From an uncultured virus (IMG/VR IMGVR_UViG_3300037010_002878) (Duplodnaviria > Heunggongvirae > Uroviricota > Caudoviricetes): 64,000 bases of DNA. The translations under genes and the position numbers were made by a program. The notes below the pieces were generated by a model, which worked only from the letters and a program-made list of their open reading frames with translations, had not been told where the DNA came from and searched no databases. Shown here one piece after another: positions 1 through 64,000 of the stretch. Each line of letters starts with the position of its first letter. Positions within the stretch are counted from its first letter, which is position 1. The DNA is taken from IMG/VR virus record IMGVR_UViG_3300037010_002878, positions 1-64,000 of that record. The stretch is one strand, 5' to 3'.

Positions 1-21
1 GGGGAATCAAATTCCCCTTTA
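1..21 (-). terminator. Intrinsic terminator-like hairpin downstream of Asn-rich leader ORF (3' tail cut off by window edge)
   Basis: Minus strand AAAGGGGAAT-TTG-ATTCCCC: 7-bp G/C-rich stem about 10 nt after the leader stop. Any U-tract would lie outside the window. Confidence 0.65.
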
Positions 22-29
22 AAGAAAAC

Positions 30-173
30 TTAGATTGAAGTGTTCTGTAAAGAAGAATTATTTAACCATTGTTGGCATTGCCCCAACCCAGCTAAATTTA
101 GTAGATTATTGCGGAGCACGTTATTACGATTTGCTGCGTTGATATTAACGATGTTGTTGTTTACGTTATACAT
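30..173 (-). CDS. 47-aa Asn-rich putative leader peptide (not in ORF track)
   Basis: Manual translation MYNVNNNIVNINAANRNNVLRNNLLNLAGLGQCQQWLNNSSLQNTSI*. RBS AAGGAG 7 nt upstream, promoter at 240-261. Confidence 0.7.
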   Translation of the reverse strand: MYNVNNNIVNINAANRNNVLRNNLLNLAGLGQCQQWLNNSSLQNTSI

Positions 174-239
174 TTACGTGCTCCTTATTTTTATTTTATT
201 TATTGTTTGAAAAATTACTTTTTCTTTTTATGTATATGT

Positions 240-261
240 ATTATAACACAATATACCTTAA
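240..261 (-). promoter_or_regulatory. Host-type sigma70 promoter TTAAG-N11-TATAAT (extended -10) driving Asn-rich leader
   Basis: Minus strand TTAAG gtatattgTGt TATAAT; the same motif recurs at 8 other sites. Confidence 0.7.
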
Positions 262-342
262 AGTTGGATTAAATTTATTAACTTTTGTGAAAGACTTTTC
301 ATTTAAGAAAATATTGCCCTTCATAAAAATTAATTAAAGGTT

Positions 343-419
343 TGTTGCTAGACGGAATTGCACTGTATCTGGAGTGTCCAATGTGCTCTCCTATTTTACT
401 ATTATAACTACAAGCAACA
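343..419 (-). pseudogene. Degenerate tRNA-like element
   Basis: Acceptor-like pairing TGTTGCT/AGCAACA, T-loop-like GTGCAATTC, imperfect central stem around TTGGA, no CCA. Confidence 0.3.
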
Positions 420-426
420 TATCAAA

Positions 427-510
427 TGGTGGGTATGGTTGGACTTGAACCAACAGTCAGAAAGAACGGTTTTACAGACCGCGCGGCTACCAATTACCGG
501 TTACACACCC
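427..510 (-). tRNA. trnY: tRNA-Tyr(GTA) copy 1
   Basis: Cloverleaf GGGTGTG/CATACCC, loop CTGTAAA, long variable arm, GTTCAAGTC T-loop, encoded CCA. Confidence 0.93.
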
Positions 511-667
511 ATATAAAACTTCATCTTGTGCAACATAGGAATGTGAACGTTGAACGTTATAGCCTCATTCCAAGCACATAAGCCTTGCAGAAGATATGAT
601 AGTTTCATCACTGCAATGACTTCAAAGTTTTAATAATAATATTCTAAAATGTCATTATTAAAACTTT

Positions 668-741
668 TGGTGCTCGTACCCAGAGTTGAACTGGGGTTAC
701 GCCGTTATAAGCGGGGCGCTCTACCATTAAGCTATACGAGC
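668..741 (-). tRNA. trnI: tRNA-Ile(TAT), rare AUA-reading anticodon
   Basis: GCTCGTA/TACGAGC acceptor, anticodon loop CT-TAT-AA, T-arm CCCAG-TTCAACT-CTGGG, ACCA end. Confidence 0.9.
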
Positions 742-783
742 ATATAAAATGTTTCGTATATCAGATATGTCTGTTTCCATCAT
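727..783 (-). CDS. Mini-ORF (17-18 aa) with three ATA codons, overlapping the 5' end of tRNA-Ile(TAT)
   Basis: AAGGAG-cat-ATG ATG GAA ACA GAC ATA TCT GAT ATA CGA AAC ATT TTA TAT GCT CGT ATA GCT TAA = MMETDISDIRNILYARIA*. Confidence 0.5.
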   Translation of the reverse strand: MMETDISDIRNILYARIA

Positions 784-874
784 ATGCTCCTTTTGTTTTT
801 TAATTACTTTTTATGTACAAATATTAAGAATATAATCCAACTTAAAGTTGGTATATTCAAAAAGAATTTCTAAA

Positions 875-1762
875 TCAATCGTACCATTTATCTCTTGTAC
901 TTGATACGATTAATATGTCTTTATCTAGCTTAAAACTTGTCTTATTATCGCCGAAAACTAGTTTTACTGCATACATTACATCATCTTCACCATATTTAGT
1001 TATTAGCTTTTTAAGGTTAAATTTAGTTGTTATATATGTACGTGTACCTGATACATATGGTGATGATGGAATTGAACTTGATGATGCATCAGAACTAATA
1101 GGTTTCAATTTTTTAAGTTCACGTATAATTTCCGTAGAAGATAATTCTTTAGAAAACACTTCTGAAAATTTTTCTTTAGCGTCTTTAAATGCTTTGAATT
1201 TATTATCAATATCATTTATTAGCGCATTTGCTATAACTCCATCAAAATTACCTTTTGCAAACACTTCCAATTCAGTAGAAGTTCCATTGTCAAAGATGAC
1301 TTTTCCATACACCCCTGATACATAAGTACTGTCCTTAACATTATTCCTTAAATTTTCTACTTTTTTAATTGATGTATATGCTTTCTTATCCAAAGCATTA
1401 ATAATCAAACCTTTTCTGAACGTTGATACGTACTCATTCCATTCAGGAATTTTATATGATTTTGATTCTTTTACATCAAGTGAGTTGTTGTTTTCGGTGT
1501 ATAATCTTACCAACACTTCCATATTATCTGTAATATATATAGATAGGATAAACGGAAGGTTATTAATCCTAACCTTAAAGTAAGTTACCCTTCCTTTGTT
1601 TTCTGTGAAATATATACCTGACCAATATCTATCACCTATCCAAGGATGTAAACTAACTTTGTCCTTGATACCCCACGCACTTTTATTACTGAAATTAACA
1701 TTTTTCAATGCATCATCGATAAATGTATTGCTCTCTTCAAATAGTTCTTTAAATTGCATCAT
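875..1762 (-). CDS. Hypothetical protein, possible internal head protein
   Basis: 295-aa ORF preceded by late promoter TATAAATA (1781-1788). N-terminus MMQFKELFEE resembles T4-type capsid-targeting sequences. Confidence 0.7.
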   Translation of the reverse strand: MMQFKELFEESNTFIDDALKNVNFSNKSAWGIKDKVSLHPWIGDRYWSGIYFTENKGRVTYFKVRINNLPFILSIYITDNMEVLVRLYTENNNSLDVKESKSYKIPEWNEYVSTFRKGLIINALDKKAYTSIKKVENLRNNVKDSTYVSGVYGKVIFDNGTSTELEVFAKGNFDGVIANALINDIDNKFKAFKDAKEKFSEVFSKELSSTEIIRELKKLKPISSDASSSSIPSSPYVSGTRTYITTKFNLKKLITKYGEDDVMYAVKLVFGDNKTSFKLDKDILIVSSTRDKWYD

Positions 1763-1797
1763 TATCCCTAATTTTATGATTATTTATAATTAGGCCT

Positions 1798-1873
1798 TGG
1801 TTGCTGTTGCAGGAGTTGAACCTGCTGTCTCTGGGTTATGAGCCCAGCGGCGAAACCGTTTGCCCCTACAGCT
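1798..1873 (-). tRNA. trnM: tRNA-Met(CAT), initiator-like
   Basis: Loop CT-CAT-AA, three G-C pairs in anticodon stem (CTGGG/CCCAG), 1:72 mismatch, CCA. Confidence 0.88.
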
Positions 1874-1885
1874 ATATAAAATTTT

Positions 1886-1960
1886 TGGTCCTCGATGATT
1901 GAATCGAACAATCATTTTGCGATTATCGGTCGCATGTACTAACCGTTGTACGAATCGAGG
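1886..1960 (-). tRNA. trnI: tRNA-Ile(GAT) copy 1
   Basis: Stem TGCGA/TCGCA, loop CC-GAT-AA (C33), CCTCGAT/ATCGAGG acceptor, ACCA. Confidence 0.88.
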
Positions 1961-1965
1961 ATGAA

Positions 1966-2048
1966 TGGTGGTTAGGTGTGGTTTCGATCCACTCCCGTAA
2001 AGACAGGTTTTACAGACCTGTTGCCAGAGCCACTGGCTTTACCTAACC
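1966..2048 (-). tRNA. trnY: tRNA-Tyr(GTA) copy 2
   Basis: GGTTAGG/CCTAACC acceptor, CAGGT-CTGTAAA-ACCTG, long variable arm, ACCA. Confidence 0.9.
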
Positions 2049-2053
2049 ATATA

Positions 2054-2127
2054 TGGTGCCCAATGACTGAATCGAACAGTCGACAACTGATTACAAATCA
2101 GTTATTATACCTCTTAACTAATCGGGC
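2054..2127 (-). tRNA. trnT: tRNA-Thr(TGT)
   Basis: Loop TT-TGT-AA in ACTGA/TCAGT stem, GTTCGATTC T-loop, ACCA. Confidence 0.92.
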
Positions 2128-2139
2128 ATTTTATCTTTT

Positions 2140-2232
2140 TGGAGGGCAATGTCGGGTACGATCCGACAAGAGTTTTTTAGGCTCTGCTAGTTTTCAAGAC
2201 TAGTGCAATTATTCCATTTCTGCCAATTGCCC
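2140..2232 (-). tRNA. trnS: tRNA-Ser(TGA)
   Basis: Loop CT-TGA-AA in CTAGT/ACTAG stem, long variable arm, GGGCAAT/ATTGCCC acceptor, CCA. Confidence 0.88.
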
Positions 2233-2237
2233 ATGTT

Positions 2238-2311
2238 TGGTAGTTCTAGAAGGTACTGACCCTTCGTCTATCCCTTATCAAGGGATTACTCTGCCATTGA
2301 GCTATAGAACT
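2238..2311 (-). tRNA. trnI: tRNA-Ile(GAT) copy 2
   Basis: ATCCC-TTGATAA-GGGAT, AGTTCTA/TAGAACT acceptor, atypical T-loop GTCAGTA, ACCA. Confidence 0.87.
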
Positions 2312-2319
2312 ATTTGTTT

Positions 2320-2394
2320 TGGCGATCTTGAGGAATTTTGAAATCCCGACCCTTCCGCTGACAACGGAGCACTCTGCCTCTGAGCTACAAGATC
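2320..2394 (-). tRNA. trnD: tRNA-Asp(GTC) copy 1
   Basis: Loop TT-GTC-AG, GATCTTG/CAAGATC acceptor, G discriminator, CCA. Confidence 0.88.
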
Positions 2395-2405
2395 ATTTAA
2401 ATTAT

Positions 2406-2482
2406 TGGTGGAGAATACGGGTTACGCTCCCGTCTTCCTACGTTGCAAGCGTAGAGTAATCAACCTAATATACTAATTCCCC
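2406..2482 (-). tRNA. trnA: tRNA-Ala(TGC)
   Basis: Loop CT-TGC-AA, acceptor GGGGAAT/ATTCTCC with the G3:U70 Ala identity pair, ACCA. Confidence 0.92.
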
Positions 2483-2642
2483 ATTTTTAAATTTCATTTT
2501 TACGACCCTTAAGACAACCTAAATTTTTTCATATTCAGGAAAAGATTCTTTTTCTTTATTTTCTTATTTCAACATTGAATTATTAGTTTCCCATTTAAGG
2601 TACTTACAACGTTCGCTACGTGAAAGCTAATTCTTGAACGTC

Positions 2643-2714
2643 CGGTCCCACGGGGAATTGAACCCCGATCTCATGGCTGACAACCACATATAATAACCAC
2701 TATACGATGAGACC
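2643..2714 (-). tRNA. trnD: tRNA-Asp(GTC) copy 2 (no encoded CCA)
   Basis: Loop TT-GTC-AG, GGTCTCA/TGGGACC acceptor, CGGGG-TTCAATT-CCCCG T-arm, G73. Confidence 0.85.
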
Positions 2715-2726
2715 ATTTTAAATTTT

Positions 2727-2802
2727 TGGTAACACTAACGGGGCTCGAACCCGTAACATATCCTTGAAAGGGATATAAGATAACCTATTTCTCCATAGTG
2801 TC
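2727..2802 (-). tRNA. trnE: tRNA-Glu(TTC)
   Basis: TATCC-CTTTCAA-GGATA, GACACTA/TAGTGTT acceptor, ACCA. Confidence 0.9.
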
Positions 2803-2812
2803 ATTTAACAAT

Positions 2813-2901
2813 TGGTGGTCAGTCTTGGAGTCGAACCAAGAGTCCTTACGAAACCGGGTTACAGCCGGTGCACCTATCCAGTTAGTGTTGATTAACTGAC
2901 C
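2813..2901 (-). tRNA. trnY: tRNA-Tyr(GTA) copy 3
   Basis: ACCGG-CTGTAAC-CCGGT, GGTCAGT/ACTGACC acceptor, long variable arm, ACCA. Confidence 0.88.
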
Positions 2902-3030
2902 ATTCTTTGAGAAGTTTTAAGTAAACTCTCGTAAAAGACTGCTAATTCAGAACACAATAAACTCGCGTTATATTGTACTTAAAATGAAATAATTGATTGA
3001 ATTTGTCCGAATGGACTGAGGATTCATTCA

Positions 3031-3068
3031 ATGTCTTTCATTTCTGAAAGACATAAATGACTTTCAGA
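3031..3068 (-). promoter_or_regulatory. Mutually exclusive hairpins (putative attenuator) right after leader-peptide stop
   Basis: Minus strand TCTGAAAG (3068-3061) can pair with CTTTCAGA (3050-3043). This competes with the perfect 10-bp hairpin ATGTCTTTCA-GAAA-TGAAAGACAT (3054-3031). Confidence 0.6.
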
Positions 3069-3194
3069 TTAGATAATATCTGTCTCCGATGCAATCGCAT
3101 CCGTTTCAGAAATAGAGTAGGCATAGGTATAATCAGATGTGTTTACTGATGTATATGATATTACATTTACTGTTGAGTACATTGTGTAAATCAT
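3069..3194 (-). CDS. 41-aa putative leader peptide of the tRNA operon (not in ORF track)
   Basis: MIYTMYSTVNVISYTSVNTSDYTYAYSISETDAIASETDII*. RBS AGGAG 7 nt upstream, promoter at 3229-3250. Confidence 0.75.
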   Translation of the reverse strand: MIYTMYSTVNVISYTSVNTSDYTYAYSISETDAIASETDII

Positions 3195-3228
3195 TTTGTT
3201 TCTCCTATGTTTCTTTTTATATGTTGTT

Positions 3229-3250
3229 ATTATATCATATGTTACCTTAA
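3229..3250 (-). promoter_or_regulatory. Promoter TTAAG-N11-TATAAT for leader plus tRNA array
   Basis: Minus strand TTAAG gtaacataTGa TATAAT. Confidence 0.72.
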
Positions 3251-3285
3251 AATAACATTAAATGATACAAATCTTTTTCTTTTAT

Positions 3286-3672
3286 TTATTGTTTGAAAAA
3301 TACGTCCGTTGCAATTTTAGCATACAAATTATAGTTAAGATCTTTCAATTCCAATTGTTCAATAACGTCTAAGGCTTTATTCTTAGTAAGTGTTGGAAAC
3401 GACAAATCAATATTGTTTGCCAAATATTCTTTTATTTCTTCTAAAGAAATTGTAGCGCTGAACTTGCTTGTGTTTTCATTTACTTCTTCATTTAAACGTT
3501 CTAATACAAGTTCACGTCCTACTTTTTTTGAAAACATATCTTTGCTTGAGCAGACTGAACATGCCAGAAACAATGAATCATCATTGTACATCCATCCCAA
3601 GGTGACACCGCCTTTATTACCTTCAAATTGAAAGTGTTTAAATCTTGTATTATCCAATGTCGCTGTTAACAT
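3286..3672 (-). CDS. Hypothetical phage protein (CxxxDxFxKKxGR motif)
   Basis: 128-aa ORF with RBS AAGGA and own promoter (3702-3723). Confidence 0.75.
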   Translation of the reverse strand: MLTATLDNTRFKHFQFEGNKGGVTLGWMYNDDSLFLACSVCSSKDMFSKKVGRELVLERLNEEVNENTSKFSATISLEEIKEYLANNIDLSFPTLTKNKALDVIEQLELKDLNYNLYAKIATDVFFKQ

Positions 3673-3754
3673 TTTGTTTCCTTCTTATTTTAAATTATGT
3701 TATTATATCAGCACTTACCTTAAAATCTTATAAATAAAACAAAAAGGAGGGAGT

Positions 3755-4384
3755 ATGGCTTGGAACTTGAATAATAAAACCAATGAATATATATTACATC
3801 GAAACCAATCTAAAGAATTAATTGATATATATGGCGTCCAATTGAGTTATTTCAAGATAACCAATAAAGGCAAAAATACTGTTTTTCAAGAATATACATA
3901 CAAAGAATCTAATCCCAATAATGTTTTTTCAATTATGATGTATCCAGAGAATGTAGAAGCATTTGACAACGCTGGTGATTTATTTAGCAAGTTTGGTATG
4001 CAGATTACGGATACGATTAATTTGATTGTAAGCACAGAAACATTTAAAGACATATATGACTTAACCGATTTTAAAAATGCATTTCAATCAGTGGGAGATA
4101 TTATAAAAACTCCTAGAGGAAAATTATTTGAAGTAACAGGTGTTGAAGATGAAGTTCCCGGGTTGAGCAATATATTCACATCAAATAACGGAAAAAATGT
4201 ATTAATGTTAAAATGTAACATATACAATTATAAACCATCAGACAAGGTTCCAGAAATTGTAGATCCTAGTGAGTATGATTTTTCAAATTTAGATTCCGTC
4301 TTTAACGGTCAGAAAGAAGAACAAGAAGTAGAAACTACAACATATACAGCTCCTAGAGATTCTGTATTTGGAGATTTAGGATAA
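3755..4384 (+). CDS. gp14: Neck (head-tail connector) protein, T4 gp14-like
   Basis: Motifs ELIDIYG, GDLFSKFGMQITD, GDII..LFEVTGVE; late promoter TATAAATA at 3729-3736. Confidence 0.85.
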   Translation: MAWNLNNKTNEYILHRNQSKELIDIYGVQLSYFKITNKGKNTVFQEYTYKESNPNNVFSIMMYPENVEAFDNAGDLFSKFGMQITDTINLIVSTETFKDIYDLTDFKNAFQSVGDIIKTPRGKLFEVTGVEDEVPGLSNIFTSNNGKNVLMLKCNIYNYKPSDKVPEIVDPSEYDFSNLDSVFNGQKEEQEVETTTYTAPRDSVFGDLG

Positions 4385-4395
4385 GGAGATAAATA

Positions 4396-4725
4396 ATGAC
4401 TACAGTTTTAAATTCTACAATGGGTGTAACTAATTTTACATCTATTCCAACAGCACCTACAGCTACTAAAGGGGATAGTTCACTTAAATTAGCTACTACA
4501 GAATTCGTTATGAATGCTTTATCAGGCGTAAGTACAACTAAATACAAATTCGTAGCAACAGACGGACAAACTGTATTTAATGCTGGTGCAGTTTTAGTTG
4601 ACCCAATGGTTTATCTAAACGGTGTTCTTCAAACAAAAGATTTGAGTTATACATTCACACCTGGTGCAACATCAATAACCTTTTTAGATGCTAGGGTTCT
4701 TAACGAAACTGTAGTAATTGCATAA
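4396..4725 (+). CDS. Small tail-fibre-related protein
   Basis: PTAPTATKGDSSLKLATTEFV fibre repeat followed by an ATDGQTVF...VYLNGVLQ...SYT beta domain. Confidence 0.7.
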   Translation: MTTVLNSTMGVTNFTSIPTAPTATKGDSSLKLATTEFVMNALSGVSTTKYKFVATDGQTVFNAGAVLVDPMVYLNGVLQTKDLSYTFTPGATSITFLDARVLNETVVIA

Positions 4726-4734
4726 GGATTATTA

Positions 4735-5778
4735 ATGTATGAAAATTCAATAGTAGTAGTAAAAAATTGTACATCAACCGGCATAGATGTAATTCCTATT
4801 AATTCATTAATATTAAATAAAGATACTGGTGATATTTTTTTATTAACAAATAAAACAAACGTATCATCTACTACACAATTTTGTGATGTAGTAGGTAAAG
4901 TATTAATCGCTAGTCTTGTTATAAGTGGAGCATTGTTTTATGGCGGTAGTAATAATATAAATCTAAATTTAGCTACCATGCTATCAGCAACGGCTACATT
5001 AGTTCAAGCTGAAAAGAGTGTAGGTACAGCTAGATATGGATTAGCTGGAGCTAACGTAGGTACAAATGCTTTATTTTATGGTGGATATACTACAACATAT
5101 GTATCTACCACTACTTTATTATCACCAACAATTAATTTAGTACAATCAGAGACTAATGTAGGTACAGCTAGGGCTACCCCAGCTGGGGCTAAGGTTGGTA
5201 CAAATGCTTTATTTTACGGTGGTGCCGTTGATTCAAGCTATTATGGGGTAGATACCGTAACATTACTATCACCAACAGCTACATTAGTTCAAGCTGAAAC
5301 AAATCTTGGAACATCTATGTACTCATTAGCTGGAGCTAACGTAGGTACAAATGCTTTATTTTATGGTGGAGCTAATTATGGAAGCTATAATACAGCTTCT
5401 GTAGTATCTCCATTGGGCGTCTTAGTATCTCAGTCTACTAATATAGGTACAGCTAGATTTGGCCTAGCAGGAGCAAATGTTGGTACGAATGCTTTATTTT
5501 ATGGTGGAATACAAATCTGGCCCACTGTTCTCAATACAACTACTTTGTTATCACCGACGGCTGTTTTATTACAAGCTGAAACAAGTGTTGGATCAGTAAA
5601 ATGGTCAAATTCTGGAGTTAATGTTGGTACAAATGCCCTATTTTATGCTGGGTGTAATGATGCATCAACAACATTTATCAATACTACTACACTACTATCA
5701 CCTACCGCAACATTAGTACAGCCAGAGACTAATGTTGGAACATCAGGCCGTCATTACTTAGGAGGAGCATTAATATGA
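4735..5778 (+). CDS. Kelch-like beta-propeller repeat virion protein 1
   Basis: About six ~47-aa repeats ALFYGG-x-TTLLSPTATLVQAETNVGTARYGLAGANVGTN. Confidence 0.75.
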   Translation: MYENSIVVVKNCTSTGIDVIPINSLILNKDTGDIFLLTNKTNVSSTTQFCDVVGKVLIASLVISGALFYGGSNNINLNLATMLSATATLVQAEKSVGTARYGLAGANVGTNALFYGGYTTTYVSTTTLLSPTINLVQSETNVGTARATPAGAKVGTNALFYGGAVDSSYYGVDTVTLLSPTATLVQAETNLGTSMYSLAGANVGTNALFYGGANYGSYNTASVVSPLGVLVSQSTNIGTARFGLAGANVGTNALFYGGIQIWPTVLNTTTLLSPTAVLLQAETSVGSVKWSNSGVNVGTNALFYAGCNDASTTFINTTTLLSPTATLVQPETNVGTSGRHYLGGALI

Positions 5779-6893
5779 GTTTTGAAAGACAGTCTCTTGT
5801 TGTTTTTAAAGATGAGTCATCAACTGGAATAAACTTTGTTGCAAATAATAGATTTGTATTTGTGAACTCAACTGGATATATGTATATTAAAGTTAATTCA
5901 ACTAATATCACTACCAATACCACCATAGCACAAGCAATTTCAGGTGCAAATTTAATTTTAATAACTGGAGTTATTCCTGCTCCACCAACAACGACAACAA
6001 CGACAACAACGACAACAACGACAACAACTACTACAACAACGTCAACTAGTTTTACCAAAGCTTTATTTCATAATGGGATAGATAGTTCACCAACAAGTGT
6101 ATCAACAACCACATTGTTATCTTCAACGGCTACTTTAGTTCAAGCAGAAACTTCAGTAGGTACAGCAAAATTTGGCGTAGCAGGAGCCAATGTTGGTACA
6201 AATGCATTATTTTATGGCGGAACAGATAATTCTTATTATTACAACACAGTTACATTATTATCACCAACTGCGACATTGGTTCAAGCTGAGTCTACTGTTG
6301 GGTCAGGAAGAAGTTATATATCTGGAGCAAATGTTGGTACAAATGCACTATTCTATGCTGGGTACAATTCTGGATATAAGAATACGGCAACAATATTGAC
6401 ACCTACTGGTTCATTGGTTCAAGCTGAGTCAACTGTAGGAACAGTGAGAACTGGAACGGGTGGAGCCAATGTTGGTACAAATGTATTATTTTATGGTGGA
6501 ACAAATGGTTCATATTTTAATACAGCAACACTGTTATCATCAACAGCTACTTTGGTACAAGCGGAATCAAATGTTGGCACAGCACGGTCATATACTGCTG
6601 GAGCTAATGTTGGTACGAATGCTTTATTCTACGGTGGGTATAATGGTTCATACTTAAATACAGCAACACTGTTATCATCAACAGCTACTTTGGTACAAGC
6701 TGAATCAAATGTTGGTTCTACTAGACTTGGACCAGCAGGAGCTAACGTAGGTACAAATGCTTTATATTATGCTGGGGCTAATAGTGTTAAATTAAATACT
6801 GCTACATTATTATCGCCAACAGCTACTTTAGTTCAAGCAGAAACTAATATAGGTAGTACACCTAGACATGGACTCGCAGGATCTAGTTTATAA
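5775..6893 (+). CDS. Kelch-like beta-propeller repeat virion protein 2 with poly-Thr linker
   Basis: Same N-domain and six repeats; PAPP-T18 linker. Confidence 0.78.
   Translation: MSFERQSLVVFKDESSTGINFVANNRFVFVNSTGYMYIKVNSTNITTNTTIAQAISGANLILITGVIPAPPTTTTTTTTTTTTTTTTTTSTSFTKALFHNGIDSSPTSVSTTTLLSSTATLVQAETSVGTAKFGVAGANVGTNALFYGGTDNSYYYNTVTLLSPTATLVQAESTVGSGRSYISGANVGTNALFYAGYNSGYKNTATILTPTGSLVQAESTVGTVRTGTGGANVGTNVLFYGGTNGSYFNTATLLSSTATLVQAESNVGTARSYTAGANVGTNALFYGGYNGSYLNTATLLSSTATLVQAESNVGSTRLGPAGANVGTNALYYAGANSVKLNTATLLSPTATLVQAETNIGSTPRHGLAGSSL
5988..6041 (+). repeat. ACAACAACG-type microsatellite encoding poly-Thr
   Basis: About four 9-bp units in an 18-codon Thr run. Confidence 0.9.
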
Positions 6894-6925
6894 ATATTAA
6901 AATATAATATGAAAGAAGAGTAAAA

Positions 6926-7564
6926 ATGGCATCACAAGTAAATTCACAATATGCATATCTTAACCTTATTAATGGAGAGACAATTTGGGAGAGATTAAGA
7001 ATAGTTCGTAATTTTATTGAGGATAGAAAAATTGCAAAAAAATTACAAACTACACAAGAACTAAAACATCAAGCATACATTGCTAAAGTTCAAGAAGCTA
7101 CTAAAGAATCAGAAAGATTATTTGCTCAAGCAGAGTTAGAAGAATTTGAAGCTCATCAAGAACAGCAAACAGATGGTTATAAAAAGCTTGATGATGAACT
7201 TGCTTTCTTGTTAAAGTATGAAGCGGAATTAGCATCAATTGCTGAACAGTCTCGTATAGAAGGTAAATCAGATGATGAAATGTACCAAATAAATATGGAA
7301 ACAGAGGTTTATTTAAGAAACCTTAAAAAAATTGAAACAGAACAAGTGGCAAGAACCTTAGGTATTTCTCAAGCAACCGCTGAAGAAGCTATGAGAATAC
7401 CTCAAATGCGTGTACAGTTGTTAAATACAGCCACAGCAATGATGCTACCTGATACTGATGAGAACAAAGCTAATTTAATAGCAAATGGTATTAACCTTAA
7501 TAACATACCACTAAGTGTTCAAGAGACTCTAAGTATAACCAAATTACTAACACAAGGAAACTAA
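6926..7564 (+). CDS. Hypothetical coiled-coil protein
   Basis: 212-aa E/Q/A-rich helical ORF; late promoter at 6889-6896. Confidence 0.75.
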   Translation: MASQVNSQYAYLNLINGETIWERLRIVRNFIEDRKIAKKLQTTQELKHQAYIAKVQEATKESERLFAQAELEEFEAHQEQQTDGYKKLDDELAFLLKYEAELASIAEQSRIEGKSDDEMYQINMETEVYLRNLKKIETEQVARTLGISQATAEEAMRIPQMRVQLLNTATAMMLPDTDENKANLIANGINLNNIPLSVQETLSITKLLTQGN

Positions 7565-7566
7565 AA

Positions 7567-8082
7567 ATGAAACTCGTAACATGGCTAGCGAAAGATTCAG
7601 AAACTCTATTTGGGAAATTTGACCCAATGTCTAATACGGATACAAGAACTAATGTTCAAATTATAGCAATTGGGCAATTTGAACCAGACGCAAGTCAATA
7701 CATTGGTCTATCTAATGAAGATGTTACCCCAAAAGAATGTGCTGAAATTTTGAATGTTCCCGAAAATACATTTTATAACATATATAGCCCTATTAATGGA
7801 TATTTTTTAACGGATGCTTGGGTTGAATCAATATTGAAAGATTTGCGTCAAAAAGAACTAGATAACTTAACAGTAAAAGTTGAAGATCATGTTTATGATG
7901 CTGATGAAGTATCTCAAGATCGTATGGCAAGAGCCTATATGATTATTGGTGATACAGGAACCATTGATTGGAAATTAGCAGATAATAAAGTATTTAATGT
8001 TTCAGGTGGAGAGATTAAACAAGCTTTGACACTCGCTGGAAAGGCTCAAACAGCTCTATGGGCTAAATACACACTTAATTAA
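7567..8082 (+). CDS. Tail-fibre assembly chaperone (DUF4376-like C-terminus)
   Basis: YDADEVSQDRMARA...IDWKLADN...ALTLAGKAQTALW motif. Confidence 0.75.
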   Translation: MKLVTWLAKDSETLFGKFDPMSNTDTRTNVQIIAIGQFEPDASQYIGLSNEDVTPKECAEILNVPENTFYNIYSPINGYFLTDAWVESILKDLRQKELDNLTVKVEDHVYDADEVSQDRMARAYMIIGDTGTIDWKLADNKVFNVSGGEIKQALTLAGKAQTALWAKYTLN

Positions 8083-8094
8083 CAAGGATATAAT

Positions 8095-9177
8095 ATGGGG
8101 GCATCACAGTCTCAGTCTCAAATTTCTGGATTTACCAGAAACCCTATATGGGTGTTTAAGGATGAAACTTCAACTGGGTTAGATAAGATTCCAGTAGGAG
8201 AGATTGTCGCTATTAAATCCAACAAATTACTATATCAATGTGTTAGTAAAGTTGGAGTCACTAGTAGCACACAAGTTGGTTCAGCTACTGGATTATTACC
8301 TTATACATTTAAGGTAACAACCTCTTTTACCAAAGCTTTGTTCTATGGGGGGTGGATATCAACCGTTGTGGCTACCACGACTCTATTATCTTCAACAGCT
8401 ACTTTAGTTCAAGCAGAAACCAATATAGGTACAGCTAGATATGGATTATCAGGATCTAACGTGGGAACTAATGCTTTATTCTACGGTGGGTGGATATCAA
8501 CAACAGCTGTTTCCACAGCTACTTTATTATCACCAACCGCTACTTTGGTTCAGGCAGAAACAAATGTAGGTACAGCTAGACGTGAAGTAGCAGGAGCAAA
8601 AGTAGGTACAAATGCTTTATTTTATGCTGGATGGGGTTCAACAACAGCTGTTTCCACAGCTACTCTATTATCTTCAACAGCTACATTAGTGCAAGCCGAA
8701 ACAAATGTAGGTGTAGCTAGATATGGATTATCAGGAGCTAATGTAGGAACTAATGCTTTATTCTACGGTGGATTTGCCCTTTCAGGAGCTATACCAACAG
8801 CTACTCTATTATCTTCAACAGCTACTTTAGTTCAAGCAGAAACCAATATAGGTACAGCTAGATATGGATTATCAGGATCTAACGTGGGAACTAATGCTTT
8901 ATTCTACGGTGGATATGGCAATAACATAATATCTACCACGACTCTATTATCACCAACAGCTACTTTAGTTCAAGCAGAAACCAATATAGGTTCAGCTAGA
9001 TATGAATTAGCAGGAGCTAATGTAGGAACTAATGCATTATTCTATGGTGGAGATACGGGAACTAGCTCTCACGTAGCTGTGAAAACAGCTACTCTATTAT
9101 CTTCAACAGCTACTTTAGTTCAAGCAGAAACTAATGTAGGTACAGCTAGATATTACCTAGCAGGAGCATCATTATGA
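8095..9177 (+). CDS. Kelch-like beta-propeller repeat virion protein 3
   Basis: VFKDETSTGLDKIP N-domain plus six near-identical repeats. Confidence 0.78.
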   Translation: MGASQSQSQISGFTRNPIWVFKDETSTGLDKIPVGEIVAIKSNKLLYQCVSKVGVTSSTQVGSATGLLPYTFKVTTSFTKALFYGGWISTVVATTTLLSSTATLVQAETNIGTARYGLSGSNVGTNALFYGGWISTTAVSTATLLSPTATLVQAETNVGTARREVAGAKVGTNALFYAGWGSTTAVSTATLLSSTATLVQAETNVGVARYGLSGANVGTNALFYGGFALSGAIPTATLLSSTATLVQAETNIGTARYGLSGSNVGTNALFYGGYGNNIISTTTLLSPTATLVQAETNIGSARYELAGANVGTNALFYGGDTGTSSHVAVKTATLLSSTATLVQAETNVGTARYYLAGASL

Positions 9178-9242
9178 GTTATATAAAACAATCATTAGTA
9201 ACATTTAATGATACATCTGCCTTAGGGTTAGATAAAATTTAA
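9174..9242 (+). pseudogene. Truncated fourth paralog of the Kelch-like proteins
   Basis: ATGA-coupled ORF MSYIKQSLVTFNDTSALGLDKI* matches the paralog N-termini (QSLVVFKDESSTG; STGLDKI), then stops. Confidence 0.65.
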
Positions 9243-9553
9243 GATAATATATTATTTTTTAAAGAAAGTAATATAAAAGATAATTCAAATAATTTTCTGT
9301 AAAATCATAAGTAAGTACATTTATTATCAACAATATTATAAATGAAAACCCTATTATAAAAGAAATGAAAGGTTTATTTATGAACATAATAAAATGCTTT
9401 AATCTTTCCTCATTAAAATATATGTTCCCCAACTCATCATTACCTTATCAAAAAATAAAGAACTATTTTAGTTCTTTTATCTTCAATTTAAATTAATCAA
9501 AATTATGTTATTATAACACAATATTCATAAATCTAAAGTTCTATCTTAGATGG

Positions 9554-9587
9554 AAAAAGGTCCCGATGAAAAAATCATCAAGGACCT
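9554..9587 (-). terminator. Intrinsic terminator after major capsid gene
   Basis: Minus strand AGGTCCTTGATGA-TTTTT-TCATCGGGACCT followed by TTTT. Confidence 0.85.
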
Positions 9588-9610
9588 AAATAAAAGGTAA
9601 AACCTTTAGC

Positions 9611-10915
9611 TTACGCTAAAGGAGATGTTTTACCTGCTGCTACGGTTGCAAAATTAACACCGAATGTTGCGATGTAATTTTCTGGGTTCAATGGAGTTGT
9701 ATCCAAAGCGTAACGTTGTGACAAGATGATTGCTGGTTGACCTGATTCTTGCAATGTAACACGTTGGAATGACGCTGGTACATATGGGCTGAAGAATACA
9801 GCTGAATCACGACGATCTTGACCTTTGTAAAGGATAGTTGCATAATCGCTTGCTGCGAATGTATCAACAACAACTTTATAACGTCCATCAAATGTTCCTG
9901 CTACTGCAGTTGACATACCATCTACAGTTGATTGAATTGCAGCTGCACTGAATCCACCAAGTGCTTCAAGAGCAACTGATACTTTAGGAGACACTAACAA
10001 TGTGTTACCTGCACCACGACGAGTCAAACGATTGATTTTTGAACTTTCATCAGCAAGTTTAATTGCCAACATTCTGTAACGTTCAATTTCCCAACGACCG
10101 TCATAACCACCAATTGCAGCATCTGCTACTACACGTGCTGTATTGTTAACTTTAGAAATGATCTCACGGTCAATCTCTGCTTGCATTTCATAACTCATGA
10201 TTCCCATAAGTTCTTCATCTGCATTCATACCATGTTGAGATTTCAAATCTTGGTACATTTCAAGGGTATATTTACCTTTCAATTTACGTGTACGAGCTTC
10301 AACAGTTTTACGAGAAAGTTCAAATCCGATTTCGTTCATGTCGTCGCCAAGAATCTCACCATCCGCTGTTGAATATGATCCAGTATAACCTTTAAGTACT
10401 TTGTTAAAAGTAGCTTCATTCGTATAAGTATCTAAAACATGAACGTCTGTAAAAATTACATCACCTTGAGCTTTAGTTGTGCCAGCCCAAAGAACTTTTA
10501 CAACATTACCATCAGTTTCTTTGTAAAGAACGTCTCCGCCAACAATAACTTTTGCATCATCTGCAACTGCAACTACAAGAATTTGTTTTTTATTACTTGG
10601 AGCGATTTTGTTGATACTATTACCAGTATAACGACTTGTCATTGAATAAATGAAACCAGTTGGTCCATTCAACGGTTGAACACCAGCGATTTCGTTAGCG
10701 ATCAAATTAGGGTAAACACGACGAACTAAAGGCATAAGGATTTTTGTAAATCCTGCTACGTCAGCAGCTTGTGTACCTTCTTTCAACATATCGCTAATAG
10801 CTTTTTCTTGTTGTTCAAGAATAACTGCCATAGTAGACATATCTTTTTTGCTGATTGATGAGTAGTTTTCACTCAACAATTGCTTTTCAAATTTTTCAGT
10901 AAGATTGAAATCCAT
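9611..10915 (-). CDS. gp23: Major capsid protein, T4 gp23-like
   Basis: LVRRVYPNLIANEIAGVQPL.GPTG, TVEARTRKLK..YT.E..QDL, EIDREII, FFSPYVP; late promoter at 10947-10954. Confidence 0.97.
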   Translation of the reverse strand: MDFNLTEKFEKQLLSENYSSISKKDMSTMAVILEQQEKAISDMLKEGTQAADVAGFTKILMPLVRRVYPNLIANEIAGVQPLNGPTGFIYSMTSRYTGNSINKIAPSNKKQILVVAVADDAKVIVGGDVLYKETDGNVVKVLWAGTTKAQGDVIFTDVHVLDTYTNEATFNKVLKGYTGSYSTADGEILGDDMNEIGFELSRKTVEARTRKLKGKYTLEMYQDLKSQHGMNADEELMGIMSYEMQAEIDREIISKVNNTARVVADAAIGGYDGRWEIERYRMLAIKLADESSKINRLTRRGAGNTLLVSPKVSVALEALGGFSAAAIQSTVDGMSTAVAGTFDGRYKVVVDTFAASDYATILYKGQDRRDSAVFFSPYVPASFQRVTLQESGQPAIILSQRYALDTTPLNPENYIATFGVNFATVAAGKTSPLA

Positions 10916-10956
10916 AACTTAAATTCCTTTGTTAATTGATTTGATTTATTTATATT

Positions 10957-11685
10957 TTAGAAAAAACGTGAACTATCTGCAACTGAAGCAGGTAATACAG
11001 AACCTTCTGGTTCTTTGTTTTCAACAATTGGTGTATGTGTATGTGTTTCTTCAACTTTTGCTGCAGTTACACTCTCTCTCAAAGTTTCTAATTTTTTCAA
11101 ATATCCACTAGCATCAGAAGAATTGAATTCTACGATTGCAGCCAATTTGTCAAATTTTTCTTTTTGAATAACACTTAATCCTTCTTTAACTTCAGCGATA
11201 AGACCCATTTTCAAAAGTTCTGCTTTTTGTTTTTTCAAATCCAAATTTTCAACAACTAGTGCATCAATTTTTGCAGTGCTTTCAGCAATTTGAGCTTTCA
11301 TTTCAGTATCATCAAGATTCTCAGCGATTTGTTTGATTTCAACGCCACCAGCTATTAACAATGCGTTAAAGCCTTCTAACAATGATTCAAGTTTTTCACC
11401 TTGTACACTTTCTTCGATAGTGATTTTATTTTCACTGATGTATTCTTCAGCGATAAGACTCAAAAATTCATCTAGGTTTTCAAGCAATTTTTCTTTATAT
11501 TCTTTTGCTTCTGTCATGAATTTTTCTGTGATTTCAGTTTCTTTTTCTTCAACGATTGCAGCTACTTTTTCAGCAACTAATGTCTCAACTTTCGCATCAA
11601 CAGCAGCGTTAAAAGATTCAGAAATTTCGGCTTTCAACTCGTCTGTAAAAACAGCTTCGTCAAGTTTACTTAGAATTTTTTCCAT
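10957..11685 (-). CDS. gp22: Prohead core scaffolding protein, gp22-like
   Basis: Glu-rich helical protein between protease and capsid genes; QKEKF..LA, KKLETLRES motifs. Confidence 0.85.
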   Translation of the reverse strand: MEKILSKLDEAVFTDELKAEISESFNAAVDAKVETLVAEKVAAIVEEKETEITEKFMTEAKEYKEKLLENLDEFLSLIAEEYISENKITIEESVQGEKLESLLEGFNALLIAGGVEIKQIAENLDDTEMKAQIAESTAKIDALVVENLDLKKQKAELLKMGLIAEVKEGLSVIQKEKFDKLAAIVEFNSSDASGYLKKLETLRESVTAAKVEETHTHTPIVENKEPEGSVLPASVADSSRFF

Positions 11686-11721
11686 ATCTAATCCCTTTGT
11701 TAATAATTACAATTTTATTTA

Positions 11722-12402
11722 TTAAAATGATTTAAACAATTCTTCAAATTTATTTTTAGCACACTCTTGTACAAGTGATTTATTTTCTAAAGTACAACCG
11801 CTTTCGCTACATATTGTCACTTTTTCAATATCTCCGGATTCTGATATTGAATAATCAAAATCTTGTACTATACCATTCTCTACAATAAGAGACTCTGCTA
11901 AACCATTTAAGTAACTACCAGGGTTACTTGGGTTATCTACTAGGTCATATGTGATTAATTTGAAATCTTCAACTATACCACCACTCCCTACAGATCCAAC
12001 TCCACGTGAACTAATACCAATTTTAATTCCTTCATCTATAAGATTTTTTAATCTATTTGATTCTGGATTATCTAATAATTTAGCTTTTCCGTAAACAAAA
12101 TCACCTTCCATACGCAGTTCAACAATTTTGATGACTGCCTTCATTGGATCAATTGTAGTTCTTGGTGGATGTTGCCATTCACCAAGCGTTTCTAAACCAT
12201 TATTTTTAATAACTGATTGATATCTTTGAACTTCACGTCTCCATATATTGGAAGGGTAAATTCGTTTGTTAGCGTTTTGCACGTTAGCTGTCGAAAAAAC
12301 ACCTTCTACAAAATATGACTTCTTTCTTACATTAGAAGACTCATTAAGTTCTTCTACGCAATACCCGTCTAACGGGACAGCTTGCTCTAAAATAAGTTTC
12401 AT
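11722..12402 (-). CDS. gp21: Prohead core protease, gp21-like
   Basis: NANKRIYP, LGEWQHP, GISSRGVGS, DLVDNPS catalytic motifs. Confidence 0.95.
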   Translation of the reverse strand: MKLILEQAVPLDGYCVEELNESSNVRKKSYFVEGVFSTANVQNANKRIYPSNIWRREVQRYQSVIKNNGLETLGEWQHPPRTTIDPMKAVIKIVELRMEGDFVYGKAKLLDNPESNRLKNLIDEGIKIGISSRGVGSVGSGGIVEDFKLITYDLVDNPSNPGSYLNGLAESLIVENGIVQDFDYSISESGDIEKVTICSESGCTLENKSLVQECAKNKFEELFKSF

Positions 12403-12405
12403 TCT

Positions 12406-12633
12406 TTATTCCTCAGAAGATTTTGGCTCCGGTTCCTTGTCAAGATAAGTTCGTTTGTCTATCTGTGCGAAGATATCTTTAATTCTTGAAAAGTTATCGA
12501 GCTCTTCTTTTTTGTCCTTAATATAAGGGTGTGTTTTTACTTTTTGATCTAACACTGCTTTTACTGTCTGAGCAAAATCGGTAAATTTACCATCATGTGC
12601 TTGATCTAAAATGTCTGTTGACAATTCCGCCAT
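12406..12633 (-). CDS. Small prohead core protein (gp67/gp68 position)
   Basis: 75-aa ORF between portal and protease genes. Confidence 0.6.
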   Translation of the reverse strand: MAELSTDILDQAHDGKFTDFAQTVKAVLDQKVKTHPYIKDKKEELDNFSRIKDIFAQIDKRTYLDKEPEPKSSEE

Positions 12634-12684
12634 TTTTAAACCTTTCTGTTTTTATTCATATTTATTTATGTTTTTTAGAAATCT

Positions 12685-14250
12685 TTAAAAATTGCCTTCA
12701 TCAGTTTTATAAAAAGCTGCATAACGTGGGTCTTTTTTCTCTTTCTCTATTTGTTCACCCATAGCTTTTATATCTTCGTCAGATAATTTCAAAATATTTT
12801 TGAATGTAAATTCTACTGGGAATACTTTTCCTATTAAATCAGAAACATTATTATACGCTTCGATTTTTTTATTAAACATTTCACTTTCTAGATTTTGAAT
12901 AAATGTATTTTCTTTACTAAAATATAAAGTAAAACTATCATAAATTTCATTCCACTCTTGGTTAGTAACTTTACCTTGAGACAATAAATGTCTATACATA
13001 AGCTCTTCAAATAAAGATAAAAATTTACGTCTTAGTCTTTGTGTATATGCAAAGAATTTAACTTCATCTCTTTGAACGCTAGTAGAGCTAAAATCAAATT
13101 CAGCTGAATTTCCTTCTATTTCATTGTTAATTCGAGACATAGGAATTTTTAACGCTGTGTATAATTTTTTCTTAAAATACATTACATCACCCAATTCACC
13201 AAGGTTTCCAGTCTCATCCAATGTTTCTACGGTCGTGCCCCTTCCTCCAGATCTATTAGGGAACCAATAATCTTCAACCAATGTAGTTACATGATTTTGG
13301 TTACTAATTGTACCTTTTTCAATATCATAAAACTTTTTATACTTGAAGTTTTGTTTTATTTTCTCTAACGCTTGTTCTGCACGTTGAGGATTTAAATCAC
13401 CTACGTCTACATTAAAAACTCGTCTTGAAATTGAACGGCTGAATCTCATAGGAATAAGCATGTCTTCTACAGTTTTAAGTTGATTTGCTGGTTTTATTGC
13501 TGTATATAACTCACTCAAAATCAACTTTTCAGATCCCATACGGTTTTTCTTAAAGCTAGGTTCTATGTAAATCCCACTATCTATTTTAAATACTTCATCT
13601 ATTTTAAATCTTATTTTAGACTTTGATTGAGAAACAAATCCAGTGAATTGATCTGTTTCTTCTATCATATAAAGCCATTCATTATTTGCTTTGTCGAAAT
13701 ATAAATCTAAAGGAGACAAAATATTTAATTTTACTATTCCTTTAGATAAATCCGAATTATCATAGATTGTTTGAATATTTAATTGTCCATCTATAAACCA
13801 TTGAGATATTAAATTATAAGCATTAGAATCGAAACGTAACAATCTGGACATTTCTTCAAATGCATCAGTAATCATTTTTTTAGTACCTTCTGTCATTTTA
13901 GCGTCAGAAAAATTAATTTTAACTAATGATTCATTTCCTGTAGTAAATACAATTTCATTCATTATTTCAGAAACAGCTGCGGAAACGTCTGGATGTGTAA
14001 CAATATCTCTAAACGTTTCAATATATCTGCGTTGTTCTGCCAAAGCAGACATCATTAAATCTTGATTAGATCTATCATAATTTTTATCATCTCCATCAAA
14101 AAATCCTATAGTTGGAGATATTTCGGCTGTAAAATTTTTGCTAAATGTTTGTGATATTACTAATGGGTCCGTATCATAATCAGTTAAACTCTTTTGATCT
14201 TCAGGTTTAGGTATAAAGGTTTTCTTCAACGATTCGTAGAGAGTTCCCAT
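12685..14250 (-). CDS. gp20: Portal protein, gp20-like
   Basis: RRVFNVDVGDL, EDYWFPNRSGGRGTTVETL, YFKKKLYTALKIPMSR, RDEVKF. Confidence 0.96.
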   Translation of the reverse strand: MGTLYESLKKTFIPKPEDQKSLTDYDTDPLVISQTFSKNFTAEISPTIGFFDGDDKNYDRSNQDLMMSALAEQRRYIETFRDIVTHPDVSAAVSEIMNEIVFTTGNESLVKINFSDAKMTEGTKKMITDAFEEMSRLLRFDSNAYNLISQWFIDGQLNIQTIYDNSDLSKGIVKLNILSPLDLYFDKANNEWLYMIEETDQFTGFVSQSKSKIRFKIDEVFKIDSGIYIEPSFKKNRMGSEKLILSELYTAIKPANQLKTVEDMLIPMRFSRSISRRVFNVDVGDLNPQRAEQALEKIKQNFKYKKFYDIEKGTISNQNHVTTLVEDYWFPNRSGGRGTTVETLDETGNLGELGDVMYFKKKLYTALKIPMSRINNEIEGNSAEFDFSSTSVQRDEVKFFAYTQRLRRKFLSLFEELMYRHLLSQGKVTNQEWNEIYDSFTLYFSKENTFIQNLESEMFNKKIEAYNNVSDLIGKVFPVEFTFKNILKLSDEDIKAMGEQIEKEKKDPRYAAFYKTDEGNF

Positions 14251-14263
14251 CTTTTATCCTTTT

Positions 14264-14291
14264 TATAAATATAATGTTTCATTTATTTATA
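14264..14291. promoter_or_regulatory. Pair of opposed T4-type late promoters (TATAAATA) for terminase (+) and portal (-)
   Basis: TATAAATA at 14264-14271 (+) and 14284-14291 (-). Confidence 0.65.
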
Positions 14292-14301
14292 AAGGAGTTT
14301 T

Positions 14302-16011
14302 ATGAGATTAAAAGACATTGATAAACTGATAACATCATTAGAATTACCCAAAGATCATGAAGGTTATTATTTAGATGCTTTTGGAAATAGAATTTCATTT
14401 AATGGCGTTAGAACATTAAAACCATCATTTACACAATTACAATTAACTCAGCCGCATATTGAAGAAATAATAAAATGTGCTAATAGTTATCAATATTTTA
14501 GAGCTAACTATTGTATAATTTTAACTAAAAAAGGTTATGATAGACCAGAGCCACGTGAATATCAAAGAAGATTAGAAGTCGATTTGTTAAATTCAAAGCG
14601 TAATATAGTCTTGTTTGGTAGACAATCTGGGAAAACAGTTACTATTGCCACTTACCTTCTATGGAAAGCGTTATTTTCAAAAGATATGACTATAGGAATA
14701 GCTGCAAACAAACAAGGTATGGCTGTAGAAGTTTTGGATAAAATAAAAAATATTTTTATCAATTTACCTATTTGGCTTATGGCTGGAGTAACAACATGGA
14801 ATAAGAAAACTATTGAATTTGAAAATGGCGTAAGGATTTTAACCAGTGCGACAAATGGGGATTCATTTCGTGGTTTCTCATTAGGAATGTTATACATAGA
14901 TGAAACAGCGTTTATTAGACCGACCATATGGAAAGAATTTGAAGACTCCGTATTCCCTACTGTAGAGGCTATTGAAAACTCACAGATAATCATTTCTAGT
15001 ACACCTAAAGGTATGAACCACTTCTATGACTTAGTTCAAGGAAGCCGATTAAATGTTAATGGATATACATTAACAGAAATGGAATGGAATGAAGTACCTG
15101 GTAGAGACGAAACGTGGCGTAAAAATATTATAGCAGATAAAGGACTAACATTTTTTGAGCAAAATTATGGTTGTAAATTTAGTGGATCTGCGGATACATT
15201 AGTTTCTCATCAATGTCTTCAAAGAATAATTTCAACACCAGTTCTATATAAAAACAATAATGTCGATGAGTTAAGAGTTTATAAAGAGCCCGAACCTTCT
15301 CACAAATACATATGTTCTGTGGATAGTGCTAAAGATGGTATAGACAAAATAGCAATTCAAATGATAGACGTAACTAAATTTCCATTTGTGCAAGTAGCAG
15401 CGGCTAATTTAGATATAAGTTATTTAAAGCTCGCTGGCCCATTAACTGAGCTATGTAGAGAATATAATAATGCCTTTTTAGTTGTAGAAAATAATGAAGG
15501 TGCCGGACAATCATTAGTAGACACAGTCACAGAAACTTATGATTATGACAACGTTTATAAAGACAAACCTGGTAAAGATGGAAAAGCTAAAAGATATTAT
15601 GGATTCAGAACTTCAGGAAAGTCCAGAAAAGTAATATTAAGTATGTTAAAAACGTTTCTTGAAAATGATAGGTTGGTTTTAAATGATAAAGAAACTATAG
15701 AAGAACTTTTCCATTTTCTAAAAATAAATGGAAAATATCAAGCCGATGATGGATATCATGATGATTTAATAATGGCATTAGCAATTTCATTTGCTCCTAT
15801 TATGGATATTAAAAATATGGATGACCAAAAGAAATTCATTGATAATATGTTTTCTGATTCAGAAGAAGATGAGGAAGATGCTACATTTGAAGAAATGTTT
15901 GCATTTGGTTCTTTTGATGATATTGATGATTCAGTCTACAAAAATGAATTTGAAGACTGGAATTCATATAGAGAAAATAATGATTCATATACAGATAGTA
16001 ATTTTGATTAA
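14302..16011 (+). CDS. gp17: Terminase large subunit, gp17-like
   Basis: Walker A GRQSGKT, YIDETAF, SSTPKGMNHFY, nuclease HDDLIMA. Confidence 0.97.
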   Translation: MRLKDIDKLITSLELPKDHEGYYLDAFGNRISFNGVRTLKPSFTQLQLTQPHIEEIIKCANSYQYFRANYCIILTKKGYDRPEPREYQRRLEVDLLNSKRNIVLFGRQSGKTVTIATYLLWKALFSKDMTIGIAANKQGMAVEVLDKIKNIFINLPIWLMAGVTTWNKKTIEFENGVRILTSATNGDSFRGFSLGMLYIDETAFIRPTIWKEFEDSVFPTVEAIENSQIIISSTPKGMNHFYDLVQGSRLNVNGYTLTEMEWNEVPGRDETWRKNIIADKGLTFFEQNYGCKFSGSADTLVSHQCLQRIISTPVLYKNNNVDELRVYKEPEPSHKYICSVDSAKDGIDKIAIQMIDVTKFPFVQVAAANLDISYLKLAGPLTELCREYNNAFLVVENNEGAGQSLVDTVTETYDYDNVYKDKPGKDGKAKRYYGFRTSGKSRKVILSMLKTFLENDRLVLNDKETIEELFHFLKINGKYQADDGYHDDLIMALAISFAPIMDIKNMDDQKKFIDNMFSDSEEDEEDATFEEMFAFGSFDDIDDSVYKNEFEDWNSYRENNDSYTDSNFD

Positions 16012-16136
16012 GATAATATTAAGGAATGTATTCGGTTATAATTTTTATCCGATGCATTTTTATCATTAATGTAATAATCGCTCTAACTAGATTAAAAGAA
16101 TATAAAGGGAAGTTGAACCCTTTCTAACTTATTATA

Positions 16137-16778
16137 TTAATTCACCGTAATATATTTAACTAACCAAATAGAATCTTCACTGGCCAATGTAGCTTTTAAT
16201 TTGAAAGTCTGTTCAGAACCTTTATTGTTCTTAATAGTGAAGCTTCCTCTCTCAGATAAATTTATTTTTAATTTAACTTTTCCGTTTATCTCTGCATTTT
16301 CTGGAGTTTTATCTTGCATTTTTATATAAATGTTTTCATAATGTTTTATACTATCAATAGGGTCGTCTATAAAGTAGTTAAATTTATAAACAGTTTCCCC
16401 TTCATTTAAACTCCATTTAGAAGTTAGTTCATTGAAAAAACAATTAGAACCAGATATATCTATTCTAACCAAACCTAAAACTTTTTTATCAAAATCATAA
16501 ACTGGAAAACTATCTAAAAAATCATCTATACACATAACAGCTAGTCTGTAAGTGTCATAATCTACTTTTCCCAAATGAACTGCTACCATATTCGGAACAT
16601 TAATATCTTCTAATGCATAATCTGAATAATGATACCCTTTAACTATATTAGATTTAGCATCAATCAATAAAGTCAAGAATTTTTCAGTATCGTATTTAGA
16701 GAAAACCTCCATTTTGTTTTTATCAAATATTTTTTGATATGCATTTCTTTCTTCTTGGGTTAAATAATGTTTAATCAT
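16137..16778 (-). CDS. Hypothetical protein
   Basis: 213-aa ORF coupled to the U32 gene. Confidence 0.7.
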   Translation of the reverse strand: MIKHYLTQEERNAYQKIFDKNKMEVFSKYDTEKFLTLLIDAKSNIVKGYHYSDYALEDINVPNMVAVHLGKVDYDTYRLAVMCIDDFLDSFPVYDFDKKVLGLVRIDISGSNCFFNELTSKWSLNEGETVYKFNYFIDDPIDSIKHYENIYIKMQDKTPENAEINGKVKLKINLSERGSFTIKNNKGSEQTFKLKATLASEDSIWLVKYITVN

Positions 16779-17748
16779 TTTTCAAAACTTCCTTAGCTAT
16801 AGTTTTATATATTATATCACAATAATTACATTCATGACATTTATTTTTACAATTTCTTGTTTTCTCATAGAAATTATGGTCATTTAAATGATGAGTGAAT
16901 ATTCTTTTGTAAATTCCGTTTGGGTTAGTATCTACTAAATTAAAAATACTTATATTTAAGTTATCAAAAAAGTAAGCTTTTATTCTATCAAAAACTTCAT
17001 TTAATGGTTTTCCTCTACAAGCTATTTTAAAATAATCTACTCCCATATCTTTATATTTATTTAAAGTACCTGGAATTACAAATGGTGATTTTAATGTTAT
17101 AGATGGATTAAGATCAAAATCCCCTCCACATGACAATCTGGAAATTTTGTTTACAACAGAATTAAGATTATTTGAAATGCTTTCATCACATGCTGATTTA
17201 TAAGGACAATTTGGAATACAACCTTCATTTAACAAAATAGTAGTTTTAATGTTATTAAGTTTACAATAATCAATTATTTTTAATAATTCATCTTCATTTC
17301 TATTTAAAGATCTATCTAACATAATAGAATTTATATTGAAAAATGTATGATATGTAATGACATCTTCTAAGGTTTTTAATTTATTATTAACAGAATTTTT
17401 TATTTCAATATTTTCTGATAATCCTCGATTTTTTAACTCTTTCAATAAAATGGTGTTATTAATTGTTAAAATATCTATAGGTAACATTCCGATAATATTT
17501 ATCAAAGCATCTACATTTTCGTCCAAATAAATTTGCTGATTGTATGTGTAACCATTCATTACTAAATGTAACTTCACATTATTGAACTTAATTTTTATCA
17601 ATTCATTAAGCATTTCTTGAGAGAATTCCTGAATTCTAGCAGAATTAGTTAAATGATGATTTATTGAGAAATAAACATCATTGACTAAATCATAACCTAT
17701 TATATCAAAAATTTCTGAAATTCCTGATGTATATCCAACACTGAACAT
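16771..17748 (-). CDS. Peptidase U32-family (Fe-S hydroxylase-like) protein
   Basis: LDRSLNR, LLNEGCIPNCPY, GVDYFKIACR, C-terminal CKNKCHECNYC. Confidence 0.8.
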   Translation of the reverse strand: MFSVGYTSGISEIFDIIGYDLVNDVYFSINHHLTNSARIQEFSQEMLNELIKIKFNNVKLHLVMNGYTYNQQIYLDENVDALINIIGMLPIDILTINNTILLKELKNRGLSENIEIKNSVNNKLKTLEDVITYHTFFNINSIMLDRSLNRNEDELLKIIDYCKLNNIKTTILLNEGCIPNCPYKSACDESISNNLNSVVNKISRLSCGGDFDLNPSITLKSPFVIPGTLNKYKDMGVDYFKIACRGKPLNEVFDRIKAYFFDNLNISIFNLVDTNPNGIYKRIFTHHLNDHNFYEKTRNCKNKCHECNYCDIIYKTIAKEVLKND

Positions 17749-17757
17749 TATTTTCCT

Positions 17758-18216
17758 TTATGGGTGTCTTGCAGTAACTGCAATTGTATAAGATAATGAG
17801 GCTTGTCTTGCTCTATAACCTGTAGCGGCTGTAGCTGTTATTGTAACGATTCCAGTAGATCCGAAAACCTGTGAAGAAAACGATGGATTTCCAACTACAG
17901 TATTTGAATATCCTTGAGTAGCTTCGGTTGATCCAGTAGAAGTGACTATCATTGAGTAAACCCAATCAGGACCGCTTGTACCAGTGATTGCAGCCAAATT
18001 GTGTGAATAAGTTCCGGGGGTTAATTGACCTACCGATGAGACAGTTCCGTATTTTACGTCGGCTGCTCTAGCTGCCCTCGATGCCTCTTGGGCTGCCTGA
18101 GCAGCCGCAGCATTTGCTCCGTTTATCATAGAAACTAGCTGATTATAATGGTCAGTAGTTAAATATCCAGATAGATCTGGCTGCTCTACCCTTTCTAATT
18201 TAGCTTTTGTTGGCAT
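17758..18216 (-). CDS. Hypothetical virion/fibre protein
   Basis: 152 aa; DLSGYLT motif, Ala-rich helix, S/T/G-rich beta C-terminus. Confidence 0.65.
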   Translation of the reverse strand: MPTKAKLERVEQPDLSGYLTTDHYNQLVSMINGANAAAAQAAQEASRAARAADVKYGTVSSVGQLTPGTYSHNLAAITGTSGPDWVYSMIVTSTGSTEATQGYSNTVVGNPSFSSQVFGSTGIVTITATAATGYRARQASLSYTIAVTARHP

Positions 18217-18225
18217 ATTTTCTCC

Positions 18226-19854
18226 TTAAGATTTAGATCTCATAATATATGAAAGAACATAATATGGTGGCATTATATTGATTGGTTGTCCTGCACCTGT
18301 TGTATTTACAACAGTCTTATTTCCAGAAACTCCAGGAGTAACCGGTTTGAGTGTCAATTCATCATATCCATCAGGTGCATTATGCGCGCTAGGTCCTTCT
18401 TGCCCCATTAACAATTCATGATTATGGGGAGGTAAATTGTCTACAGAAATGTTTTTATTTACACTTCCACCGGCTTGCCCAAAAACAAAATTATCAGCAC
18501 CTATGAATCCTTCACCTAAAATAAATCTACCTCTAAGGTCCGGTGTTTGATTAGAGCCATCACAAAGATACCAATATGGAGCCAAGTTAGCTAACTCTAT
18601 AGCTGTACCTGAAAAAGATATAATACCACCGGGAGGAACTAAGAAATTATTAACTTCAGCTATTTTATTATCGGTGTAAGTATTAGATTTTGTTTGGGTT
18701 GAATCTACATATTGTTTATTAGTTAAATCTGAATCTGTTGTTGGTAATACTGAACATTTCAAAATACCCGACATTTCATCGCCAGTTTGTTTAACATAAA
18801 TTGGATCTAAAATTGCAGTTAATGCACCCTCTTCTAAAAACAAAATAGTTATTCGCTCACCTATGAAACGATTAGTTGTCCAAATAATAACGCTTCCGCT
18901 TAATGTATAATCCACACCTTCATACATCAAAACAGATCCAGAATAAATCATAACTTTTCCAGATTCCATAGTCACACCAACTGATGTACTAGCTTCTTGT
19001 CCTGCCACTATAACTTTATCAATTTTTTTAATAATATTATTGCTTCCATTTGCTATAACATTTTGAAGCTCTGTATCTACATATCCTTTAGTTGCAGCGT
19101 GTGTAGCTAAAACTGGAGTAGATACATTAAATACTTTAGAACTGTTTCCATTTATAGCTGCATAATTTAACAATTTATTATCAAAATCTTTTCCTAAATC
19201 ATCTACATATGATTTAGGAGTAGCATGTGTGCTTGCTGTTGGAACCGCAACATTAAAATTTATAAGATTGCTTCCATTTACAGCAGCTCTTGTATCCAGT
19301 TGAACCAAAGCCCACTGTCGAGTTACTGCAGATAATGCATTATCACTGTCTTTAACTAAAAATAACTCTTGTGGATTTCCATTTATATTTGCTTTTAATC
19401 TATCTAAACCATTTATAGCAGCAAAAACATTTGCAGGTCTTTCAGTATAAAGGATTTGATTTTGTAATTGCTTTAAAGTCCAAATAGTATCATCTTCTGT
19501 TTGTGGATCTTTATCTTGTATGATATATCTATTATATGCTATTTGGTCTGCATCAATATCAATGGGCACAATTTCCCATTCTTCTGGATTAAAATCGGGT
19601 TGTCTACCTGTGTTATCTTTTACACAAACATAATATATTCCTGAAAATTGAATTAAATCCCCTAAATAATATTCAGTGGTTTCCGACCACTCAGCTGGAC
19701 GTTCCCCGAAGATTAAATTCATTCTTCGGTTCATATCAAGTTGTTCATTTTTCAAAACAAGGATAGATTTGTTTATGTTTTGTTCTGAAGCCCATTCACC
19801 ATTTTTTGCCAATAGTGATATGAACTCAGCTTCTGTAGTTAAATATCTAGTCAT
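18226..19854 (-). CDS. Tail fibre protein with carbohydrate-binding-like N-domain and tail collar domain
   Basis: WSETTEYYLGDLIQFSGIYYVC motif; HAATKGYVD repeats; PPGGIISFSG...WYLCDG..TPDLRGRFILG...MPPYYVL. Confidence 0.85.
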   Translation of the reverse strand: MTRYLTTEAEFISLLAKNGEWASEQNINKSILVLKNEQLDMNRRMNLIFGERPAEWSETTEYYLGDLIQFSGIYYVCVKDNTGRQPDFNPEEWEIVPIDIDADQIAYNRYIIQDKDPQTEDDTIWTLKQLQNQILYTERPANVFAAINGLDRLKANINGNPQELFLVKDSDNALSAVTRQWALVQLDTRAAVNGSNLINFNVAVPTASTHATPKSYVDDLGKDFDNKLLNYAAINGNSSKVFNVSTPVLATHAATKGYVDTELQNVIANGSNNIIKKIDKVIVAGQEASTSVGVTMESGKVMIYSGSVLMYEGVDYTLSGSVIIWTTNRFIGERITILFLEEGALTAILDPIYVKQTGDEMSGILKCSVLPTTDSDLTNKQYVDSTQTKSNTYTDNKIAEVNNFLVPPGGIISFSGTAIELANLAPYWYLCDGSNQTPDLRGRFILGEGFIGADNFVFGQAGGSVNKNISVDNLPPHNHELLMGQEGPSAHNAPDGYDELTLKPVTPGVSGNKTVVNTTGAGQPINIMPPYYVLSYIMRSKS

Positions 19855-20213
19855 TATTTAATCTCCTTACTTGCAGATATTGCATTTCTGGCATCTTGTC
19901 TTTTTTGTAACAATGCAATATATTCCGATTCTGTTAAATCTGGAGTTATTCCCAAATCCAATTGATCTCGATATTTTATTACTTTATAATCTGTAGCATT
20001 CAAGAAAATTGTATTTTCATCTAAAGGTTTCAATTCTTCATTTACGGTCACTGTTTGCAACTGTATAGATCTTTTTTGTAGTTCATCATTAATTACTATA
20101 TAATCACGAGGATCTATTTCCTCATCAATTTTTAATTGTTTTGCTCCGTCAACTACAATTTCAATTTCTGCCATAGAAACTATGTCACCATTTGGTTTAT
20201 AATAAATGTACAT
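19854..20213 (-). CDS. Tail-fibre assembly chaperone-like protein
   Basis: FLNATDYKVIKYRDQ...RQDAR C-terminal motif. Confidence 0.7.
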   Translation of the reverse strand: MYIYYKPNGDIVSMAEIEIVVDGAKQLKIDEEIDPRDYIVINDELQKRSIQLQTVTVNEELKPLDENTIFLNATDYKVIKYRDQLDLGITPDLTESEYIALLQKRQDARNAISASKEIK

Positions 20214-20222
20214 ATTTTCTCC

Positions 20223-21278
20223 TTATTTCCAAAACATTATTTTTACATAACCTGAACTATAACGATTGTTTGCGTTCGTATAAACTCCACCATCTCCCGT
20301 TCTTATCCAGTAATGTATATTATCGTAAGACTCTACCAATGTATAACAATTGGCGCCATAACCATTCCAACCGTACCACCAATACCACCAATAATTATTA
20401 GCAGTTGTTTGAATATGTGGTATAGTAAACACTTGTTTAGTATCTGAATTTGAATTATCATGTGAAAAAACTATTTGATAAAAACGAGGTCTAATTCCTA
20501 AATTATGTGGTATTGAAAAAGTATTACCACCAGATACATATATCCACGGAGATTCATAATCTGCAACTAAATCAATATTAGCCCCTGATATTGTTCCTGA
20601 AGAATCAATAACTTTATGCCCCCCTATAGATAATCCAGTACTATCCAATTGAGATGTACCTGCAGTAATTATAGGTGCTGAAATGTTTTGAGCTCTAACT
20701 TGGTCACCGATATAAACTTTAGGCATACTAGAAAATAAAACCATTTCATCTTGAGGTCCTTGACCTTCTTGCCATTTACCGAAACTAAATAAATCAGAGT
20801 TGATGTATAAACCTACTCCTTTAGTATTTACGCCATTATATGGACGAATTGTAAAATCATTCGTAGGTGAATCTAATTTTATTCCTAATCCAACCACTTT
20901 CAAAAACCCATTAGATGTTACTACAGTATCAGCAGATACAGCTTGAATTTTATTTGTGGTACTCAATGTTAATGTTCCGGTTATTTCAACATCACCAGTT
21001 ATCTTGCCACCAGTTTTTGCATAATAATCGTGAGGTAATTGGCTATGATTGAATGCAATCTGACCATAATCTCCTCTAAAAGCAGTAGAGCTAGTATTCC
21101 CTAATTTAATGTTTTCAATCCAGGTTTTATTACCATTAATATCTGAAGTTAAAACTAGCCCGGATTTTTCCGGAAAAGGAATTCTATCTTCTTTTCCTTG
21201 ATTGAGCTGAATAAGAGGAGTGTTGAAATTGTCTGGGCGTTTATCGCCTTCTTTTAAAAGAGATATGTTAATCGGCAT
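20223..21278 (-). CDS. Tail fibre protein
   Basis: LGNTSSTAFRGDYG, KTGGKITGD, YESPW...IPHNLG.RP tip domain; late promoter at 21304-21311. Confidence 0.8.
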   Translation of the reverse strand: MPINISLLKEGDKRPDNFNTPLIQLNQGKEDRIPFPEKSGLVLTSDINGNKTWIENIKLGNTSSTAFRGDYGQIAFNHSQLPHDYYAKTGGKITGDVEITGTLTLSTTNKIQAVSADTVVTSNGFLKVVGLGIKLDSPTNDFTIRPYNGVNTKGVGLYINSDLFSFGKWQEGQGPQDEMVLFSSMPKVYIGDQVRAQNISAPIITAGTSQLDSTGLSIGGHKVIDSSGTISGANIDLVADYESPWIYVSGGNTFSIPHNLGIRPRFYQIVFSHDNSNSDTKQVFTIPHIQTTANNYWWYWWYGWNGYGANCYTLVESYDNIHYWIRTGDGGVYTNANNRYSSGYVKIMFWK

Positions 21279-21306
21279 TATTTTTCCTATTATCTAATTA
21301 ATATAT

Positions 21307-22935
21307 TTATAGGAAATATTTTATAGTGCCACAATCCCAATATCTATCCATATCCATTATTTAGCATATTTTCATATTCCGTTAACTCAGAATCAAACAC
21401 TTCAAGTAATTTTTTTTAGTTTATGTTTCATAAATGTAGATCTATGAAAAACCTCTCCATCTTTAAAATACCAATAAGATGGAGGAGTTATTTCCGATTT
21501 CTTAGAAAACTCCTCATAAACTTTTTTCCCAGGATTTCTAGATATATCAGCATAAGATATTATATTTTCTGATTCATAATTTAATTTAAAATATGATAAA
21601 AATTTACTAAACATTCCTGGGATATGGAAATCTAATAAAGTGCAAAATCTAGATAGTTCAATCTCTCCGGATTTATATGAGGATTTCTTGAATGTCATTA
21701 CGGACACCAGCTCATCTTTTAAATAAGCCCCTAACTTTACAGATGATATATCTTTTCCTTGGATATGATTATTTTCTAAAAATTCGTTTTTGATATTATT
21801 AGGTATTTCTTTTATAGTGACTTGACGGGCATAACATTTTGTAGATAATTTTTTTAATTTAGACTTAATTATATTTAACTATTTCTTGTTTATTCAACCA
21901 ATGATGTTCAAATATATGAAATAATGTTATTCCCAATTCTTCACTTATTTTCTGTTTGTTTAAATGGTAATTTTTGTCTTTTCCCATAGATTCTGAATGC
22001 CAATATAATCCATTATATTCAAAACCTATATTTAACTCAGGTATAAAAATATCTATTTCATTTACACCTGGCAATCTTTTAGCTTCAGTTCTAAAACCTA
22101 AAGATTCTATAAATTCTTTAACTTCTAATTCAGCATACGATGTCCCGTATGGTTTTGGATTACACATCTTGCATGGATTATAGGTTACATTCTTTAATGA
22201 ATGAGTAAATACATTTTTGCAAGTTTGGCAATGAAGTTCATAAGGAAAAAAATTATTAGATAGCAATATATTGTGATCTAGTAGTTTATTTTTCTGTCTA
22301 TCTATAAAAGCTTGTTGTTTAATATATAAATGTTCAGTTGTAAAACCCTCGGGAGGGGTAGTTAAATTATTTTTCAGGCAATATTTTAATTCAGATATAT
22401 TTAAAGATTTATTATATGGTATATTCAATAAATCCAATAAATTATGTAGATATTTTGAACTAACCTTATCAATCTCAAGAAAACTCCTATCAAGTGAATA
22501 TTTTTCAATAACCTTACACAAAAAATTAGTACATCTGTGCTTATTTTCTTTTCTAACATAAACTAATTGTTTTCCGCAATATCTACATACATTAGATTCT
22601 TTTCTTAAAATGGATTCTTCGTGTTTCTTTGAATTTGATTTTAATAGATTATTGGTACAAGTGCGCTGACATTCATTTGAGCAATATGTTTTGAATTTGT
22701 TATTTCTATCAGGTGAAACTAGATTATTGCACGAGGGATTATTGCAAAATTGTGGTTCGTGTAAATCTAATTTTATATAAAATAATCTAGTACGTGAGGG
22801 GGTATTGTTAGGGAGAAATGGAGTTAGATTTTTTAACTCCATCTCAAATGTAGTATATTTAGATGTGTCTTGGGTACATCTTTTAGAAATGTCACCATCT
22901 GGGTAAAATTGTTTTAATAATTCTAATCTATCCAT
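21307..22935 (-). pseudogene. Hef-like homing endonuclease, frameshifted (ORFs 21865-22935 and 21402-21707 are fragments)
   Basis: EIDIFIPELNIGFEYNGLYWHS continues in another frame as IIKSKL..YARQ..FLENNHIQG..ELVSVMTF, then after further shifts as ELTEYENML..DRYWDCG. Frameshifts near 21875, 21412 and 21350. Confidence 0.8.
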
Positions 22936-22979
22936 ATATGTTATAATCTTTTTATTATTATAACATATATATGCTTAAT

Positions 22980-23597
22980 TTAAAATATAATTTTCCAAAC
23001 AATTACTAATTTTACAGTATCTTCCTTAACTCTTGCTGGGAAACATTTCATTGAAAACAAATCAACATCTCCACCAGCAACTGATACTAATCCTGCTTCT
23101 GTGTAAGCAACTGGACCTGCTGGATTGTTTGCACTAGTTACAGGAACTGTAATTGTATAAGTAGTTTCTTTTCCAGAAACGCCAATATTAACAACTACAT
23201 CTGAAGTGGTTTCTGAACCATTTACTGTATTAACTACACTTTGAACTGTAGCATTTCCACCCAATGGATTTGGAATAAAATCTACGTACCAGTAAGGAGT
23301 ACCACCTGGAGCTTCTTCTGAATACAATCTTGTTTTAGAAGAATCGAAGCTACCTTCAGTATATGCTCCACCAACTACTTTAGGAGACAATAAATCAGTT
23401 CCTACATGTCCTCTAGTTCCTAAAATGAAACGATTGATGACTTTTCCTACAGCTAATCCAGCAATTAATTCAGCCATATTTTTTCTAGCTGCGTCCATGA
23501 TTAGATTCTTTTCAGAATATTCTTCTATCAATTCATCTTTTTCATTATATGCTTGGACTGTAAAATGTCCTTGAAATTGAATTTTATCTGATAACAT
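22980..23597 (-). CDS. Baseplate-associated structural protein
   Basis: KNLIM..AR...YTEAGL...F.MK.FP.RVK...IVWKI motif of myophage baseplate proteins. Confidence 0.7.
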   Translation of the reverse strand: MLSDKIQFQGHFTVQAYNEKDELIEEYSEKNLIMDAARKNMAELIAGLAVGKVINRFILGTRGHVGTDLLSPKVVGGAYTEGSFDSSKTRLYSEEAPGGTPYWYVDFIPNPLGGNATVQSVVNTVNGSETTSDVVVNIGVSGKETTYTITVPVTSANNPAGPVAYTEAGLVSVAGGDVDLFSMKCFPARVKEDTVKLVIVWKIIF

Positions 23598-23618
23598 TTA
23601 TAGTTTCCTTTTAATTAA

Positions 23619-25787
23619 TTAATTGTATTTATTTAAGATATTATTTAACTCTGTTTGAATAGCTTGTTTGGTTTTTATCATTTCATCACGTTCCAATCTG
23701 AGTTTGGTTCGTTCATATACTCCCCAAATTCCAACTATTTCATTTATTCTCATAGTTATATCTGTGATATCTAAATCTATTTCAGAAATCATTCTTTTAT
23801 AATCGCTAATAATTTCAGAGTCCAAGGTAAGTGCATCACCAATGAAGCTCAAATAATCAACTAAAGAAAATGAACCATCTTGATTTTTAACATAAGTGAA
23901 AATCCCAGCTCCATCTTCTGTGTCTAATGAATCTTCATATCCTAAAGGTTTAGAACCTAAAGCATCTAAACCTAAAGTCATACCATCTGCATTTGACATA
24001 TCAATCAACATCGTAGTTGATACCAATTCATCCGTGATATGACCAGTGTCTGTTAAAAAATGATTATCGGTTTTTTCAATGTTTTCACTTAATATATAAT
24101 CATCTTTTAACGTTTCCCCTTCTACAATGAAGTAAAACTCTTCTCTGCCGCTATAAACTTTGGATAATGCATCTTCAATAGTTTTTATATCTGTTTCATT
24201 GCTAAAAATATCATTTTTCAATGAGCTTATTTTTGCTCTTAATGCAGCACCTGTCAAATTCGGGACGTCTCTGGTATCTTCTTTTTTTCTTGGATCCGAA
24301 CCGCCTAACCATCTTCCTATTCGACGTCTACCAATTCTAGTTGAATAAGTGAATAACAAATCTTTATTTTTTAATAATTCATCTTTTACATCATCAAGAG
24401 CTTTTTGATAGTACTTGATATAATAATCCATATCTACCCAGAACTGCTCTTCATCTTCATTAATTTTTACTGGATCACCTAATTTGAATGTCCCAACATT
24501 TGGACCTACTCCAATGTATTTAGGATTATTCATCCAAATATATTTAGTCATATCTAATGTTTTTGATTCGGTTGGCTCTGGAAATTCTTCTGGTCTGAAT
24601 ATAGAATTATGTGTAACTAAAATTGGCTCTGTATATTCTTTGACATCTTCTAAAGATTTAGTATCATCTATATGATCTACTTTTTCGGTATAATCTCTAA
24701 CAAATTCAATAACAGTAGTTCCATTTCGATGAGAAACTTCATATGCATCTGTCCAATAGCTCCAATGATGATCTATTTTAACATCTTTAGTCAAAACGGT
24801 TATTCTTTTACGGAAAGCATACTCTACATCATAATATTTTTTAGGCCATTTATGAGGTGTTCCGTTTACATCATAATAAATCAGGTCTCCATTAGCTATT
24901 CTATATAAACGTTCTCCGGACATAAAACGTATGTCCAATTCTTCTATTCCATATTCATTCATATTAGAAGAGAATGTTTTTATAGATTGATTAGTTACAT
25001 TTCCAGAAGCATCTAAAACATCAGTCCATTTATAAGTTCTTCCATTTTGTTGTTTTACTACAACATTATATCCGTAATTTTCTACATTAAGGTTGAAATA
25101 ATCAGAAATTAATAATTTCAATACTCTAGTGTAAATCACTTCAAATCCAACTGGATGTACCAAAGGTTTTATAGCTTTATTGAACACTACATTATGAAGA
25201 GAAGATTCTACTTCATATTTCAATACTTCAGCTTCTCCAGTATCTGGGTTTTTGTGGTCAAAAACCTTTATATCTCCAATTGGCGCTATACCAGGATCTA
25301 ATTGTTCATTTTCAATTAAGTTACATAAAAAATCAAATGGTATATTTGTACCTTTTGTTTGAGCTAAATTTTTAGAACATGATATAACTTCTTCATCAAT
25401 GTTTACATTTAACTTGGTTAAATCATACAATGCAGATTTTTCTAGACCTAGTAATCTTGCATATTGTTCTAATTTAGAGTCTATTTCTTTATCATTTTTC
25501 ATGACTTCATAAAAATCTTTTAAATTATTAGTAAAAAGATTTACGAATGCCATTTTTAATTCTATATTTTCTCTTTTGTTAACTGGATAATAACTGAATG
25601 ATGATTTATCTTCAGCTTCATCTTCTTGAATTGCAGTTACTAGATTTGATAGATTAGAAACTTTGGCGTATGAAGTTTCATTAATAAATTCAAGAAATAT
25701 TCTAAATAATTCAGAAACTACTGGATTATTTTCTTTTATATGATCTGGAACTAATGCATTTAAGACTACTTCTAATTCTCTTGTCAT
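23619..25787 (-). CDS. Baseplate wedge protein, gp7-like
   Basis: LVPDHIKE..P...F..FLEF, TKGT, KPLVHPVGF motifs; follows gp6. Confidence 0.7.
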   Translation of the reverse strand: MTRELEVVLNALVPDHIKENNPVVSELFRIFLEFINETSYAKVSNLSNLVTAIQEDEAEDKSSFSYYPVNKRENIELKMAFVNLFTNNLKDFYEVMKNDKEIDSKLEQYARLLGLEKSALYDLTKLNVNIDEEVISCSKNLAQTKGTNIPFDFLCNLIENEQLDPGIAPIGDIKVFDHKNPDTGEAEVLKYEVESSLHNVVFNKAIKPLVHPVGFEVIYTRVLKLLISDYFNLNVENYGYNVVVKQQNGRTYKWTDVLDASGNVTNQSIKTFSSNMNEYGIEELDIRFMSGERLYRIANGDLIYYDVNGTPHKWPKKYYDVEYAFRKRITVLTKDVKIDHHWSYWTDAYEVSHRNGTTVIEFVRDYTEKVDHIDDTKSLEDVKEYTEPILVTHNSIFRPEEFPEPTESKTLDMTKYIWMNNPKYIGVGPNVGTFKLGDPVKINEDEEQFWVDMDYYIKYYQKALDDVKDELLKNKDLLFTYSTRIGRRRIGRWLGGSDPRKKEDTRDVPNLTGAALRAKISSLKNDIFSNETDIKTIEDALSKVYSGREEFYFIVEGETLKDDYILSENIEKTDNHFLTDTGHITDELVSTTMLIDMSNADGMTLGLDALGSKPLGYEDSLDTEDGAGIFTYVKNQDGSFSLVDYLSFIGDALTLDSEIISDYKRMISEIDLDITDITMRINEIVGIWGVYERTKLRLERDEMIKTKQAIQTELNNILNKYN

Positions 25788-25798
25788 TTAATTCCCCC

Positions 25799-28132
25799 TT
25801 ATAAAAATTCAACGCTATTTAATCTTGGAAGACTGTTTCTCATAAATCTAAAATTGTCTGTTTTATTAGCTAATCTTATTTTTTGTGGTTGTGAAAAATA
25901 GCTCTTTAATAATGTAGAATTAGCAAAAACGCTATTATCATTTTCTCCATTATTTATCCATAAGTCAACTCTAATGTAATTATTAGAATCTAAATCAGAA
26001 TTTCTAATGATATACATACCAACATCTTTACCTGCAAAAACTATAGGCAAAACTACTAAATTTGATAACTCAGAAATTTCATTTATTTCATATGGAACAG
26101 TAACATCAATGGAATGTTTTATTCTAGTAAAGTCTACAACTAATGAATGATCTACAGAGTTTGTAGAGCTTTTAATAAAATCTACAGTGTCTATATTTGG
26201 CAAGTTTTCTGGAATAACTAATTTTTGCACGGTATTATCATATAAGTCTTCAAATGGAAATTCTAAATAAAATTGAAACATGTAATTGTCATTAACTTTA
26301 ATGAAATTTCCTGAGCTTAAATTTATTGAAAATTCAGCATCAATTTCAACTCCAGATATATTACCTAATTGATTATCAACCATTCTAATTATGTTAGAAT
26401 TAAAATATTCAACATTGAACTCATTCATATCAGATTTAAAATAAGAATTAATTACATTAAATATAGCTTGTTGAGTATTTTTTCTGTCAGTCAAATATCT
26501 CATAACTTTTATTTTGTAATCAACATCTATAAAGACTGGGTTTCTATGAATCAAACTCATAGTCATTATTTTATAACGTTCTAAGTACTTAATTATATCA
26601 GAAATATTAGTTTCTGTCAAGTAAAAATTGGTGTCATAATAAGAAGCTGAATCTGGTTCTAAAGCTACACCATTTTGGTCATATAGATCCGTTTTCTCTA
26701 ATCTATAAACATTATTATAATTATCATGATTAAATTTATCTAAAAATTGTGCGGTTACAGCTGACAAGAATGATAAATAGACGTTTCCAATTTCTTTTTC
26801 TATTTTTTGTTCCCCACCCCAAACAGCACATCTTTGTATTTCAGTTCGTCTTTCACATATAGCTTGGTAATCTCTAGCAGTAACTGCTCGGTTTGCAGTG
26901 TTGTAAAAAACTGGAGCATTTATTTTTATGCTCTCATTAGATTCTTCATCTGAACCTACTGAAACCATTATAGGTGCAGAACCAGTTTCTAAAACTAGAT
27001 TTTCTTTTAACAATTCATCTTCTATTTCAATGGATGTAATGTCATTGCCTAAAGATCCAGATGATTTTAATACATTAACGCTAACTTTAGATCCTGGATA
27101 TAAATTTTTTCCAGTTCTTCCATAACTAAAATATAATCTTAAAAAATTAGTGTCAAAATCTAACAAAGGTAAAAAACTATCTTTATTGTTATCAACTTCA
27201 TCATCAACTACAAAATATGTACGTTTAGTGAATGGTCTAGATTTCATAGGATCTACGGATTGAATATCTAACAGTGGATTATTTTTATAGTTTTTAATTA
27301 CACTATTTGTTGAATTTCTCCAAGAACTTAAAAATTCCCATTCACCTTTCATAAGGTTAGATGAACCTTCAGCTTTTGCTATATAAATGTTAGTTTCTTG
27401 AGCGATATCTTTAATTAAGCCATTTGAATTAGCTGTTCTCACCCACAATGAGTTTTTAGGAACCATTGTAGGAATTTCTTCCTGAAAATATACATTTATG
27501 TCATCTGGAGAGGTTACAAAAACTTCGATTCCATCTTCTTCGATATTTTCTTCATAGATCAATACCGATGATTCTACTTTTATTTCTCCATTATAATCTA
27601 CAAAGGTATTAATTACATAATTAAAATCATCTCTATCAGTATTTTTAATTAAAATACCTTCTTTGACTTTCAATTTTATTCTTGAATTTTCGTTGTAATT
27701 TAAAATATCTTGTTTAGTTATAGTTCTTTCAAAATCTTCACCCATGTAATAACAGTAAAGATTATTAGAAGCTTTGAAACGAGTGTATTTAGAAATTCTA
27801 AAGGTAATTTCATTGGCTGGCCAATCATTGATATTTAGTTTAGGAACTAATGTTATTTCAAATTCTGCAGATTTTCTTCTTAACGCCTCATAACCTAAAT
27901 TTCTAGCCACTTTGAGAATATTTGTGCGATCTACAGCATCTGTAAGCAACATCTCATTAATACCAAAAGATGTATTTGCATTAACAATTTGAGCTGCTGA
28001 AGCTAATAATGTTATCAACACAGAAATGTTAGAACCTTCATAATCAACATCTTTAAATACATCAGACTCTTTCATTTTATTTTTTAAAGATTCTTTTATT
28101 TCTTCAAAATTGAATGGAACTACTTCTAACAT
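25799..28132 (-). CDS. gp6: Baseplate wedge subunit, gp6-like
   Basis: DYEGSNISVL, ARNLGY, ESNESIKINAP...NRAVTARDY, AVWGGE. Confidence 0.93.
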   Translation of the reverse strand: MLEVVPFNFEEIKESLKNKMKESDVFKDVDYEGSNISVLITLLASAAQIVNANTSFGINEMLLTDAVDRTNILKVARNLGYEALRRKSAEFEITLVPKLNINDWPANEITFRISKYTRFKASNNLYCYYMGEDFERTITKQDILNYNENSRIKLKVKEGILIKNTDRDDFNYVINTFVDYNGEIKVESSVLIYEENIEEDGIEVFVTSPDDINVYFQEEIPTMVPKNSLWVRTANSNGLIKDIAQETNIYIAKAEGSSNLMKGEWEFLSSWRNSTNSVIKNYKNNPLLDIQSVDPMKSRPFTKRTYFVVDDEVDNNKDSFLPLLDFDTNFLRLYFSYGRTGKNLYPGSKVSVNVLKSSGSLGNDITSIEIEDELLKENLVLETGSAPIMVSVGSDEESNESIKINAPVFYNTANRAVTARDYQAICERRTEIQRCAVWGGEQKIEKEIGNVYLSFLSAVTAQFLDKFNHDNYNNVYRLEKTDLYDQNGVALEPDSASYYDTNFYLTETNISDIIKYLERYKIMTMSLIHRNPVFIDVDYKIKVMRYLTDRKNTQQAIFNVINSYFKSDMNEFNVEYFNSNIIRMVDNQLGNISGVEIDAEFSINLSSGNFIKVNDNYMFQFYLEFPFEDLYDNTVQKLVIPENLPNIDTVDFIKSSTNSVDHSLVVDFTRIKHSIDVTVPYEINEISELSNLVVLPIVFAGKDVGMYIIRNSDLDSNNYIRVDLWINNGENDNSVFANSTLLKSYFSQPQKIRLANKTDNFRFMRNSLPRLNSVEFL

Positions 28133-28506
28133 TAATAAACTCCTTTTTCTAACAAGATTCTAACGGAATCTTGGGTTTCTTCAAAACTTTCTAAAATTGT
28201 ATAAAAAATATTACAAAATAATTCATTATTATCTGTTAATATTATGGACACTGAATCTACTTTTATTCTCGGTTCGTGATTTTTTAAAACTGTTTTTATT
28301 TCCAATTCTAAATTTATTTGATCTGCTAGATTCATATTTTTGAACAAATAGCCAGTAACTCTAGAACCTAACAAGACATTACCCATCAAAGTATTTTTCT
28401 TTATCAATATTAGATTTTTTATAGAATTTCTTATACTATCTTTGTCAATTATAGAATGAGTCACGAAATCCGGAGATATATCAGAATATTTCATTAACAA
28501 CTCCAT
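28132..28506 (-). CDS. gp25: Baseplate wedge/sheath initiator, gp25-like
   Basis: SIRNSIKNLI...GS....LF...IKTVLKNHEPRIKV. Confidence 0.9.
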   Translation of the reverse strand: MELLMKYSDISPDFVTHSIIDKDSIRNSIKNLILIKKNTLMGNVLLGSRVTGYLFKNMNLADQINLELEIKTVLKNHEPRIKVDSVSIILTDNNELFCNIFYTILESFEETQDSVRILLEKGVY

Positions 28507-28522
28507 CTTTTTAATTATTTAT

Positions 28523-28771
28523 TCAATTAAGAAAGATTCCGCCATCAATAGTTTTTATAACCACATTAGTTCCAGAAACTAACCCTAATTCTTTATCAGA
28601 ACCTAAAATTATTTTAGATTTAAACTTAACCACGGTATAACCATCAACTTCATCTATAGATTCAAATATAGATAATACTTTATCTATCTTCTCCTCTAAA
28701 GATAAAATACTAAGATTTCCTTTAGGTAAATCAGGTAGAGATGTCGCTTTTAAAGAAAATTCTTCATTCAT
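28523..28771 (-). CDS. Hypothetical protein
   Basis: 82-aa ORF with RBS in the baseplate operon. Confidence 0.6.
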   Translation of the reverse strand: MNEEFSLKATSLPDLPKGNLSILSLEEKIDKVLSIFESIDEVDGYTVVKFKSKIILGSDKELGLVSGTNVVIKTIDGGIFLN

Positions 28772-28780
28772 TATAGTCCT

Positions 28781-29059
28781 TTAGTTAGCAAATACATTAG
28801 ATGACCCCATAGCAGACATAGATCCACAATCCACAGAATCCCCTATTCTAATACATGGTTTTCCATTAACAAACACTTTGTTAGATCCTTTACAAAATGT
28901 TCCAGAATGACAAGTAACACAACAATGAGTAGTTACCGGATCTTGAAGCCTAGCTGTAGGAATGTTATTAGTAAAAACATTGTTGGACCCCATTTGAATT
29001 ACATGAGATGACCAACAAGGATGATTACAAGTATCACCCTGTCTAGATACTGGTGGCAT
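28781..29059 (-). CDS. PAAR spike-tip protein (gp5.4-like)
   Basis: PVSRQGD, VFTNNIPTARLQD, VFVNGKPCIRIGD..CG...GS.NVF. Confidence 0.93.
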   Translation of the reverse strand: MPPVSRQGDTCNHPCWSSHVIQMGSNNVFTNNIPTARLQDPVTTHCCVTCHSGTFCKGSNKVFVNGKPCIRIGDSVDCGSMSAMGSSNVFAN

Positions 29060-29080
29060 AATGTTATCCTTTTAAAATAT

Positions 29081-32000
29081 TTATTGAGGATTTATAGTTA
29101 TAATAATTTTTCCTAGATTAGATTCTACATTCATTTCATCTTTAACTTTGAAAAATATTGTTATGATCTCAGGATTTGTTATTGTCGAATACGAAGATGG
29201 TGTTACTGTAATTATGTTATTATTAATAGCTATCCCAGCATCGTCTCCAGTTATTGAGATACTATTTGGTTCTACAAGTAATACATCATCGTCAAAATCA
29301 ATAGCATATTTTAGCATATCTATATTGGAAGATGCATCAGTTTTTATAAAACTAACCCCATAATCTTGTGTTATTTCTGGGGCGTGATTAACTCCAGTTA
29401 TTTTAAAATTCAATGTTCCTAAATCTGAAAACCCACCATTCAAATCATTAGCTTTATAATTAGCTGATATATTTTGAACTTCACCTCTTTTCAAAACATT
29501 ATAATATTTGGATGGATTTATCACAAACTTTGTAACGTTTGCAGATAATGAATTTTTCGGATCTGTAAATTTCACGTAATCTGAAATATTTAAAATATCT
29601 CCATCAAAATCTGTAGCTAAATCTGATAATAAAATATCAGTGGAATTAACATCTGCAAAGAAATTATAATTTTTAATAACCTCATTTAAAACTGGAGCGT
29701 GATTGATACCAGTTATTGAAATAGTCAATCCAGTGAACGCTTTAGGTGAATAACCATCTGTTATTGAATAAGTATAATTTATAATTTCTGTTTCAGATCT
29801 TTTTAATATATCTTTATAATATGATGGCAGCACATTCAATATATTAGATGTTGTAAAATATTTTTCAATACCAGACTGACCAGCTTTATCATTATCAGTC
29901 AAACATTCTATATCTGATACAAACAATTCATCATTTTCTGGATCTGAAGCATTTTGCAATAAATTTATAGATTGAGTAGTCAACACATCTGCGCTATAAA
30001 CCACATTGATTGGCCCTGATATAACAGGTCTATCATTGACGGGAGTGATATATATAGTCCATAACGAAACGCTAGATGCTCCTTTAGAATCAATTACTTT
30101 ATAACTGAAACTAAATGAACCATTTACATTTTGATCTGGATAAAAATAATAATCACCTTTATTTCCAATCAATTTTAACAAACCAAATCCAGATATATGA
30201 ACATCAACACTAGCTAAATTAGGGTTCGTAGAAATTTCTGTTCCATTTATTTTGATGCTATCTAGATAGAAACTATCACCATCAATATCAAAAACACCAT
30301 TCAACATATTTCCAGTAATTGCAGTATCTTCAGCTGTATTTATTACTACTGGAGCAATAATAGGAGGGTTATTTGATAACAAAGGAGTCCAAACGAAATT
30401 AGTTCCATTATATGAATATACTTTTTGTCTAATACCTAAAGCAGAATCACTAGAATCTAACCAAATATCTCCAATATTAGTCCATGATTGATACTCATTC
30501 CAAGTAGCAGCTGGGTCTATTCCATCATTAGATGAGTATGTATTTGTTTTGTTATCAATATTAGAAAAAACCGAAGCATCTAATGTTAAAGTTACATTTA
30601 TGGGATCTTCATTTAAATCCCTAAAAATTTGAACAGTACTTCCAATCTCTTTCCATTCATAAGTGAATGTAGATGAAGTGCTACCCAGTAATCTCAAATA
30701 CATGTAAACTTTATGTGTAGTACTATCTTGCCAAACATCGCCATGAAATAAATTCAAAGAAGGATTTTCGGAAACTTCGTTTGTTATTTGAATGTGTGGA
30801 TTAGAAAAAGCTAAATAAACTTTGCCGTCCCCTATTCTAATTATATTTTTACCTGGGTAATCATAAGATTTTTTGGTTCCGTAATATAAAGCATCTGATA
30901 ATGAATTTTTTATAATGAAATCATTATATTTTGAATCCATTTCCGTAATCTTTTCGGTTAAGTTAGTAATAAATTCATCAAAGTTTTTGAATTCATCATA
31001 AAATTGTTTTATATGATAATTAAATGAATTAATTTTTGAAATATCTGTGCTTATAAATTCATTGCTATTGTTTATGTCATTGTTCTTTATATTTTCATAA
31101 TCATATGATGATAATGGAAAAGTAAGAGTTATATTCCCATTTATACCATCATTTTTAGTGAAGCTATTTGTTTTATTAGCAATAGCGTCTTTACCAGCTT
31201 CAATAATCCATTTTAATCTACCAATTTTGTTTGGATTATTATCCAAAATCTCATATAATGTGTATAAATTTACAGTTCTTAAGTCATATGAATTCATAAA
31301 AGTTAAATAATCTTGTATTACTGATGGGGTTTCTCCCGTCTCAGCTAATCTAGATAATGAATCAGTATATTTAGCTATTGTTATAGTCTTTTTATAAATT
31401 GAATTATCATAGTCAGTTTTAGCTCTAATCAATATTTTTTCTAGATTTGGAATATCTTGAAGAGTTATGAATGAATTATCACCCTTTTTGCTTTTATTAT
31501 CTAAAATGAAATTGAATGGGGCTACATGATTTGCCCAACCTTGAATCATTACATCAGAAAACAATTCTGGAATTATTTCATGTGTTTTTATATATAATGT
31601 TCCATTTCTTTTATCTTCTACATTATCACCAGCTAGAATATCTAAATTCATAAAATCTATATCAGATTCTACATACCATGTTCTAGGAACTTTTTTTACT
31701 GTTTTTGATATATCATCATTTAATGTCCAAATACCACCAGCAGCTAAACACGCTTCTTTAGTATCATTTCCTGAAATAGAACAAAAACCTTGAGTTTGTA
31801 ATTCTGAAGTTCCAATATCTCCAGCTTCAGCAACTAAAGCATTTACTAGTCTAGATTGCATATCTACCAATTCTTGGTCATATCTAACACCAGCGTCATA
31901 CATATAACCAAAATCTGGGTCATATTCCGCACTATCAATATTCACTTTACTATACTTCAAAATATCTGCTAAAGATATATTTTCTGTCGGATATCTAGTC

Positions 32001-32614
32001 AATTGAACTTCATTTAAAGCTTTTATATTTCTAGTGCCATTAGATTTATTTCCGTACATTTTTCCGATTATTCTTTCGGTTTTTCTTAAATGACCTTCCA
32101 TATAAGACGGAAACGATGTTGAAGGTGAAAAATTAGGTGTTTGAGATAATAATGTAACTAGATCGCCAAAATTACAATCAATATCAAAATCTCCTATTCC
32201 TTTAAGAAAGTCTAAAAGTGAATATATCTGAAGCATGAAATTTTTCATCATGTTTACAAAATTCATAAGACCATTTATCATAGAACATGCAGAATTTATT
32301 AAATTGTTTGCTTTTGTTAACGCTGCTGAAGGATTAGTTCCAAGTAATTCTGTCATGGAATCATCCATGAAGTCACCCATAGCTATTCTTCCTGCAAAAT
32401 CAAAAGTACTCCAATGTACGGTACAAGATGCTGAATTTAATAAGCTTCTTATTTGATTATACTGACTAAGTGCCTCAGTTAAAAATCCAGTTTGACTTAT
32501 ACAACTAGTTTTTGCTGTTCTTAATATACCATTAAGTGCATCTAACTGAGGAGTTCCCGGACCAGAAGTAGAGATCTTTTCAGTTATGGTAGTTATCATT
32601 TTAGCTGTAGCCAT
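29081..32614 (-). CDS. Large virion protein with C-terminal cadherin/Ig-like (tandem-95/VCBS-type) repeats
   Basis: NNPPI..NTAED..DIDGD, VNDRPV..DPEND, INHAPV..DFDGD, VNHAPE..DFDDD repeats. Confidence 0.75.
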   Translation of the reverse strand: MATAKMITTITEKISTSGPGTPQLDALNGILRTAKTSCISQTGFLTEALSQYNQIRSLLNSASCTVHWSTFDFAGRIAMGDFMDDSMTELLGTNPSAALTKANNLINSACSMINGLMNFVNMMKNFMLQIYSLLDFLKGIGDFDIDCNFGDLVTLLSQTPNFSPSTSFPSYMEGHLRKTERIIGKMYGNKSNGTRNIKALNEVQLTRYPTENISLADILKYSKVNIDSAEYDPDFGYMYDAGVRYDQELVDMQSRLVNALVAEAGDIGTSELQTQGFCSISGNDTKEACLAAGGIWTLNDDISKTVKKVPRTWYVESDIDFMNLDILAGDNVEDKRNGTLYIKTHEIIPELFSDVMIQGWANHVAPFNFILDNKSKKGDNSFITLQDIPNLEKILIRAKTDYDNSIYKKTITIAKYTDSLSRLAETGETPSVIQDYLTFMNSYDLRTVNLYTLYEILDNNPNKIGRLKWIIEAGKDAIANKTNSFTKNDGINGNITLTFPLSSYDYENIKNNDINNSNEFISTDISKINSFNYHIKQFYDEFKNFDEFITNLTEKITEMDSKYNDFIIKNSLSDALYYGTKKSYDYPGKNIIRIGDGKVYLAFSNPHIQITNEVSENPSLNLFHGDVWQDSTTHKVYMYLRLLGSTSSTFTYEWKEIGSTVQIFRDLNEDPINVTLTLDASVFSNIDNKTNTYSSNDGIDPAATWNEYQSWTNIGDIWLDSSDSALGIRQKVYSYNGTNFVWTPLLSNNPPIIAPVVINTAEDTAITGNMLNGVFDIDGDSFYLDSIKINGTEISTNPNLASVDVHISGFGLLKLIGNKGDYYFYPDQNVNGSFSFSYKVIDSKGASSVSLWTIYITPVNDRPVISGPINVVYSADVLTTQSINLLQNASDPENDELFVSDIECLTDNDKAGQSGIEKYFTTSNILNVLPSYYKDILKRSETEIINYTYSITDGYSPKAFTGLTISITGINHAPVLNEVIKNYNFFADVNSTDILLSDLATDFDGDILNISDYVKFTDPKNSLSANVTKFVINPSKYYNVLKRGEVQNISANYKANDLNGGFSDLGTLNFKITGVNHAPEITQDYGVSFIKTDASSNIDMLKYAIDFDDDVLLVEPNSISITGDDAGIAINNNIITVTPSSYSTITNPEIITIFFKVKDEMNVESNLGKIIITINPQ

Positions 32615-32623
32615 TGTGTTCCT

Positions 32624-33601
32624 TTATCCTAAATAGACATAGCTGTCTATAAAAACAGCACTTGCATGAATTTTTGCTTTTGGGTTAGCGTTCATATTAA
32701 ATCCGCCTGAAATATTAACATCTTCTTTTCCACAAACTTTTCTAGTAACGTTACCAGAAATTCCTTCGGTTTGATTACCAACAATAGCTTGTTCCACATT
32801 ACCTTTTACTAAGGTTTCACGATTTCCATCAATACCAGTTTTTTCATTACCCACAACTCTTTTTAATTTATTGCCTTTAATATTTTCATAATCATCAGCT
32901 TCTACGAATCTTTCAAAGTTTTTTACAGTTTTTAACGTTAAAGTTCCCGTATTTTCTATCTCATAATATGTGTGAGATGAATGAAAAACACGTATTCTAT
33001 TATTTCCTGCAGTATCATCTATTTCAAAAACATGACCAGCTGAAGTTTCCTGAACGGCAACATCTGGATATTTTGATGCATCATTTTTTGAAGGTTTCTC
33101 TTTAAAATAAAAGGAAACGCTTGTTCCACAAGCTGCTCCAGATTCATCACATTCAGTTAAAGAATCATTTATTATCTTATGCGGTGTTTTATCTAACTCT
33201 TGAACTCTAGAACATCTATGAGTGCTTAATTGATTATAATCTTGTTCTTTAGGATATACACCTGATGGGTCACTAAAACCTTTAGATAAATCTGGTTTTC
33301 CTTGGTTTAAAAACGGAATTCTTGCAAAAATTATGGGACGATTTTCATCATCTCTATCAAAGAAACACCAGACCCAATCTCCAGGTAAAGGAATGCTTTG
33401 GTCTCCCCTAGTTGTAGGAAATGCTAATTCAGCCCATGGGAGAGCCTCTGTAGGTAATTTTTTCTTATCTTCAGTGTGAATGCTTACTATTCTAATCTTA
33501 CATCTATTCAATAATTCAGGATCTTTATTATCTTCTACTAATGCTCTGTAAAATATATAATTAGGATTGACAGTATCTTTTAATCTTTGAAAGTCATCCA
33601 T
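32624..33601 (-). CDS. gp5: Baseplate hub spike, gp5-like (OB fold plus beta-helix, no lysozyme domain)
   Basis: VEDNKDPELLNRCKIRI..LPWA, ETSAGHVFEIDDT, VxGN beta-helix repeats. Confidence 0.92.
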   Translation of the reverse strand: MDDFQRLKDTVNPNYIFYRALVEDNKDPELLNRCKIRIVSIHTEDKKKLPTEALPWAELAFPTTRGDQSIPLPGDWVWCFFDRDDENRPIIFARIPFLNQGKPDLSKGFSDPSGVYPKEQDYNQLSTHRCSRVQELDKTPHKIINDSLTECDESGAACGTSVSFYFKEKPSKNDASKYPDVAVQETSAGHVFEIDDTAGNNRIRVFHSSHTYYEIENTGTLTLKTVKNFERFVEADDYENIKGNKLKRVVGNEKTGIDGNRETLVKGNVEQAIVGNQTEGISGNVTRKVCGKEDVNISGGFNMNANPKAKIHASAVFIDSYVYLG

Positions 33602-33622
33602 TATATACTCCTTTTTTAATAT

Positions 33623-34831
33623 TTATTTAGGTTTTACAGGCGCAGTATCTGTTTTCATTATTCTAGGTCTAGCTAAAGTAACTATTTGATAAAAAGAAGG
33701 AGGTTGAATCACATCTTGTATTCCAATTACCAACCACACTCCAGACATTTCTTCATCAACTTCATCAGTTCTTCCACCCGTTGAATAAACACAAGTTTCC
33801 AATAAAGTACCTATTTCCAAAGTAAAGTCACCATAAATCATAATTTTAATTTTATGCCGTTGTACAACTTTAGATAAATATGTGTGAATTATTCTACCTT
33901 CAGGAGATACATCATTTAACCTAGTATCGTTTTCACCAATTTTAGCATGATAATCATACGGTTTATTAATTTTCTTTTTGTATCCAAAATTTTTTTCATA
34001 TTCTGGAAGATCTATATCCACTCTTTGGGGAAATGCATAAAATTGTGAAAACCATTCTTTTTTCAAAGTGTCATCTTGTAGATCTATTATCTCTGGCGGT
34101 AACTTATGTACCTCATCAATTTTATAATAATAATTATCATTTGGAGCTACTACATGATATATATCTGGTCTAGGTTCTTTATCTTTAAAGATTTCTTTTA
34201 AAAATGTTAATTGTCTATTTTTTCTATCAGTGAAACAAAGCAAACCTTCTTCATAATATTTATCTTTTAAATTTCTGAATAATGATTTTTTCCCATTTAA
34301 TATATAACTATAAGTCTTACAAAAATCTGTAGGTATCTCCCAATCTTTAGTAGAATTTATAAACTCATGATGTCCATTGACTGGCTTATCTAATTTATAA
34401 TCCGGGTCTGTTTTTATCGCATTCCATATTTCATCAGTTCTTTTTAATGAATAACCCTTGCTATCAAATATCTGAGACATCTTATAAGAGTATGGATCCA
34501 TCATAGCTGCGGTAATGCGTTTTCTATCTCTTTTTACAGTTTCTACATTAAAATCAGTGACTATGAAAATATATTTAAATTTATTTTTTTGTGTATCTAC
34601 TAAATTAACTTCAAAAGTAACTCCAGGTTCTATAGGCATTGTTTCATGAAATGATAGATAATCCTGAAAAGATAATGTGCTACCCACAAGTCCATTCATC
34701 TTTAAAAGATCCCAATGAATAACAAACATATCTATCCAACTTGGTTCTACAAAATATTTTTCACCAGCTTTGTTTTTAAAAAAGAATTCACATTCTTTTA
34801 TGAATAATTCAGATAATGGGCTCGCTTTCAT
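33623..34831 (-). CDS. Baseplate hub protein, gp27-like (putative)
   Basis: Position; C-terminal YGDFTLEIG...SGVWLV..I.....F motif. Confidence 0.6.
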   Translation of the reverse strand: MKASPLSELFIKECEFFFKNKAGEKYFVEPSWIDMFVIHWDLLKMNGLVGSTLSFQDYLSFHETMPIEPGVTFEVNLVDTQKNKFKYIFIVTDFNVETVKRDRKRITAAMMDPYSYKMSQIFDSKGYSLKRTDEIWNAIKTDPDYKLDKPVNGHHEFINSTKDWEIPTDFCKTYSYILNGKKSLFRNLKDKYYEEGLLCFTDRKNRQLTFLKEIFKDKEPRPDIYHVVAPNDNYYYKIDEVHKLPPEIIDLQDDTLKKEWFSQFYAFPQRVDIDLPEYEKNFGYKKKINKPYDYHAKIGENDTRLNDVSPEGRIIHTYLSKVVQRHKIKIMIYGDFTLEIGTLLETCVYSTGGRTDEVDEEMSGVWLVIGIQDVIQPPSFYQIVTLARPRIMKTDTAPVKPK

Positions 34832-35655
34832 TAAAGTCCTTTGTTTATGAAATCTAGAATTTTTGCTAAATATTCTCTTTTAGGATATTTAATGTATCTA
34901 TATTGTTCATTTTTAATCAATTCATCATTCATCATTTTATCATAAACATTCTTAACCATTGTTGAAGTATTTTTATTAATTAATTTTTCAGCATCTTTTT
35001 GTTTAATAGGAACCCATGTTCCTTTAGGTTCAATGCCATCTTCTACTAAATCTAAAATTATTTCTTGAATTTTAAATATTTCTTCTCTAATATCATATAT
35101 TTCTTGTCTTAAATTTTTTCTTCTAAATACACCGTATTCGGACCCGTCATCTTTTATAGATTCATACTCTGATTCTAACAATGTTAATTTAAGAGTTTTT
35201 TCGTCTATTTGTTTGTTGTACTCAGATTGTTTGGTAATAAGTTCTTTATTTTCTATTCTTGTAGAATATTCATCAGCAACAAACATGTACCAAATATTAT
35301 CTTTAATCATTATATCTGGAACGTCTATGTCTTTACCTTTTCTTAAGTAACGTTCTAACCATTTATTAAACTTAACATCAACCAAATCTGAAACTACATA
35401 AGTGGATTTAGGTAATACTAAAGGGTCGTTAATTTTATTGTATATCATCAAGATATCCCAATAATCGGTTACTCCATATATTCCTAATGAACATAATTCA
35501 AAAGTTAAATCATCATCTACTAAAATTTTATTATAATAATCATCTTTAAAATACTCATCAGGAATTAAATTCAAATTTCTAGTAAAATTTTTAAAGGAAA
35601 ATTCTCCATATTTAGATGTTGTTACAATATCATCAAATTTTATTCTAGATTTCAT
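34831..35655 (-). CDS. gp53: Baseplate wedge subunit, gp53-like
   Basis: E..S..IYG..DYWDILMIYNKINDP.LP and NEQYR.IK motifs. Confidence 0.8.
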   Translation of the reverse strand: MKSRIKFDDIVTTSKYGEFSFKNFTRNLNLIPDEYFKDDYYNKILVDDDLTFELCSLGIYGVTDYWDILMIYNKINDPLVLPKSTYVVSDLVDVKFNKWLERYLRKGKDIDVPDIMIKDNIWYMFVADEYSTRIENKELITKQSEYNKQIDEKTLKLTLLESEYESIKDDGSEYGVFRRKNLRQEIYDIREEIFKIQEIILDLVEDGIEPKGTWVPIKQKDAEKLINKNTSTMVKNVYDKMMNDELIKNEQYRYIKYPKREYLAKILDFINKGL

Positions 35656-35664
35656 ATTTGTTCC

Positions 35665-36564
35665 TTAAATTTTATCAGTTTTTCCTACACTTACACCTGA
35701 AGAAGTTTTTAACCAATCCTGGGCATATAATGTATAACGCTCTTTAAATGTCATAGAAATAGATACTTTTTTTGGCATACCATCTTTGAAAAATGCGGCA
35801 TAACCATCTTCAAAAAATGATGTACTAAAATTAACCAATACACAATCTATAGGCATTAGCATATCATTAATATGAGGATTAGCAAAATTTATAATGAACA
35901 CATGAGGCTCTTTTATAAATGCATTAATATTATTAACTCCTATAGCTTGAAGACCCTCACTTACGCTAGCAGTCATATCCCCTGATGTTTGAGATTTTAT
36001 ACCAGTTCCAAATACTCTAAAGAATTTAATTATATTTTTTATTGCAGTTGCATCCGCAGCTGACTCAGGTAACAATGTAAAATTGAAAGTAAATTCCCTT
36101 AGTCCTTCTCCAGTGTATTCCAATCTAGTGTTTGGATCTATACCAACTCCGGTTGTTCGTCTTGATAATTTACTAATAAGCCCATTAGATGCGACCAATC
36201 CTCCAACGGTAGACGCTGCTCCTGCAATTTTTGAAGCAACACCACCCAATGCAGATCCAACCTCTCCGGCAAATTCTTGAACAGAGTCTGTTATTGAATA
36301 TGTAGACCACATATGCTCTTGAGCATCTTGTATTTGATTAGGCATAGGCAAAACCACAGAACCTTTTATTTCTAAAGCAGGTGCTAAAGCTTTATATCGT
36401 TTATCACCTTTTTTAGAATCTTCATTTTCATATGCTGCAGTTATACATATATATGGCTCCTGTTCTAATGCTGCAGTTCTCGTTGGAAAAATTAAGCCTT
36501 TAGGTGTACTTGATTTATTATTTGAAGTTGTTCCGCCTAAAGATGTTGTCTTAGCATTATTCAT
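35665..36564 (-). CDS. gp48: Baseplate tail-tube cap, gp48-like
   Basis: LPMPNQIQD, DPN...Y.G..LREFTFNFTLLPES, DGMP...SMTFKE. Confidence 0.88.
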   Translation of the reverse strand: MNNAKTTSLGGTTSNNKSSTPKGLIFPTRTAALEQEPYICITAAYENEDSKKGDKRYKALAPALEIKGSVVLPMPNQIQDAQEHMWSTYSITDSVQEFAGEVGSALGGVASKIAGAASTVGGLVASNGLISKLSRRTTGVGIDPNTRLEYTGEGLREFTFNFTLLPESAADATAIKNIIKFFRVFGTGIKSQTSGDMTASVSEGLQAIGVNNINAFIKEPHVFIINFANPHINDMLMPIDCVLVNFSTSFFEDGYAAFFKDGMPKKVSISMTFKERYTLYAQDWLKTSSGVSVGKTDKI

Positions 36565-36576
36565 TTTTCCCTCTTA

Positions 36577-39423
36577 TTACAAAGTCATTAATGCCGTGAT
36601 ATACGGATTAACGCTTTCTAAATGTTTCATTCCGAATTCTGATTTGTCGCGAGCTTTTTCGCTTTTACTATTATTATTTTGATTATTTATAACAATAGGA
36701 GCCGCTTTTTTAGTTTTTGTAGTATCTAGTTTATCATTTTGATGAGCAACTGTAACTGGTGAATCTGATGGTTTTATATCTACTGATACTGCTTTAGGAT
36801 TAGAAACTGTTGGTGATGAATAAGTCTTTTTGTCTAATGCTGCTGCAACAGAATCTTCTTCCTTATCGGCTTCTAATGTTTGTGTATCTACACCATCCGT
36901 AGCCATATCTGTAGCTGTAGGTTTTTTGCTTACTCCAGATGATTGAGTTGAGGGTGTTGAAGTTTTGGCTGTTGCTGCTTGAGTGTTTTGATAACCAGCT
37001 TTCATTATAGCATCTTTATTTAAACCTACTGGTTCTATATGCCAAGTCTCACCTCTATTATATAAGTAAGGTCTATCAAATCCATATTTTGATAATAACC
37101 CCATATTAGCCAAGTCATTTGCGTTAGATGGATCTATATCTATAGCCATACCATATTCATGCATAGATCTTCCTGGTTTTGCTGCCATCCCTTTTGGTTT
37201 GGAAGCATACAATCTAGCTTGTTCTTCAGAAGATCTATATCCAGAAGTGATTAAAATATCTTTACCAGTTTTTTGCTTATATTCTGCAGCCATTTCTTCA
37301 AAATTCTTTTTGACCCCAGAATTAACTCCTTGGTAATTTACGCCACCACTTAGCTTGAAACCTTTTCCTTTGATTGAATTACCTATATTAGTTACAGCGT
37401 TAGAAGCATTTTGCCAAGCTTTTGAGAAAAATGATCCAGGAGATGCGGAACCGCCGCCATTATTAGATCCTCCAAAAAGTCCTCCACCTGAAGACACTTT
37501 ATTAGAAATATATTGAGCACCTGCTTTAATTGAACCAGATAATCCATTATTTTGATATCCTGAAGTTATAGAACCTAAAAATCCTTTATTATCATCATCA
37601 TCACCTTCATCAGCAACATTTGTAGCTTCAATTTTAACTGATTTATCTGGTTTATTAGCTGTGGTGGTATCAAATCCTAAAGATTCTTTTTGTTTCTCTT
37701 TTATAAGGTTTCTAGTCAATATACTAACGTTTTTAGAAATATCTTTAGTATTTTGTTCTATCTTAGCTACTTTTTGATCTATAGTTACTGGTTTTTTAAT
37801 AACAGTTTTGTTATTTTTAGAAACTTTAGATGTTCCACTAAGACCTTCTAATTTATCAGCCGCGTTTTCTACACGATCTATTTGTTTTACTAATAGAGGA
37901 GGCGGAGGTAACATACCATCTGGAACAGGTCCTTGTTTTATACCAGGAACTGTTTTTTGTGGGATATATCCAGCTGGCGCTTTAGGTGATTGCATTTTTG
38001 AGCTTGCATAATCACCTAAAGCATCACCACCTTTTTGCCCTAAATATGCACCGGCAATACCACCAACAATACCTCCAATAGCAGTACCAAAAACAGGAAC
38101 TACACTTCCAATAGCGGCTCCTGCCATTGCACCCGTAGCGGCTCCTGCCATTGCTCCTCCGGCGGTTGCCGCTACCTTAGTTGTTTTTTGACCCGTAGAT
38201 AATGTTTCATCATTTTTTACTTGATTATATCTATCATATCCAGCAATTGCACCCGTTAAGGGAACTGCAACTTTACTAGCTACATTTCCAGCAACCTTTA
38301 ACCCTTTTGAAACACCCGTAGGAATTTTAGACGTTAATTTTGATAATCTGCTAACGTCACTTACAGGTGCCGACTGAGCTAACGGTTTTACTGGAGCTAA
38401 TTTATTTACTGGTTTAATATCAGATCCGGCTTCAACATCACCTAATTTAGTTGACCATGAATTTGGTTTAACTTTAGGATTAACTGACTCATTAACCGGT
38501 GTTTTGCCAATACCTAACATTTTTTTCATGGCAGCCCATGCACCTACAGCGCTGGCACCGCCTAAAAACATATCTAATAATCCGCCGCCACTGGAATCTT
38601 TATTCACAGATTGGTCAGTTTTTAAATTAGTGTCCAATTTTTTGAATAATCCTGGTTTATTTTCGCCAAGATTTTTTCCAGCCATTGCATTATCAAAATC
38701 TAAATCAGGCCTATGTGATTTAAGCAATAACTTAGTAAGCTTGGTGTCTAACTTATTTACTCTTTTTGATAATTTACCTTCAGCTTCTTTTACTATAGAT
38801 TTTATAGATAAATTAATTTCATCTGAATCTGGTAAATTATCAACTTTATTAGATATTTCATCAAATACTTTTTTATTTTCTTTTTGATTTTTCTGTTCAA
38901 TATCTCCAAAAAAAGCACGTTTGATTGCATTATCTATTGTATCAGAAAAATGATCTGGAGAAAGAACTTTTTCAAATGGCTTCATTGCACCATCTAATGA
39001 AGCAGTAAATTCTTCAGTCATCAATTTACTATCTTTCATTATTTTAGACAATTCATCTTTATCTCGTTTCATTATTTTTGAAACGGTTTCTTTCATTATT
39101 TTATCTTTGATTTCATCGGCTTCATCACCTTTCAAATCTTTTAATAAAATATCTATAGTTTGTTTTAAATTTTCTTCAAAATCTTTTTTCTCTTTTTGAT
39201 ATTCAGATAAAACTATATTTTTAACTGTATCTTTTAAAGTCTTATGAATATCTTTGGAATGTTTCTCATAACCTTTATCTGTAAACAAATAACTTAAAAC
39301 GTTTTTAGTACCTTTTACAGTTTTTACAGCTTTTGAATTTCCTATCTTTTCTACAGACTCGGCTGTAGAATCGCGAAACCCCTTTAATTTAGAAAGGAGC
39401 CCGTTATTTTCTTTATTTTCCAA
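36577..39423 (-). CDS. Tape-measure-like protein with M15 (VanY-like) peptidoglycan peptidase domain
   Basis: Helical N-terminus, GA-rich transmembrane-like stretch, ITSGYRS..Q..LY..AKPGRSMHEYGMAIDI...ETWHIE. Confidence 0.82.
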   Translation of the reverse strand: MENKENNGLLSKLKGFRDSTAESVEKIGNSKAVKTVKGTKNVLSYLFTDKGYEKHSKDIHKTLKDTVKNIVLSEYQKEKKDFEENLKQTIDILLKDLKGDEADEIKDKIMKETVSKIMKRDKDELSKIMKDSKLMTEEFTASLDGAMKPFEKVLSPDHFSDTIDNAIKRAFFGDIEQKNQKENKKVFDEISNKVDNLPDSDEINLSIKSIVKEAEGKLSKRVNKLDTKLTKLLLKSHRPDLDFDNAMAGKNLGENKPGLFKKLDTNLKTDQSVNKDSSGGGLLDMFLGGASAVGAWAAMKKMLGIGKTPVNESVNPKVKPNSWSTKLGDVEAGSDIKPVNKLAPVKPLAQSAPVSDVSRLSKLTSKIPTGVSKGLKVAGNVASKVAVPLTGAIAGYDRYNQVKNDETLSTGQKTTKVAATAGGAMAGAATGAMAGAAIGSVVPVFGTAIGGIVGGIAGAYLGQKGGDALGDYASSKMQSPKAPAGYIPQKTVPGIKQGPVPDGMLPPPPLLVKQIDRVENAADKLEGLSGTSKVSKNNKTVIKKPVTIDQKVAKIEQNTKDISKNVSILTRNLIKEKQKESLGFDTTTANKPDKSVKIEATNVADEGDDDDNKGFLGSITSGYQNNGLSGSIKAGAQYISNKVSSGGGLFGGSNNGGGSASPGSFFSKAWQNASNAVTNIGNSIKGKGFKLSGGVNYQGVNSGVKKNFEEMAAEYKQKTGKDILITSGYRSSEEQARLYASKPKGMAAKPGRSMHEYGMAIDIDPSNANDLANMGLLSKYGFDRPYLYNRGETWHIEPVGLNKDAIMKAGYQNTQAATAKTSTPSTQSSGVSKKPTATDMATDGVDTQTLEADKEEDSVAAALDKKTYSSPTVSNPKAVSVDIKPSDSPVTVAHQNDKLDTTKTKKAAPIVINNQNNNSKSEKARDKSEFGMKHLESVNPYITALMTL

Positions 39424-39446
39424 ATTTAAGTTCTCCTTTCATTGTT

Positions 39447-39608
39447 TTATTCATTATTGATTTTTCGAGTCTCAAATAATAATCCATGGTAAATCTCACG
39501 CTCAAATGGGTACATATCATCTATTTCAAATGTAGTATAGTTTCCATAATATTTCATATTATTATAATAATTGTACAAGTCACTGAGCGTGGTACTCGTA
39601 ATTACCAT
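39447..39608 (-). CDS. Baseplate hub assembly protein, gp51-like small ORF (not in ORF track)
   Basis: MVITSTTLSDLYNYYNNMKYYGNYTTFEIDDMYPFEREIYHGLL...; the M.P.ERE.Y motif; -1 frame overlapping the gp26 stop. Confidence 0.8.
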   Translation of the reverse strand: MVITSTTLSDLYNYYNNMKYYGNYTTFEIDDMYPFEREIYHGLLFETRKINNE

Positions 39609-40279
39609 GGAAATAAATTTGGGATATCACCTAATCCAATATCTTGTTCAGTTTTACAGAACATACATTTTTCTACGGAATGATAGCTAACATCTTCCAA
39701 TTGCTTTGAATATTCATTAAAGAAATAATCAAAAGTCTCTGCTTCTAACTCATCAAAAAATGAAAATGCTTCATCGAATGAAAAATCTCTATGAACTTCA
39801 TTGTCTATAGTAATTGTTTCAACATGCATTACAAATTTTGAGAAATTATATTCTGCGACTGAATTTTTAGGTAATTTAGAAACATCAATTTCATTTCTAA
39901 AACTAATAGATATTCCATTTTTTGTGATTTTTTCAAATCTATAAGGTGTATATTTTACAATATCACTAAGTTTCATTTTAGTTTCATTATATTTTTTACA
40001 ATTCCCACATGTAAATTGAACATCTATACTATCACCAAAAGATTTTTTTCTTATTTCAATCATAAGCATTTGTTTTTCACCCTCAGTCAATTTAATATCA
40101 GGGTTTTTTAAACAAGGCTTAACCAATGAGTTGTATAGATCTTCATCAGAAATTTCATCTTTAGTTGTTTGTAAAATCAAAAACTCTTTTTCGTCTTTAG
40201 TTTTCCAAGCTCTGAACTCTACAATTTTTCCATTAATTTCAAAATCGTAATAAGTAGGTTGTATTTTAGGTAACATCAA
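39602..40279 (-). CDS. gp26: Baseplate hub assembly chaperone, gp26-like
   Basis: LPKI..TY, FR.W..K.EK, IRKKSFG, CxxC pairs. Confidence 0.88.
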   Translation of the reverse strand: MMLPKIQPTYYDFEINGKIVEFRAWKTKDEKEFLILQTTKDEISDEDLYNSLVKPCLKNPDIKLTEGEKQMLMIEIRKKSFGDSIDVQFTCGNCKKYNETKMKLSDIVKYTPYRFEKITKNGISISFRNEIDVSKLPKNSVAEYNFSKFVMHVETITIDNEVHRDFSFDEAFSFFDELEAETFDYFFNEYSKQLEDVSYHSVEKCMFCKTEQDIGLGDIPNLFPW

Positions 40280-40305
40280 TATCCTTTTTTTTATATTTTA
40301 TATAT

Positions 40306-40791
40306 TTATTTAATTATCATGCTATTAGATTTAAAACCAACAGAAAAATCTAATGTGCTGTTGGTTATACTATGGTCAAATGCCAAATCTGATAAATTAG
40401 ACATTAAACAATCTTTAAAAATAATGGTTTTATGGGTTTGACCTTTAAAATTTCCGGTGTAAGTAACTTCTATGTCAACATATTGTTTTATAGGATACTC
40501 ATTTACATTATCATTCATCCATTTAAGATACCTTTGATACAAATACAATGATTTTATATTTCTTAGAGTTAACTGAATTTGAAAAATAGAGGCTCTTCCT
40601 CTAGTCATAACCCATCTATTGTTGAAAAAGGTTTCTATAGATTCATCATTGTATTGAGGTATATTTATAGATTTTAATGATAGCTGGGCTTCTTCTATGG
40701 TTAATAACCCTTTAGATATAGTAACATCAAATTTATTGGGGCTATCTATATTGGTTGATTTGATTTTTTGCAATTGAGGCATCATGCTCAT
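40306..40791 (-). CDS. Tail tube initiator-like protein (gp54/gp19 fold)
   Basis: PNKFDV...SINIP, FKDC..SNLS.L.F...LDFSV.F; late promoter at 40832-40839. Confidence 0.65.
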   Translation of the reverse strand: MSMMPQLQKIKSTNIDSPNKFDVTISKGLLTIEEAQLSLKSINIPQYNDESIETFFNNRWVMTRGRASIFQIQLTLRNIKSLYLYQRYLKWMNDNVNEYPIKQYVDIEVTYTGNFKGQTHKTIIFKDCLMSNLSDLAFDHSITNSTLDFSVGFKSNSMIIK

Positions 40792-40859
40792 TTTTTTATC
40801 TCCCAGTTTTTAATGATATAAATATATAAGATATTTATACAAAACATATAGGAGAACAT

Positions 40860-41351
40860 ATGAGTCTTGATCTTTTAAAGAGTACTTTAGGCCTTGGAGC
40901 TCGTGCTAACAAATACCGAATTAATTTGCCTTATTCAAGTGCTCAGGAAATGGACGTACTAGCTAAGGCAACTTCATTACCTGATGTTACATTAGGAACT
41001 GTAGAAGTTTGGCATCGTGGACGTAAATTATTGGTTGCTGGAGAAGCTCAATATGCAGGAACATGGGATGTTACATTTTACAATACAGAAGATTTGAATC
41101 TTCGAGATATTTTCACTCAAGAAATTGCAAAAATTGATAGTTATTTAACTGAACAAAAATCAGTCAGTGGTAATGATGAATACATGGTTAACTTGAGCGT
41201 AACACAATTGGATTCTAAAAACAACCCAACTCGTGAGTTCGTTTTATTCAACGCATACCCAACTGTAATTTCATCAGTAGATCTTGCATCAGATTCAGCT
41301 GATACAATTTCAGAATTCACAGTTACATTTGCTTATAGTCACTGGGCATAA
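40860..41351 (+). CDS. gp19: Tail tube protein, gp19-like
   Basis: GARANKY, KATSLP..TLG.VEV..RGR...AG..W.VTF, YPT..S.VDL...D.I.EF.VTFAYS.W; late promoter at 40817-40824. Confidence 0.95.
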   Translation: MSLDLLKSTLGLGARANKYRINLPYSSAQEMDVLAKATSLPDVTLGTVEVWHRGRKLLVAGEAQYAGTWDVTFYNTEDLNLRDIFTQEIAKIDSYLTEQKSVSGNDEYMVNLSVTQLDSKNNPTREFVLFNAYPTVISSVDLASDSADTISEFTVTFAYSHWA

Positions 41352-41371
41352 TTTATCCGAAAGGAATTTAG

Positions 41372-42046
41372 ATGAATTTTTTTCATCACTACAGTTTGCG
41401 GCGATACACAGCCGCATTAAAAGATACTTTTAATGATATACATGTAAAAAGATTCTCAGAAACAAACATTGAAGAATCTGATTACATAGTACCTATCTCT
41501 TTTGCTTCGGCTCAAAAAGCTTACACATTAACAGATGATGATTATACAAAATATCGAGAATCTAAATATAATGTTCTACCTAGAATGGCTTTATCTTTTG
41601 ATGGAATGAGCAAAGCTCCAGAGAGAGACACAAACAAATTAAATAAAACATTAAAGATAAATGATGATGGAAAGAATATAACATACACGTATAATTCTGT
41701 AGCGTGGACTTTCGATTTTACTCTTCATATTTTAGCTGATACATTTACAGATTTAACAATGATAGTAGAGCAAATAGTACCAATGTTTAACCCAACATAT
41801 ACTTTAAAAATAAAAGATATTGAATTTCATTCTGAATACACTAATATACCTGTTAAAATTAACGAAGTATCATGGAATCTTGATACGGATTTGTCTATGG
41901 ATGATAATATACGTCTTGTTACTGCTGAAATTTCATTATCTCTTAATGGTAACTTATATCCTCCTATAAAAGATGGAAAAATAATAAATCATGTAATAGC
42001 TAATGTTTATAATGGGTTTGATCCATCACCTAAAGGAGAGTTATGA
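41372..42046 (+). CDS. gp15: Tail sheath stabilizer/terminator, gp15-like
   Basis: FFHH.SLRRY....FNDI, VPI.FA..K, LPRMALS, IVEQI.P.FNP, LYPP. Confidence 0.92.
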   Translation: MNFFHHYSLRRYTAALKDTFNDIHVKRFSETNIEESDYIVPISFASAQKAYTLTDDDYTKYRESKYNVLPRMALSFDGMSKAPERDTNKLNKTLKINDDGKNITYTYNSVAWTFDFTLHILADTFTDLTMIVEQIVPMFNPTYTLKIKDIEFHSEYTNIPVKINEVSWNLDTDLSMDDNIRLVTAEISLSLNGNLYPPIKDGKIINHVIANVYNGFDPSPKGEL

Positions 42047-42573
42047 GCTTAGCGGAAAAAATAAAAAGAGGGGAACAATTATCTAAAAAATTAGATAAAA
42101 TTGCCTCTCAATTTGATATAGCAGAAAGTGCAGCTGATGAAATGCATGAATATATTTTAGAAACTTTACCTCAAGAAGCTACATTTGAAACAAATCCAAT
42201 TGAACTTCCAGTAGAAGTTGCTGAAAGTGTAATTAAAACATCACTTTTAAAAGAAGATTTCATGACAATTCGTGAAACGTTGTTAAGTACTGTTAAAAGC
42301 GGAAGATTGATATTACAATCAGTTGCTGATGAGTTATTAATTTCTGATTCTGAAAGAAAAGCTCAAATGATAACTTCATTTGCTGAATTAACTAATGCAG
42401 TCAACCAATCTTTGAAATTGCTTAGCTCTATATATAAAGACATCGTACAAGTTCAAAAAGAAATTATGAATTTTGGCAAACAAGAAGGTCCAAATACAGT
42501 CAATAATACTCAAAACAATTTCATTTCAAGCACTCATGATATTATAAAAATGCTTAAGAGCGAAAACTCTTAA
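42043..42573 (+). CDS. gp16: Terminase small subunit, gp16-like
   Basis: Follows gp15; D....RETL helices and C-terminal TVNNTQNNFISST.D..KML. Confidence 0.7.
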   Translation: MSLAEKIKRGEQLSKKLDKIASQFDIAESAADEMHEYILETLPQEATFETNPIELPVEVAESVIKTSLLKEDFMTIRETLLSTVKSGRLILQSVADELLISDSERKAQMITSFAELTNAVNQSLKLLSSIYKDIVQVQKEIMNFGKQEGPNTVNNTQNNFISSTHDIIKMLKSENS

Positions 42574-42800
42574 GCAATATTTATTTTATTGCTAAAAGAC
42601 ATTCCTCTAGCATAAAACTCTTCATCATAACCAGTAAGGCTATTGCCTGTCATATCTCTACTTTCCATAAAAGTAAGAACCGGAACCATAATACGTCCAT
42701 CATATAATTTAATTGCATATTCTCCATTATTCAATTCTACAAGCTCACCTTTTACTTTAATGGTCTTAACCGCTTCTGTTTTGAATACTTGTGTTTTCAT
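42570..42800 (-). CDS. Hypothetical protein
   Basis: 76-aa ORF with RBS and promoter at 42830-42850. Confidence 0.65.
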   Translation of the reverse strand: MKTQVFKTEAVKTIKVKGELVELNNGEYAIKLYDGRIMVPVLTFMESRDMTGNSLTGYDEEFYARGMSFSNKINIA

Positions 42801-42858
42801 TTCTTCTATCCTTTAATTTTTAATACAATATTATAACATAATAAACTTAATATATTAT

Positions 42859-42880
42859 GAAGGGTTACACTTAACCCTTC
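42859..42880 (-). terminator. Hairpin terminator after repeat fibre gene
   Basis: GAAGGGTTA-N4-TAACCCTTC 9-bp stem. Confidence 0.6.
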
Positions 42881-42887
42881 TAATAAA

Positions 42888-44060
42888 TTATGCTAAAGTT
42901 AAAACTGTACTACGAACTACGCCATCTGAACCTTTTACTTTTATCGTTAATGATGTATCAGATGTTAATTCAAACATCATATCCCCGTTATTTACTGGAA
43001 CAACTGATGCACTAGGAGTCATAACAACATCATCAATAAATGTTTTAACACCAGCTATTGACTGATTTCCTACAGTATAAACTCCATTTGTAACTGTTCC
43101 AGCATTACCAGTAATTGACCCAGTAATGGTACTAGAGAATGTTTTAGCTCCTGTAATAGTTTGAGTGGTACTAGCATAAACTCCATCAGTTACTGTTCCA
43201 GCATTTCCCGAAATTGATCCTATAATTGTACTAGAGAATGTTTTAGCTCCTGTAATAGTTTGAGTGGTACTAGCATAAACTCCATCAGTTACTGTTCCAG
43301 CATTACCTGAAATTGACCCAGTAATGGTACTAGAGAATGTTTTAACACCAGCTATCGTTTGGTTTCCTGTTGTATAAACTCCATTTGTAACTGTTCCAGC
43401 ATTACCTGAAATTGACCCAGTAATTATCTGAGTAAATGTTTTAGCTCCTGTAATAGTTTGAGTGGTACTAGCATAAACTCCATCAGTTACTGTTGTTGCA
43501 TTACCTGTTGTATTTGCTACTATACCATCTGAAAAAGTTTTAACACCAGCTATAGTTTGGTTTCCTGTTGTATAAACACCATTTGTTACTGTAGCTGCAT
43601 TTCCTGAAATATTACCAGTAATAATTGTAGTAAATGTTTTAGCTCCTGTAATAGTTTGAGTGGTACTAGCATAAACTCCATCAGTTACTGTAGCTGCATT
43701 ACCTGAAATTGACCCAATAATTGTACTAGAGAATGTTTTTGTTCCTGCAATAATCTGATTGCCAATTGTATAAACACCATTAGTTACTGTTTCTGAATTA
43801 CCAGTAATTGAACCAGCAATTGTACTAGTGAATGTTTTAACTCCATCTATGGATTGATTTCCAATTGTATAAACACCATTAGTTACTGTTTCTGAATTAC
43901 CAGTAATTGAACCAGCAATTGTACTAGTGAATGTTTTAACTCCATCTATAGTTTGACTGCCTGTTAACTTTACAGCAGTGGTATCTAGATAAACGAAATT
44001 ATCATCCACTTCATTGTGTGTTAATACAGTACCTTTGTCTCTTCTTAATATTAATGCCAT
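42888..44060 (-). CDS. Tail fibre protein with about ten 33-aa tandem repeats
   Basis: Repeat QTI.G.KTF..TI.GSI.GNA.TVT.GVY; N-terminal LRRDKG..LT..E.D.NF anchor. Confidence 0.85.
   Translation of the reverse strand: MALILRRDKGTVLTHNEVDDNFVYLDTTAVKLTGSQTIDGVKTFTSTIAGSITGNSETVTNGVYTIGNQSIDGVKTFTSTIAGSITGNSETVTNGVYTIGNQIIAGTKTFSSTIIGSISGNAATVTDGVYASTTQTITGAKTFTTIITGNISGNAATVTNGVYTTGNQTIAGVKTFSDGIVANTTGNATTVTDGVYASTTQTITGAKTFTQIITGSISGNAGTVTNGVYTTGNQTIAGVKTFSSTITGSISGNAGTVTDGVYASTTQTITGAKTFSSTIIGSISGNAGTVTDGVYASTTQTITGAKTFSSTITGSITGNAGTVTNGVYTVGNQSIAGVKTFIDDVVMTPSASVVPVNNGDMMFELTSDTSLTIKVKGSDGVVRSTVLTLA
43030..43965 (-). repeat. 99-bp coding tandem repeat array
   Basis: Near-identical units, e.g. 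about 43762-43851 vs 43861-43950. Confidence 0.9.
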
Positions 44061-44198
44061 AATTTATTCCTTATCCTAAATTCATTAGATCTTATAGATC
44101 TTTTAAAAGCAATAGCTGTCTATATTTAATTAAAATTTCTGCATTATCTTTCAATTTTTCCCAAAAGCTCTTTTTCATCATTTGAGCCACCGTCTAAT

Positions 44199-44348
44199 TC
44201 ATTCAGGTGCTTGTTGTATCTGCTTTGCATCAGGTTTCCTTTTTTTGATTTTTTTAATGCGTTTAACTATCTGATTGTATTTATTGTTTTTATCACCTAA
44301 TGGTAAGTCAACACCTGCTATATCTGCAGCTGCAGTTTCTTCATTCAT
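44199..44348 (-). CDS. 49-aa hypothetical protein (not in ORF track)
   Basis: MNEETAAADIAGVDLPLG...PE*; RBS GAGGA, ATGA-coupled to the upstream ORF. Confidence 0.5.
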   Translation of the reverse strand: MNEETAAADIAGVDLPLGDKNNKYNQIVKRIKKIKKRKPDAKQIQQAPE

Positions 44349-44854
44349 TTTCCTCTCCTATAATTGTAATAATCTTTAAATACAGTTAAAAAATAAATTA
44401 AATCACTGTATGTTTTAACTTCATTAATAGATTTTATTTTATTTAATTTGCTCTTGTTCATAAATGAAAATAATCTAGATAAGTTTAAAATAAAATAATT
44501 ATTAGATTCAAACATTATAATACTTTCTTCAAGAGTTTTTAAAGTTTTGATTTCTTCATTATTTACGATCTGTGTGCATTGAAATAAATCTATTGGTATA
44601 AAAACATTTTCACCTTCTCTTTTAACTTCAGTTGGTTCTAATATGTTTTTAACTATTATACCTGGACCTTGTATATTTGAAAAATTAGTTTCTATAAAAA
44701 ATAAATCTCTATTTTTTAATCGTTTAGAGTATTTTATACAAGGATCTATAATAGTCTCTATTAAATCTTTATTTAAATCAAAAGTATTCACTTGATTGTT
44801 CAAATCATCTAGATATGTTTTGAAGCTAAACATTATTTTCCTCCAAATAATCAA
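44345..44854 (-). CDS. Hypothetical protein (likely start at MFSFKTYL)
   Basis: ORF track; GGAGG RBS precedes the internal Met. Confidence 0.7.
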   Translation of the reverse strand: MIIWRKIMFSFKTYLDDLNNQVNTFDLNKDLIETIIDPCIKYSKRLKNRDLFFIETNFSNIQGPGIIVKNILEPTEVKREGENVFIPIDLFQCTQIVNNEEIKTLKTLEESIIMFESNNYFILNLSRLFSFMNKSKLNKIKSINEVKTYSDLIYFLTVFKDYYNYRRGK

Positions 44855-45419
44855 CTAAATCCTCATAAGTATGCATATACGGCATATTTTCTACATTAAT
44901 ATAATAATATTCATTACATAATATCATTATTTCATTGTTATCTTTTATTTTAGAAATATCAGAATATTCAATATATGTATCTACTATTGCTTGTAATTTT
45001 TCTTCTATGGTTTTTTTATCTTTCAGAATCTCATTATTTTGAAGATTTAATTTTATTTTATCAAATGTAATTAAGTCTTTAACAAATGGCGAATGATAAA
45101 ACTTAGCTTTATCTTTAGGTATAACAATTACAGGAGTTCCATAATCTGCAGCTAAATGTTGATTTTTTACACAAAAAACAGCTTCAGATCTTAATTTAGA
45201 TTTAAATTTTTTGAAAAACAGCTCATTAAATTCATAATGATAAGAGTAATTAGATAGAGATTCTCTATCTTTTCTAACTTTTTTCAAACCAAAATCATCA
45301 TCTAATTTGAAAGTTACTCCTCGCCAAAGGAAAGGTCCGTTTAGATTATTTAGTTTTATAGCTTTTATAATTTGGTCATAAGAAATAGTTTCTGTGATGA
45401 ACTGAGAGAATTTCTGCAT
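44826..45419 (-). CDS. Hypothetical protein, possible internal head protein
   Basis: N-terminus MQKFSQFITE; LWRG...RSEAVF...YG...NEIM motif; late promoter at 45445-45452. Confidence 0.7.
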   Translation of the reverse strand: MQKFSQFITETISYDQIIKAIKLNNLNGPFLWRGVTFKLDDDFGLKKVRKDRESLSNYSYHYEFNELFFKKFKSKLRSEAVFCVKNQHLAADYGTPVIVIPKDKAKFYHSPFVKDLITFDKIKLNLQNNEILKDKKTIEEKLQAIVDTYIEYSDISKIKDNNEIMILCNEYYYINVENMPYMHTYEDLVDYLEENNV

Positions 45420-45551
45420 TATAATTGCCTTAATTGAATTATAATATTTATACAGAAAAAATAAGTAGAATTATTTTGAGGTGAGTTTAAAAAATTTATT
45501 TTTGAATATAAAACCTTCCAAAAATGAAAAATTGAACATTCAAATGTTCAA

Positions 45552-46868
45552 TTAAACGAAAAGATAAACATTTTTTCTAGCTCTAGTTAATGCAACATAA
45601 ACTAGATGAAATAACATTTTTCTATCTGGTGAATTATCAATAGTTTCTTTTAAATTAAGATAAACATCATTGTAACTGGAACCTTGTAATTTATGAATGG
45701 TATTGGCAAAGTTGTATTTTACATCTACAAACATAGATTTAACTTCCCAATACTTATCCCATAATTCTTTGGCTTCCTTGTGTTTACCTTCAAATTTGAA
45801 TTTTTTTGCTTTTGTTGATATTTTGTCTAATAATTCATTATAAGCTCCAATAGAATCATCATCTAGGACTTGAACGAAAATTCCCTCAGTATCTTCTTCT
45901 TTTGGAGTAAATGACCAATAATTAACTTTTAATACTGGGTGATGATTTAAAACTGGTGAATATACTGTTAAAGTATCGCCATTTGATAAAAATTTATTAT
46001 CAAATGAATATGCTTCTTGAAGAACTACCTCTTCTCCATCTATCAATTTAGGTAAATTTACACTACCATTAACATAATTTCTAACAAATTTATTATAAGC
46101 ATTAACAGAATCGTTTGTAAACGAAGATAACATTTTGTCATCTTTATTTTCTAAGTAATGTTTAAGCCATTCTTTCATATCTTTATAAAGAAATATTCCA
46201 TTAGAAGAATTTGTAAACTCATCAAATCTCAACACATTCATATCAAAATTGTTATTAGCTATACACATTCTAATTTCTGTAGCTTTTTTCAAAATAGGGC
46301 TATCTGCAGCCTGTCTTACTACTTCGGTTAATTCATATTGATCTATAGAATCATAGACTGGGTTTTCTCCACCTTCTACTGGAGGTAATTGCATCTTATC
46401 TCCAACAAATAAAACTACATCTATTCCACTTTTAAATGCTTTGTTTTTTATATGGTCAAACAAAGATTTAGAGACCATAGAGCTTTCATCTATAATTAAA
46501 ATTTTTGTTTTATCCATTTTTCCATCATCAAAATCTTCTATCAATACAATTCTATCTTCTAATTTTTGCATTTTCAGTTTTAAATAAGAGTGAATAGTGC
46601 TTGATGAATAATTTCTATGTTTTTTGATGCTTTTATCAATATAGTCATTTAAAACTTTTAATGATTTGTGAGTAGGTGTAGTAACTCTTAAATTTTTCAT
46701 AGGATATTTTTCTAAAAGATATTTAATTATTCTTGAAGAAATTACAGTTTTTCCTGTTCCTGCGGGTCCAGTTAAAGATCCAAAGAATTTTTGACCCATT
46801 CCTAGAGACGTATCTATTCCATCAATTATATCATTAAATATTAGTTGTTGATGAGGGGTTAACTGCAT
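45552..46868 (-). CDS. dda: Dda-like SF1B DNA helicase
   Basis: GPAGTGKT, TPTHK, IIDESSM, GDKMQLPPV, EVVRQ, TIHKLQGS, YVALTRA. Confidence 0.95.
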   Translation of the reverse strand: MQLTPHQQLIFNDIIDGIDTSLGMGQKFFGSLTGPAGTGKTVISSRIIKYLLEKYPMKNLRVTTPTHKSLKVLNDYIDKSIKKHRNYSSSTIHSYLKLKMQKLEDRIVLIEDFDDGKMDKTKILIIDESSMVSKSLFDHIKNKAFKSGIDVVLFVGDKMQLPPVEGGENPVYDSIDQYELTEVVRQAADSPILKKATEIRMCIANNNFDMNVLRFDEFTNSSNGIFLYKDMKEWLKHYLENKDDKMLSSFTNDSVNAYNKFVRNYVNGSVNLPKLIDGEEVVLQEAYSFDNKFLSNGDTLTVYSPVLNHHPVLKVNYWSFTPKEEDTEGIFVQVLDDDSIGAYNELLDKISTKAKKFKFEGKHKEAKELWDKYWEVKSMFVDVKYNFANTIHKLQGSSYNDVYLNLKETIDNSPDRKMLFHLVYVALTRARKNVYLFV

Positions 46869-47151
46869 TATTATCCTTTGTTAATCTCCACCCAAAAAAT
46901 GAAAAAGGAGGTTTAAAAACAACACCTAAGAAAACATTATCTTCTTCATCTACTTGTACATCAAAGCTTTTAATTTTTTTGTTATAAGTTATAATTATTG
47001 TTTTTTTCTCTTCTAAAGAGGTAGTGTCGTCAGAAAAATGTTGCTTAATATCGTATGTTAAAATCATTTGGTTTTTTCGTTTAGAAATATCAATGATGTT
47101 TCGGGCATCTGCTATTGAGCTAGGTATTTTGGAAACTTTATCATATTCCAT
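46834..47151 (-). CDS. Hypothetical protein
   Basis: 105-aa ORF; promoter at 47199-47220. Confidence 0.6.
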   Translation of the reverse strand: MEYDKVSKIPSSIADARNIIDISKRKNQMILTYDIKQHFSDDTTSLEEKKTIIITYNKKIKSFDVQVDEEDNVFLGVVFKPPFSFFGWRLTKDNNAVNPSSTTNI

Positions 47152-47237
47152 GTAGATCCTTTGATAAATAATTCAAAATATTTATGATTTATAAGTATAT
47201 TATATCATAACTTAACTTAAACTTTAATGAGGTCACT

Positions 47238-49337
47238 ATGGAAATTTTGAGTCCAAATGTTCACATTTTTGAATATGAGTACCGAGACCTTAATGCCACG
47301 TCAGACTTAGCTACTGTATTTGGAATACCTAGCAAACCATATAATCTTATAGCTCCTATCTACAAAAATACAAATATTTCTAAAGAAGCTGTAGTACCTT
47401 TAGAATATAATTGTAATAATGTTCATTATGAAATTTGCCAAGAAAACGGTTTGAATATAGGATTGCTTTTTGAATATGACAATACTAAAAAGAAAATAAT
47501 ACCATTTACTAACTTTAGAAACATGTTATATTACGCATCTTTTGATAAATCTTTAGATGTTTGTTTTATAAAATCTATTAAGAAATTTTACAATGGTTTC
47601 ATAATAGGAGAATATATTACTCAGTATGATGAATTAGAAGATAAATTCCAAATTAATACTTTGTTATATGTAGACATTCAATCGAAATTAACCACAAAAA
47701 AATGGACATATGAATATATCAATGGAAACATAACAGTTAAAGAATATACTTCATCTAATGGAACTACATTTGAATTAGTTAGAACTATAGAGTCATTGAA
47801 TACAGATGAAGATGGTAAGCTTTATGATGTTCAAATGAGACAATCATATATCGAAAATGGTGAAGTTGTCGATTTTCAAAAATGTGTTTACTCTTATACA
47901 AATACTTCAAGATTCTTGATAGGATTTGATAGAGAAAATTATTCTTACATGAGATTCAGTACAGACGTTGATGGAAGAGCTAAAGTAATTTCATATCAAA
48001 AAGAGTGGAATACTGTTATAGCTTGTAATATATTCTACTTTGCTGAAAAACCTTTTGTTACGGGACCAGCTAATTTAAATTTAGCTATAAAATGCGAACA
48101 ATATTTTGGAGCAAAAAAAGAAGGTTCTAGACGTATAGAAGTATTAATTAATGAAGATAAGCCTCCTGTAAATGCATTCTCAGATATGTCAGATTATGGT
48201 CTCGCTTTTTTATCTTTCGATAAAAAACATAAGCATGTTGAAGAAATTTTATATTACAATGAAATTGATATTTTATATCAAAAAGCTACTCCAAAATATC
48301 GCCCAGATAATCTTATAGATTCTTTAATTTTTGAACGTATAGAAAGTGATGGAGTAAATTATTCATATTATGGTATAATGAATTATTATTATGATTTGAA
48401 TGGAAAATTATATAAAGTTATGTTTTTTGATGCGGACGAAAATATATCTAAATATTATACGGTTGTTAGAGATGATAAAGGAAGGATTGAAACCTTCTTG
48501 AATAGAAAAAACATTAATTTTGATATTCACTTAGAGTATAAAAAATACAATGGTTATTTTCATAAAGCTTATAGATATATCAATGTACATGAAAATCCAG
48601 TTCTTTGGTATAAAATTTGTTACTCTAGCTCTAAAATAAACGGGATATTTTTTGAAGATACTTTAACTATTGAATTGAAATTTCTTAGTGATGGTGATTG
48701 TATCATTGGCGAAATTGATGGTGTTTCTGATAAAGATGATCCCGTTGCTACAGAATCTGTGTTTATTGATGAAAACAATTCATTAGATTATGTTTATGAT
48801 TATAATAGACCTAAAGTTCAAAGATTTTTTATGAATGAAAATGATTGGAACTTTGCTGAAGGAACTGGTTGTCAACCTTACTTGAAATACATAATAGTTA
48901 AAAACGGGGGCATTGATTTTTTCTTCATTCCTTTTTATAGAAAAGATGGCATTTGTCAATATGTAGATGTATTTGAGAAAATAAATGATGTTTACGTTGG
49001 AAATTTCATAAAAAGAATTGAATTCCTTAGCACTTTAGGAAGAGAATCATCTAAATTTGAACACCCTGATATTGAATATCAAATCATGGTAGCTAAACCA
49101 TATATGACTAAAGATGGATATTTTAACTCAGAAAATTCTAACGCTATAAAATATATCGATTTTGTAGATAGTTATCACAAGTTAGGGTATTTTGAAGTTG
49201 ATGATTATGTAATTCCAAAAGAAGGTTATGTTAGTCAATACCCAATTTATGAGCCATGTCCAGATGATGAATGTGACACTAGCTATTGGGATGATGATTT
49301 CTCATCAGATTTTGAGTATGTAGCTATGTGCTTGTAA
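47238..49337 (+). CDS. Tyr-rich protein with YD-repeat-like segments
   Basis: YYYDLNGKL, RDDKGRIE and similar motifs; 699 aa. Confidence 0.65.
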   Translation: MEILSPNVHIFEYEYRDLNATSDLATVFGIPSKPYNLIAPIYKNTNISKEAVVPLEYNCNNVHYEICQENGLNIGLLFEYDNTKKKIIPFTNFRNMLYYASFDKSLDVCFIKSIKKFYNGFIIGEYITQYDELEDKFQINTLLYVDIQSKLTTKKWTYEYINGNITVKEYTSSNGTTFELVRTIESLNTDEDGKLYDVQMRQSYIENGEVVDFQKCVYSYTNTSRFLIGFDRENYSYMRFSTDVDGRAKVISYQKEWNTVIACNIFYFAEKPFVTGPANLNLAIKCEQYFGAKKEGSRRIEVLINEDKPPVNAFSDMSDYGLAFLSFDKKHKHVEEILYYNEIDILYQKATPKYRPDNLIDSLIFERIESDGVNYSYYGIMNYYYDLNGKLYKVMFFDADENISKYYTVVRDDKGRIETFLNRKNINFDIHLEYKKYNGYFHKAYRYINVHENPVLWYKICYSSSKINGIFFEDTLTIELKFLSDGDCIIGEIDGVSDKDDPVATESVFIDENNSLDYVYDYNRPKVQRFFMNENDWNFAEGTGCQPYLKYIIVKNGGIDFFFIPFYRKDGICQYVDVFEKINDVYVGNFIKRIEFLSTLGRESSKFEHPDIEYQIMVAKPYMTKDGYFNSENSNAIKYIDFVDSYHKLGYFEVDDYVIPKEGYVSQYPIYEPCPDDECDTSYWDDDFSSDFEYVAMCL

Positions 49338-49470
49338 AAGATACTGTATGTAATTTAATTACGTAGATGTATCATATGCATTAGATTTATGATCTGTTTA
49401 GTTACATTCCGATGAAAATTATGCCATTGATTAAGATGGCTATATTCAATATCCAGGAGGATAATATACA

Positions 49471-50472
49471 ATGGGATACAATGATTTAGAAACCTCTACA
49501 TTAAATTTATATGAAGCAGGAGTTTTGTCTAGTTATAGACCTGTTGAAGAACTTTATGTGGAACCAACATATGTTTCCTATAATTATGCGGATACTGAGG
49601 TTTATAATCGAAAAATAAGAAGCTTAGATGGTGGCTATCTAAGCTTAGAAAAAGAAATAAACATTTTTGATAATTATATCTATACAGATTTTGAATCTGC
49701 AATAGGTATGGTATCTAATGAAAAACAATTGATGAAATTTAGCTCTGATAATATATTAGAGTCTATCATAAATTATAGAGATAATATGATAGAATCACCA
49801 TATCTATCTGTCAAATATGAAGGGTCTTTAGTTTCTGGATACTTAACAGAAGGAATATTTTATACCGTAATTCAGGAATATGTTAGATCAGGTCATTTGC
49901 TAACTCCTAGAGGGTATGTTAGCCATGATTATTGGGATGATAATACTTATGAAAATGTAAACCCTAATTATAATGAAGAATTATATTCTCAATCAGATTA
50001 TGTTGAGCTGGATTATTCAGATTATGCTAGTGCTAGAAATAACACTTTAGCAATTAATGGAATGTATGATAATTTAGATTGGGTAAATAATGAACCTGAC
50101 TTCGTTGAGCCTACAATTCATTCTGCATTTTCTTTTAGTGAAATAGATGATAGATTTATTCATGTAGTTTATAATAAAGATCTTCCGTATGTAAACACTT
50201 TTTATATGGGTGAACAAGGTCCTTTACAATTTTATATGATACCATCTAATACTAATCAGCCTTATATTGATTACATAGAAATACTTAATTATTCTAGAAC
50301 TAAAATATTGAACCAGTTTATAATGTATTATGGCGGAGTTGTTAACTCTGTTCCAGATCCATATAAGATTCATCATGTTAAATACACTGATGGAGATAGA
50401 AATTTGATAAGCACATTATATTATGACTATGACTCAAATGGAAATATAACACAAGTTAGAGAGGAATATTAA
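49471..50472 (+). CDS. Acidic Tyr-rich protein with YD-like C-terminus
   Basis: LYYDYDSNGNITQV; RBS GGAGG. Confidence 0.65.
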   Translation: MGYNDLETSTLNLYEAGVLSSYRPVEELYVEPTYVSYNYADTEVYNRKIRSLDGGYLSLEKEINIFDNYIYTDFESAIGMVSNEKQLMKFSSDNILESIINYRDNMIESPYLSVKYEGSLVSGYLTEGIFYTVIQEYVRSGHLLTPRGYVSHDYWDDNTYENVNPNYNEELYSQSDYVELDYSDYASARNNTLAINGMYDNLDWVNNEPDFVEPTIHSAFSFSEIDDRFIHVVYNKDLPYVNTFYMGEQGPLQFYMIPSNTNQPYIDYIEILNYSRTKILNQFIMYYGGVVNSVPDPYKIHHVKYTDGDRNLISTLYYDYDSNGNITQVREEY

Positions 50473-51995
50473 TGGCACAAAGAGTTTATATTTACAACAA
50501 AACTGGTAATGATGAAACTGGTAATGATATAACTAGTATGTCTAGAATAGCGCCAGGATTGGATTCTGTAGAATATGATTTAGAATTCCTTAATGGAAAA
50601 ATATTGAATGTATCAGATAAAAGAACCTCTAATATTGAGCCTATAGTTACGTTTCAAAGAGATGTGAATGATGAAGTTATAAAATTTATCTTACATAAAG
50701 ATAAAAAAGAAGCTATAGTAAAATTAGCCAATAGTGATGATTACAATGAGTTTTATGTAAGAAAATCCATTATATCTAAAGAATCTGAATATCATTCTGG
50801 AAGAAAAGAGAAATTATTTCATTTTCATGATGAAAGAGAAATAGTAAATAAAATACCTATTAGTATTTTAAGAGAATATAATTTAGAAAATATTGATTGT
50901 AGAGGAAAACAAGCTCAGATAGATCTTATAAGAAATTATGATACGTCACTACAGATTGTTCCCACATATTACGATGGAAAAATACTAAATGTGTTGGGTT
51001 ATGACCAAGTCAATAATCTAAATTTTAGGGTAAACTACATTTATAATTCTGATGATATTCTTATACGAATAGATGAATACTCATTAAGAAAAACACCTTT
51101 GGGAAACGAACAATATCTTTTAGATGCTAGCTTTAGTTTATTTTATTCTAATGATAGAGTAGCATATATTACTAGCACGGGAACACCTTACAAAAAAATT
51201 GAATTACAATATAATTCCGTAGGTGAGTTAAGTTCTGTATATAAAATAACAACTTCAAAAAATTTATGGTTCAAAGTTAATAAAAACTACTTGACATTCT
51301 CTAATAATGATATAACTTCATTTAGATTTAAAGGAGATAAATTACAGAAAAGTTCGATATTTGGCGAAGCTGTTCTTAACTTCAAATATAACGTAACTAA
51401 ATCATTCGTAAATAGATTTGTGGTTCCTGGAATTATAACACCAGATAGAACTATTTCTAATTTGTTTATGTATAATATAGATATGTTAGGCTTACAACCA
51501 AATATTTCTGAAATAGAATACATTTATAAAGGAGTAAACATATATAAGTTTATTCCAGAATATAAAAGAGGTAAAATTGTAACATTGGGAATACATGATT
51601 TTGACTCATTGACTAAGTTAGGTTATATTAAATATTTTTATTCTAAAAATTTGATTTCTAGTATTGAAACTTATTATTATAACAAAACAGATCAACCTAT
51701 ATGGGCTAACACGTTTGTTTATGATAGAAATCCATATAATCCATTAGATCGAACTTTAATTGTGGAACATGATAGCGCCGGAGTAGGTGAGTTTAAATCA
51801 GGTAAATATTCTTTCAAAATGACTAAAGATAATAAAATTGCTTCAATTTATGATAATTATGGCAAGTTGGAGATAGGTCAAGTTATATATGATAAAGATA
51901 ATGACGTTCAAGAATACACTCAATATACATTAGATTTTGATATTAATACAGATGATTTAAAATTACGCGAATATTATGAGCTAGGAGATAAATAA
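50472..51995 (+). CDS. YD-repeat-like beta-rich protein
   Basis: YIYNSDDILIRI, LQYNSVGELSSV, IYDKDNDVQE. Confidence 0.65.
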   Translation: MAQRVYIYNKTGNDETGNDITSMSRIAPGLDSVEYDLEFLNGKILNVSDKRTSNIEPIVTFQRDVNDEVIKFILHKDKKEAIVKLANSDDYNEFYVRKSIISKESEYHSGRKEKLFHFHDEREIVNKIPISILREYNLENIDCRGKQAQIDLIRNYDTSLQIVPTYYDGKILNVLGYDQVNNLNFRVNYIYNSDDILIRIDEYSLRKTPLGNEQYLLDASFSLFYSNDRVAYITSTGTPYKKIELQYNSVGELSSVYKITTSKNLWFKVNKNYLTFSNNDITSFRFKGDKLQKSSIFGEAVLNFKYNVTKSFVNRFVVPGIITPDRTISNLFMYNIDMLGLQPNISEIEYIYKGVNIYKFIPEYKRGKIVTLGIHDFDSLTKLGYIKYFYSKNLISSIETYYYNKTDQPIWANTFVYDRNPYNPLDRTLIVEHDSAGVGEFKSGKYSFKMTKDNKIASIYDNYGKLEIGQVIYDKDNDVQEYTQYTLDFDINTDDLKLREYYELGDK

Positions 51996-52552
51996 TGACT
52001 GAAATTATTAATTATTCAGTACCTTTAAATTTGTTTAAAATAGAAGGTAAAAATACATCTATAGAGTTTACGTTCAATGATTCAATACCATCCACCCAAA
52101 TGCCTTTTTTAGGTATAGATGCATCTATACCTTTTTTGAACTCAAGAGAAATCTCAGGCTTTCAATATGTCAAAATTATTAGAGATGATGTAATCGTTTT
52201 CACTCCATCTTATACAAATTCCAAAATGACTGGATTATTGGCTGACAATGGTGATTATTTTCAGCTGACTTATAAAGATGAAATTTTGTTTAAAATTAAA
52301 GAAAAGCGAGGAAATAGTTTTTATGCATATTACTTGATGTATGATGATGAAGGTAAAGTTTTTGAAATAAACAATTATTCAGGAGAAGAGGGCGCGGAGA
52401 GTTTAATATCACAAAAAGAACTTCAATACTCTGATAATGATATATTGCTCGGGTTCAATGAATTAAATGAAAATCATATGTTTAAATTCAATGATTTTGA
52501 TATTCAAGAATTTTCATCTATAGAAGGAATTTTTACTATAATATATCAATGA
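51995..52552 (+). CDS. YD-repeat-like protein
   Basis: LMYDDEGKVFEI, LQYSDNDILLG. Confidence 0.65.
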   Translation: MTEIINYSVPLNLFKIEGKNTSIEFTFNDSIPSTQMPFLGIDASIPFLNSREISGFQYVKIIRDDVIVFTPSYTNSKMTGLLADNGDYFQLTYKDEILFKIKEKRGNSFYAYYLMYDDEGKVFEINNYSGEEGAESLISQKELQYSDNDILLGFNELNENHMFKFNDFDIQEFSSIEGIFTIIYQ

Positions 52553-52781
52553 TATTTCTAGTCAAATATTCATCATATAGAGCCTTTCCTTCGTCAAACT
52601 CTATATGTAATGTATTTGAAATTTCTAATATAATCATATCTACATATTCAAATATTTGTTTCTCAAATTCATCATCTGATAAATTTCTTGAGAAAATAAC
52701 ATCTAGATATTCTTCTAAATTAAATTCTTCTTCAATAAAATAAATTACTGAACTAATATTATCATCAAATTTCATATTCAT
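52536..52781 (-). CDS. Acidic hypothetical protein
   Basis: 81-aa ORF coupled to the upstream ORF. Confidence 0.6.
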   Translation of the reverse strand: MNMKFDDNISSVIYFIEEEFNLEEYLDVIFSRNLSDDEFEKQIFEYVDMIILEISNTLHIEFDEGKALYDEYLTRNIIDIL

Positions 52782-53062
52782 TCTCCAGCTAATGCCTTTA
52801 ATGAATTAAGTGCATGTGTTATGACTAGTTTTTTCTGTTTATAATTAGCGCTAGGAAATGTTTCTGATATTTTTGGATAATACGTTCTAAAATAATCGGT
52901 ATCTATAATTCTAGTGTCTAATTGAGTATTTTCTTCCTCAGTGAAAGTTATTGGGTGCTTTAAAGTAATACTAAACTGGTCATTTTGATAAATCAATTCA
53001 TAAACAATATCATCTTTCTTGTAAAAATTATTTTTTTCTATATAAAACTCGGGCAAATTCAT
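52778..53062 (-). CDS. Hypothetical protein
   Basis: 94-aa ORF; late promoter at 53082-53089 (-). Confidence 0.65.
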   Translation of the reverse strand: MNLPEFYIEKNNFYKKDDIVYELIYQNDQFSITLKHPITFTEEENTQLDTRIIDTDYFRTYYPKISETFPSANYKQKKLVITHALNSLKALAGE

Positions 53063-53119
53063 ATTTGAACCTTTTTATTTCTATTTATAAATATTACAAA
53101 ACATAAGGAAGGTTTCTAA

Positions 53120-54085
53120 ATGATTTTAAGAACTGCTAAAGGTTCAGCATTAACTTATGAAGAAATGGATTCCAATTTAACTTATCTTGATAACACGAAG
53201 GTTAATAAAACCACAGATGAAACAATTGCTGGTATTAAAACATTCACTTCACCTATTCAAGGTAATTTAGTAGGAAATGCGACATCTGCTACAAAATTAC
53301 AAACTCCAAGAACTATTAATGGTGTAGCTTTTGACGGAACTCAAAATATTATTATCCCGGCACAAACATTAGATGGTGTGGCTATCAATACACAACCTCA
53401 AACGTTTACTGGTGTAAAAACTTTTTCAGATGGTTTGATTACGGATATATCTGGAAACTCAGGAACTACAGATAAATTCAAAATAGGTAGAAAAATAAAT
53501 GGTGTTATGTTTGACGGTTCTCAAGATATTACTATTCCATTTGACACTGATAGTTTTGTTACATTGAGCACCAATCAAACAATTTCAGGGCAAAAATCAT
53601 TTTCAGTTAGTCCAACAGCTCCAACACCACCTTCTAGTGATAATTCTACTAAAGTGGCTACCACTGAATTTGTAAAAACTGCGTTGATTGGATTTAGTGG
53701 AGGTTCATCTACTCCAGGGCCAATGGGACCTGCTGGACCTCAAGGTCCTCAAGGTCCAATGGGACCAGCTGGACCAGGAAGTTCATTATTTGTATCATCT
53801 GGTATGGTTGTATGTAGCGGAGGTTTTACTAGTAAAGTAGGTTATCAACCAGAATCTACTGAAGAAAATTATGCAGATGTATTTCCACCTACTGGATACA
53901 CAATGGATCATTTCAAGGGTGTAATACCTTCTATTAGAAATATGTGGTTTGCAGGAACAGTTAACAGTGATGATATTTCATACTGTATCAGTTATGTAAT
54001 GACTGATAGAATAAGAATACAATGTGGAAATTCAGAACAACGAGCCGCAGCACAAGCTAACTATGTAACTTTTTGGCAAAAATAA
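53120..54085 (+). CDS. Tail fibre protein with collagen-like segment
   Basis: ATKLQTPRTINGVAFDGT, PTAPTP..DNSTKVATTEFV, (GPx)7 repeat. Confidence 0.88.
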   Translation: MILRTAKGSALTYEEMDSNLTYLDNTKVNKTTDETIAGIKTFTSPIQGNLVGNATSATKLQTPRTINGVAFDGTQNIIIPAQTLDGVAINTQPQTFTGVKTFSDGLITDISGNSGTTDKFKIGRKINGVMFDGSQDITIPFDTDSFVTLSTNQTISGQKSFSVSPTAPTPPSSDNSTKVATTEFVKTALIGFSGGSSTPGPMGPAGPQGPQGPMGPAGPGSSLFVSSGMVVCSGGFTSKVGYQPESTEENYADVFPPTGYTMDHFKGVIPSIRNMWFAGTVNSDDISYCISYVMTDRIRIQCGNSEQRAAAQANYVTFWQK

Positions 54086-54095
54086 GGATTTTTGA

Positions 54096-54452
54096 ATGTG
54101 GATAGAAATAAATAATAAATTAATTACAGGTATTCATGAAAATGAACCCTCTCAAGTAAGTGAAAATTCGTCTATTGTCTTTATAGAAGGTGCTGGATAT
54201 GAATGTGCGGGAAAATGGTATACAAAAGCTAAAGGTATTCATGACCCAGTTCTTACAAAAACACAATCAACCGAAGAACAAAAAGCACAAGAAATTGTAA
54301 AGGCTAAACGATTTTTATTAGAAACTGATTATGTAGTTACTAAAATAAGCGAAGCTATGATATTAGATGATAATGTGCTAAAAGAAAAGCTTTTAACTGA
54401 TTACGCTGATGTTTTACAAAAACGAAAAGAATTTAGAGAATTGGTAGGATAA
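54096..54452 (+). CDS. Tail-fibre assembly chaperone-like protein
   Basis: FLLETDYVVTKISEA...KRKEFRE motif. Confidence 0.7.
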   Translation: MWIEINNKLITGIHENEPSQVSENSSIVFIEGAGYECAGKWYTKAKGIHDPVLTKTQSTEEQKAQEIVKAKRFLLETDYVVTKISEAMILDDNVLKEKLLTDYADVLQKRKEFRELVG

Positions 54453-54453
54453 T

Positions 54454-55083
54454 ATGATAGTATTAAGAAGAGAAAAAGACTCTCCATTAACTAGAGATGA
54501 AGTAGACAATAATTTTTACGAATTAGCTAACAAAACATTCAACGCGGTAACTATTATAGATCCTCAGACTATTGCTGGAATAAAAACTTTCACGGAATCT
54601 CCTATAGTTCCTAATTTGACATTAGGGGAATCTTCTGGAAAAGCTGTAAATGCTAAGTTTGTTTCTGATGTAGCTGCAAATATTTTAGATAATATTCAAT
54701 CAATGTCAATGTCAACAACAGATAATACTAAAGTTCCTTTAGCTGGAGGAACAATGACGGGTGATTTAATAATCAATGCAAATTTAGTAGTGTCTGGTAG
54801 TATAACGGAAACATCAGATATAAGAACCAAATCTAATATTAAACCGTTAGAAAATTCATTGAGTAAAGTTCTTTCTTTACAAGGTGTTAGTTTTACGAAA
54901 AATTCTACAGGTGAAGAAAATATCGGATTTATTGCCCAAGACGTTTTGGATGTAATTCCTGAAATTGTAAAAGAAGTTGATGGATATTATTCTGTAGCAT
55001 ATGCTAATGTTGTTGCATTATTAGTAGAAGCTATAAAAGAACAAGAGATTAGAATACAAGATTTAGAAGCTAAAATGAAGTAA
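54454..55083 (+). CDS. Tail fibre protein with C-terminal peptidase S74 intramolecular chaperone
   Basis: TSDIRTKSNI...GFIAQDV..V.PE.V...Y.....LLVEAIKEQ. Confidence 0.9.
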   Translation: MIVLRREKDSPLTRDEVDNNFYELANKTFNAVTIIDPQTIAGIKTFTESPIVPNLTLGESSGKAVNAKFVSDVAANILDNIQSMSMSTTDNTKVPLAGGTMTGDLIINANLVVSGSITETSDIRTKSNIKPLENSLSKVLSLQGVSFTKNSTGEENIGFIAQDVLDVIPEIVKEVDGYYSVAYANVVALLVEAIKEQEIRIQDLEAKMK

Positions 55084-55203
55084 AAAATATCATTATCTGA
55101 TGATTCTGAAATAGATGAAACAAAAGTTTTTTAAAATGAAAATAGACTAAGATTTTCATGATAATTATAATCATTTAATAAGTACTAAATATATTTTAGA
55201 TAA

Positions 55204-55230
55204 AATAACTTAGAAGATTTCTAAGTTATT
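55204..55230. terminator. Inverted repeat between convergent operons
   Basis: AATAACTTAGAA-GAT-TTCTAAGTTATT 12-bp stem. Confidence 0.55.
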
Positions 55231-55351
55231 GACTTGTAGAACAAATAATAAATTCTCCATTAACTTTTTTATTCTATTAATTTAGAATCTGAATTTTTTT
55301 CTGGAAAACTACAATTATTAAGGTATGCTAATAACTGTTATATTATAACCG

Positions 55352-55648
55352 TTAAGAAATGATTCCAAATATTTTGGAATCTTGCATTAAAATATAAAGT
55401 GCATCACTTCCTTCATATAAATCATAACCTGCAGTTTTATCAAATACTACAAAATCATTTATTTTCACACATTTAACAATATTACCTACAGATATTACCT
55501 GTCCTCTATCGGGCCGGTCAATAATTGTATCTTTTTCTGCTAAAATTATTCCAGATAGCGTTTCTTTTGGTTTAAATGAGCATTTAACCAAAACTGCGTC
55601 TCCTGTTGGTTGAAATTTTGTGATGTTTTCGTCTGTGAATTTATTCAT
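55352..55648 (-). CDS. groES: GroES-like co-chaperonin (T4 gp31 analog)
   Basis: QPTGDAVLV, ETLSGIILA, GQVISVG..V..VK..D.V. Confidence 0.9.
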   Translation of the reverse strand: MNKFTDENITKFQPTGDAVLVKCSFKPKETLSGIILAEKDTIIDRPDRGQVISVGNIVKCVKINDFVVFDKTAGYDLYEGSDALYILMQDSKIFGIIS

Positions 55649-57018
55649 ATGCTTTTCGCTGCCTCTTCAATTTTTAAAATATTTTCCAATGTGTCACCAG
55701 ATGTTTTATCATCTCTGAGTTTTCCGAATACTGGATGTAACAAACTGTATCCATTTTCGGTAACACTAACTCCCTTACATTTCACTTCTGCATAAGTGTT
55801 TAGCAATGATTCTCTATTATCCCAAATGAATTTTCTCATTTCATCTGTAATTCCTGCTGGGTCTGTTTTCAGTATACCACATTCTGATTCACAAATCAAT
55901 GAACCTAAATTGCCTTCTAAACGAGTACCCTTTTTACCTTCATTGAACCCAATGATTCTAAGGTCTACAGCAATCTCAAGTTTAATTTTGATTTGATAAT
56001 TTGGTTTACCATCTTTCCAAATACCGCTCATTCCTTTTACAATAGTTCCTTCTTCACCACGAGCCAATAATTCTTGAAAATGTTTCATAGCTTCTTCTGG
56101 AGATTTAACCATTTTGTATTCTACCAATCTAACTCTATCGGTTTTTACAAATTTAAGCATCTCTTGTAATTCTTCCCATCTTTCATGGTATGGACGTTTC
56201 GATCCAGCATTCAAATACTCATCTAAGGTTATACAATCCCAAACGGTATATTTGATTTTTGGTAACATTTCTTCAAATGTTAGATTATATTCTTCATTAA
56301 ATGCATCTAATTCTTTAGAAACATCTTCTCCATTGTTCATTTTTTTGCTAATGCTTACCACGCTTGCGATGATGCCATTTGATGTGTAACGATTTACTCC
56401 ATCAATAGTTAATTCCCCATTTAAAATTACATTCATAGGGAATGATTCAAACACATCATCCAACGCTCCAGATAAATATGTTATTTCTCCAGAACGGGAT
56501 TCATGAACAATTGATTCTGTGATTATTGTATTGGCATATCTTCCATCCATTTTGACTTGAGACATAACACCTTTGGGATCTGTAAATAGTTTTTGAACTT
56601 TACTTTTATCATAAGCTATAGCACCTTGATATGGAGTAGTTTCAATTAATTTTTTCCAAACTTTATTTACAGTGGATTCATTTAAACCAATTTTTAGATC
56701 TTTTTTTATGATTCGTTCAATAACTGTAGCATCATTCACTGATAGGTTTTCTAAAATACCTTTTAGATGTTCAATAGCATCATTACCTGTTTTCTCTCTA
56801 GAACTTAACACTGATAATGATTCTAAAGCTTCCTCTAATGTCATATTTTCTTTGGAGGTGTATTCAGGAATTTTTCTAAGATAAAATTTAACACGAGGGC
56901 TCAATGCCAAATAAACTACTTTTTTAAGCAATTCAAAATCTTCATATTTTCTTAAGATTTGCTCTTTAACTTTTGTAGAATTTGTTTCATTTAACTCATT
57001 AAAAATTTTTATTACCAT
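55645..57018 (-). CDS. gp30: ATP-dependent DNA ligase, gp30-like
   Basis: QVKMDGRY, LNGEL, EEGTIVK, KIK, YSLLHPVF..LRDDK. Confidence 0.96.
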   Translation of the reverse strand: MVIKIFNELNETNSTKVKEQILRKYEDFELLKKVVYLALSPRVKFYLRKIPEYTSKENMTLEEALESLSVLSSREKTGNDAIEHLKGILENLSVNDATVIERIIKKDLKIGLNESTVNKVWKKLIETTPYQGAIAYDKSKVQKLFTDPKGVMSQVKMDGRYANTIITESIVHESRSGEITYLSGALDDVFESFPMNVILNGELTIDGVNRYTSNGIIASVVSISKKMNNGEDVSKELDAFNEEYNLTFEEMLPKIKYTVWDCITLDEYLNAGSKRPYHERWEELQEMLKFVKTDRVRLVEYKMVKSPEEAMKHFQELLARGEEGTIVKGMSGIWKDGKPNYQIKIKLEIAVDLRIIGFNEGKKGTRLEGNLGSLICESECGILKTDPAGITDEMRKFIWDNRESLLNTYAEVKCKGVSVTENGYSLLHPVFGKLRDDKTSGDTLENILKIEEAAKSI

Positions 57019-57074
57019 TGTATTCCTTTATTTTATGATATAATTATAACAAAAAATACTTAATGTAAAATTAA

Positions 57075-57623
57075 TTATAAGTAAAATTCTGGATGTTTGA
57101 AGTAAAATTTGTCTTTATCTATATTCTCAATAATTTCTTCTTGATTGGACACAAACCCTTGATGGATAACCTCAGGTCTAATTTTCACTTTATTCATATT
57201 TAAGTTTTGATTATTTCTCAATAAAAAGAAAATTACATTGTCTTTAAATGAAGCATCTTGAATAACAGATAAACAATAATCAAACATTTCATCTCTCATA
57301 GATGTACATGTGCTTTGAAATGTATCTTGAATTATAGATTCTTTTGTTTTATAATTCAATTCCTGGATAGTATCCAGGAATTTAGAAAAGTAAATTTGAT
57401 TTTTCGTTTGAGTCAATGATGCTTTTGCTATCATTGTGAGGAATTTTTTGTCTTCAAAAATCAATTGTTTTAATATTTTTTCATAAATGTCTATACATTT
57501 ATTATTCTGTATCAATTGATTAGCTGCGAAGACTTGCTCTCTTGGAGATAAAGGCAATGGGGTTAGCTTATCTCTTAAAGAATCTTCTGATTCTGAAATA
57601 AAATCTATTTCTCTAACACCCAT
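57075..57623 (-). CDS. Hypothetical protein
   Basis: 182-aa ORF with RBS AAGGA. Confidence 0.7.
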   Translation of the reverse strand: MGVREIDFISESEDSLRDKLTPLPLSPREQVFAANQLIQNNKCIDIYEKILKQLIFEDKKFLTMIAKASLTQTKNQIYFSKFLDTIQELNYKTKESIIQDTFQSTCTSMRDEMFDYCLSVIQDASFKDNVIFFLLRNNQNLNMNKVKIRPEVIHQGFVSNQEEIIENIDKDKFYFKHPEFYL

Positions 57624-57632
57624 TTCTTTCCT

Positions 57633-58988
57633 TTATTTAAAATCGTCTGCCCATTCTGCAATTCTAGAACGTACAGTTTTTGTTAATTTAATTGCTCCAA
57701 TATTAACATCTTTGTTTTCTAACATTATTCGGTTAATCAAATATGTTAGAGCCGATGTGTGTTTATTGATATATTTGTTATCTATTTGTTTATTAGAACC
57801 AATAGCAATTATTTTACAACCTTCTGTTACCCGAGTCAATGATGTTCTAATGCTAGCTACCGATTCATTTTGAATTTCATCTATAATTACAACAGCATCT
57901 CTTATATTAGTTCCACGCAAAAAACCTTCAAACAAAGATGTTATTTGATATTCTTTAATCAAATCAATCATCTTATTCTCTAATTCTTCTTTAGTGAATT
58001 TTCTATTTTGTTTAAATTTAGCATTGATTATTGCTTCTAAGTTAGAATACAATGGAGCCAAATAAGGAGATAATTTATCTTCTTGTGTTCCTGGAAGAAA
58101 GCCCATTTCTTCATCATCTGCATTTACTGTTTTTCTCATGTAAACGATTTTATTGAATCTTGTAGGATTCTTTTTTACTAATTTCATAGCTGCACTCAAA
58201 GCAATCAATGTTTTTCCAGAACCTGCTGGTGCATCTACTACAACTACATCATAAAATGGATCGTTTATCATACTAGAATATATTTTTTGTTCTATGTTTT
58301 GAGGTTTGATATCTTGGCGTTTAAGTTCATCTTCATTAATCTCATGAAATATGTTTCCAGATCTGTAATAGTAACTTCGATTTCCATCTTCTTTATACAA
58401 ACATAATCCAAAAATATTATCAGGAATTGATAAATCTTTAGCTTCAACTGCTTTAGGTAATGTATCTTCTTTATATTCAATTTCTTGATATAATTCCAAG
58501 TCTTCTTTGTAATCTCGACCCATACCTTCAGTTTTTAAACCTAAAGATATTGCTCTTAGTCTACACATAACATCATTAGAAATGAACACTATTGGAATAT
58601 CATAAAGTCTTTCACATTCTTCAGCTACCTCTAAAATTTTTCGGTCATTTAAAATGTGTCGGTCTACATTTCCTTCTACACTTTTGTATTTGTTTAATGA
58701 AATAACATCTATAGTAATGTTTTTATCCGAATTGATAAACATTCTTGATATTGTGTAATCTGTATTTTTATCAGCGTACAATATATCAGCTTTCTCTAGC
58801 AAGCGTCCGAAAGATCTGGCTTGGAAATTTATTTCTTCAAACCCAGTCTTTTTAACATCAATTTCGTCCATTACCGTTTCTGGTAAAACTATCAAGTTAG
58901 ATGATTGTTGAGATAAGATCTCAATATTAACTACATCATTCAAAATAACGTTCGTGTCTAAAACATAAATTTTTTCAAAATTATTCAA
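57633..58988 (-). CDS. phoH: PIN-domain PhoH-family protein (PhoH2)
   Basis: YVLDTNV, NDRKIL, SNDV..R PIN domain; PAGSGKT, GFLPG, LRG, IDEIQN. Confidence 0.93.
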   Translation of the reverse strand: MNNFEKIYVLDTNVILNDVVNIEILSQQSSNLIVLPETVMDEIDVKKTGFEEINFQARSFGRLLEKADILYADKNTDYTISRMFINSDKNITIDVISLNKYKSVEGNVDRHILNDRKILEVAEECERLYDIPIVFISNDVMCRLRAISLGLKTEGMGRDYKEDLELYQEIEYKEDTLPKAVEAKDLSIPDNIFGLCLYKEDGNRSYYYRSGNIFHEINEDELKRQDIKPQNIEQKIYSSMINDPFYDVVVVDAPAGSGKTLIALSAAMKLVKKNPTRFNKIVYMRKTVNADDEEMGFLPGTQEDKLSPYLAPLYSNLEAIINAKFKQNRKFTKEELENKMIDLIKEYQITSLFEGFLRGTNIRDAVVIIDEIQNESVASIRTSLTRVTEGCKIIAIGSNKQIDNKYINKHTSALTYLINRIMLENKDVNIGAIKLTKTVRSRIAEWADDFK

Positions 58989-59083
58989 TATACTGCCTCT
59001 AAAGGTGATTAATCAAATCTTTCCTTCAAAGTCATATCAACATTCAATACCCACATGTACTCCTTTATTTTAATTAAAAATAT

Positions 59084-60043
59084 TTATGATTCACGTCCTT
59101 TTAATATTAAAGAAGTGATGGATTTAGTTATTTTACGATCTGTATCCAAATTCAAGAAAATTTTAAATACATCTAGATGATTTTCTTTTAAATTGCTCAA
59201 AATAGAACCACGAGTTTCCAATTCTACACACCATAACATACTGAGTGCGGTAAGGGCTGAACTGACTGTGGCGTTTTTTACTATTTGTGTCTTAATGAAA
59301 AACTCAGTCAATTCAGATTTGTTCAATACATCCATAGATTTTAATAATGATTTTCTCAAATCATTTCCAATGATTTCTGGATCTTCAGATTCATGATTTT
59401 CTACATATGCTTGAATATCATCTGATGTTATTTGTTCATCAAATTTACAAAAATAAGTATAAAAACGAGTCCCAATACTCTCTCCAATTTTTCCTTTTAT
59501 TAAATCTAAAGTCAAAGGATTTTTCTTGGCATTTGGGATGTTTTTAAGAACGTCCGATAATTTAGTCCATGCTCGTGGAGTAGGATATTTTGAATCTTGA
59601 ACTTCTACTGAACTCCAATGTAATTTGTCTGGATTATCACGAATGAAAGATCTAATAACTTTTAAGACATCATGATTTTCCGCCCATTTTAGCCAAGCGT
59701 TTGCATCAACAGTAACATTTAATGTTAAAAATCTGTCTAGCAATGCTGGGTCCATAGCTTCAACTTGATATCCATCTTCTGGATTAATACAAGCTGTAAC
59801 CATAGCCGGAATACCTTTAAAATAAGGTAATGTATGTTGATGTATTTGTTTGCTTAGGATTAATTGAAGTGCAGCTTGTCTTATATCCAATGGTGCACGA
59901 TTTAACTCATCTAGTAATAATGAGGTGTGTTTACCTTTTGAATAATGAACGTGAGTGTTGTGTTTGCTCAACAGACTGTGGTCTGTTTCATAATACTGAT
60001 TGTATAAGTTTTGAAGGATTTCTCGAGTTATTATCATAATCAT
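59084..60043 (-). CDS. MoxR-like AAA+ ATPase, C-terminal half (Walker B, sensor, Arg finger)
   Basis: LLLDELNRA, ACINP, MDPALLDRF, PTPRAW; no Walker A. Confidence 0.85.
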   Translation of the reverse strand: MIMIITREILQNLYNQYYETDHSLLSKHNTHVHYSKGKHTSLLLDELNRAPLDIRQAALQLILSKQIHQHTLPYFKGIPAMVTACINPEDGYQVEAMDPALLDRFLTLNVTVDANAWLKWAENHDVLKVIRSFIRDNPDKLHWSSVEVQDSKYPTPRAWTKLSDVLKNIPNAKKNPLTLDLIKGKIGESIGTRFYTYFCKFDEQITSDDIQAYVENHESEDPEIIGNDLRKSLLKSMDVLNKSELTEFFIKTQIVKNATVSSALTALSMLWCVELETRGSILSNLKENHLDVFKIFLNLDTDRKITKSITSLILKGRES

Positions 60044-60064
60044 TCCTGAAGGTTTATTTGTATT

Positions 60065-60098
60065 ATTATATCAGGTTGTTGCTTAAAACAACCTGATA
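60065..60098 (-). promoter_or_regulatory. TTAAG-N11-TATAAT promoter overlapping a 12-bp inverted repeat
   Basis: Minus strand TTAAG caacaaccTGa TATAAT; TATCAGGTTGTT/AACAACCTGATA stem. Confidence 0.65.
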
Positions 60099-60100
60099 AT

Positions 60101-60451
60101 TTAAACGGAATTTAAAGATTTTTTTATGGTTCCATTATATGTGCAGTTTGGATTTATATTCAACATAGATGTATAAGTAATATCTGATTCTACGTCACCG
60201 GTAGGTTCAATAGTGATATTACTACAATTAATGTTTCCTTTATAAACTCCAGCGATAAAAACTTCGGAACATTCTATATCGGCAGTTAAAGAACCTCCAA
60301 CTTCAATAAAAACACTTTTAGCTATGATTTTATTAGCTTCTACAGTGCCTTTTATGTAAACTTGATGAGAACTGGTTATCTCGCCTTTAAATGTAGAATC
60401 TTTCCCGATTATTGTAAAATCGGGATTTTCTTTTTTGAAAAAATTAAGCAT
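60101..60451 (-). CDS. Bactofilin (polymer-forming cytoskeletal protein, CcmA-like)
   Basis: TIIGKDSTFKGEI...IKGTV...I..GG...DI....V.IAG...GNI....I...G.V..DI.Y..L.I. Confidence 0.9.
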   Translation of the reverse strand: MLNFFKKENPDFTIIGKDSTFKGEITSSHQVYIKGTVEANKIIAKSVFIEVGGSLTADIECSEVFIAGVYKGNINCSNITIEPTGDVESDITYTSMLNINPNCTYNGTIKKSLNSV

Positions 60452-61157
60452 ATCTTTCTTCCATTCTTTTGATTTTATCAGCTCTAGCTAAAACATCTAG
60501 AGCTTGTTTTCTACCTAAAGGACAGTCTGATTTATAATCAACTAGTGCCTCAAACGTGGACTGATGTTTAGAATATTTGTTCAAAATATATGCCCCGGCG
60601 GCTATAGCGTATTTTGGAATTTCCAAATCACTTGGTTTTCGGATAACATGATTGGCAATCAATTCTTTAGACCATATACCTGAAGCAACTCCTGTAAATC
60701 CTTTTACACCAATGTGTATAGATGATCCAGCATTGTGTTTGACATTCTTCTTAAAAGAAGATTCAGAATCTATTAAACCGGTTAAAACCGTATGTTTAAC
60801 ATTTTCATACTTGTTTGAGGATTTGATGATTTCAGTAGCATAATAAGCAGCTTCTTTATCATCAACTTTAGGATTTTTCTCCTTAATATACATTGAAATT
60901 ACTTGTTTCTGAACATTAAATTTCTTCAACTCAGCTTCATTTCTTTCCAAATCTTTCTTAAGGCGCTCGATTTCTTGAGCTTTTTTATCATTGAGTTCTT
61001 TTACATTCTTATTCTCAATACGAATGTCGTTATAATACGAATCAATGTACAATTTAGCGCTATACACTGTCACTGCAACAAGTGCTACTAAACCGACTAT
61101 TAAATTTCGTTGAATTCTAATAGATTTCCGTAAATTATCAATTGGATTTATTACCAT
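60444..61157 (-). CDS. Membrane-anchored SLT-family lytic transglycosylase
   Basis: N-terminal TM, coiled coil, LI.SESSF catalytic motif, I.AGAYIL..Y, AL..Y. Confidence 0.8.
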   Translation of the reverse strand: MVINPIDNLRKSIRIQRNLIVGLVALVAVTVYSAKLYIDSYYNDIRIENKNVKELNDKKAQEIERLKKDLERNEAELKKFNVQKQVISMYIKEKNPKVDDKEAAYYATEIIKSSNKYENVKHTVLTGLIDSESSFKKNVKHNAGSSIHIGVKGFTGVASGIWSKELIANHVIRKPSDLEIPKYAIAAGAYILNKYSKHQSTFEALVDYKSDCPLGRKQALDVLARADKIKRMEERYA

Positions 61158-61302
61158 TATTGATCTCCTTTTTTCAATTTCGTTGGAAGATGAAACCTAT
61201 CATCTTTTACCTACTTTCTTAAGAAAGTGCTTCAATCATTGTAACTATCTTTTTGTTTCATTTGCCAGAAAAACAAAAGTTACATAACCTTACATTTTTA
61301 GG

Positions 61303-61827
61303 TTATTTGATTATATCAAAAACATCCTGAACAATACTTGAAGTAATTAGTTTAGATGAATATTGAACCTTATTTTGTGTCAACAACTCTACAAGATCTC
61401 GATCTATCTGTATCGCCTCAGATTCTGATTGAGTTCGACCATATCCCTGATATGGGTGATGGTCTAAATTCCTGATGAGATAAATATTTATATTGTCATA
61501 AGCATCATATGTGCTTTTAACAAAAGCTTTGAAATTATCTTCATTATAAATGGGGTTTTCTTGAAAGTAATGTAACGATAACAATAACGGGCTATCCGTT
61601 ATAACATAATCTACTTTTCCTCTAAGTTTCCACAGCTTATGATGTTGTTTAGTAAAAATATACAATTGATCTTTAAGTTTAAAAAATGATTCTTGATAAA
61701 CTACGTCTTTGGCGTATTCTGTTACCAATTCTACTTTATAACCCATTGTTTTCATTAAATGAAACAATCCTGCAGCTGTAGTGCTTTTTCCGGTACCTGG
61801 ACCGCCGAAAAAATTTATTACTTTCAT
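61303..61827 (-). CDS. NadR/AAA_28-like P-loop kinase
   Basis: INFFGGPGTGKST, ELVTEYAK, ITDSPL, GR.Q...A..ID. Confidence 0.85.
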   Translation of the reverse strand: MKVINFFGGPGTGKSTTAAGLFHLMKTMGYKVELVTEYAKDVVYQESFFKLKDQLYIFTKQHHKLWKLRGKVDYVITDSPLLLSLHYFQENPIYNEDNFKAFVKSTYDAYDNINIYLIRNLDHHPYQGYGRTQSESEAIQIDRDLVELLTQNKVQYSSKLITSSIVQDVFDIIK

Positions 61828-62351
61828 GAGTCTCCTTTAATTCGGTTTAACTCTCTTTTTGCAAAGAAAATAATTTTATTCAAATCTCTTTCATATGTCG
61901 AATGATGCTCTACGCCAGATCTATACATAGCTTTGAATATATTACCTTGAGAAAAGTTCATATTTTTAAATTCAATGAGATCTTGCAAATCTTTAGCTCC
62001 CGCAGGAAGTTTATAATAATCTGTGCTTCCGCCATTATTTTTTGCTTCTTCTGGAACAGAATCATCATATAGAAGATAATCTTTAAAAGACCCTTTTTCT
62101 TCATTTTTATTTTTAGCTACATTCGCCAACTCATCAGGATTGATTCCAAATGTTTCCATTATGGTATCTAAAACTTCCATAATATCCGCTAGTTCTTCTA
62201 GAGATGTCAATCCAGTATCTATAAACTCTTGAGTTTCCTCTTTTAGTTTTAAAGAAAGATATTTTATTAAACTTTTTTTATCTGTTTGTTCAATATAAAA
62301 TAACTTATCTTCTGGGATTATATCTTTATATTTGTCCCTTACTAACTTCAT
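61824..62351 (-). CDS. MazG/HisE-like NTP pyrophosphatase fused to DUF3310-like domain
   Basis: KLVRDK...KLKEE..E...EELADIMEV...K..EKG.F, then GGSTDYY...MNF..GNIFKA.YR...DLNK. Confidence 0.75.
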   Translation of the reverse strand: MKLVRDKYKDIIPEDKLFYIEQTDKKSLIKYLSLKLKEETQEFIDTGLTSLEELADIMEVLDTIMETFGINPDELANVAKNKNEEKGSFKDYLLYDDSVPEEAKNNGGSTDYYKLPAGAKDLQDLIEFKNMNFSQGNIFKAMYRSGVEHHSTYERDLNKIIFFAKRELNRIKGDS

Positions 62352-62700
62352 TCAATTCCTTTAGTTTTGAGTAAACGAAAGCCTTGAAGTCCTCATCCGA
62401 AAATTCTAAATCATCTACATCGAATTTAGCGGGCATAACCGCTTCTTCCATTTTTTGTAACCAAATAGGTTTCGTCCATGTATGAATAACCTCACCATTA
62501 CGTTCTATTGAACGTGGCATACCAATCAAATCACCCACTTCTTGGTTGGACAAGAATAATGTTTCATTATGCATATTATTTTCTGTAGCAAAATTAGCTA
62601 CAACCTCTGATTTTCCAATCCCATGAGGGCCTTCAATCATTAAAGTTTCATTAGATTTGAAACAAATCTCTAATACACTTCGTATATTGCTAATTAACAT
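62326..62700 (-). CDS. MoxR-like AAA+ ATPase, N-terminal half (Walker A)
   Basis: IEGPHGIGKS, LFLS..EVGDLIGMP, W.KP.W; no Walker B. Confidence 0.85.
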   Translation of the reverse strand: MLISNIRSVLEICFKSNETLMIEGPHGIGKSEVVANFATENNMHNETLFLSNQEVGDLIGMPRSIERNGEVIHTWTKPIWLQKMEEAVMPAKFDVDDLEFSDEDFKAFVYSKLKELNEVSKGQI

Positions 62701-62794
62701 TTATTCTACCCTTCAATTCTGAAAATACATTACAAGATGAAAATACGCCATACATCATTATAGCAATGAATGTAATTGTTAAAAAATACGCCAT
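62690..62794 (-). CDS. 34-aa hydrophobic peptide (not in ORF track)
   Basis: AAGGAG RBS; MAYFLTITFIAIMMYGVFSSCNVFSELKGRINVN*. Confidence 0.45.
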   Translation of the reverse strand: MAYFLTITFIAIMMYGVFSSCNVFSELKGRINVN

Positions 62795-62847
62795 AGGACT
62801 CCTTCTTTCTTACATTTAATTATAACAGAAATTACCTTTGAAACTTA

Positions 62848-63699
62848 TTAAAGTTTATTACAAAGCACCATTTCAACATTCTCGTCTGAGTAATTCAATC
62901 TCTTAATGATTTGGATGAATCTTGTTCTGAAACATGGTTCTAACTCTGGGTTTTCTGGCTGTTTCAAATACGTTTCTTTTTTCCAAAGAATTCCATATTT
63001 GTATTTATCTGGAATATCGCTCCAAAAATGACCAAGCTCTTCACATATCTCAACTAGTTCATTGCTTGTTTTGTTTTGACATTCTTTATGGGATAGAATA
63101 CTTTGAGCAAAAACGTTTTTAGAGTTTCGTTCACAATCTCTGGTTCTCCATAAAAGTGAATTAAATGCCTCAGTTTTATCTGGAACTTGAAAAACTCGAG
63201 CATCAAAAAATGCTCTTCCAATTTTTGTCTCCAAAAAAGAAACCTTATTGTTAATTTTATCATATTCTTTAGATAATTCAACAGAAGCAGATCTAACACG
63301 CATCAAACCTTCTTTCTCAGTGTATAATTTACTAAGAGTTTCTCTGATTAATTCATTGAACTTCATTGAAGCAAATGATGCCGCTAATGAAGTTAGTTTT
63401 TGAATTCTTCCAGAATAAATCAAGTTATCATCTGGAGCAAAAATCAAGGTGATTTCGTCAGATTGAGAATAAGCGCAAACTGCTTTAAATTCATCCATCA
63501 ATGCTCTAGCTGTTTCTGCTAATGCATTTGCTAAAAATTCATCGAAAGGTTTTGAGAAACCTTTCGTCCATTTAGAAAAGCCGTGCCCATCAATTCGCAT
63601 GATGGAGTATTTGGATTTATCCAAATAAATCTCTGCACTTGCTTCATATTCTTTAATTCTATGACCGAATGGGTCTTTTTCTTGAATTTTTGAGGTCAT
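62848..63699 (-). CDS. thg1: tRNA-His guanylyltransferase Thg1-like protein
   Basis: RIDGHGFSKWT.GF.KPFD, YSQSDEI, GRIQKL.S, FDARV, WR..D..RNS. Confidence 0.93.
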   Translation of the reverse strand: MTSKIQEKDPFGHRIKEYEASAEIYLDKSKYSIMRIDGHGFSKWTKGFSKPFDEFLANALAETARALMDEFKAVCAYSQSDEITLIFAPDDNLIYSGRIQKLTSLAASFASMKFNELIRETLSKLYTEKEGLMRVRSASVELSKEYDKINNKVSFLETKIGRAFFDARVFQVPDKTEAFNSLLWRTRDCERNSKNVFAQSILSHKECQNKTSNELVEICEELGHFWSDIPDKYKYGILWKKETYLKQPENPELEPCFRTRFIQIIKRLNYSDENVEMVLCNKL

Positions 63700-63725
63700 A
63701 TTCTTTCCTTTTATTTTGTATATTA

Positions 63726-64000
63726 TTATAACAGTTTATTCTTAAATTTAGTTAAAACAGCGAAAATATCTGTCAATTTTTTAGGTGTGAAGTTTATTAC
63801 TTCAACACTACAGTTAAATGATTTTTCTGAGTTAATAGCATTTGAATGACTATGTCCATGGATATTATAATCACATTTATAATCATTGTATAATTTGGTC
63901 AAATATCTAAATGGTTCTCTATATTTTCCCTCAAAGTTTTCATTATATTGGTGGATTCCAAAATGGGAAAACATTACCCTTTTGCCGTTTATATCAATTA
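63726..64000 (-). CDS. Calcineurin-like metallophosphoesterase, C-terminal part (truncated by window edge)
   Basis: Frame open to the edge (IDINGKRVMFSH), NIHGHSH, NCSVE..NF.P. Confidence 0.75.
   Translation of the reverse strand, partial: IDINGKRVMFSHFGIHQYNENFEGKYREPFRYLTKLYNDYKCDYNIHGHSHSNAINSEKSFNCSVEVINFTPKKLTDIFAVLTKFKNKLL

Follow-up and report, generated by a model that had tools for sequence, protein, structure and literature searches.

The window, a stretch of 64,000 nucleotides comprising positions 1 to 64,000 of an IMG/VR virus record, derives from an uncultured, T4-like phage that carries two large tRNA blocks, each with a tiny open reading frame (ORF) ahead of it. In both cases the elements follow one another in the same order: a promoter, an ORF of 41-56 codons led by a Shine-Dalgarno (SD) motif, a structured RNA, and 11-12 tRNA genes. 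We refer to the two ORFs as leaders A and C and to the blocks that they precede as arrays A and C. The features of this region are as follows.

3229..3250, minus strand: promoter of leader A and array A, TTAAGGTA-N8-TATAAT, with TG ahead of the -10 element
3201..3207, minus strand: SD motif of leader A, TAGGAGA, 6 nt ahead of the ATG
3069..3194, minus strand: leader A ORF, 41 codons, MIYTMYSTVNVISYTSVNTSDYTYAYSISETDAIASETDII; composition match to array A, homologue in a relative
3088..3101, minus strand: hairpin within the leader A ORF, GAUGC-N4-GCAUC; stem kept in the relative
2981..3068, minus strand: two-state fold 3' of the leader A stop codon (segment 1, 3061-3068; segment 2, 3043-3054; segment 3, 3031-3040; segment 4, 2981-2990)
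1802..2897, minus strand: array A, 11 tRNA genes
727..783, minus strand: ORF 'B', 18 codons, overlapping tRNA-Ile(TAT); unsupported as a leader
427..741, minus strand: tRNA-Ile(TAT) (668-741) and tRNA-Tyr(GTA) (427-510), separated by an AT-rich palindrome (624-667)
240..261, minus strand: promoter of leader C and array C, TTAAGGTA-N8-TATAAT
177..186, minus strand: SD motif of leader C, AAGGAGCACG, complementary to 113-120 (CGTGCTCC, codons 19-21)
30..173, minus strand: leader C ORF, 47 codons, MYNVNNNIVNINAANRNNVLRNNLLNLAGLGQCQQWLNNSSLQNTSI; composition match to array C, homologue in the relative
38..56, minus strand: candidate antiterminator, 5' arm (last ~9 codons of leader C), pairing with the 5' arm of the terminator
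1..23, minus strand: terminator-like hairpin, UUUAAAGGGGAAU-UUG-AUUCCCCUUUAAA, beginning 7 nt past the leader C stop codon, its last 5 nt lying beyond the window start

In the order of transcription, array A encodes Tyr, Glu and Asp tRNAs and, after a 159-nt spacer, Ala, Asp, Ile, Ser, Thr, Tyr, Ile and a CAT tRNA (Met or Ile2). The Tyr gene at 1966-2048 was detected by relaxed ARAGORN only, and the CAT gene at 1802-1872 by Rfam together with relaxed ARAGORN; the window holds three tRNA-Tyr genes overall. Array C (Asn, Asn, Val, Cys, Gly, Gly, four Leu, Gln, Trp) was read in a longer, 100%-identical contig, as it lies outside the window and was therefore invisible to the sequence-only reading that preceded this analysis. 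Lone tRNAs, both in this phage and in its relative, stand directly after the same class of promoter, with no leader in between.

That earlier reading had proposed three short ORFs with ribosome-binding sites (3069-3194, 727-783 and 30-173), two of them with a TTAAG-N11-TATAAT promoter of their own. All three ORFs are indeed present on the minus strand, each with an SD motif, and the promoters are found at 3229-3250 for leader A and 240-261 for leader C, placing a short SD-led ORF between promoter and putatively regulated genes, as is typical of leader attenuators. The promoter motif occurs six times in the window against an expectation of 0.41, a number that none of 100 shuffles reached; all six matches are on the minus strand, two of them upstream of leaders A and C, and within an 18-kb region the motif is also found ahead of at least 10 further genes or tRNAs.

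The amino acid composition of each leader closely mirrors the tRNA content of the array that follows it. Of the 40 residues of leader A, 35 belong to the set served by array A (background 0.473, binomial P=1.2e-7); it also has three Val and two Asn residues, which are served by array C. In leader C, 32 of 46 residues fall in {N,V,C,G,L,Q} (background 0.311, P=9e-8), or 33 of 46 in the set of array C if Trp is counted; its single Cys and single Trp are the two rarest residues, and array C contains tRNAs for both. Each leader ranks first among 412 small ORFs (30-70 codons, in 90.7 kb). The match is lost when the arrays are swapped, with 5/40 residues for leader A and 11/46 for leader C, and Fisher's exact test on the 2x2 table of leader and array gives 1e-8. 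Since array C had not been seen when the correspondence was first noticed, its match to leader C is an out-of-sample confirmation. Matching at the level of codons adds little to that at the level of amino acids: leader C has two Arg codons, both of them CGY, read by tRNA-Arg(ACG), in place of the more usual AGA (P about 0.08), and its Leu codons span all four isoacceptors, which is not significant. None of 16 tRNA arrays from six unrelated cultured phages has a comparable ORF (lowest P 0.018, best rank 5/230), and the generality of the arrangement is therefore not to be assumed.

The claim that codon content would match the tRNAs downstream within the window holds for 3069-3194 (35/40, rank 1/412) and is weak for 727-783, where 5/17 residues fall in {I,Y} (P=0.055). 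The last 15 nt of this ORF are the tRNA-Ile(TAT) gene itself, the predicted fold of its region has -7.6 kcal/mol, and it has neither a promoter of the above class nor a counterpart in the relative. On the grounds of the tRNA overlap, the weak match, the missing promoter and the lack of conservation, we rejected it as a leader.

A relative lineage, with 64% identity in Hc2, retains both leader ORFs, their composition and their RNA folds. When small ORFs tracking array content were looked for ahead of its tRNA arrays, as the earlier reading had suggested, both leaders were recovered: A' (45 codons) has 39/44 residues in the set of its own array (1.6e-10, rank 1/329) and 3/44 in the other set, and C' (56 codons) has 31/55 (5e-7, rank 1/329) and 16/55, respectively. 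The feature expected of an attenuator, an ORF enriched in codons that report on the regulated function, is thus seen at rank 1 in all four leader/array pairs, although the two lineages with full sequence are homologous and their composition matches are hence not independent. The tracking is also imperfect, as C' contains six Val (and nine Ser) residues, but the 18.8 kb of the relative yielded no tRNA-Val. Beyond a search with an Hc2 alignment made from the query and 4 of the 150 listed matches, viral scans with a hairpin pattern and a tRNA-Asn pattern and one metagenome scan yielded no third lineage.

Within the leaders, sequence has diverged while the reading frame has been kept. A and A' share 52% identity across 33 aligned residues with several indels, and all three indels between the two lineages in leader C are multiples of three (6, 15 and 6 nt). 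Among the indels listed for further lineages, in contigs from 4 of 18 sequencing runs, the three within ORFs are 3 or 6 nt long and the nine outside are 1 nt. Leader C differs at a proportion of 0.35 of its synonymous sites (pS) versus 0.57-0.69 in three neighboring genes, which we count as evidence for constraint at the RNA level; its dN/dS of 0.48, compared with 0.11-0.35 in the same genes, leaves room for a peptide function, and motifs such as NRNxVLR, LNLAGL and LQNTSI are kept between lineages. In a search of 5.8 billion clusters, which reaches only sequences sharing 5-residue words and called proteins, among which small ORFs are often missing, each leader peptide matched only itself. An Rfam search of positions 1-4000 (E<=1) gave 22 matches, none of them an amino-acid-operon leader or T-box.

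Alternative base-pairing, likewise anticipated by the sequence-only reading, is borne out for leaders A and C by competing helices at both. In the fold downstream of leader A, helices 1:2 and 3:4 compete with helix 2:3 at nearly equal predicted stability (-40.8 versus -39.5 kcal/mol), and the suggested covariation analysis, with one relative, revealed at least two compensatory pair changes in each of the mutually exclusive helices 1:2 and 2:3. The loop of the hairpin inside the ORF differs between lineages (GAUU versus UUCG). Helix 3:4 is followed by only UU and is therefore not a canonical terminator; none was found in the fold region (2981-3068), and leader A, taken by itself, lacks the intrinsic-terminator feature.

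At leader C, the topology of a terminator and an antiterminator is present. The terminator-like hairpin has a perfect 13-bp stem, a predicted stability of -15.0 kcal/mol (-14.7 in the relative) and the tail UUUAAAUG, with four T among the eight bases past the GC core. It is absent from the listing of the terminator scan and was also missed by the filter of a separate genome-wide terminator search; hairpins of the same shape lie between genes in three unrelated phages, identified by a viral scan with the hairpin pattern. The competing antiterminator is predicted at -12.8 kcal/mol, and at -13.3 in the relative, and is chosen by the minimum free energy fold of the whole leader in both lineages. 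The pairing of the SD motif with its complement within the ORF is also retained in the relative, and in a third lineage a CTC-to-CTT change converts a G-C pair into G-U. Equilibrium folding with imposed ribosome footprints gave a terminator P>=0.9 at most positions and reproduced no switch, so that the argument for a switch in leader C is purely a kinetic one. Leader C has the anatomy of a plausible terminator and antiterminator, with attenuation itself as a candidate mechanism.

We propose that each of the leaders A and C heads one tRNA operon as a translated regulatory ORF acting in cis, a reading to which we assign a probability of about 0.55. Because each ORF is written almost solely in the codons of its own array, how fast a ribosome passes through it would report on the decoding of those codons. 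In leader C, a three-segment attenuator may be formed by the last ~9 codons, which pair with the 5' arm of the terminator-like hairpin. A ribosome reaching the end of the ORF would strip away the antiterminator, the hairpin would form and output would fall; stalling at an earlier codon, for Asn, Val, Leu, Gly, Gln, Cys or Trp, would preserve the antiterminator and allow transcription to enter the array. The outcome would be negative feedback on decoding capacity. The same logic may apply to leader A, judging from its conserved two-state fold (1:2 and 3:4 versus 2:3) starting at the stop codon, where the 3:4 state could act in termination, processing or stability and the response could be of either sign.

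The original proposal of tRNA arrays gated by such leaders is thus retained for two of the three ORFs, which mirror the codons of their arrays and are followed by switchable folds, and abandoned for 727-783. Decoding capacity as sensed here would comprise host tRNAs together with the phage's own, and for this reason the further suggestion of phage surveillance of host tRNA pools is a matter of inference. More broadly, whole tRNA arrays of some phage lineages may be under multivalent leader-peptide control, with a short test ORF serving as a decoding-capacity homeostat for each array; we put this forward tentatively, at a shade under even odds.

The conserved folds could also be explained if the leaders acted post-transcriptionally, the two-state fold, or else ORF translation, determining how the tRNA precursor is processed or how stable it is, for example through entry of RNase E or RNase III. 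From the compensatory changes it follows only that the folds matter, the leader A fold lacks a terminator tail, and a double-strand RNase could plausibly act on helix 3:4, which is long and AU-rich, and on the perfect 13-bp stem that follows leader C. The intergenic position of hairpins shaped like that of leader C in three unrelated phages is, however, that of terminators, and we consider this explanation rather unlikely.

Somewhat less probable again is that the ORFs encode ordinary low-complexity small phage proteins that by chance come first in tRNA operons, the peptide being the product. They do share promoter and SD motif with neighboring small genes, and the conserved reading frame, the dN/dS of leader C and the retained motifs would all fit a functional peptide. 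This leaves unexplained, however, why the composition follows the leader's own array and not the other in two lineages, and why it persists between A and A' despite their heavy divergence; moreover, the 5-residue-word search of clusters found no relative of either peptide, and several of the conserved peptide motifs overlie RNA pairings (SD/anti-SD and the antiterminator arm). A chance origin of ORFs and composition match in AT-rich spacer DNA is very improbable. Low-complexity stretches are common in a genome this AT-rich, and ORF 727-783 illustrates that such ORFs arise, but ranks of 1/412 and 1/329, each obtained twice, the in-frame indels and the lack of a comparable ORF in the 16 control arrays all argue against it.

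Our preferred reading, cis-acting regulation by translated leaders, has its closest parallels in the multivalent leader-peptide transcription attenuators of the enterobacterial thr, ilvGMEDA and ilvBN operons, and also in those of the trp, his, leu and pheA operons. Like these, leaders A and C are promoter-proximal, SD-led, a few dozen codons long and rich in the codons of several amino acids, and downstream of them come RNA helices that exclude one another, with one helix overlapping the stop codon or the end of the ORF. They differ in that the regulated genes are tRNAs instead of biosynthetic enzymes, that they list 6-8 amino acids rather than 1-3, that leader A has no canonical terminator, and that no Rfam leader family is matched. 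The three segments of leader C, also unlike the enterobacterial arrangement, imply that read-through would be the default without translation. In the pheST operon of E. coli, the pheM leader peptide controls an aminoacyl-tRNA synthetase, similarly placing a gene of the translation apparatus under leader-peptide control via the decoding of its own codons, although pheST senses a single amino acid and is a cellular operon whose target is a synthetase rather than a phage tRNA array. T-box riboswitches are likewise 5' leader elements that sense the supply of tRNA in cis, with competing terminator and antiterminator helices, in their case by directly binding one uncharged tRNA, without an ORF.

Phage tRNA arrays can also supply replacements for host tRNAs cut by defense nucleases. 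The present system resembles such arrays in the large number of tRNAs that the phage carries, three tRNA-Tyr genes of the window among them, although nothing in the present results ties it to a host anticodon nuclease or other defense nuclease. Septu is described as cleaving tRNA-Tyr (PMC13096335). The titles and abstract openings of the tRNA-replacement literature make no mention of leader ORFs or on-demand control, and a literature search at the same level of titles and abstract openings found no published account of leader control of tRNA genes.

Phage tRNAs are usually viewed either as constitutive aids to codon usage or as spares for when host defenses cleave tRNAs. If leaders that read the codons served by an array also gate that array, phages would measure and correct decoding capacity array by array, and the principle of leader-peptide attenuation would be widened from amino acid supply to tRNA supply. 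This would represent a new class of attenuation target and a new layer of phage translation control. A small ORF whose composition equals the array content would offer annotators a simple signature, and leader mutations combined with tRNA depletion would provide a testable handle on the timing of phage tRNA production and the reasons for it.

The IMG/VR record, whose first 64 kb form the window, is 76.4 kb long with an estimated completeness of 51%. The phage is a T4-like myovirus: PHROG matches among the window proteins include a gp23-type major head protein, portal, terminase, baseplate and sheath, and the closest cultured major capsid proteins come from Vibrio phage Va1, at 50.7%, and from Campylobacter phages, at about 48%. 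The window's tRNA genes are all on the minus strand, within 427-2897: 11 by default ARAGORN, plus two from Rfam together with relaxed ARAGORN. Three further IMG/VR contigs match this tRNA stretch at 100% identity, and one of them, G001, reaches 14,260 bases past the window's first base.

The sequence-only reading had proposed that three short ORFs in the tRNA region, each led by a ribosome-binding site, are stalling leaders that gate tRNA arrays, and had suggested a possible link to host anticodon nucleases. All three ORFs are present as described, and two, leaders A and C, do possess the promoter attributed to them.

3069-3194, minus strand: leader A, 41 codons, TAGGAGA 6 nt upstream of the ATG
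Downstream of leader A, minus strand: array A, 11 tRNA genes (Tyr, Glu, Asp, Ala, Asp, Ile, Ser, Thr, Tyr, Ile, CAT)
30-173, minus strand: leader C, 47 codons, AAGGAG 7 nt upstream of the ATG
Outside the window, read in G001: array C (Asn, Asn, Val, Cys, Gly, Gly, Leu(CAA), Leu(TAG), Leu(AAG), Gln, Leu(TAA), Trp)
Relative G004: A', counterpart of leader A, 45 codons, with array A' (Tyr, Glu, Ala, Asp, Ile, Ser, Thr)
Relative G004: C', counterpart of leader C, 56 codons, with Asn, Gln, an HNH endonuclease ORF, Leu, Gly, a Cys-like tRNA, three Leu and, later, a second HNH ORF, Trp and Arg

The promoter motif, TTAAGGTA-N8-TATAAT, has six copies in the window where 0.41 would be expected, a number that none of 100 shuffles attains. 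In the neighboring 18 kb it also stands upstream of many small genes and of some lone tRNAs.

The codon content of leader A matches its array as had been claimed. Array C was invisible to the sequence-only reading and hence provides a true test of the leader idea, which leader C bears out beyond the window. Background amino-acid frequencies are those of 67 long ORFs, drawn from 90.7 kb of the window phage, and ranks are among all small ORFs of 30-70 codons in six frames.

Leader composition and tRNA content of the arrays
Leader A: own array's set 35/40; background 0.473; binomial P = 1.2e-7; rank 1/412; other array's set 5/40
Leader C: own array's set 32/46; background 0.311; binomial P = 9e-8; rank 1/412; other array's set 11/46
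A': own set 39/44; P = 1.6e-10; rank 1/329; other set 3/44
C': own set 31/55; P = 5e-7; rank 1/329; other set 16/55

For leaders A and C, the table of own versus swapped arrays gives 1e-8 by Fisher's exact test. The two rarest residues, Cys and Trp, occur once each in leader C, and array C carries tRNA-Cys and tRNA-Trp. Counting against tracking, leader A contains three Val and two Asn, whose tRNAs are in the other array. A blind pipeline, which takes arrays of at least three tRNAs and scores ORFs of 15-80 codons ending no more than 300 nt upstream against the array's set by a binomial, recovers both leaders at rank 1/315.

G004, the only diverged lineage found with full sequence (64% identity in the adjoining head-closure protein Hc2), has promoter, SD-led ORF, fold and array in the same arrangement. 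The alignment of leaders A and A' covers 33 residues at just 52% identity, with several indels; it is composition rather than sequence that is conserved. Three tRNA-Tyr genes in the window phage go with six Tyr in leader A, and one in array A' with three Tyr in A'; a CAT tRNA accompanies an internal Met in the window phage, and both are missing from array A' and A'. These differences go with leader-array tracking. Tracking falls short at C', which has six Val and nine Ser, yet no tRNA-Val was found in the relative's 18.8 kb.

The third ORF, at 727-783, is rejected as a leader. Its 18 codons end with 15 nt inside tRNA-Ile(TAT), its proposed codon match is weak (5 of 17 residues in {Ile, Tyr}, P = 0.055), no promoter of the leader A/C class lies upstream, and the relative lacks a counterpart, an unrelated SD-ATG there running into its own tRNA-Ile(TAT).

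Both leaders are preserved as reading frames. Between leader C and C', all three indels within the ORF are multiples of three (6, 15 and 6 nt), and the untranslated flanks carry indels of 1, 3, 1, 2 and 1 nt. Contigs of four further public runs, aligned to the window at ≥80% likeness, reveal additional lineages; among the changes listed, the three indels within leaders are +6 (two Asn codons), +3 (Ile codon) and +3 (Ser codon), and nine of nine outside them are 1 nt. The listed substitutions in leader C include four toward the array's set (Tyr2 to Cys, Ile to Val, Ala to Val twice) and, in one run, one away from it (Asn to Ile); in leader A the listed ones are Val to Ala, a move toward the set, and Thr to Ile, which stays within it. 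Because leader C has a low proportion of differing synonymous sites (pS 0.35 versus 0.57-0.69 in three neighboring genes) with a higher dN/dS (0.48 versus 0.11-0.35, a noisy estimate at 47 codons), its RNA sequence seems to be constrained and its peptide only loosely so.

The alternative base-pairing claimed for the leaders is found at both A and C, as competing helices retained in the relative. A 12-bp hairpin begins 7 nt past the leader C stop codon (-15.0 kcal/mol; -14.7 in the relative), and its 5' arm can alternatively pair with the last ~9 codons (-12.8; -13.3), the pairing chosen by the minimum-free-energy fold of the whole leader in both lineages. The hairpin tail, UUUAAAUG, falls short of the terminator-scan consensus and the hairpin is absent from the scan's list; hairpins of the same shape lie between genes in three unrelated phages, positioned as terminators are. 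The leader C SD, GGAGCACG, and codons 19-21, CGUGCUCC, are complementary, a pairing also retained in the relative. Past the leader A stop codon, segments 3061-3068, 3043-3054, 3031-3040 and 2981-2990 form helices 1:2 and 3:4 (-40.8 kcal/mol for the region) in competition with 2:3 (-39.5). Covariation, suggested as a check, is seen between the two lineages as two compensatory pair changes in helix 1:2 and at least two in 2:3. Helix 3:4 is AU-rich and followed by UU alone, and is not a canonical terminator.

Several other features lie in and around the arrays. The first gene of array C, tRNA-Asn(GTT) (L018 14062-14148, beyond the window start), is 87 nt with a long extra arm by ARAGORN, unusual for tRNA-Asn, and scores below the threshold of the Rfam tRNA model; both lineages share, without any change, a 24-nt stretch spanning its anticodon arm. 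Array A contains a 159-nt spacer (2483-2641), part of which (2498-2566) has an 81% identical copy adjoining a tRNA-Met ~11 kb off in the longer contig. An AT-rich palindrome (624-667; 86% match to its own reverse complement) directly follows tRNA-Ile(TAT) and could be a terminator or processing site. Between array A and that tRNA lies a 295-aa ORF (875-1762, minus strand) without PHROG match, which looks like an insertion because one related contig skips it entirely, joining 799 to 1797 with 166 other letters between. Two HNH-homing-endonuclease-like ORFs (~4098-4739 and 5567-6340 of the relative's sequence, L044) interrupt array C' beside degenerate tRNA-like remnants, and another ends inside tRNA-Met in the longer contig; all three were assigned by eye from an HHIIP..C..GG motif. 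Elsewhere, the window encodes an HNH/homing endonuclease inside the tail/baseplate module (21865-22935, minus strand; phrog_3339, 2.4e-35) and a Thg1-like tRNA-His guanylyltransferase (62848-63699, minus strand; phrog_4717, 1.2e-59), the phage itself having more than 28 tRNA genes. Two adjoining proteins of 347 and 372 aa (4735-6893, plus strand), neither matching a PHROG family, consist of repeats of ~40 residues, each closing with GANVGTNALFYGG; 17 Thr stand in a row in the second, and a poly-Val ORF is carried on the other strand.

Each leader's composition is linked to its own array too strongly, and with too much conservation, for chance. The leaders could be peptides with a function of their own, which would leave this link unexplained. 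A serious rival is that the arrays are controlled through processing or stability. Since translation alone, of the processes we can name, connects the codons of an ORF with tRNAs, leaders A and C are best read as putative translated cis-regulatory leaders that would couple array expression to decoding of the array's codons. The anatomy of leader C fits attenuation with the usual sign: a ribosome efficiently reaching the stop codon would remove the candidate antiterminator, formed by the last ~9 codons, and one stalled upstream would preserve it. Equilibrium folding with ribosome footprints keeps the terminator-like hairpin of leader C formed at almost every ribosome position; hence, the proposed switch would be kinetic, as in classical attenuators.

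The nearest parallels among known systems are the multivalent leader-peptide attenuators (thr, ilv) and the pheST leader. Neither a leader model nor a T-box model of Rfam matches at E≤1 in 1-4000, and of the titles and abstract openings returned by a literature search none described tRNA genes under leader-peptide control. Controls, scored by the same blind pipeline, were 16-30 kb stretches around tRNA matches in 6 of 33 phage records matched (Aeromonas Aswh_1 and TSW001, Vibrio VCPH, Streptomyces BRock, Microbacterium A3Wally, Proteus Mydo). Their 16 arrays yielded no leader-like composition match (lowest P 0.018, best rank 5/230); therefore, the blind pipeline does not manufacture matches. 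This shows that the codon-matched leader is lineage-restricted rather than a general property of tRNA-bearing phages.

Follow-up and report, generated by a model that had tools for sequence, protein, structure and literature searches.

At the left end of the window (the whole 64,000-nucleotide stretch of uncultured virus DNA analysed here, from IMG/VR record IMGVR_UViG_3300037010_002878), a 47-codon open reading frame (ORF) with its own ribosome-binding site lies on the minus strand between a promoter-like site and an array of 12 tRNA genes. The amino acids and codons of this ORF, referred to as leader 2, match the tRNAs behind it, and its transcript can be folded into alternative, mutually exclusive structures. 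A sister unit with an ORF of its own, leader 1, stands before a second array. The explanation we favour, at about even odds, is that leader 2 is a ribosome-read attenuator, which would tie transcription of the tRNA block to the speed at which its own codons are decoded; translation, termination and the direction of control are the parts of this reading that we infer.

Phage tRNA genes are usually seen as constitutive cargo, serving adaptation to codon usage or the replacement of tRNAs lost in infection, and to our knowledge their control is largely unknown.

The phage and the leader 2 unit

The window belongs to a T4-like phage, which encodes a T4-type major capsid protein whose nearest cultured relatives are found in Vibrio phage Va1 (51% identity) and in Campylobacter phages (~48%). 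Position 1 of the window is also base 1 of the 76,397-base virus record, which ends there as a contig and has an estimated completeness of ~51%. The sequence-only reading from which this analysis started had proposed a search of the adjacent left window; none exists, because the record begins at the same base, but the leftward sequence was reached via other contigs. An exact 52-mer (window positions 1–52) recovered two contigs from IMG/VR, L005 and L006, which show 0 mismatches to the window's record over all overlapping bases and reach 9.5–10 kb further left. The combined phage sequence available for scans is 90.6 kb.

All elements of the leader 2 unit are read on the minus strand. The promoter-like site TTTAAGGTA-N5-TGNTATAATA (239..262) has an extended −10 element, matches its motif perfectly and aligns with the site upstream of leader 1. 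The Shine-Dalgarno (SD) sequence AAGGAG (181..186) can be read 7 nt before the ATG. The leader ORF (MYNVNNNIVNINAANRNNVLRNNLLNLAGLGQCQQWLNNSSLQNTSI, 30..173), which was assigned from its composition, its codons and the in-frame insertions of a relative, runs through 47 codons from the ATG at 173..171 to the TAA stop codon at 32..30, leaving 66 nt to the −10 element on its upstream side and 142 nt to the first tRNA downstream. The peptide contains 15 Asn and lacks K, E, D, F, H and P altogether, and CGC, CTC, GGG (twice), TGC and CAG are among the codons. The promoter, the AAGGAG, the Asn-rich frame without K/E/D/F/H/P and the GC-rich codons had all been described beforehand from the letters of the sequence, and this observation is confirmed as real. 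The sequence of leader 2 is of low complexity, with AAC and AAT runs. A search of 5.8 billion proteins with the peptide returned no homologue except itself (1/1 candidates).

The window contains 7 copies of the promoter motif, where 0.55 would be expected, and 0 of 100 shuffles reach this count. One of these sites, found by alignment and by motif scan, belongs to the leader 1 unit (3228..3251, minus strand), and a third perfect copy lies upstream of a 128-aa ORF that is itself upstream of leader 1. In contig L028, a fourth such promoter drives tRNA-Leu(TAA) with no matched leader in between. A repeat of the promoter region at 65504–65539 was dropped as it is located inside a coding region. Across IMG/VR the motif was found at 35 loci, 7 of them on the three contigs of the same phage; four same-phage loci on two contigs had already been scanned for tRNAs and were left out of the tRNA scan of motif loci. 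Besides the same-phage loci, tRNAs were present only in L019 among the IMG/VR motif loci, where they are not behind the motif. Four motif-sharing contigs held no tRNA, and two of these four have ~72% DNA identity to the window over ~1.1 kb.

The tRNA arrays

The array behind leader 2, located on L005/L006, consists of 12 tRNAs in the order Asn, Asn, Val, Cys, Gly, Gly, Leu, Leu, Leu, Gln, Leu and Trp. ARAGORN identified Asn(GTT) twice, Val(TAC), Cys(GCA), Gly(TCC), Gly(GCC), Leu(CAA), Leu(TAG), Leu(AAG), Gln(TTG) and Leu(TAA), to which Trp(CCA) was added by Rfam (48.1 bits) together with ARAGORN at a relaxed threshold. An Arg(ACG) gene is on the same strand, 1.07 kb past the array and beyond two ORFs, and thus not part of the contiguous array.

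From the composition of the leader alone, tRNAs for Asn, Leu, Gln, Arg, Gly, Cys and Trp had been predicted beyond position 1, and ARAGORN and Rfam found tRNAs matching that composition in the leftward sequence, with all seven isotypes (7/7) present in L005/L006. Six of the seven are in the contiguous array, and Arg lies 1.07 kb further on. The inference about genes past the edge is supported, as a prediction that held out of sample. The array also includes a Val tRNA that the sequence-only reading did not predict, though the leader holds 3 Val.

Array 1 (1802..2897, minus strand; ARAGORN and Rfam) contains Tyr, Glu and Asp, then a 159-nt gap, then Ala, Asp, Ile, Ser, Thr, Tyr, Ile and Met(CAT). 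The relaxed ARAGORN threshold added Tyr at 1966–2048 and Met at 1802–1872 to the default set, and Rfam supports most of the array. Between the two arrays are a 295-aa ORF, a terminator-like hairpin, an 18-codon ORF, tRNA-Ile(TAT) and tRNA-Tyr. The tRNA-Ile(TAT) gene (668..741, minus strand; ARAGORN, Rfam tRNA 65.1 bits) is followed by tRNA-Tyr(GTA) (427..510, minus strand; ARAGORN, Rfam 44.4 bits), the last gene of this short middle unit, which stands upstream of the leader 2 promoter. The 18-codon ORF (727..783, minus strand) is led by AAGGAG, contains 3 ATA codons and overlaps the start of tRNA-Ile(TAT) by 15 nt. It is a possible third mini-leader, with 5 of 17 residues in {Ile, Tyr} against a background of 0.11, a marginal excess (p = 0.03). 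No tRNAs for K, F, H or P were seen in the 90.6 kb available.

Composition and codon match of the leaders

Leader 1 (3069..3194, minus strand) is a 41-codon ORF in the sister unit before array 1, identified by its composition rank and fold. The proteins of the phage itself (75 ORFs of 120 aa or more) and all 403 small ORFs of 30–80 aa from six frames served as the reference for both leaders. In leader 2, 35 of the 46 residues after the start belong to {N, V, C, G, L, Q, W, R} (background 0.353, binomial 1.9e-8), and in leader 1, 35 of 40 belong to array 1's set, {Y, E, D, A, I, S, T, M} (background 0.473, binomial 1.3e-7). Cross-assignment fails, with a Fisher p of 1.9e-9 for the leader by array table. 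Each leader ranks first among the 403 small ORFs for its own array's set, random windows of phage proteins reach either leader's value in 0 of 200,000 draws, and the two leaders are the only 2 of the 403 small ORFs that lack K, F, H and P.

The match extends to codons. Every non-start codon of the two leaders (86/86) falls in a codon box served by a phage tRNA, against a background of 0.784 (P 8e-10), with leader 2 alone contributing 46 of 46. The Leu anticodons CAA, TAG, AAG and TAA are faced in the leader by TTG, CTA (twice), CTC and TTA (three times), CTC being used although it makes up 1.5% of the phage's Leu codons. Ser codons are TCN in 10 of 10 cases, matching Ser(TGA), and both Arg codons are CGY, matching Arg(ACG), in a genome in which AGA accounts for 65% of Arg codons. 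In both composition and codons, the leaders match their arrays far beyond what chance would give.

The match has exceptions. The sequence-only reading had stated that the composition of leader 2 complements that of the other leader, which holds in the main: 35 residues match its own array, but the other 11 of 46 (A, I, S, T, Y) fall in the set of the other one. Both Gly codons in leader 2 are GGG, though two Gly tRNAs follow, and the ACC and GCC codons of leader 1 require relaxed wobble. The order of residues is colinear with the order of the array for leader 2 (rho 0.51, p 0.001), with none for leader 1 (rho −0.08).

These counts bear on the possibility that the ORFs encode small peptides with functions of their own or are chance ORFs, so that their likeness to the arrays would be a coincidence or a by-product of low-complexity, A+T-rich sequence. 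That the 5.8-billion-protein search yielded no other homologue of the leader 2 peptide, and that the frame is of low complexity with AAC/AAT runs, would agree with this explanation. It is nevertheless very unlikely, given that each leader ranks first of 403, that the array was predicted blind, that the cross-table gives a Fisher p of 1.9e-9, that 86 of 86 codons lie in served boxes and that an unrelated, G+C-rich phage family, described below, has the same architecture.

RNA structure of the leader transcripts

None of 100 shuffles folds as well as the leader 2 RNA (z = −4.2), and three elements of its predicted fold may be relevant to control. The first is an anti-SD segment, ACGUGCUCC (113..121, minus strand; codons 18–21), which forms 9 perfect pairs with GGAGCACGU at 184..176; the helix is present in both the minimum free energy (MFE) and the centroid folds, with a local energy of −17.9 kcal/mol. 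The second, region 1, is AAUUCUUCUUUA (48..59, minus strand; codons 39–42), the 5' strand of an antiterminator that can form 12 of 12 pairs with 21..10. The third is a terminator-like hairpin (1..23, minus strand), assigned by fold and rarity, with UUUAAAGGGGAAU (23..11) as its 5' arm, a UUG loop (10..8) and AUUCCCC (7..1). Both long-range pairings had been proposed from the sequence, the one with the leader's own ribosome-binding site (9 bp, 121..113 with 184..176) and the one with the terminator arm (12 bp including 2 G-U, 59..48 with 21..10), and both are exact and part of the minimum-energy fold.

The core of the hairpin, GGGGAAU (17..11)/UUG/AUUCCCC (7..1), contains 4 G-C pairs. The stem GGGGAAT/ATTCCCC is thus where it had been seen, except that it starts 12 nt after the stop codon instead of about 10. 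In the leftward contigs the stem extends to 13 bp, UUUAAAGGGGAAU/AUUCCCCUUUAAA, the last 6 pairs and the tail being past the window edge. A U-tract had been asked for as support; 3 U precede AAA (UUUAAAU), and the tail is only UUUAAAUGAC, which is weak and fails the rule of 5 T in 8 used in a terminator scan of the phage, a scan that placed no site after either leader. Strict hairpins, with at least 7 bp and at least 4 G-C pairs followed by TTT, occur at 6 sites on both strands of the 90.6 kb; none of the six is inside a long ORF, and two of them are the leader 2 hairpin, counted once per strand. Downstream of it is a second, AU-rich hairpin (−11.8 kcal/mol) followed by UUUUACCUU, a tail shared with the hairpin right after the capsid gene.

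Hairpin and antiterminator are mutually exclusive and iso-energetic, at −15.5 kcal/mol each. To represent a translating ribosome, 28 nt were masked in a transcript extending to the point at which the 3' arm of the hairpin has just been made. In these foldings the antiterminator forms completely (12/12 pairs, hairpin 0/7) when no ribosome is present or the A site is at codons 6, 18, 27 or 34, while the hairpin forms completely (7/7, antiterminator 0/12) once the A site is at codon 40 or the stop codon. The terminator/antiterminator switch that had been suggested, with the antiterminator available only to a ribosome stalled early, agrees in silico with this constrained folding, in which the antiterminator forms at codons 6–34. 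The untranslated state of the folding model is read-through, unlike that of the trp leader.

Leader 1 shares some of these features. Its fold has a z of −3.85 and its SD sequence is partly paired with codons 23–24, so that in both leaders the SD pairs with a segment 60–80 nt inside the ORF; such an SD-sequestering helix could confine initiation to the moment of transcription. No hairpin of the strict type with TTT is associated with leader 1 in the 90.6 kb on both strands. Alternative hairpins follow directly after its stop codon, none of them terminator-like, and masking by a ribosome shifts the fold between hairpins A+C on one side and B on the other with no clear direction, or even in reverse: when the ribosome stands at the stop codon, hairpin A is exchanged for B and a long hairpin that precedes UUUUAAG is opened. 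One mechanism may therefore not fit both units.

At gathering thresholds, Rfam produced 20 hits in L006, every one a tRNA, with no leader family and no T-box.

Relatives of the phage

A relative ~93% identical across the leader 2 region is present in two public runs, X5 and X7. The material is labelled RNA-Seq and is probably DNA instead; among the holders of the sequence that are listed, none is on record as an RNA run. The comparison rests on the listed differences, beyond which there are a further 336 substitutions and 31 indels. Among those listed, the indels inside the two leader ORFs are +3, +6 and +3 nt, all in frame, and by position add Ile, Asn-Asn and Ser, whereas 8 of the 9 listed indels outside the leader ORFs are not multiples of 3. 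The three listed replacements in leader 2, I11V, A13V and A14V, each change a residue of the other array's set to one of its own set, and the fourth listed difference, CTC to CTT, leaves the amino acid unchanged and preserves the anti-SD pair as G-U. This relative lacks the 295-aa ORF, and its array 1 is rearranged.

Searches for closer relatives carrying the region recovered only the same phage when the 295-aa and 150-aa neighbouring proteins were used. The 295-aa protein has three homologues (86, 78 and 66% identity), and an alignment of it with these three as query gave no locus besides the same phage; nor did a search with a tRNA 29-mer give another relative with the region. A degenerate pattern of the leader start had 0 hits in metagenome contigs.

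The listed indels also speak to the idea that the transcript acts as an untranslated, structured 5' leader of a tRNA precursor, such as a processing or stability element, in which the reading frame is incidental. Strong folds of both leaders (z −4.2 and −3.85) and an SD that is paired in the MFE structure would be expected of such an element. A canonical AAGGAG 7 nt from an ATG, a frame that stays open for 47 codons in DNA of 30% G+C, and indels that are in frame in 3 of 3 listed cases inside the ORFs versus 1 of 9 outside them would not, and the amino-acid and codon match goes beyond what RNA structure alone explains. We regard this explanation as very unlikely.

Proposed mechanism

According to the attenuator reading, transcription of the leader 2 unit would start at the TGNTATAATA promoter, and a ribosome would presumably load at AAGGAG before the anti-SD segment is made. 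Slow decoding of Asn, Val, Leu, Gly, Gln, Cys or Arg codons among codons 2–34 would leave region 1 free, and the free region 1 (codons 39–42) would then pair with the 5' arm of the hairpin, allowing the polymerase to continue into the 12-tRNA array. With fast decoding the ribosome would cover region 1 and reach the stop codon, the GGGGAAU/AUUCCCC hairpin would form just ahead of it, and part of the transcripts would end at the UUUAAAU tail. Slow reading of the block's own codons, as might happen if host tRNAs were scarce or had been depleted, would consequently raise its tRNA output, and an ample supply would lower it.

The match between leaders and arrays, the array that was predicted out of sample, and the promoter motif, strong SD and SD helix shared by both units are counted in favour of the attenuator, as are the iso-energetic structures that switch with the ribosome mask, the rarity of the hairpin type, the in-frame indels listed for the relative and the similar units of phiCbK-like phages. 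Counted against it are the weak tail, the want of such a hairpin in leader 1 and the unclear or reversed switch there, and the promoter-driven tRNA-Leu(TAA) that has no leader. Further points against it are the 11 residues of leader 2 from the other array's set, the Arg gene outside the contiguous array, the two GGG codons, the read-through modelled for an untranslated transcript, Va1 with no such leaders, and leader 1 not being colinear with its array.

The main rival is a second explanation, in which translation of the leader does affect the array, but via a different route or with the opposite sign. Successful decoding might license expression, with a ribosome at the end of the ORF preventing a block, Rho entry or an RNase cut; or stalling might alter the processing or stability of the tRNA precursor instead of intrinsic termination. 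The weak U-tail and the terminator scan that finds no site after either leader are consistent with such a route, as is the stop-ribosome logic of leader 1, which is opposite to that of leader 2 in that hairpin A gives way to B and the hairpin before UUUUAAG is opened. The AU-rich hairpin of −11.8 kcal/mol and its UUUUACCUU tail downstream of the leader 2 hairpin, a tail like that after the capsid gene, would also suit it. However, licensing by successful decoding would amount to positive feedback on tRNA supply with no obvious benefit, the G+C-rich hairpin occupies the very position at which a ribosome on the stop codon leaves it free to form, and phiCbK-like phages have canonical G+C-rich terminators with U-runs between leader and tRNAs. 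Taken together, we consider this second explanation unlikely, though by no means negligible.

Similar units in other phages

A leader-finder was applied to the tRNA blocks of other phages. None of the blocks fell below p 1e-3 in T5 (0/6–7), Va1 (0/6), Aswh_1 (0/6) or A3Wally (0/7); Va1, which has the closest capsid protein among cultured phages (51%), is thus without such leaders.

In Brevundimonas phage Gurke, an SD-led ORF of 45 codons has 29 of 44 residues in the set of the Pro/Lys/Leu/His/Ala/Ser block that follows, and the ORF is followed by a canonical terminator. Eight phiCbK-like phages were examined (Gurke, phiCbK, Colossus, Bajun, Rogue, CcrPW, Domovoi and CcrSC), and in all eight a homologous ORF of 35–44 residues ends 113–120 nt before the first tRNA-Pro. 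These ORFs rank 1–5 of 136–322 ORFs for the Pro/Lys/Leu/His/Ala/Ser set. Four records annotate the leader as a hypothetical protein (phiCbK gp335, Rogue gp349, CcrSC gp541 and Bajun 02440), and the phiCbK record has predicted rho-independent terminators annotated between such ORFs and the tRNAs.

A second conserved leader of these phages precedes a Val/Ile/Gln block. There are some signs that leaders and tRNAs may co-vary, in what appear to be few independent events. Among the eight, only CcrSC has a Trp tRNA in the Pro/Lys/Leu/His/Ala/Ser block, and only its leader contains W. In the leader of the Val/Ile/Gln block, Asn occurs 2, 3 and 3 times where an Asn tRNA follows versus 1 and 1 where none does, and Phe occurs 2 and 3 times where a Phe tRNA follows versus 1, 1 and 1 where none does. 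Leaders and blocks agree less closely here than they do in the window's phage: the phiCbK leader contains many Thr, and the phiCbK genomics paper reports no Thr tRNA (PMC3556154). In the passages of its main text that were searched, the terms "leader" and "attenuat" have 0 occurrences (PMC3556154), and at the level of titles and abstracts the literature searched held no description of leader ORFs or of attenuation before phage tRNA genes.

The layout of promoter, mirroring ORF, hairpin and tRNA block is therefore found as two units of reciprocal composition in the window's phage and in 8 of 8 phiCbK-like phages. What the two groups have in common is a promoter, an ORF of 38–45 codons in the phiCbK-like phages that is rich in the amino acids of the block, a hairpin and the tRNA block itself. 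The phiCbK-like phages differ in that they form an unrelated, G+C-rich siphovirus group, have canonical terminators with U-runs and show a less complete match.

Comparison with known attenuators

Multivalent leader-peptide attenuators of amino-acid operons in enterobacteria include thrL and ilvL/ivbL, and related leaders are trpL, hisL, leuL and pheL; in the trp leader, a helix that sequesters its own ribosome-binding site is a similar device. The leader 2 unit resembles these systems in having a short, SD-led ORF just behind the promoter that is rich in codons linked to the operon, in the prospect of sensing several amino acids at once, in mutually exclusive hairpins chosen by the position of the ribosome (here in silico), and in a helix that sequesters the leader's own ribosome-binding site. 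It differs from them in several respects. The genes that would be regulated are 12 tRNAs and not biosynthetic or transport genes, and the leader mirrors the whole 12-tRNA set, down to the codons of isoacceptors. The phage tail is weak, and in the model the absence of translation leads to read-through, not termination. Rfam finds no match to the His, Leu, Thr or Trp leaders here.

T-box riboswitches bind uncharged tRNA directly, contain no ORF and control synthetase and amino-acid genes. The likeness lies in transcription that is gated by the state of specific tRNAs via a choice between terminator and antiterminator, as it would be in the phage. In contrast to the T-box, the phage element is ORF-based, and the Rfam scan of L006 gave no T-box match.

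Implications

Many unrelated viruses may gate each of their tRNA blocks with a ribosome-read test gene written in the block's own codons, which would be a sensor class that has not been described, setting tRNA output by the speed of decoding; we advance this generalisation tentatively, at somewhat below even chances. Since the same layout is found in phiCbK, which is grown on the model bacterium Caulobacter, a bench test is directly possible.

If the reading is correct, small "hypothetical" genes in tRNA regions would be flagged as regulatory elements, and the content of unseen tRNA arrays could be predicted from an ORF as short as 47 codons, as worked here. Leader-peptide attenuation would extend from amino-acid supply to tRNA supply, and a leader that mirrors its tRNA set would make tRNA output self-adjusting and block-specific. 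The phage would then answer a scarcity of host tRNAs, including that caused by host defences that cut tRNAs, by inducing exactly the set of tRNAs that is short.

Leader-like and intervening sequence at the window arrays

An 18-codon ORF led by AAGGAG and containing three ATA codons lies at window positions 727-783 on the minus strand and extends into tRNA-Ile(TAT), the reader of ATA. The leader match of this ORF has a p of 0.03, and it may represent a third, minimal leader.

Array 1, the tRNA block behind the sister leader ORF, is interrupted by a gap of 159 nt (window 2483-2641, minus strand), which is partly kept in the ~93% identical relative seen in public run X7 (70 nt, with 4 differences), despite rearrangement of the tRNAs that flank it there. 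An element of its own may lie in this gap. Between the two arrays lies an ORF of 295 aa (window 875-1762), for which only 3 homologues were found among 5.8 billion proteins and whose place in the X7 relative is taken by 166 other letters.

Unusual tRNA genes

L006, one of two contigs that continue the record leftward, carries at the head of its array a first gene called as tRNA-Asn(GTT) on the minus strand (L006 9802-9888, lying 112-198 bases beyond the left edge of the window), which is 87 nt long, has a long extra arm, does not encode CCA and scores below the Rfam tRNA gathering threshold. A long-arm tRNA body with an Asn anticodon is unusual. The same array includes four tRNA-Leu genes, and three of them (anticodons TAA, AAG and CAA; minus strand, L006 8802-9233) are just 76-78 nt in length and lack the long variable arm that bacterial tRNA-Leu usually has; in one of these three the anticodon begins with A.

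Within array 1, inspection by eye of tRNA-Ile(GAT) (window 1886-1960, minus strand) gives an anticodon loop of CCGAUAA, with C at position 33; U33 is nearly universal in tRNAs. In L028, the sequence with a fourth promoter copy of the leader-unit class ahead of tRNA-Leu(TAA), a piece resembling a tRNA 3' half (T arm, acceptor strand and CCA) immediately precedes one resembling a 5' half (acceptor strand and D arm) at ~40-160 on the minus strand. The two halves appear by eye to match, and could constitute a permuted or broken tRNA gene.

Protein-coding genes and a conserved small ORF

L028 also contains an HNH-type endonuclease-like ORF (3004-3753, minus strand), the end of which falls within or beside tRNA-Met(CAT). 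Homing endonuclease genes often occupy such positions where phages carry tRNA genes. On the plus strand of the window, two adjacent ORFs of 347 and 372 aa (4735-6893) are built from repeats of ~45 residues in which a motif resembling GANVGTNALFYGG recurs. These ORFs, one of them including a run of 17 Thr, probably encode fibre or decoration proteins.

Among the phiCbK-like phages compared, a conserved ORF of ~20 codons and a hairpin precede a Glu/Asp tRNA pair in L055 (5270-5390) and at homologous places in L054, L056 and L058-L061. The core of this ORF reads ..YEREA..G.DT.., and since E or D account for only three of its 20 residues, it is conserved as a sequence and not as a mirror of composition.

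Follow-up and report, generated by a model that had tools for sequence, protein, structure and literature searches.

A mini-ORF that follows a strong Shine-Dalgarno (SD) sequence and reads into the 5′ part of a tRNA-Ile(UAU) gene very probably begins at a real translation-initiation region rather than being a chance ORF. We tentatively interpret it as a translated, ribosome-sensing leader that would link ribosome traffic to the fate of the pre-tRNA. This reading, to which we would give somewhat less than an even chance, is the best single one because of the start signal, its recurrence at the UAU tRNA of a related phage and the presence of codon-matched leaders in the neighbourhood.

The window, the whole stretch of 64,000 nucleotides analysed here, is the first 64 kb of an IMG/VR record of 76,397 bases rated as about half complete. 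Its phage is referred to as P1 (contig L079), and its nearest diverged relative in IMG/VR, with a capsid identity of 79%, as P2 (contig L017, 77.8 kb). PHROGs annotation of P1, the genome of which has 30% G+C, identified portal, large terminase, gp23-type major head protein, baseplate wedge, Dda-like helicase, DNA ligase and PhoH genes, and the best cultured matches of the capsid were Vibrio phage Va1 (51%) and Campylobacter phages (47-48%). On the basis of these genes and matches, P1 is placed as an uncultured, distant T4-type myovirus. Metagenome runs carrying at least half of the window's sampled words are labelled microbial mat or sediment. Eleven tRNA genes are located on the minus strand between 2897 and 427, and the array reaches 25 tRNAs in L079; counts of tRNAs given below were made over P1 and P2 together (n = 45). 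ATA represents 42% of the Ile codons of P1 (34 per 1000 codons), and the demand for AUA decoding is therefore high.

Start signal upstream of the tRNA-Ile(UAU) gene

The preliminary description of this locus reported an AAGGAG followed by a frame with three ATA codons and one ATT, stopping within the D-arm of the tRNA. This was borne out by direct reading and by ARAGORN (Table 1). Of the two consecutive ATGs, ATG 780, located 6 nt past the SD, is the better-spaced start. The product is M(M)ETDISDIRNILYARIA, and the codons after the ATGs are GAA ACA GAC ATA TCT GAT ATA CGA AAC ATT TTA TAT GCT CGT ATA GCT TAA. The last five of these are the first 15 nucleotides of the tRNA, with the stop at tRNA nucleotides 13-15, in the D-arm. 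Both the D-loop stop and the third ATA come from the tRNA sequence itself.

Table 1. Coordinates of the mini-ORF unit, of the two larger leaders and of the P2 counterpart (window positions unless a contig is named)
Feature	Position	Strand	Remarks
Stem-loop, 6 pairs, 3-nt loop	837-851	-	terminator-like site, just past the stop of a 295-aa gene
Degenerate promoter-cassette copy	807-851	-	upstream box 846-841; -10-like hexamer near 827-821; conserved 5′ UTR start 816-807
Shine-Dalgarno AAGGAG	787-792	-	read directly
Mini-ORF	727-783	-	18 codons from ATG 783-781, or 17 from ATG 780-778; TAA 729-727
ATA codons of the mini-ORF	768-766, 759-757, 735-733	-	third one within the tRNA, nucleotides 7-9
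Other mini-ORF codons	ATT 750-748; CGA 756-754; TTA 747-745	-	
Leader helix, 5′ arm	780-789	-	part of the SD and both start codons; predicted fold
Leader helix, 3′ arm	738-747	-	leader -6 to -1 and tRNA nucleotides 1-4; predicted fold
Inner hairpin, 4 pairs, around the first ATA codon	762-773	-	predicted fold
tRNA-Ile, anticodon UAU, discriminator A, CCA encoded	668-741	-	ARAGORN
A+T-rich inverted repeat, directly 3′ of the tRNA	624-667	-	opposite-strand self-match
41-aa ORF	3194-3069	-	tRNAs behind: Tyr, Glu, Asp, Ala, Asp, Ile, Ser, Thr, Ile
47-aa ORF	173-30	-	tRNAs behind (taken from L079): Asn, Asn, Val, Cys, Gly, Gly, Leu x3, Gln, Leu
P2 unit	SD L017 15907-15911; ATG 15918; tRNA 15931-16006		16-codon frame, stop in the anticodon loop

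The tRNA-Ile(UAU) of P1 has a cloverleaf with a 7-nt anticodon loop, U33, anticodon UAU and A37, and shows one C-C mismatch in the anticodon stem. Its match to the Rfam tRNA model (671-741, 65.1 bits) is the best of the region, and the nearest tRNA is the phage's own Ile(GAU), at 69%. The discriminator A and this kinship agree with the predicted isoleucine charging, without proving it. A tRNA-Ile with anticodon UAU is a minor isoleucine tRNA for which lysidine is not needed. A tRNA inserted into a longer gene was considered and rejected, as the joined flanks yield just a 22-codon frame. The Rfam scan of positions 1-3400, with E up to 0.1, returned no T-box or other leader family. Below threshold, the same scan listed two opposite-strand Plastid-ycf2 matches over tRNAs and one CRISPR-DR41 match at 1128-1156.

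AAGGAG occurs 34 times on the two strands of the 76.4-kb genome: 14 sites precede called genes, 5 precede shorter frames (the mini-ORF included) and 15 are without a start codon. As estimated from base composition, a 130-nt spacer should contain AAGGAG followed 3-10 nt later by an ATG about 0.002 times. In view of this census, the arrangement observed here, with an ATG 6 nt on in a spacer of that size, is improbable by chance. In addition, the identical 20 nt, from an A-rich run through ATGATGG, precede a 96-aa ORF in an unrelated phage contig of IMG/VR (L088), which indicates that the start sequence of the mini-ORF serves as a gene start elsewhere. L088 itself was rejected as a relative of P1, as judged by the absence of any blastn match and by a tblastn match for 1 of 69 ORFs, at 30% identity.

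The preliminary description had also cautioned that short ORFs can arise by chance. This holds for the tRNA-crossing frame, since an ATG frame runs across the 5′ end of 37 of the 45 tRNAs and, in 18 of the 45, includes at least 10 codons upstream. It does not hold for the start signal, given the AAGGAG census. A strong SD with an ATG frame reading into the tRNA was found only at the two UAU tRNAs among the 45, one in P1 and one in P2. Apart from these, the SD-led frames detected in the same scan start with GTG: in both phages one lies inside tRNA-Asp, behind a weak SD (GAGG), and P2 has one more, led by AGGAG. Within the mini-ORF, ATA accounts for 3 of the 16 sense codons (P 0.012-0.018), and upstream of the tRNA for 2 of 12 (P about 0.06), the two not being adjacent. 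The ATA excess is a modest one. One could regard all of these features, from the SD-like hexamer and ATGs to the ATA codons and the complement described below, as unrelated coincidences in 30% G+C DNA, and those besides the SD are indeed individually weak (ATA P about 0.015; complement 0.5% to 11%; crossing frames 18/45). However, the very low expectation for AAGGAG plus ATG, together with the repetition of the design at the UAU tRNA of P2, makes pure chance the least probable of the explanations weighed here, and a highly improbable one.

Predicted pairing of the start region and the parallel in P2

The segment 789-782 had been described as the exact complement of 745-738, across the 5′ boundary of the tRNA. 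It is indeed the exact reverse complement, and the helix grows to 10 pairs, including one G-U. Folding of the nascent P1 leader (816-730) predicts the 10-pair helix of 789-780 with 747-738 at a z of -2.6, 1 of 200 shuffles being as stable. The segment 800-736 gave a z of -3.3, again with 1 of 200 shuffles as stable. The same helix is the centroid of the full fold of leader plus tRNA in P1. A single alternative appears in the leader folds: the start region pairs with the tRNA 5′ end, or the acceptor stem forms. In the P2 fold, tRNA positions -1 to +5 are engaged by the ATG and the codon after it, and the SD by a pyrimidine run further upstream (z -2.2 and -2.9). By these predictions, start site and 5′ acceptor strand bind one another in both phages.

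When the whole leader was shuffled by dinucleotides, 23 of 5000 sequences showed an exact 8-nt complement; with the start region kept fixed, 558 of 5000 (11%) did. The latter figure is high because only the four bases before the tRNA must then match. The proposed pairing of the RBS with the tRNA is thus favoured by the predicted nascent-leader fold and by its parallel in P2, but tempered by the fixed-start shuffles.

The start signal of P2 lies 13 nt ahead of its UAU tRNA, and the start regions of the two phages are equal at 12 of 15 positions. The P2 UAU tRNA carries A33 and discriminator U, and its nearest tRNA is tRNA-Cys, at 74%; as compared by sequence, the UAU tRNAs of P1 and P2 are non-orthologous. 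The P2 frame contains no AUA upstream of the tRNA, its sole AUA being located in the anticodon loop, and this counts against AUA sensing. The combination of AGGAG, ATG and a short frame occurs 4 times in 39.8 kb of P2, both strands included, and all four are within the tRNA region.

Relatives were searched for at several levels. Megablast and blastn against 50,697 phage records gave two tRNA-sized matches or none. The exact tRNA word retrieved 2 loci in IMG/VR, which are identical copies, and the same 2 were retrieved via the 295-aa neighbour gene. Metagenome scans with a tRNA-Ile pattern and a tRNA-Tyr pattern gave 0 matches, the pattern having been validated on the window, and IMG/VR scans with the P2 UAU tRNA and a conserved leader block returned just the two known lineages. 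A relative about 93% identical was detected in metagenome run X5, where a contig of 1918 letters covers window positions 608-1795. As regards conservation of the unit, a similar paired start signal is found in P2, but in a different unit lacking an upstream AUA, and otherwise only identical copies were recovered.

A pattern of D-arm plus anticodon loop retrieved 52 IMG/VR loci whose tRNA-Ile(UAU) belongs to a different sequence family. AGGAG with an ATG frame reading into the tRNA was found in 0 of 31 distinct contexts besides that of P1. In 22 of 33 distinct contexts, the tRNA-Ile(UAU) is preceded by an ORF of 40 aa or more whose end lies 1-17 nt away (limit 30 nt). In 20 of these 22 ORFs, ATA is present within the last 15 codons, as compared with 33% of windows elsewhere in them, and it represents 23 of 31 Ile codons in the tails versus 42 of 104 elsewhere (Fisher 0.001). 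These counts come from only three ORF families and a singleton. When each family is given the same weight, ATA comes 5th among the 61 codons, after CGT, GAA, GAT and CGA, and CGA-ATA is found at equal distance from the stop in two of the ORF families. The ATA-rich tails may reflect a common nucleotide flank, and as support for AUA leaders the pattern is suggestive only. Inspection by eye of two cultured T4-like phages, Vibrio phage Va1 and Aeromonas phage Aswh_1, showed no codon-matched leaders in their tRNA regions. Among the titles and abstract openings of the literature, no paper on leader peptides before phage tRNA genes appeared, nor anything relevant on phage tRNA-Ile(UAU).

Neighbouring leaders and origin of the unit

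The three tRNA sub-clusters are all headed by a promoter, an SD and a short ORF, followed by the tRNAs. In the 41-aa leader, 34 of 40 residues match the tRNAs behind it (P 3e-7) and in the 47-aa leader 32 of 46 do (P 8e-8), with amino-acid sets picked after inspection of the data; a conservative count, confronting the top-ranked residues with the tRNA set, gives about 1e-3 and 2e-2, respectively. Comparison of the two leaders with the two tRNA sets gave a Fisher value of 1e-8, and none of about 19,000 proteome windows reached the match value of either leader. P2 retains both leaders, with 39 of 44 tRNA-matching residues in the 41-aa and 29 of 55 in the 47-aa counterpart. The sequence of the 41-aa leader is poorly conserved in P2, with its composition kept and its frame open. 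In the 47-aa leader, P1 and P2 are set apart by three in-frame indels (6, 15 and 6 bases), and a third variant carries a 3-base insertion within the 41-aa frame. Past the 41-aa stop, a hairpin of 16-17 pairs with changes on both strands is present in P1 and P2, and a short segment at the stop codon could pair with the top of its 5′ arm. A conserved G4/C4 hairpin is located past the 47-aa stop. Watson-Crick synonymous codon bias in the leaders was not significant (14 observed vs 10.3 expected, 18 vs 15.5, 15 vs 13.0 and 14 vs 16.3).

Of the mini-ORF residues, 12 of 16 belong to the set of the 41-aa leader (P 0.017) and 5 of 16 to its own Ile and Tyr set (P 0.045). Since the neighbouring short ORFs mirror the tRNAs behind them, a ribosome-sensing role of the mini-ORF becomes credible. 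It could even be supposed that the whole tRNA region is run on translated sensors, one per promoter-led sub-cluster, the AUA mini-ORF being the most compact, with the ribosome position gating RNase P and the tRNA feeding back on its own production. We regard this wider proposal as unlikely.

Alternatively, a leader could act independently of its codons. Loading of a pioneer ribosome would then counteract Rho-type termination or decay, or the SD/AUG would serve purely as an RNA element that keeps hold of the 5′ acceptor strand until synthesis of the 3′ strand, and in either case the ATA codons would be irrelevant. Consistent with this, the feature common to P1 and P2 is the start signal and its acceptor pairing rather than an upstream AUA, and an SD-led short ORF opens all three sub-clusters. 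Nevertheless, other promoter-bearing tRNAs are devoid of a leader SD or ORF (the P2 tRNA-Cys, with an 18-nt leader, and the tRNA-Leu at L079 204-289), and the residue match of the two larger leaders to their tRNA sets favours codon sensing. We consider a codon-independent leader decidedly unlikely.

The promoter family of P1 and P2 is composed of an upstream box, 10-11 nt and an extended -10, with 12 copies in L079 and 10 in L017, and it precedes both genes and tRNAs. Segment 851-804 shows 77% identity (E 8.8e-4) to 267-221, located before the 47-aa ORF, and the similarity covers the first UTR bases and the SD with the two next bases. The 851-807 copy was missed by the promoter motif search: it has a longer spacer and no TGn before a poorer -10. 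The stem-loop at 851-837 overlaps the upstream box of this copy. The earlier remark that no clear dedicated promoter is visible is thus to be amended, as a cassette copy is present, but this copy is degenerate and falls outside the motif search. Codons 2-7 of the mini-ORF and the last codons of the 41-aa leader share about 17 of 20 bases, with one gap, and the residues ETDI reported as common to the two ORFs were confirmed. In metagenome contigs, joints were observed at 298/668 (runs X3 and X4), 421/2137 and 262/3218 (X3-X5), which are cassette or tRNA borders. The paralogies to the 47-aa and 41-aa modules, together with these border joints, suggest that the unit is a patchwork from the recombination usual in such regions. 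DNA and protein searches of the relatives' records showed the module to be absent from the matching place in P2.

The unit could accordingly be a by-product of cassette shuffling: pieces of the 47-aa and 41-aa modules would have been joined before the tRNA, the frame running to the first stop, perhaps with low translation, and regulating nothing, while the ATA codons and the helix would reflect A+T-rich sequence. The two paralogies, the degenerate promoter copy, the joints lying exactly at cassette borders and the missing P2 module all fit this explanation, as do the frequencies of tRNA-crossing ORFs (18/45) and of the complement in fixed-start shuffles (11%). PeSL (promoter-early stem-loop) cassettes of T4-like phages, composite terminator/promoter motifs, mediate such shuffling and are described as devices that reshuffle protein genes (PMC4122927). 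The P1 cassette resembles them in having a stem-loop followed by a promoter among small variable ORFs in a hyperplastic region, repeated copies, and recombination joints at the copies (the 851-807 copy being degenerate), but differs in that it bears an SD and a leader ORF set on a tRNA. Three observations speak against a mere by-product. The SD and both ATGs are intact despite promoter decay; a second, non-orthologous UAU tRNA, that of P2, also has a strong SD and ATG, while the other 43 tRNAs do not; and the start-sequestering helix beats nearly all shuffles in stability. On balance, the shuffling explanation ranks just below the translated leader and is almost as likely.

Possible mechanism and relation to known leader systems

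If the mini-ORF is a translated leader, the region 851-668 would form a small transcription unit consisting of a stem-loop, a weak promoter copy, a short 5′ UTR, a full-strength RBS, the 17-codon ORF and tRNA-Ile(UAU). In the naked transcript, the SD/AUG would pair with ten bases that straddle the tRNA 5′ boundary, six of the leader and four of the tRNA, so that the start site would be hidden and the 5′ acceptor strand held. A ribosome reaching the stop would cover the acceptor and D arms, and cloverleaf folding and RNase P cleavage would then be blocked on that molecule. A ribosome slowed at AUA and AUA-CGA (768-754), in contrast, would occupy the SD/AUG with its front edge short of the tRNA, which could fold and be cut. 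Slow AUA reading would in this way lead to more tRNA-Ile(UAU).

The sequence features, the non-random start signal, the predicted helix, the paralogy with the two other modules and the parallel in P2 are shown; translation of the ORF, its competition with maturation, the direction in which this would act and AUA as the codon sensed are inferred. An effect on RNase P processing, and the direction it would take, we infer purely by reasoning. Release of the tRNA for processing by stalling at AUA is plausible for P1, and P2 gives it no support. The AUA stalling switch put forward in the preliminary description thus gains from the start signal, the pairing and the tRNA-matched neighbouring leaders, but loses from the modest ATA excess and from the lack of an upstream AUA in P2.

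Leader-peptide transcription attenuators control amino-acid operons and pheST (trpL, hisL, leuL, thrL, ilvL, pheM). As in the trpL and hisL attenuators, an SD-led short ORF is located here between a promoter, or promoter-like copy, and the candidate regulated gene, its codons would report on one tRNA, and the pairing would be set by the position of the ribosome. Unlike them, the mini-ORF has no terminator/antiterminator, overlaps its product, and its sensed codons would be few and scattered. A terminator-site search detected no intrinsic terminator between 783 and 741, and the stop of the ORF lies within the tRNA. Lacking a terminator, the mini-ORF is not a classical attenuator and stands outside that family. 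Furthermore, its product is a tRNA, and the proposed step is folding and 5′ processing, not termination.

In translation attenuation of the ermC/cat type, a ribosome stalled in a leader ORF opens a hairpin. The mini-ORF unit is similar in that a predicted hairpin hides a functional site and a paused leader ribosome would change which strand is free. In ermC/cat, however, the SD of a protein gene is freed by a drug-induced stall, whereas here it would be the 5′ acceptor strand of a tRNA, upon slow decoding. If real, the arrangement would be a novel form of leader-ORF control, with a tRNA as its target.

Phage-borne tRNA genes serve to match codon usage and have recently been reported to help phages survive depletion of the host's tRNAs as well. 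An unmodified U34 can also read AUG, and control of a UAU tRNA may matter especially because an excess could be harmful through AUG reading. Should the mini-ORF be a mere by-product of shuffling, it would show that promoter/RBS cassettes are pasted before tRNAs in T4-type variable regions. Should the translated-leader reading be true, the mini-ORF would be a supply-and-demand sensor, in which a leader ORF reads the codon served by the tRNA behind it and acts on the folding and processing of that tRNA, and leader-peptide control would extend from amino-acid genes to tRNA genes.

Leader peptides of the other two tRNA modules

The two short SD-led ORFs which head the other promoter/tRNA modules were compared with their counterparts in the contig L017 of the relative (see table; L079 is a further contig of the phage under study). 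Residues of the 41-aa leader are almost only Tyr, Thr, Ser, Ile, Asp, Ala and Glu, and the tRNAs behind it serve exactly these amino acids. The counterpart in the relative has the same composition with a different sequence. None of the 14 Thr codons in this leader and its counterpart is ACT, the codon used for 41% of Thr in the genome. The stop is followed by a hairpin of 16–17 pairs in which both strands carry changes, and a segment at the stop codon is predicted to be able to pair with the 5′ arm of this hairpin.

The 47-aa leader contains 15 Asn, together with Leu, Gln, Val, Gly and Cys; the tRNAs behind it are Asn (two), Val, Cys, Gly (two), Leu (four) and Gln. This leader is kept in the relative, where its three indels are all in-frame, and a conserved G4/C4 hairpin begins a few bases 3′ of its stop.

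Features of the tRNA region and its surroundings, in the window and in the contigs L079 and L017
Feature	Position	Strand	Counterpart or remark
47-aa leader	window 30-173, continued in L079 14040-14290	(-)	L017 4395-4625
SD-like element with short TTG/GTG frame	window 340-395	(-)	L017 4085-4185
36-codon frame without SD	window 501-611	(-)	enters second tRNA-Tyr (510-427)
Additional tRNA, CAU anticodon loop	window 1801-1873	(-)	Rfam only, 40.5 bits; missed by ARAGORN
41-aa SD-led leader	window 3069-3194, with 3020-3068	(-)	L017 3225-3412
Promoter copies (examples)	window 3250-3228 and 262-240
~25-nt repeated motif	window 5469, 6182, 6737, 8592, 8733, 9012	(+)	inside genes at 4735-9177
Second UAU tRNA copy in the relative	L017 about 7425-7500		just upstream of tRNA-Trp
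14-codon AGGAG-led frame	L017 15317-15361		three Cys and three Asn codons
94-nt tRNA-like gene	L017 15538-15631		Rfam 34.6 bits
Promoter and 91-aa secreted-looking protein, CxxCH motif	L017 16064-16339		directly 3′ of the relative's UAU tRNA

Promoters, cassette arrangements and repeated elements

A phage-specific promoter family, composed of a TTTAAG-type upstream box, 10–11 nt and an extended -10, precedes both genes and single tRNAs (12 copies in L079 and 10 in L017, within 18–20 kb). Contigs from other metagenome runs carry junctions joining 298 to 668 (with 32 other nucleotides between), 421 to 2137 and 262 to 3218. The tRNA region therefore has several cassette arrangements in nature.

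The SD-like element, whose TTG/GTG frame encodes a peptide starting with DTPDTVQFR, is conserved. It is located after tRNA-Tyr in the window, between tRNA-Ser and tRNA-Thr in the relative, and at yet another location in a contig of run X5, a metagenome run with related variants. It could represent a mobile piece or a small structured RNA. Beside the head gene, the recurring motif of about 25 nt reads in-frame as Ala-Gly-Ala-Asn-Val-Gly-Thr-Asn-Ala-Leu, suggesting a family of paralogous repeat proteins.

Other frames and tRNAs

In other uncultured phages (IMG/VR loci L019–L070), a small ORF stops 5–9 nt upstream of tRNA-Ile(UAU). These ORFs belong to three unrelated families, two of which carry a CGA-ATA dicodon nine to ten codons upstream of the stop. 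In the largest family, two Ile positions are conserved, and 12 of the 13 contexts have ATA at one or both of them. The frame entering the second tRNA-Tyr is an example of the ease with which frames cross tRNA starts in the region.

The second UAU tRNA copy of the relative has the same D and anticodon arms as the other copy, but lacks a matching 5′ acceptor strand and received no ARAGORN call. The CxxCH protein is possibly a phage-carried small cytochrome c. The AGGAG-led frame lies about 100 nt upstream of a CAU tRNA and of the odd 94-nt tRNA-like gene.

The additional CAU tRNA in the window could be specific for Met, or could be an Ile tRNA that depends on lysidine. In the latter case, the phage would have both ways to read AUA.

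What the first reader, a model, noticed from the sequence alone, without database searches (positions are those of the whole stretch)
2902..3250. 41-aa leader peptide made of the amino acids of the downstream tRNA operon, followed by switchable hairpins
Seen: promoter (3229-3250), then AGGAG, then MIYTMYSTVNVISYTSVNTSDYTYAYSISETDAIASETDII*. It uses only 10 amino acids (T7 S7 Y6 I6 V3 D3 A3 E2 N2 M2), with no K, L or F despite the AT-rich genome. The 11 tRNAs downstream are Tyr x2, Glu, Asp x2, Ala, Ile x2, Ser, Thr and Met. The last 23 residues use only T/S/D/Y/A/I/E. All 7 Ser codons are TCN, the family box of tRNA-Ser(UGA). TCTGAAAG just after the stop can pair with CTTTCAGA, competing with the 10-bp GAAA-loop hairpin at 3031-3054. 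A ribosome at the stop would mask it, whereas stalling upstream would free it. An in-ORF segment (3104-3113) is also complementary to 3040-3049. Caveat: the GAAA hairpin lacks a U-tract, so the output may be Rho-dependent termination, pausing or processing.
Basis: partly seen in the sequence, partly recalled or inferred. Interest (0 to 1): 0.92.

Follow-up and report, generated by a model that had tools for sequence, protein, structure and literature searches.

The report
Codon-matched leader gene before phage tRNAs
An uncultured phage puts a tiny translated gene, spelled almost only in the amino acids of the tRNA genes behind it and ending in a two-state RNA fold, in front of each of two tRNA blocks, which looks like a gauge that ties tRNA production to how well those codons are being read.

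Summary
A recurring promoter motif, an AGGAG site and a 41-codon ORF (3069-3194, minus strand) precede the tRNA block. 35 of its 40 non-initiator residues belong to the amino acids of that block. It is the top-scoring of 26,959 open 40-residue windows in the 76-kb contig.

A second small ORF (30-173) is the top window for the amino acids of the next tRNA block. The split of 15 amino acids made by tRNA gene order is the tied-best of 6,435 possible splits at sorting the two peptides.

A relative (79% capsid identity) keeps both ORFs with diverged sequence, the same composition, and the same three mutually exclusive helices starting at the stop codon, with compensatory changes.

I read it as a ribosome-sensed RNA switch gating the tRNA block (about 0.6). 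The polarity is unresolved.

There is no expression evidence and no canonical terminator. I found no paper on such control of tRNA genes. This scan has noted the same design before, on a relative and on other phages.

The parts
3229..3251 (-). Promoter of the leader unit: TTTAAG box, extended -10 (TGATATAAT)
   Evidence: The motif occurs 6 times in the window against 0.01 expected, always on the - strand just upstream of ORFs. The same motif stands before the tRNAs of Campylobacter phage NCTC12673.
3201..3206 (-). Shine-Dalgarno AGGAGA, 7 nt before the ATG
   Evidence: Read. ATAGGAGAA is identical in L010. In both phages the site can pair with a mid-ORF segment in the predicted fold.
3069..3194 (-). 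Leader ORF 1: 41 codons plus stop
   Evidence: The homologue in L010 has 45 codons with diverged sequence and the same composition. A ~96% variant differs by T8I, V17A and one in-frame TCA (Ser) insertion.
3079..3110 (-). Hairpin inside the ORF (core GAUGC-N4-GCAUC, encoding T-D-A-x-A-S)
   Evidence: The same stem with a different loop occurs in L010. A role as an RNA-polymerase pause hairpin is inference.
3058..3068 (-). Segment A (helix 1), starting on the base after the TAA stop
   Evidence: A:B helix, -10.4 kcal, z -4.6, 0 of 200 shuffles as stable.
3043..3060 (-). Segment B (helix 2), which pairs with A or with C
   Evidence: 10 nt are shared between the A:B and B:C helices.
3022..3044 (-). 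Segment C (helix 3), which pairs with B or with D and includes the 5' arm of the terminator-like hairpin
   Evidence: B:C has 16 pairs, -17.1 kcal, z -6.1. 12 nt are shared between B:C and C:D.
2981..3044 (-). C:D long hairpin (inner hairpin 2992-3032, small top hairpin 3005-3016)
   Evidence: -18.1 kcal, z -4.3, 0 of 200 shuffles as stable. The inner part is -10.4 kcal. The same architecture occurs in L010 with 5 double changes in the outer helix.
2980..2991 (-). U-rich run UUAUUUCAUUUU, the 3' flank of the inner hairpin
   Evidence: It does not meet the scan tool's terminator rule.
2902..2979 (-). Spacer with further small hairpins before the first tRNA
   Evidence: z -1.0 here, -2.3 in L010. 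The hairpin just before the tRNA is kept with changed sequence (read).
1801..2901 (-). tRNA block 1: Tyr, Glu, Asp, Ala, Asp, Ile(GAU), Ser(UGA), Thr(UGU), Tyr-like, Ile(GAU), Met(CAU)
427..741 (-). Ile(UAU) and Tyr(GUA) tRNAs after a 295-aa ORF, still upstream of the next promoter
240..262 (-). Promoter of the second leader unit
30..173 (-). Leader ORF 2 (47 codons; N15 L7 Q4 V3 G2 C1 W1 ...)
   Evidence: In window-type contigs it is followed by tRNAs Asn x2, Val, Cys, Gly x2, Leu x4, Gln, Trp.
1..26 (-). 5' part of hairpin X after leader 2, cut by the contig end

Best explanation
The 41-codon ORF is a translated leader whose only job is to be read. It is written in the codons served by the tRNA genes behind it, and its stop codon abuts a chain of three mutually exclusive RNA helices (A:B, B:C, C:D). 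The position of the first ribosome therefore decides which fold the nascent transcript takes, and so whether RNA polymerase goes on into the tRNA block. I hold this general claim, with either polarity, at about 0.6.

The version I commit to follows the anatomy. If the ribosome is late or absent, A pairs with B. C is then free to form the long C:D hairpin, whose inner stem is followed by a U-rich run, and transcription stops. If the ribosome has kept pace and sits on the last codons or the stop, it covers A. B then pairs with C, which locks up the 5' arm of that hairpin, and polymerase reads through. The block would thus be made only while its own codon set is decoded briskly: a stringent-like or self-reinforcing licence. 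The confidence below is for this specific version.

Shown: the ORF, its signals, the composition match, the helices, their overlap and their conservation. Inferred: translation, termination at C:D, and the polarity.
For: **Composition match**
- Leader 1 has 35 of 40 residues in block-1 amino acids. Leader 2 has 33 of 46 in block-2 amino acids. Fisher test of the two leaders against the two sets gives 5e-9. There is no K, F, P or H in 86 residues (5e-8).
- Each leader is the top open 40-residue window of the genome for its own set. The same holds in 32.7 kb of the relative: 38/40 against a next-best 29, and 30/40 against 27.
- The tRNA-order split of the amino acids is the tied-best of 6,435 possible splits (2 reach it). 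In the relative it is the unique best of 3,432.
- Codon level: Ile ATA is 1 of 12 against a genome share of 0.43, and the block-1 Ile tRNA is GAU. Thr ACT is 0 of 14 against 0.41.

**Evidence for a translated frame**
- Promoter and ribosome site are present.
- The frame is open in both lineages despite low DNA identity and length changes in whole codons.
- The ~96% variant carries one in-frame TCA insertion and two substitutions, all within or into the block-1 set.

**RNA switch**
- The 96 nt after the stop fold with z -5.3 (window) and -5.9 (L010), 0 of 200 shuffles as stable.
- Each of the three helices is significant on its own.
- Neighbouring helices share 10-13 nt. The helices start at the same distance from the stop in both phages. 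Read from the pair lists, double compensatory changes number about 2 in A:B, at least 6 in B:C and 5 in C:D.
- Masking 10 nt or more from the last codon flips the minimum-energy fold to B:C in both phages.

**Polarity**
- The inner C:D hairpin (-10.4 and -7.2 kcal, U-rich tails) is in the range of terminator-like hairpins after this phage's capsid gene (-11.4) and after gene 16137..16778 (-7.2).
- Leader 2 ends in a terminator-like hairpin X, 9 nt after its stop, that also gives way to an alternative fold when the ribosome site is masked, in both phages.
Against: - There is no transcript or ribosome evidence. The runs that hold the locus are probably DNA and are kept as contigs.
- C:D is not a canonical terminator. 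Its stem is AU-rich with internal loops, and the scan tool reports nothing terminator-like in 2900-3070.
- Segment A lies after the stop codon. Only a ribosome on the last 2-3 codons or the stop can mask it, which differs from classical attenuators, where the regulatory codons overlap segment 1.
- The polarity I lean to is anti-homeostatic: a shortage would give less tRNA. That is less intuitive for a phage that carries tRNAs.
- The tract freed in the B:C state is C-rich and G-poor (C 22-24%, G 7%, against 14% and 16% for the strand). This would suit Rho loading and the opposite polarity.
- Only two diverged lineages and one near-identical variant exist, so the covariation rests on very few sequences.
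- A ribosome at the stop would not cover the GC core of hairpin X.
- Leader 2 is 64% identical between lineages, as conserved as a real protein.
Confidence: 0.35

Rival explanations
1. Same codon-matched sensor and same RNA switch, but with homeostatic polarity. The ground state A:B plus C:D is permissive because it hides a G-poor, C-rich tract. A ribosome that runs quickly to the stop masks A, B:C forms, and the tract is exposed. Rho (or an RNase) then ends or destroys the transcript before the tRNAs. Shortage of the block's tRNAs would thus raise their synthesis.
For: - All the composition and structure evidence for the best explanation applies here too.
- The tract freed in the B:C state has C 22-24% and G 7% in both phages, against 14% and 16% for the strand.
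- No canonical intrinsic terminator is present.
- The logic is adaptive for a phage that tops up scarce tRNAs.
- Rho-dependent leader-ORF switches are known (mgtA/mgtCBR of Salmonella; recalled, plus the start of the abstract of PMC3641672 in the listing).
- Earlier notes of this scan on other phages read the design this way (unchecked here).
Against: - The exposed tract is only about 45 nt.
- For leader 2 the same exposure logic gives the opposite polarity: the unstructured tract is exposed when the ribosome is late. The two units of one cluster would then work in opposite senses.
- The ground state including the U-run hairpin looks like the terminated state of classical attenuators.
- Neither Rho nor the host is identified.
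Confidence: 0.25
2. The two small ORFs encode functional peptides in their own right. The hairpins are ordinary processing, stability or gene-end elements of a structured 5' region. The composition match arises because the peptides are co-expressed with, and adapted to, the tRNAs of their own transcript, without any regulatory read-out.
For: - Leader 2 is 64% identical between lineages, with a conserved C-terminus.
- Both ORFs have full expression signals.
- Hairpin X resembles gene-end hairpins of this phage.
- Small ORFs are common in phage tRNA regions (recalled).
Against: - Leader 1 diverges strongly in sequence and length while keeping its composition.
- Neither ORF matches any family in Pfam or PHROGs at E 0.1 or better, apart from one 14-bit PHROG hit at E 0.067 for L010's leader 2. 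No homologue beyond itself was found for leader 1.
- Adaptation of two unrelated peptides to exactly the tRNA split has no obvious benefit for a peptide function.
- This reading does not explain three overlapping helices locked to the stop codon with compensatory changes.
Confidence: 0.15
3. Generic translation coupling. Any translated ORF at the 5' end shields the long untranslated tRNA transcript from premature (Rho) termination or helps load polymerase. The codon match is a by-product of local codon supply rather than a sensor.
For: - An ORF stands at the 5' end of two tRNA transcription units.
- The ORFs are C-rich and G-poor relative to the strand.
Against: - It does not explain why each ORF uses the amino acids of its own block and avoids those of the other.
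- It does not explain the conserved bistable fold at the stop codon.
- The tRNA cluster of Campylobacter phage NCTC12673 has the same promoter type without any ORF.
Confidence: 0.08
4. Chance: a low-complexity open frame in AT-rich DNA that happens to lie next to tRNA genes.
For: - Low-complexity peptides can keep their composition through slippage.
- The two lineages are homologous, not independent.
Against: - It is the top window of 26,959.
- A second, unrelated ORF does the same for the next block.
- The exact partition test gives 2 of 6,435 and 1 of 3,432.
- The ribosome site, start and frame are conserved.
Confidence: 0.02

Closest known systems
Multivalent leader-peptide transcription attenuators of enterobacterial amino-acid operons (thr and ilv leaders; also trp, his, leu, pheA)
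   Same: - A short translated ORF lies between the promoter and the regulated genes.
- The ORF is enriched in several kinds of codon tied to the products of those genes.
- A chain of overlapping helices 1:2, 2:3, 3:4 follows, with a U-run after 3:4.
- Ribosome position selects the fold.
   Different: - The regulated genes are tRNA genes, not biosynthetic enzymes.
- The leader covers 7-8 amino acids spread over about 40 codons, with no run of one codon.
- Segment 1 lies after the stop codon, so a ribosome that finishes the ORF (not one stalled in it) masks it.
- The 3:4 hairpin is AU-rich and not a canonical terminator.

The features of these families are recalled, not taken from a call.
Rho-dependent leader-ORF switches (Salmonella mgtA/mgtL and the mgtCBR tandem attenuators)
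   Same: - Short leader ORFs whose translation speed at particular codons selects between alternative stem-loops.
- No intrinsic terminator is needed.
- Two ORF-controlled units occur in one region.
   Different: - No Rho site is shown here.
- The targets are tRNAs.
- The codon set is matched to the downstream genes themselves.

I saw only the start of the abstract of PMC3641672 (listing). The rest is recalled.
pyrBI-type coupling attenuator
   Same: Read-through depends on a ribosome following polymerase closely enough to prevent a hairpin. This fits the polarity I lean to, and hairpin X after leader 2.
   Different: - There the leader ORF runs through the terminator, and the signal is polymerase pausing at low UTP.
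- Here the ORF stops just before the helices, and the signal would be decoding speed.

Recalled, not from a call.
T-box riboswitches
   Same: A cis-acting leader RNA reports on the state of a particular tRNA and controls read-through.
   Different: - A T-box binds uncharged tRNA directly, needs no translation, and controls synthetase or amino-acid genes.
- No T-box or any other Rfam family matches 2900-3250 at E of 1 or better, except a 23-bit chance-level hit.
Earlier notes of this scan on codon-matched leader ORFs before phage tRNA blocks (e1-6091022 and e1-6091031 on a relative; about 80 notes on other genomes)
   Same: - The same design: a tiny ORF in the amino acids of the tRNAs behind it, ending in switchable hairpins.
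- The notes on the relative also report that no ordinary stop signal follows.
   Different: - These are unchecked AI notes on other DNA.
- Most read the switch as 'on when ribosomes stall'.
- Here the anatomy of both units points, weakly, the other way.

Membership tests
Leader-peptide (ribosome-mediated) transcription attenuator | Short ORF with its own ribosome site in the 5' leader, between the promoter and the regulated genes | tested here: met
   Promoter 3229-3251, AGGAGA 3201-3206, ORF 3069-3194, first tRNA at 2901. The same layout occurs in L010.
Leader-peptide (ribosome-mediated) transcription attenuator | ORF enriched in codons whose decoding reports on the product of the regulated genes | tested here: met
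   35/40 and 33/46 residues in the matching tRNA sets. Top windows genome-wide. Partition test 2 of 6,435 and 1 of 3,432.
Leader-peptide (ribosome-mediated) transcription attenuator | Overlapping alternative helices 1:2, 2:3, 3:4 | tested here: met
   A:B, B:C and C:D share 10-13 nt pairwise. Each has 0 of 200 shuffles as stable. They are conserved with double changes.
Leader-peptide (ribosome-mediated) transcription attenuator | Helix 3:4 is an intrinsic terminator (stable stem directly followed by a U-run) | tested here: inconclusive
   Inner hairpin -10.4 and -7.2 kcal with U-rich tails, comparable to gene-end hairpins of this phage. The stem is AU-rich and the consensus scan does not call it.
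Leader-peptide (ribosome-mediated) transcription attenuator | Regulatory codons overlap segment 1, so a ribosome stalled on them frees segment 2 | tested here: not met
   Segment A begins on the base after the stop codon. Only the last 2-3 codons and the stop can mask it (inference from ribosome footprint size, recalled).
Leader-peptide (ribosome-mediated) transcription attenuator | Regulated genes are amino-acid biosynthesis or related protein genes | tested here: not met
   tRNA genes lie downstream.
Leader-peptide (ribosome-mediated) transcription attenuator | Read-through responds to translation of the leader | not testable with these tools
   The runs holding the locus are contigs and probably DNA.
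Rho-dependent leader-ORF switch (mgtL type) | Alternative folds expose or hide a C-rich, G-poor unstructured tract | tested here: inconclusive
   The B:C state frees about 45 nt with C 22-24% and G 7%. This is short, and Rho dependence is untestable here.
T-box riboswitch | Match to the T-box covariance model (specifier loop and T-box sequence) | tested here: not met
   No T-box match in 1-4500 at E of 1 or better.

The most novel reading that the evidence does not exclude
Phage tRNA blocks are each governed by their own tRNA-supply gauge: a test ORF written in the block's codons, whose transit time sets transcription of that block. Two such gauges in one cluster divide 15 amino acids between them, in exactly the way the tRNA genes are divided.

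If the polarity is homeostatic, this is a direct feedback controller of a tRNA pool. It would also respond when host defences cut particular tRNAs. It would be a regulatory class for RNA genes that has not been described in print.
Probability: 0.3. Interest if true: 0.9.

Novelty: new variant of a known kind. Interest (0 to 1): 0.8.

Why it matters
How phages time and dose their own tRNAs is largely unknown, and tRNA genes are generally thought to be controlled at the promoter. A leader ORF spelled in the codons of the tRNAs behind it would carry ribosome-mediated attenuation from amino-acid metabolism over to the tRNA pool itself. It would also give a compact, portable sensor of decoding speed for chosen codons.

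The case here is clean. Two units in one cluster sort 15 amino acids exactly as the tRNA genes do, and a diverged relative keeps the composition and the RNA switch while the peptide sequence drifts. It also raises a sharp, testable question about polarity: licence or homeostat.

Tried and rejected
**Searches for more relatives**
- Phage records by DNA, near and distant, and with the 128-aa neighbour protein: nothing close.
- IMG/VR by the neighbour protein, capsid, neck protein, the tRNA-Tyr motif, leader 2 and a leader-2 DNA motif: only the window type and the L010/G001 type.
- Metagenome contigs: none. Genome contigs: none.
- Protein search with leader 1: only itself.

**Family and structure searches**
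- Rfam on 1-4500: no family in the leader.
- Pfam and PHROGs on both leaders of both phages: no match apart from one 14-bit PHROG hit at E 0.067 for L010's leader 2.
- RNAalifold on a MAFFT alignment of the two post-stop regions failed because the B segments were misaligned. I compared the helices from separate folds instead.

**Expression**
- The runs laid (X5-X8) are contigs and probably DNA. They showed a ~96% variant but nothing about transcripts. Parts of the stretch without cover in those runs mean nothing.

**Related phages**
- The cultured relative, Campylobacter phage NCTC12673, has the same promoter motif before its 4 tRNAs but no leader ORF.
- The record behind L029 had no tRNA match.

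**Leads dropped**
- An 18-codon ORF with 3 ATA codons running into tRNA-Ile(UAU) (window about 738-791) has no counterpart in G001. I dropped it as a third leader.
- The in-ORF complement 3104-3113 is not kept in L010.
- The idea that TCCTCA in the C:D loop pairs with the ribosome site: only 4 pairs are possible, and the motif is changed in the variant.
- The resemblance of the TTTAAG box to the C. jejuni -35 consensus (passages of PMC3824568) holds in sequence but not in spacing.
Full report
**What the window is.** The window is the first 64 kb of a 76.4-kb, 30% G+C virus contig. It carries T4-like head, neck, baseplate and tail-fibre genes. Its neck protein is at most 40% identical to those of Campylobacter phages. 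A relative's record is rated 55% complete, so both contigs are probably fragments of a larger genome.

**The observation.** All items are confirmed.
- The minus strand reads, in order: TTTAAGGTAACATATGATATAAT (3229-3251), AGGAGA (3201-3206), ATG (3194), and 41 codons ending in TAA (3069-3071).
- The promoter motif TTTAAG-N7-8-TGNTATAAT occurs 6 times in the window against 0.01 expected, always on the minus strand before ORFs. The same motif stands before the tRNAs of Campylobacter phage NCTC12673. Its TTTAAG box resembles the C. jejuni -35 consensus in sequence but not in spacing (passages of PMC3824568).
- The peptide has the stated composition. All Ser codons are TCN.
- Downstream lie 13 tRNA-like genes, not 11.

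**Is the composition more than chance?**
- The seven amino acids of the first tRNAs (Y, E, D, A, I, S, T) make up 45.6% of the phage's predicted proteins but 34 of the leader's 40 non-initiator residues (binomial 2.9e-7).
- Among all 26,959 open 40-residue windows in six frames of the contig, the leader is the single best. The next non-overlapping one (31) is a poly-Thr run.

**A second unit.**
- The same promoter type at 240-262 drives a 47-codon ORF (30-173) rich in N, L and Q. The window contig ends inside the hairpin behind it.
- Identical contigs that reach further show that it is followed by tRNAs Asn x2, Val, Cys, Gly x2, Leu x4, Gln and Trp.
- 33 of its 46 residues are in that set (3e-8). 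It is the top window of the genome for the N/Q/L/G/W set taken from the relative's second block (28/40; next 22).
- The two leaders are reciprocally depleted in each other's sets (Fisher 5e-9). Neither contains K, F, P or H (5e-8).
- Of the 6,435 ways to split these 15 amino acids 8:7, the split made by tRNA gene order gives the best possible sorting of the two peptides. Only 2 splits reach it.

**The relative.**
- L010/G001 has 79% capsid identity, 64% neck identity and 35% identity in the gene upstream of the leader. It has the same layout.
- Its leader 1 has 45 codons. It is hard to align with the window's apart from two short islands (ISYTS, TDAxAS). Yet 39 of its 44 non-initiator residues are in the set of its first seven tRNAs: Tyr (ARAGORN relaxed), Glu, Ala, Asp, Ile, Ser, Thr.
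- Its leader 2 is followed by Asn, Gln, Leu, Gly, Val, Leu, Leu, an Asn-like, a Cys-like and Trp. The Val and Cys-like anticodons are my own reading of Rfam hits.
- In the 32.7 kb held, both leaders are again the top windows (38/40 against 29; 30/40 against 27).
- The tRNA split is the unique best of 3,432, or of 792 if only default ARAGORN calls define block 2.
- The two lineages share ancestry, so they are not independent for gene order. The peptide sequences have drifted while the composition was held.

**A close variant.** Wastewater runs hold a ~96% variant.
- Its leader ORF differs by three changes: T8I, V17A, and an in-frame TCA (Ser) insertion. All are within or into the block-1 set.
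- The stretch 2813-3285 shows 3 listed substitutions, against at least 23 in the adjacent 387-nt protein gene. Ten further differences were not listed by the tool.

**Codon level.** In the two leader-1 versions together:
- Ile is ATY in 11 of 12 codons. ATA is 43% of Ile codons in the genome, and the block-1 Ile tRNA is GAU.
- Thr ACT is 0 of 14 (genome 41%).
- Ala GCT is 1 of 9 (genome 51%).
- Ser is TCN in 16 of 18.

This is suggestive rather than decisive.

**The RNA behind the stop.**
- The 96 nt after the stop fold far better than shuffles: z -5.3 and -5.9, 0 of 200 as stable. The ORFs themselves do not (z about -1).
- Three helices follow each other: A:B (-10.4 and -11.9 kcal), B:C (-17.1 and -17.4) and C:D (-18.1 and -19.2). 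Each is significant alone.
- Neighbouring helices share 10-13 nt, so they exclude each other.
- In both phages A starts 0-1 nt after the stop. B:C spans about positions 10-48 and C:D about 28-93.
- Read from the pair lists, the two phages differ by double, pair-preserving changes at about 2 positions of A:B, at least 6 of B:C and 5 of the outer C:D helix.
- Free RNA takes A:B plus C:D. Masking 10 nt or more from the last codon, as a ribosome at the stop would, flips the minimum-energy fold to the extended B:C hairpin in both.
- B:C locks up nearly the whole 5' arm of the inner C:D hairpin.
- A hairpin inside the ORF (GAUGC-N4-GCAUC) is conserved. So is the capacity of the ribosome site to pair with a mid-ORF segment. 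By analogy these could be a pause site and a limiter of re-initiation. That is inference.

**What is the output?**
- B:C has no U-run in either phage.
- The inner C:D hairpin (-10.4 and -7.2 kcal) is followed by UUAUUUCAUUUU in the window and by UUUUUCUUUUCAUCUU in L010. That is in the range of the terminator-like hairpins after this phage's capsid gene (-11.4) and after gene 16137..16778 (-7.2). It is AU-rich, and the consensus scan does not call it.
- On this reading the device is a 1-2-3-4 attenuator with one twist: the stop codon lies before segment 1. A ribosome that arrives at the end of the ORF in time gives read-through. A delayed or absent one gives the stop.
- Leader 2 agrees in sense. 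A GC-rich hairpin X like the phage's gene-end hairpins begins 9 nt after its stop. In both phages it gives way to a conserved alternative fold when the first 6-12 nt are masked. A ribosome at the stop would not cover the GC core of X.
- Against this, the tract freed in the B:C state is C-rich and G-poor. For leader 2, however, the same logic gives the opposite sense.
- I therefore hold the general mechanism at about 0.6. Within it I lean about 60:40 to "brisk decoding licenses read-through".

**Comparison with what is known.**
- The nearest systems are the multivalent leader-peptide attenuators (thr, ilv), the Rho-dependent leader-ORF switches (mgtA, mgtCBR), and the pyrBI coupling attenuator. 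Their features are recalled, apart from the start of the abstract of PMC3641672 (listing).
- The locus meets the ORF, codon-enrichment and overlapping-helix criteria. It does not meet "regulatory codons overlap segment 1" or "protein genes regulated". The terminator criterion is inconclusive.
- No Rfam, Pfam or PHROG family claims any part, apart from two chance-level hits: a 23-bit Rfam match at 2987-3073 (E 0.96) and a 14-bit PHROG match for L010's leader 2 (E 0.067).
- Five full-text searches found no paper on leader-peptide control of tRNA genes (listings only).
- This scan has noted the same design before, on a relative of this phage (e1-6091022, e1-6091031) and on about 80 findings in other genomes. 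Those are unchecked notes. I reached the reading before seeing them and tested it on my own data.

**Limits.**
- There is no expression evidence.
- The host is unknown.
- Covariation rests on two diverged sequences and one near-identical variant.
- A few anticodons rest on relaxed calls or on my own reading.
- Ribosome footprint sizes and attenuator kinetics are from general knowledge.

Noticed in passing
window 340-420 (-) and L010 17010-17100 (+): A conserved ~80-nt element closed by a GTTGCT...AGCAAC stem (core GGACACTCCAGATACrGTGCAATTCCGTC) sits in the tRNA cluster at different places in the two phages: after the last Tyr tRNA here, and between Ser and Thr in L010. No Rfam match at E of 1 or better.
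   Followed up: no
window 738-791 (-): An 18-codon ORF (MMETDISDIRNILYARIA) with an AAGGAG site and 3 ATA codons runs into tRNA-Ile(UAU), the tRNA that reads ATA. The context of the Ile(UAU) gene in G001 has no counterpart, so it may be chance.
   Followed up: partly
window 2813-2901 (-); L010 about 16490-16580: The first tRNA-Tyr has an aberrant D-arm and scores below the Rfam tRNA cut-off (only a 21-bit tRNA-Sec hit), yet it is conserved in both phages. In L010 its 5' part shares the 8-mer TTAATCAA with strand D of the leader switch (read); in the window the shared word is only AATCAA.
   Followed up: no
L034 4286-4372; L010 17627-17715: The first Asn(GUU) tRNA after leader 2 is 87-89 nt long and embedded in a long extended stem (about 15 pairs beyond a normal acceptor stem). 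It may be a processing substrate rather than a plain tRNA.
   Followed up: no
window 1-26: The contig ends exactly inside the GC-rich hairpin after leader 2. Identical IMG/VR contigs read through it, so the end is an assembly break, not a genome terminus.
   Followed up: yes
L032 3154-3738 and 4566-5339; window 2403-2643: The tRNA cluster is mosaic. G001 carries two homing-endonuclease-like ORFs (by their HNH-like motifs, not scanned) between tRNAs. The ~96% variant in wastewater runs lacks 2404-2642 (Ala tRNA and spacer) and has different sequence after the first Tyr tRNA.
   Followed up: partly
window 4735-6893 (+): Two adjacent tail-fibre-like proteins are built from many copies of a ~45-residue repeat (LLSPTATLVQAE.NVGT...GANVGTNALFYGG). 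One carries a run of 18 Thr.
   Followed up: no
L035 (Campylobacter phage NCTC12673, 85879-86221 of its record): Its 4-tRNA cluster is preceded by two copies of the same promoter type (TTAAGGTTATT.TGATACGAT) and a hairpin-rich spacer, but no small ORF.
   Followed up: yes
window 3195-3215 with 3120-3128 (-); L010 16163-16176 with about 16235-16248: In both phages the ribosome-binding site of leader 1 can pair with a segment in the middle of its own ORF, using different sequences. This could limit translation to the first ribosome.
   Followed up: no
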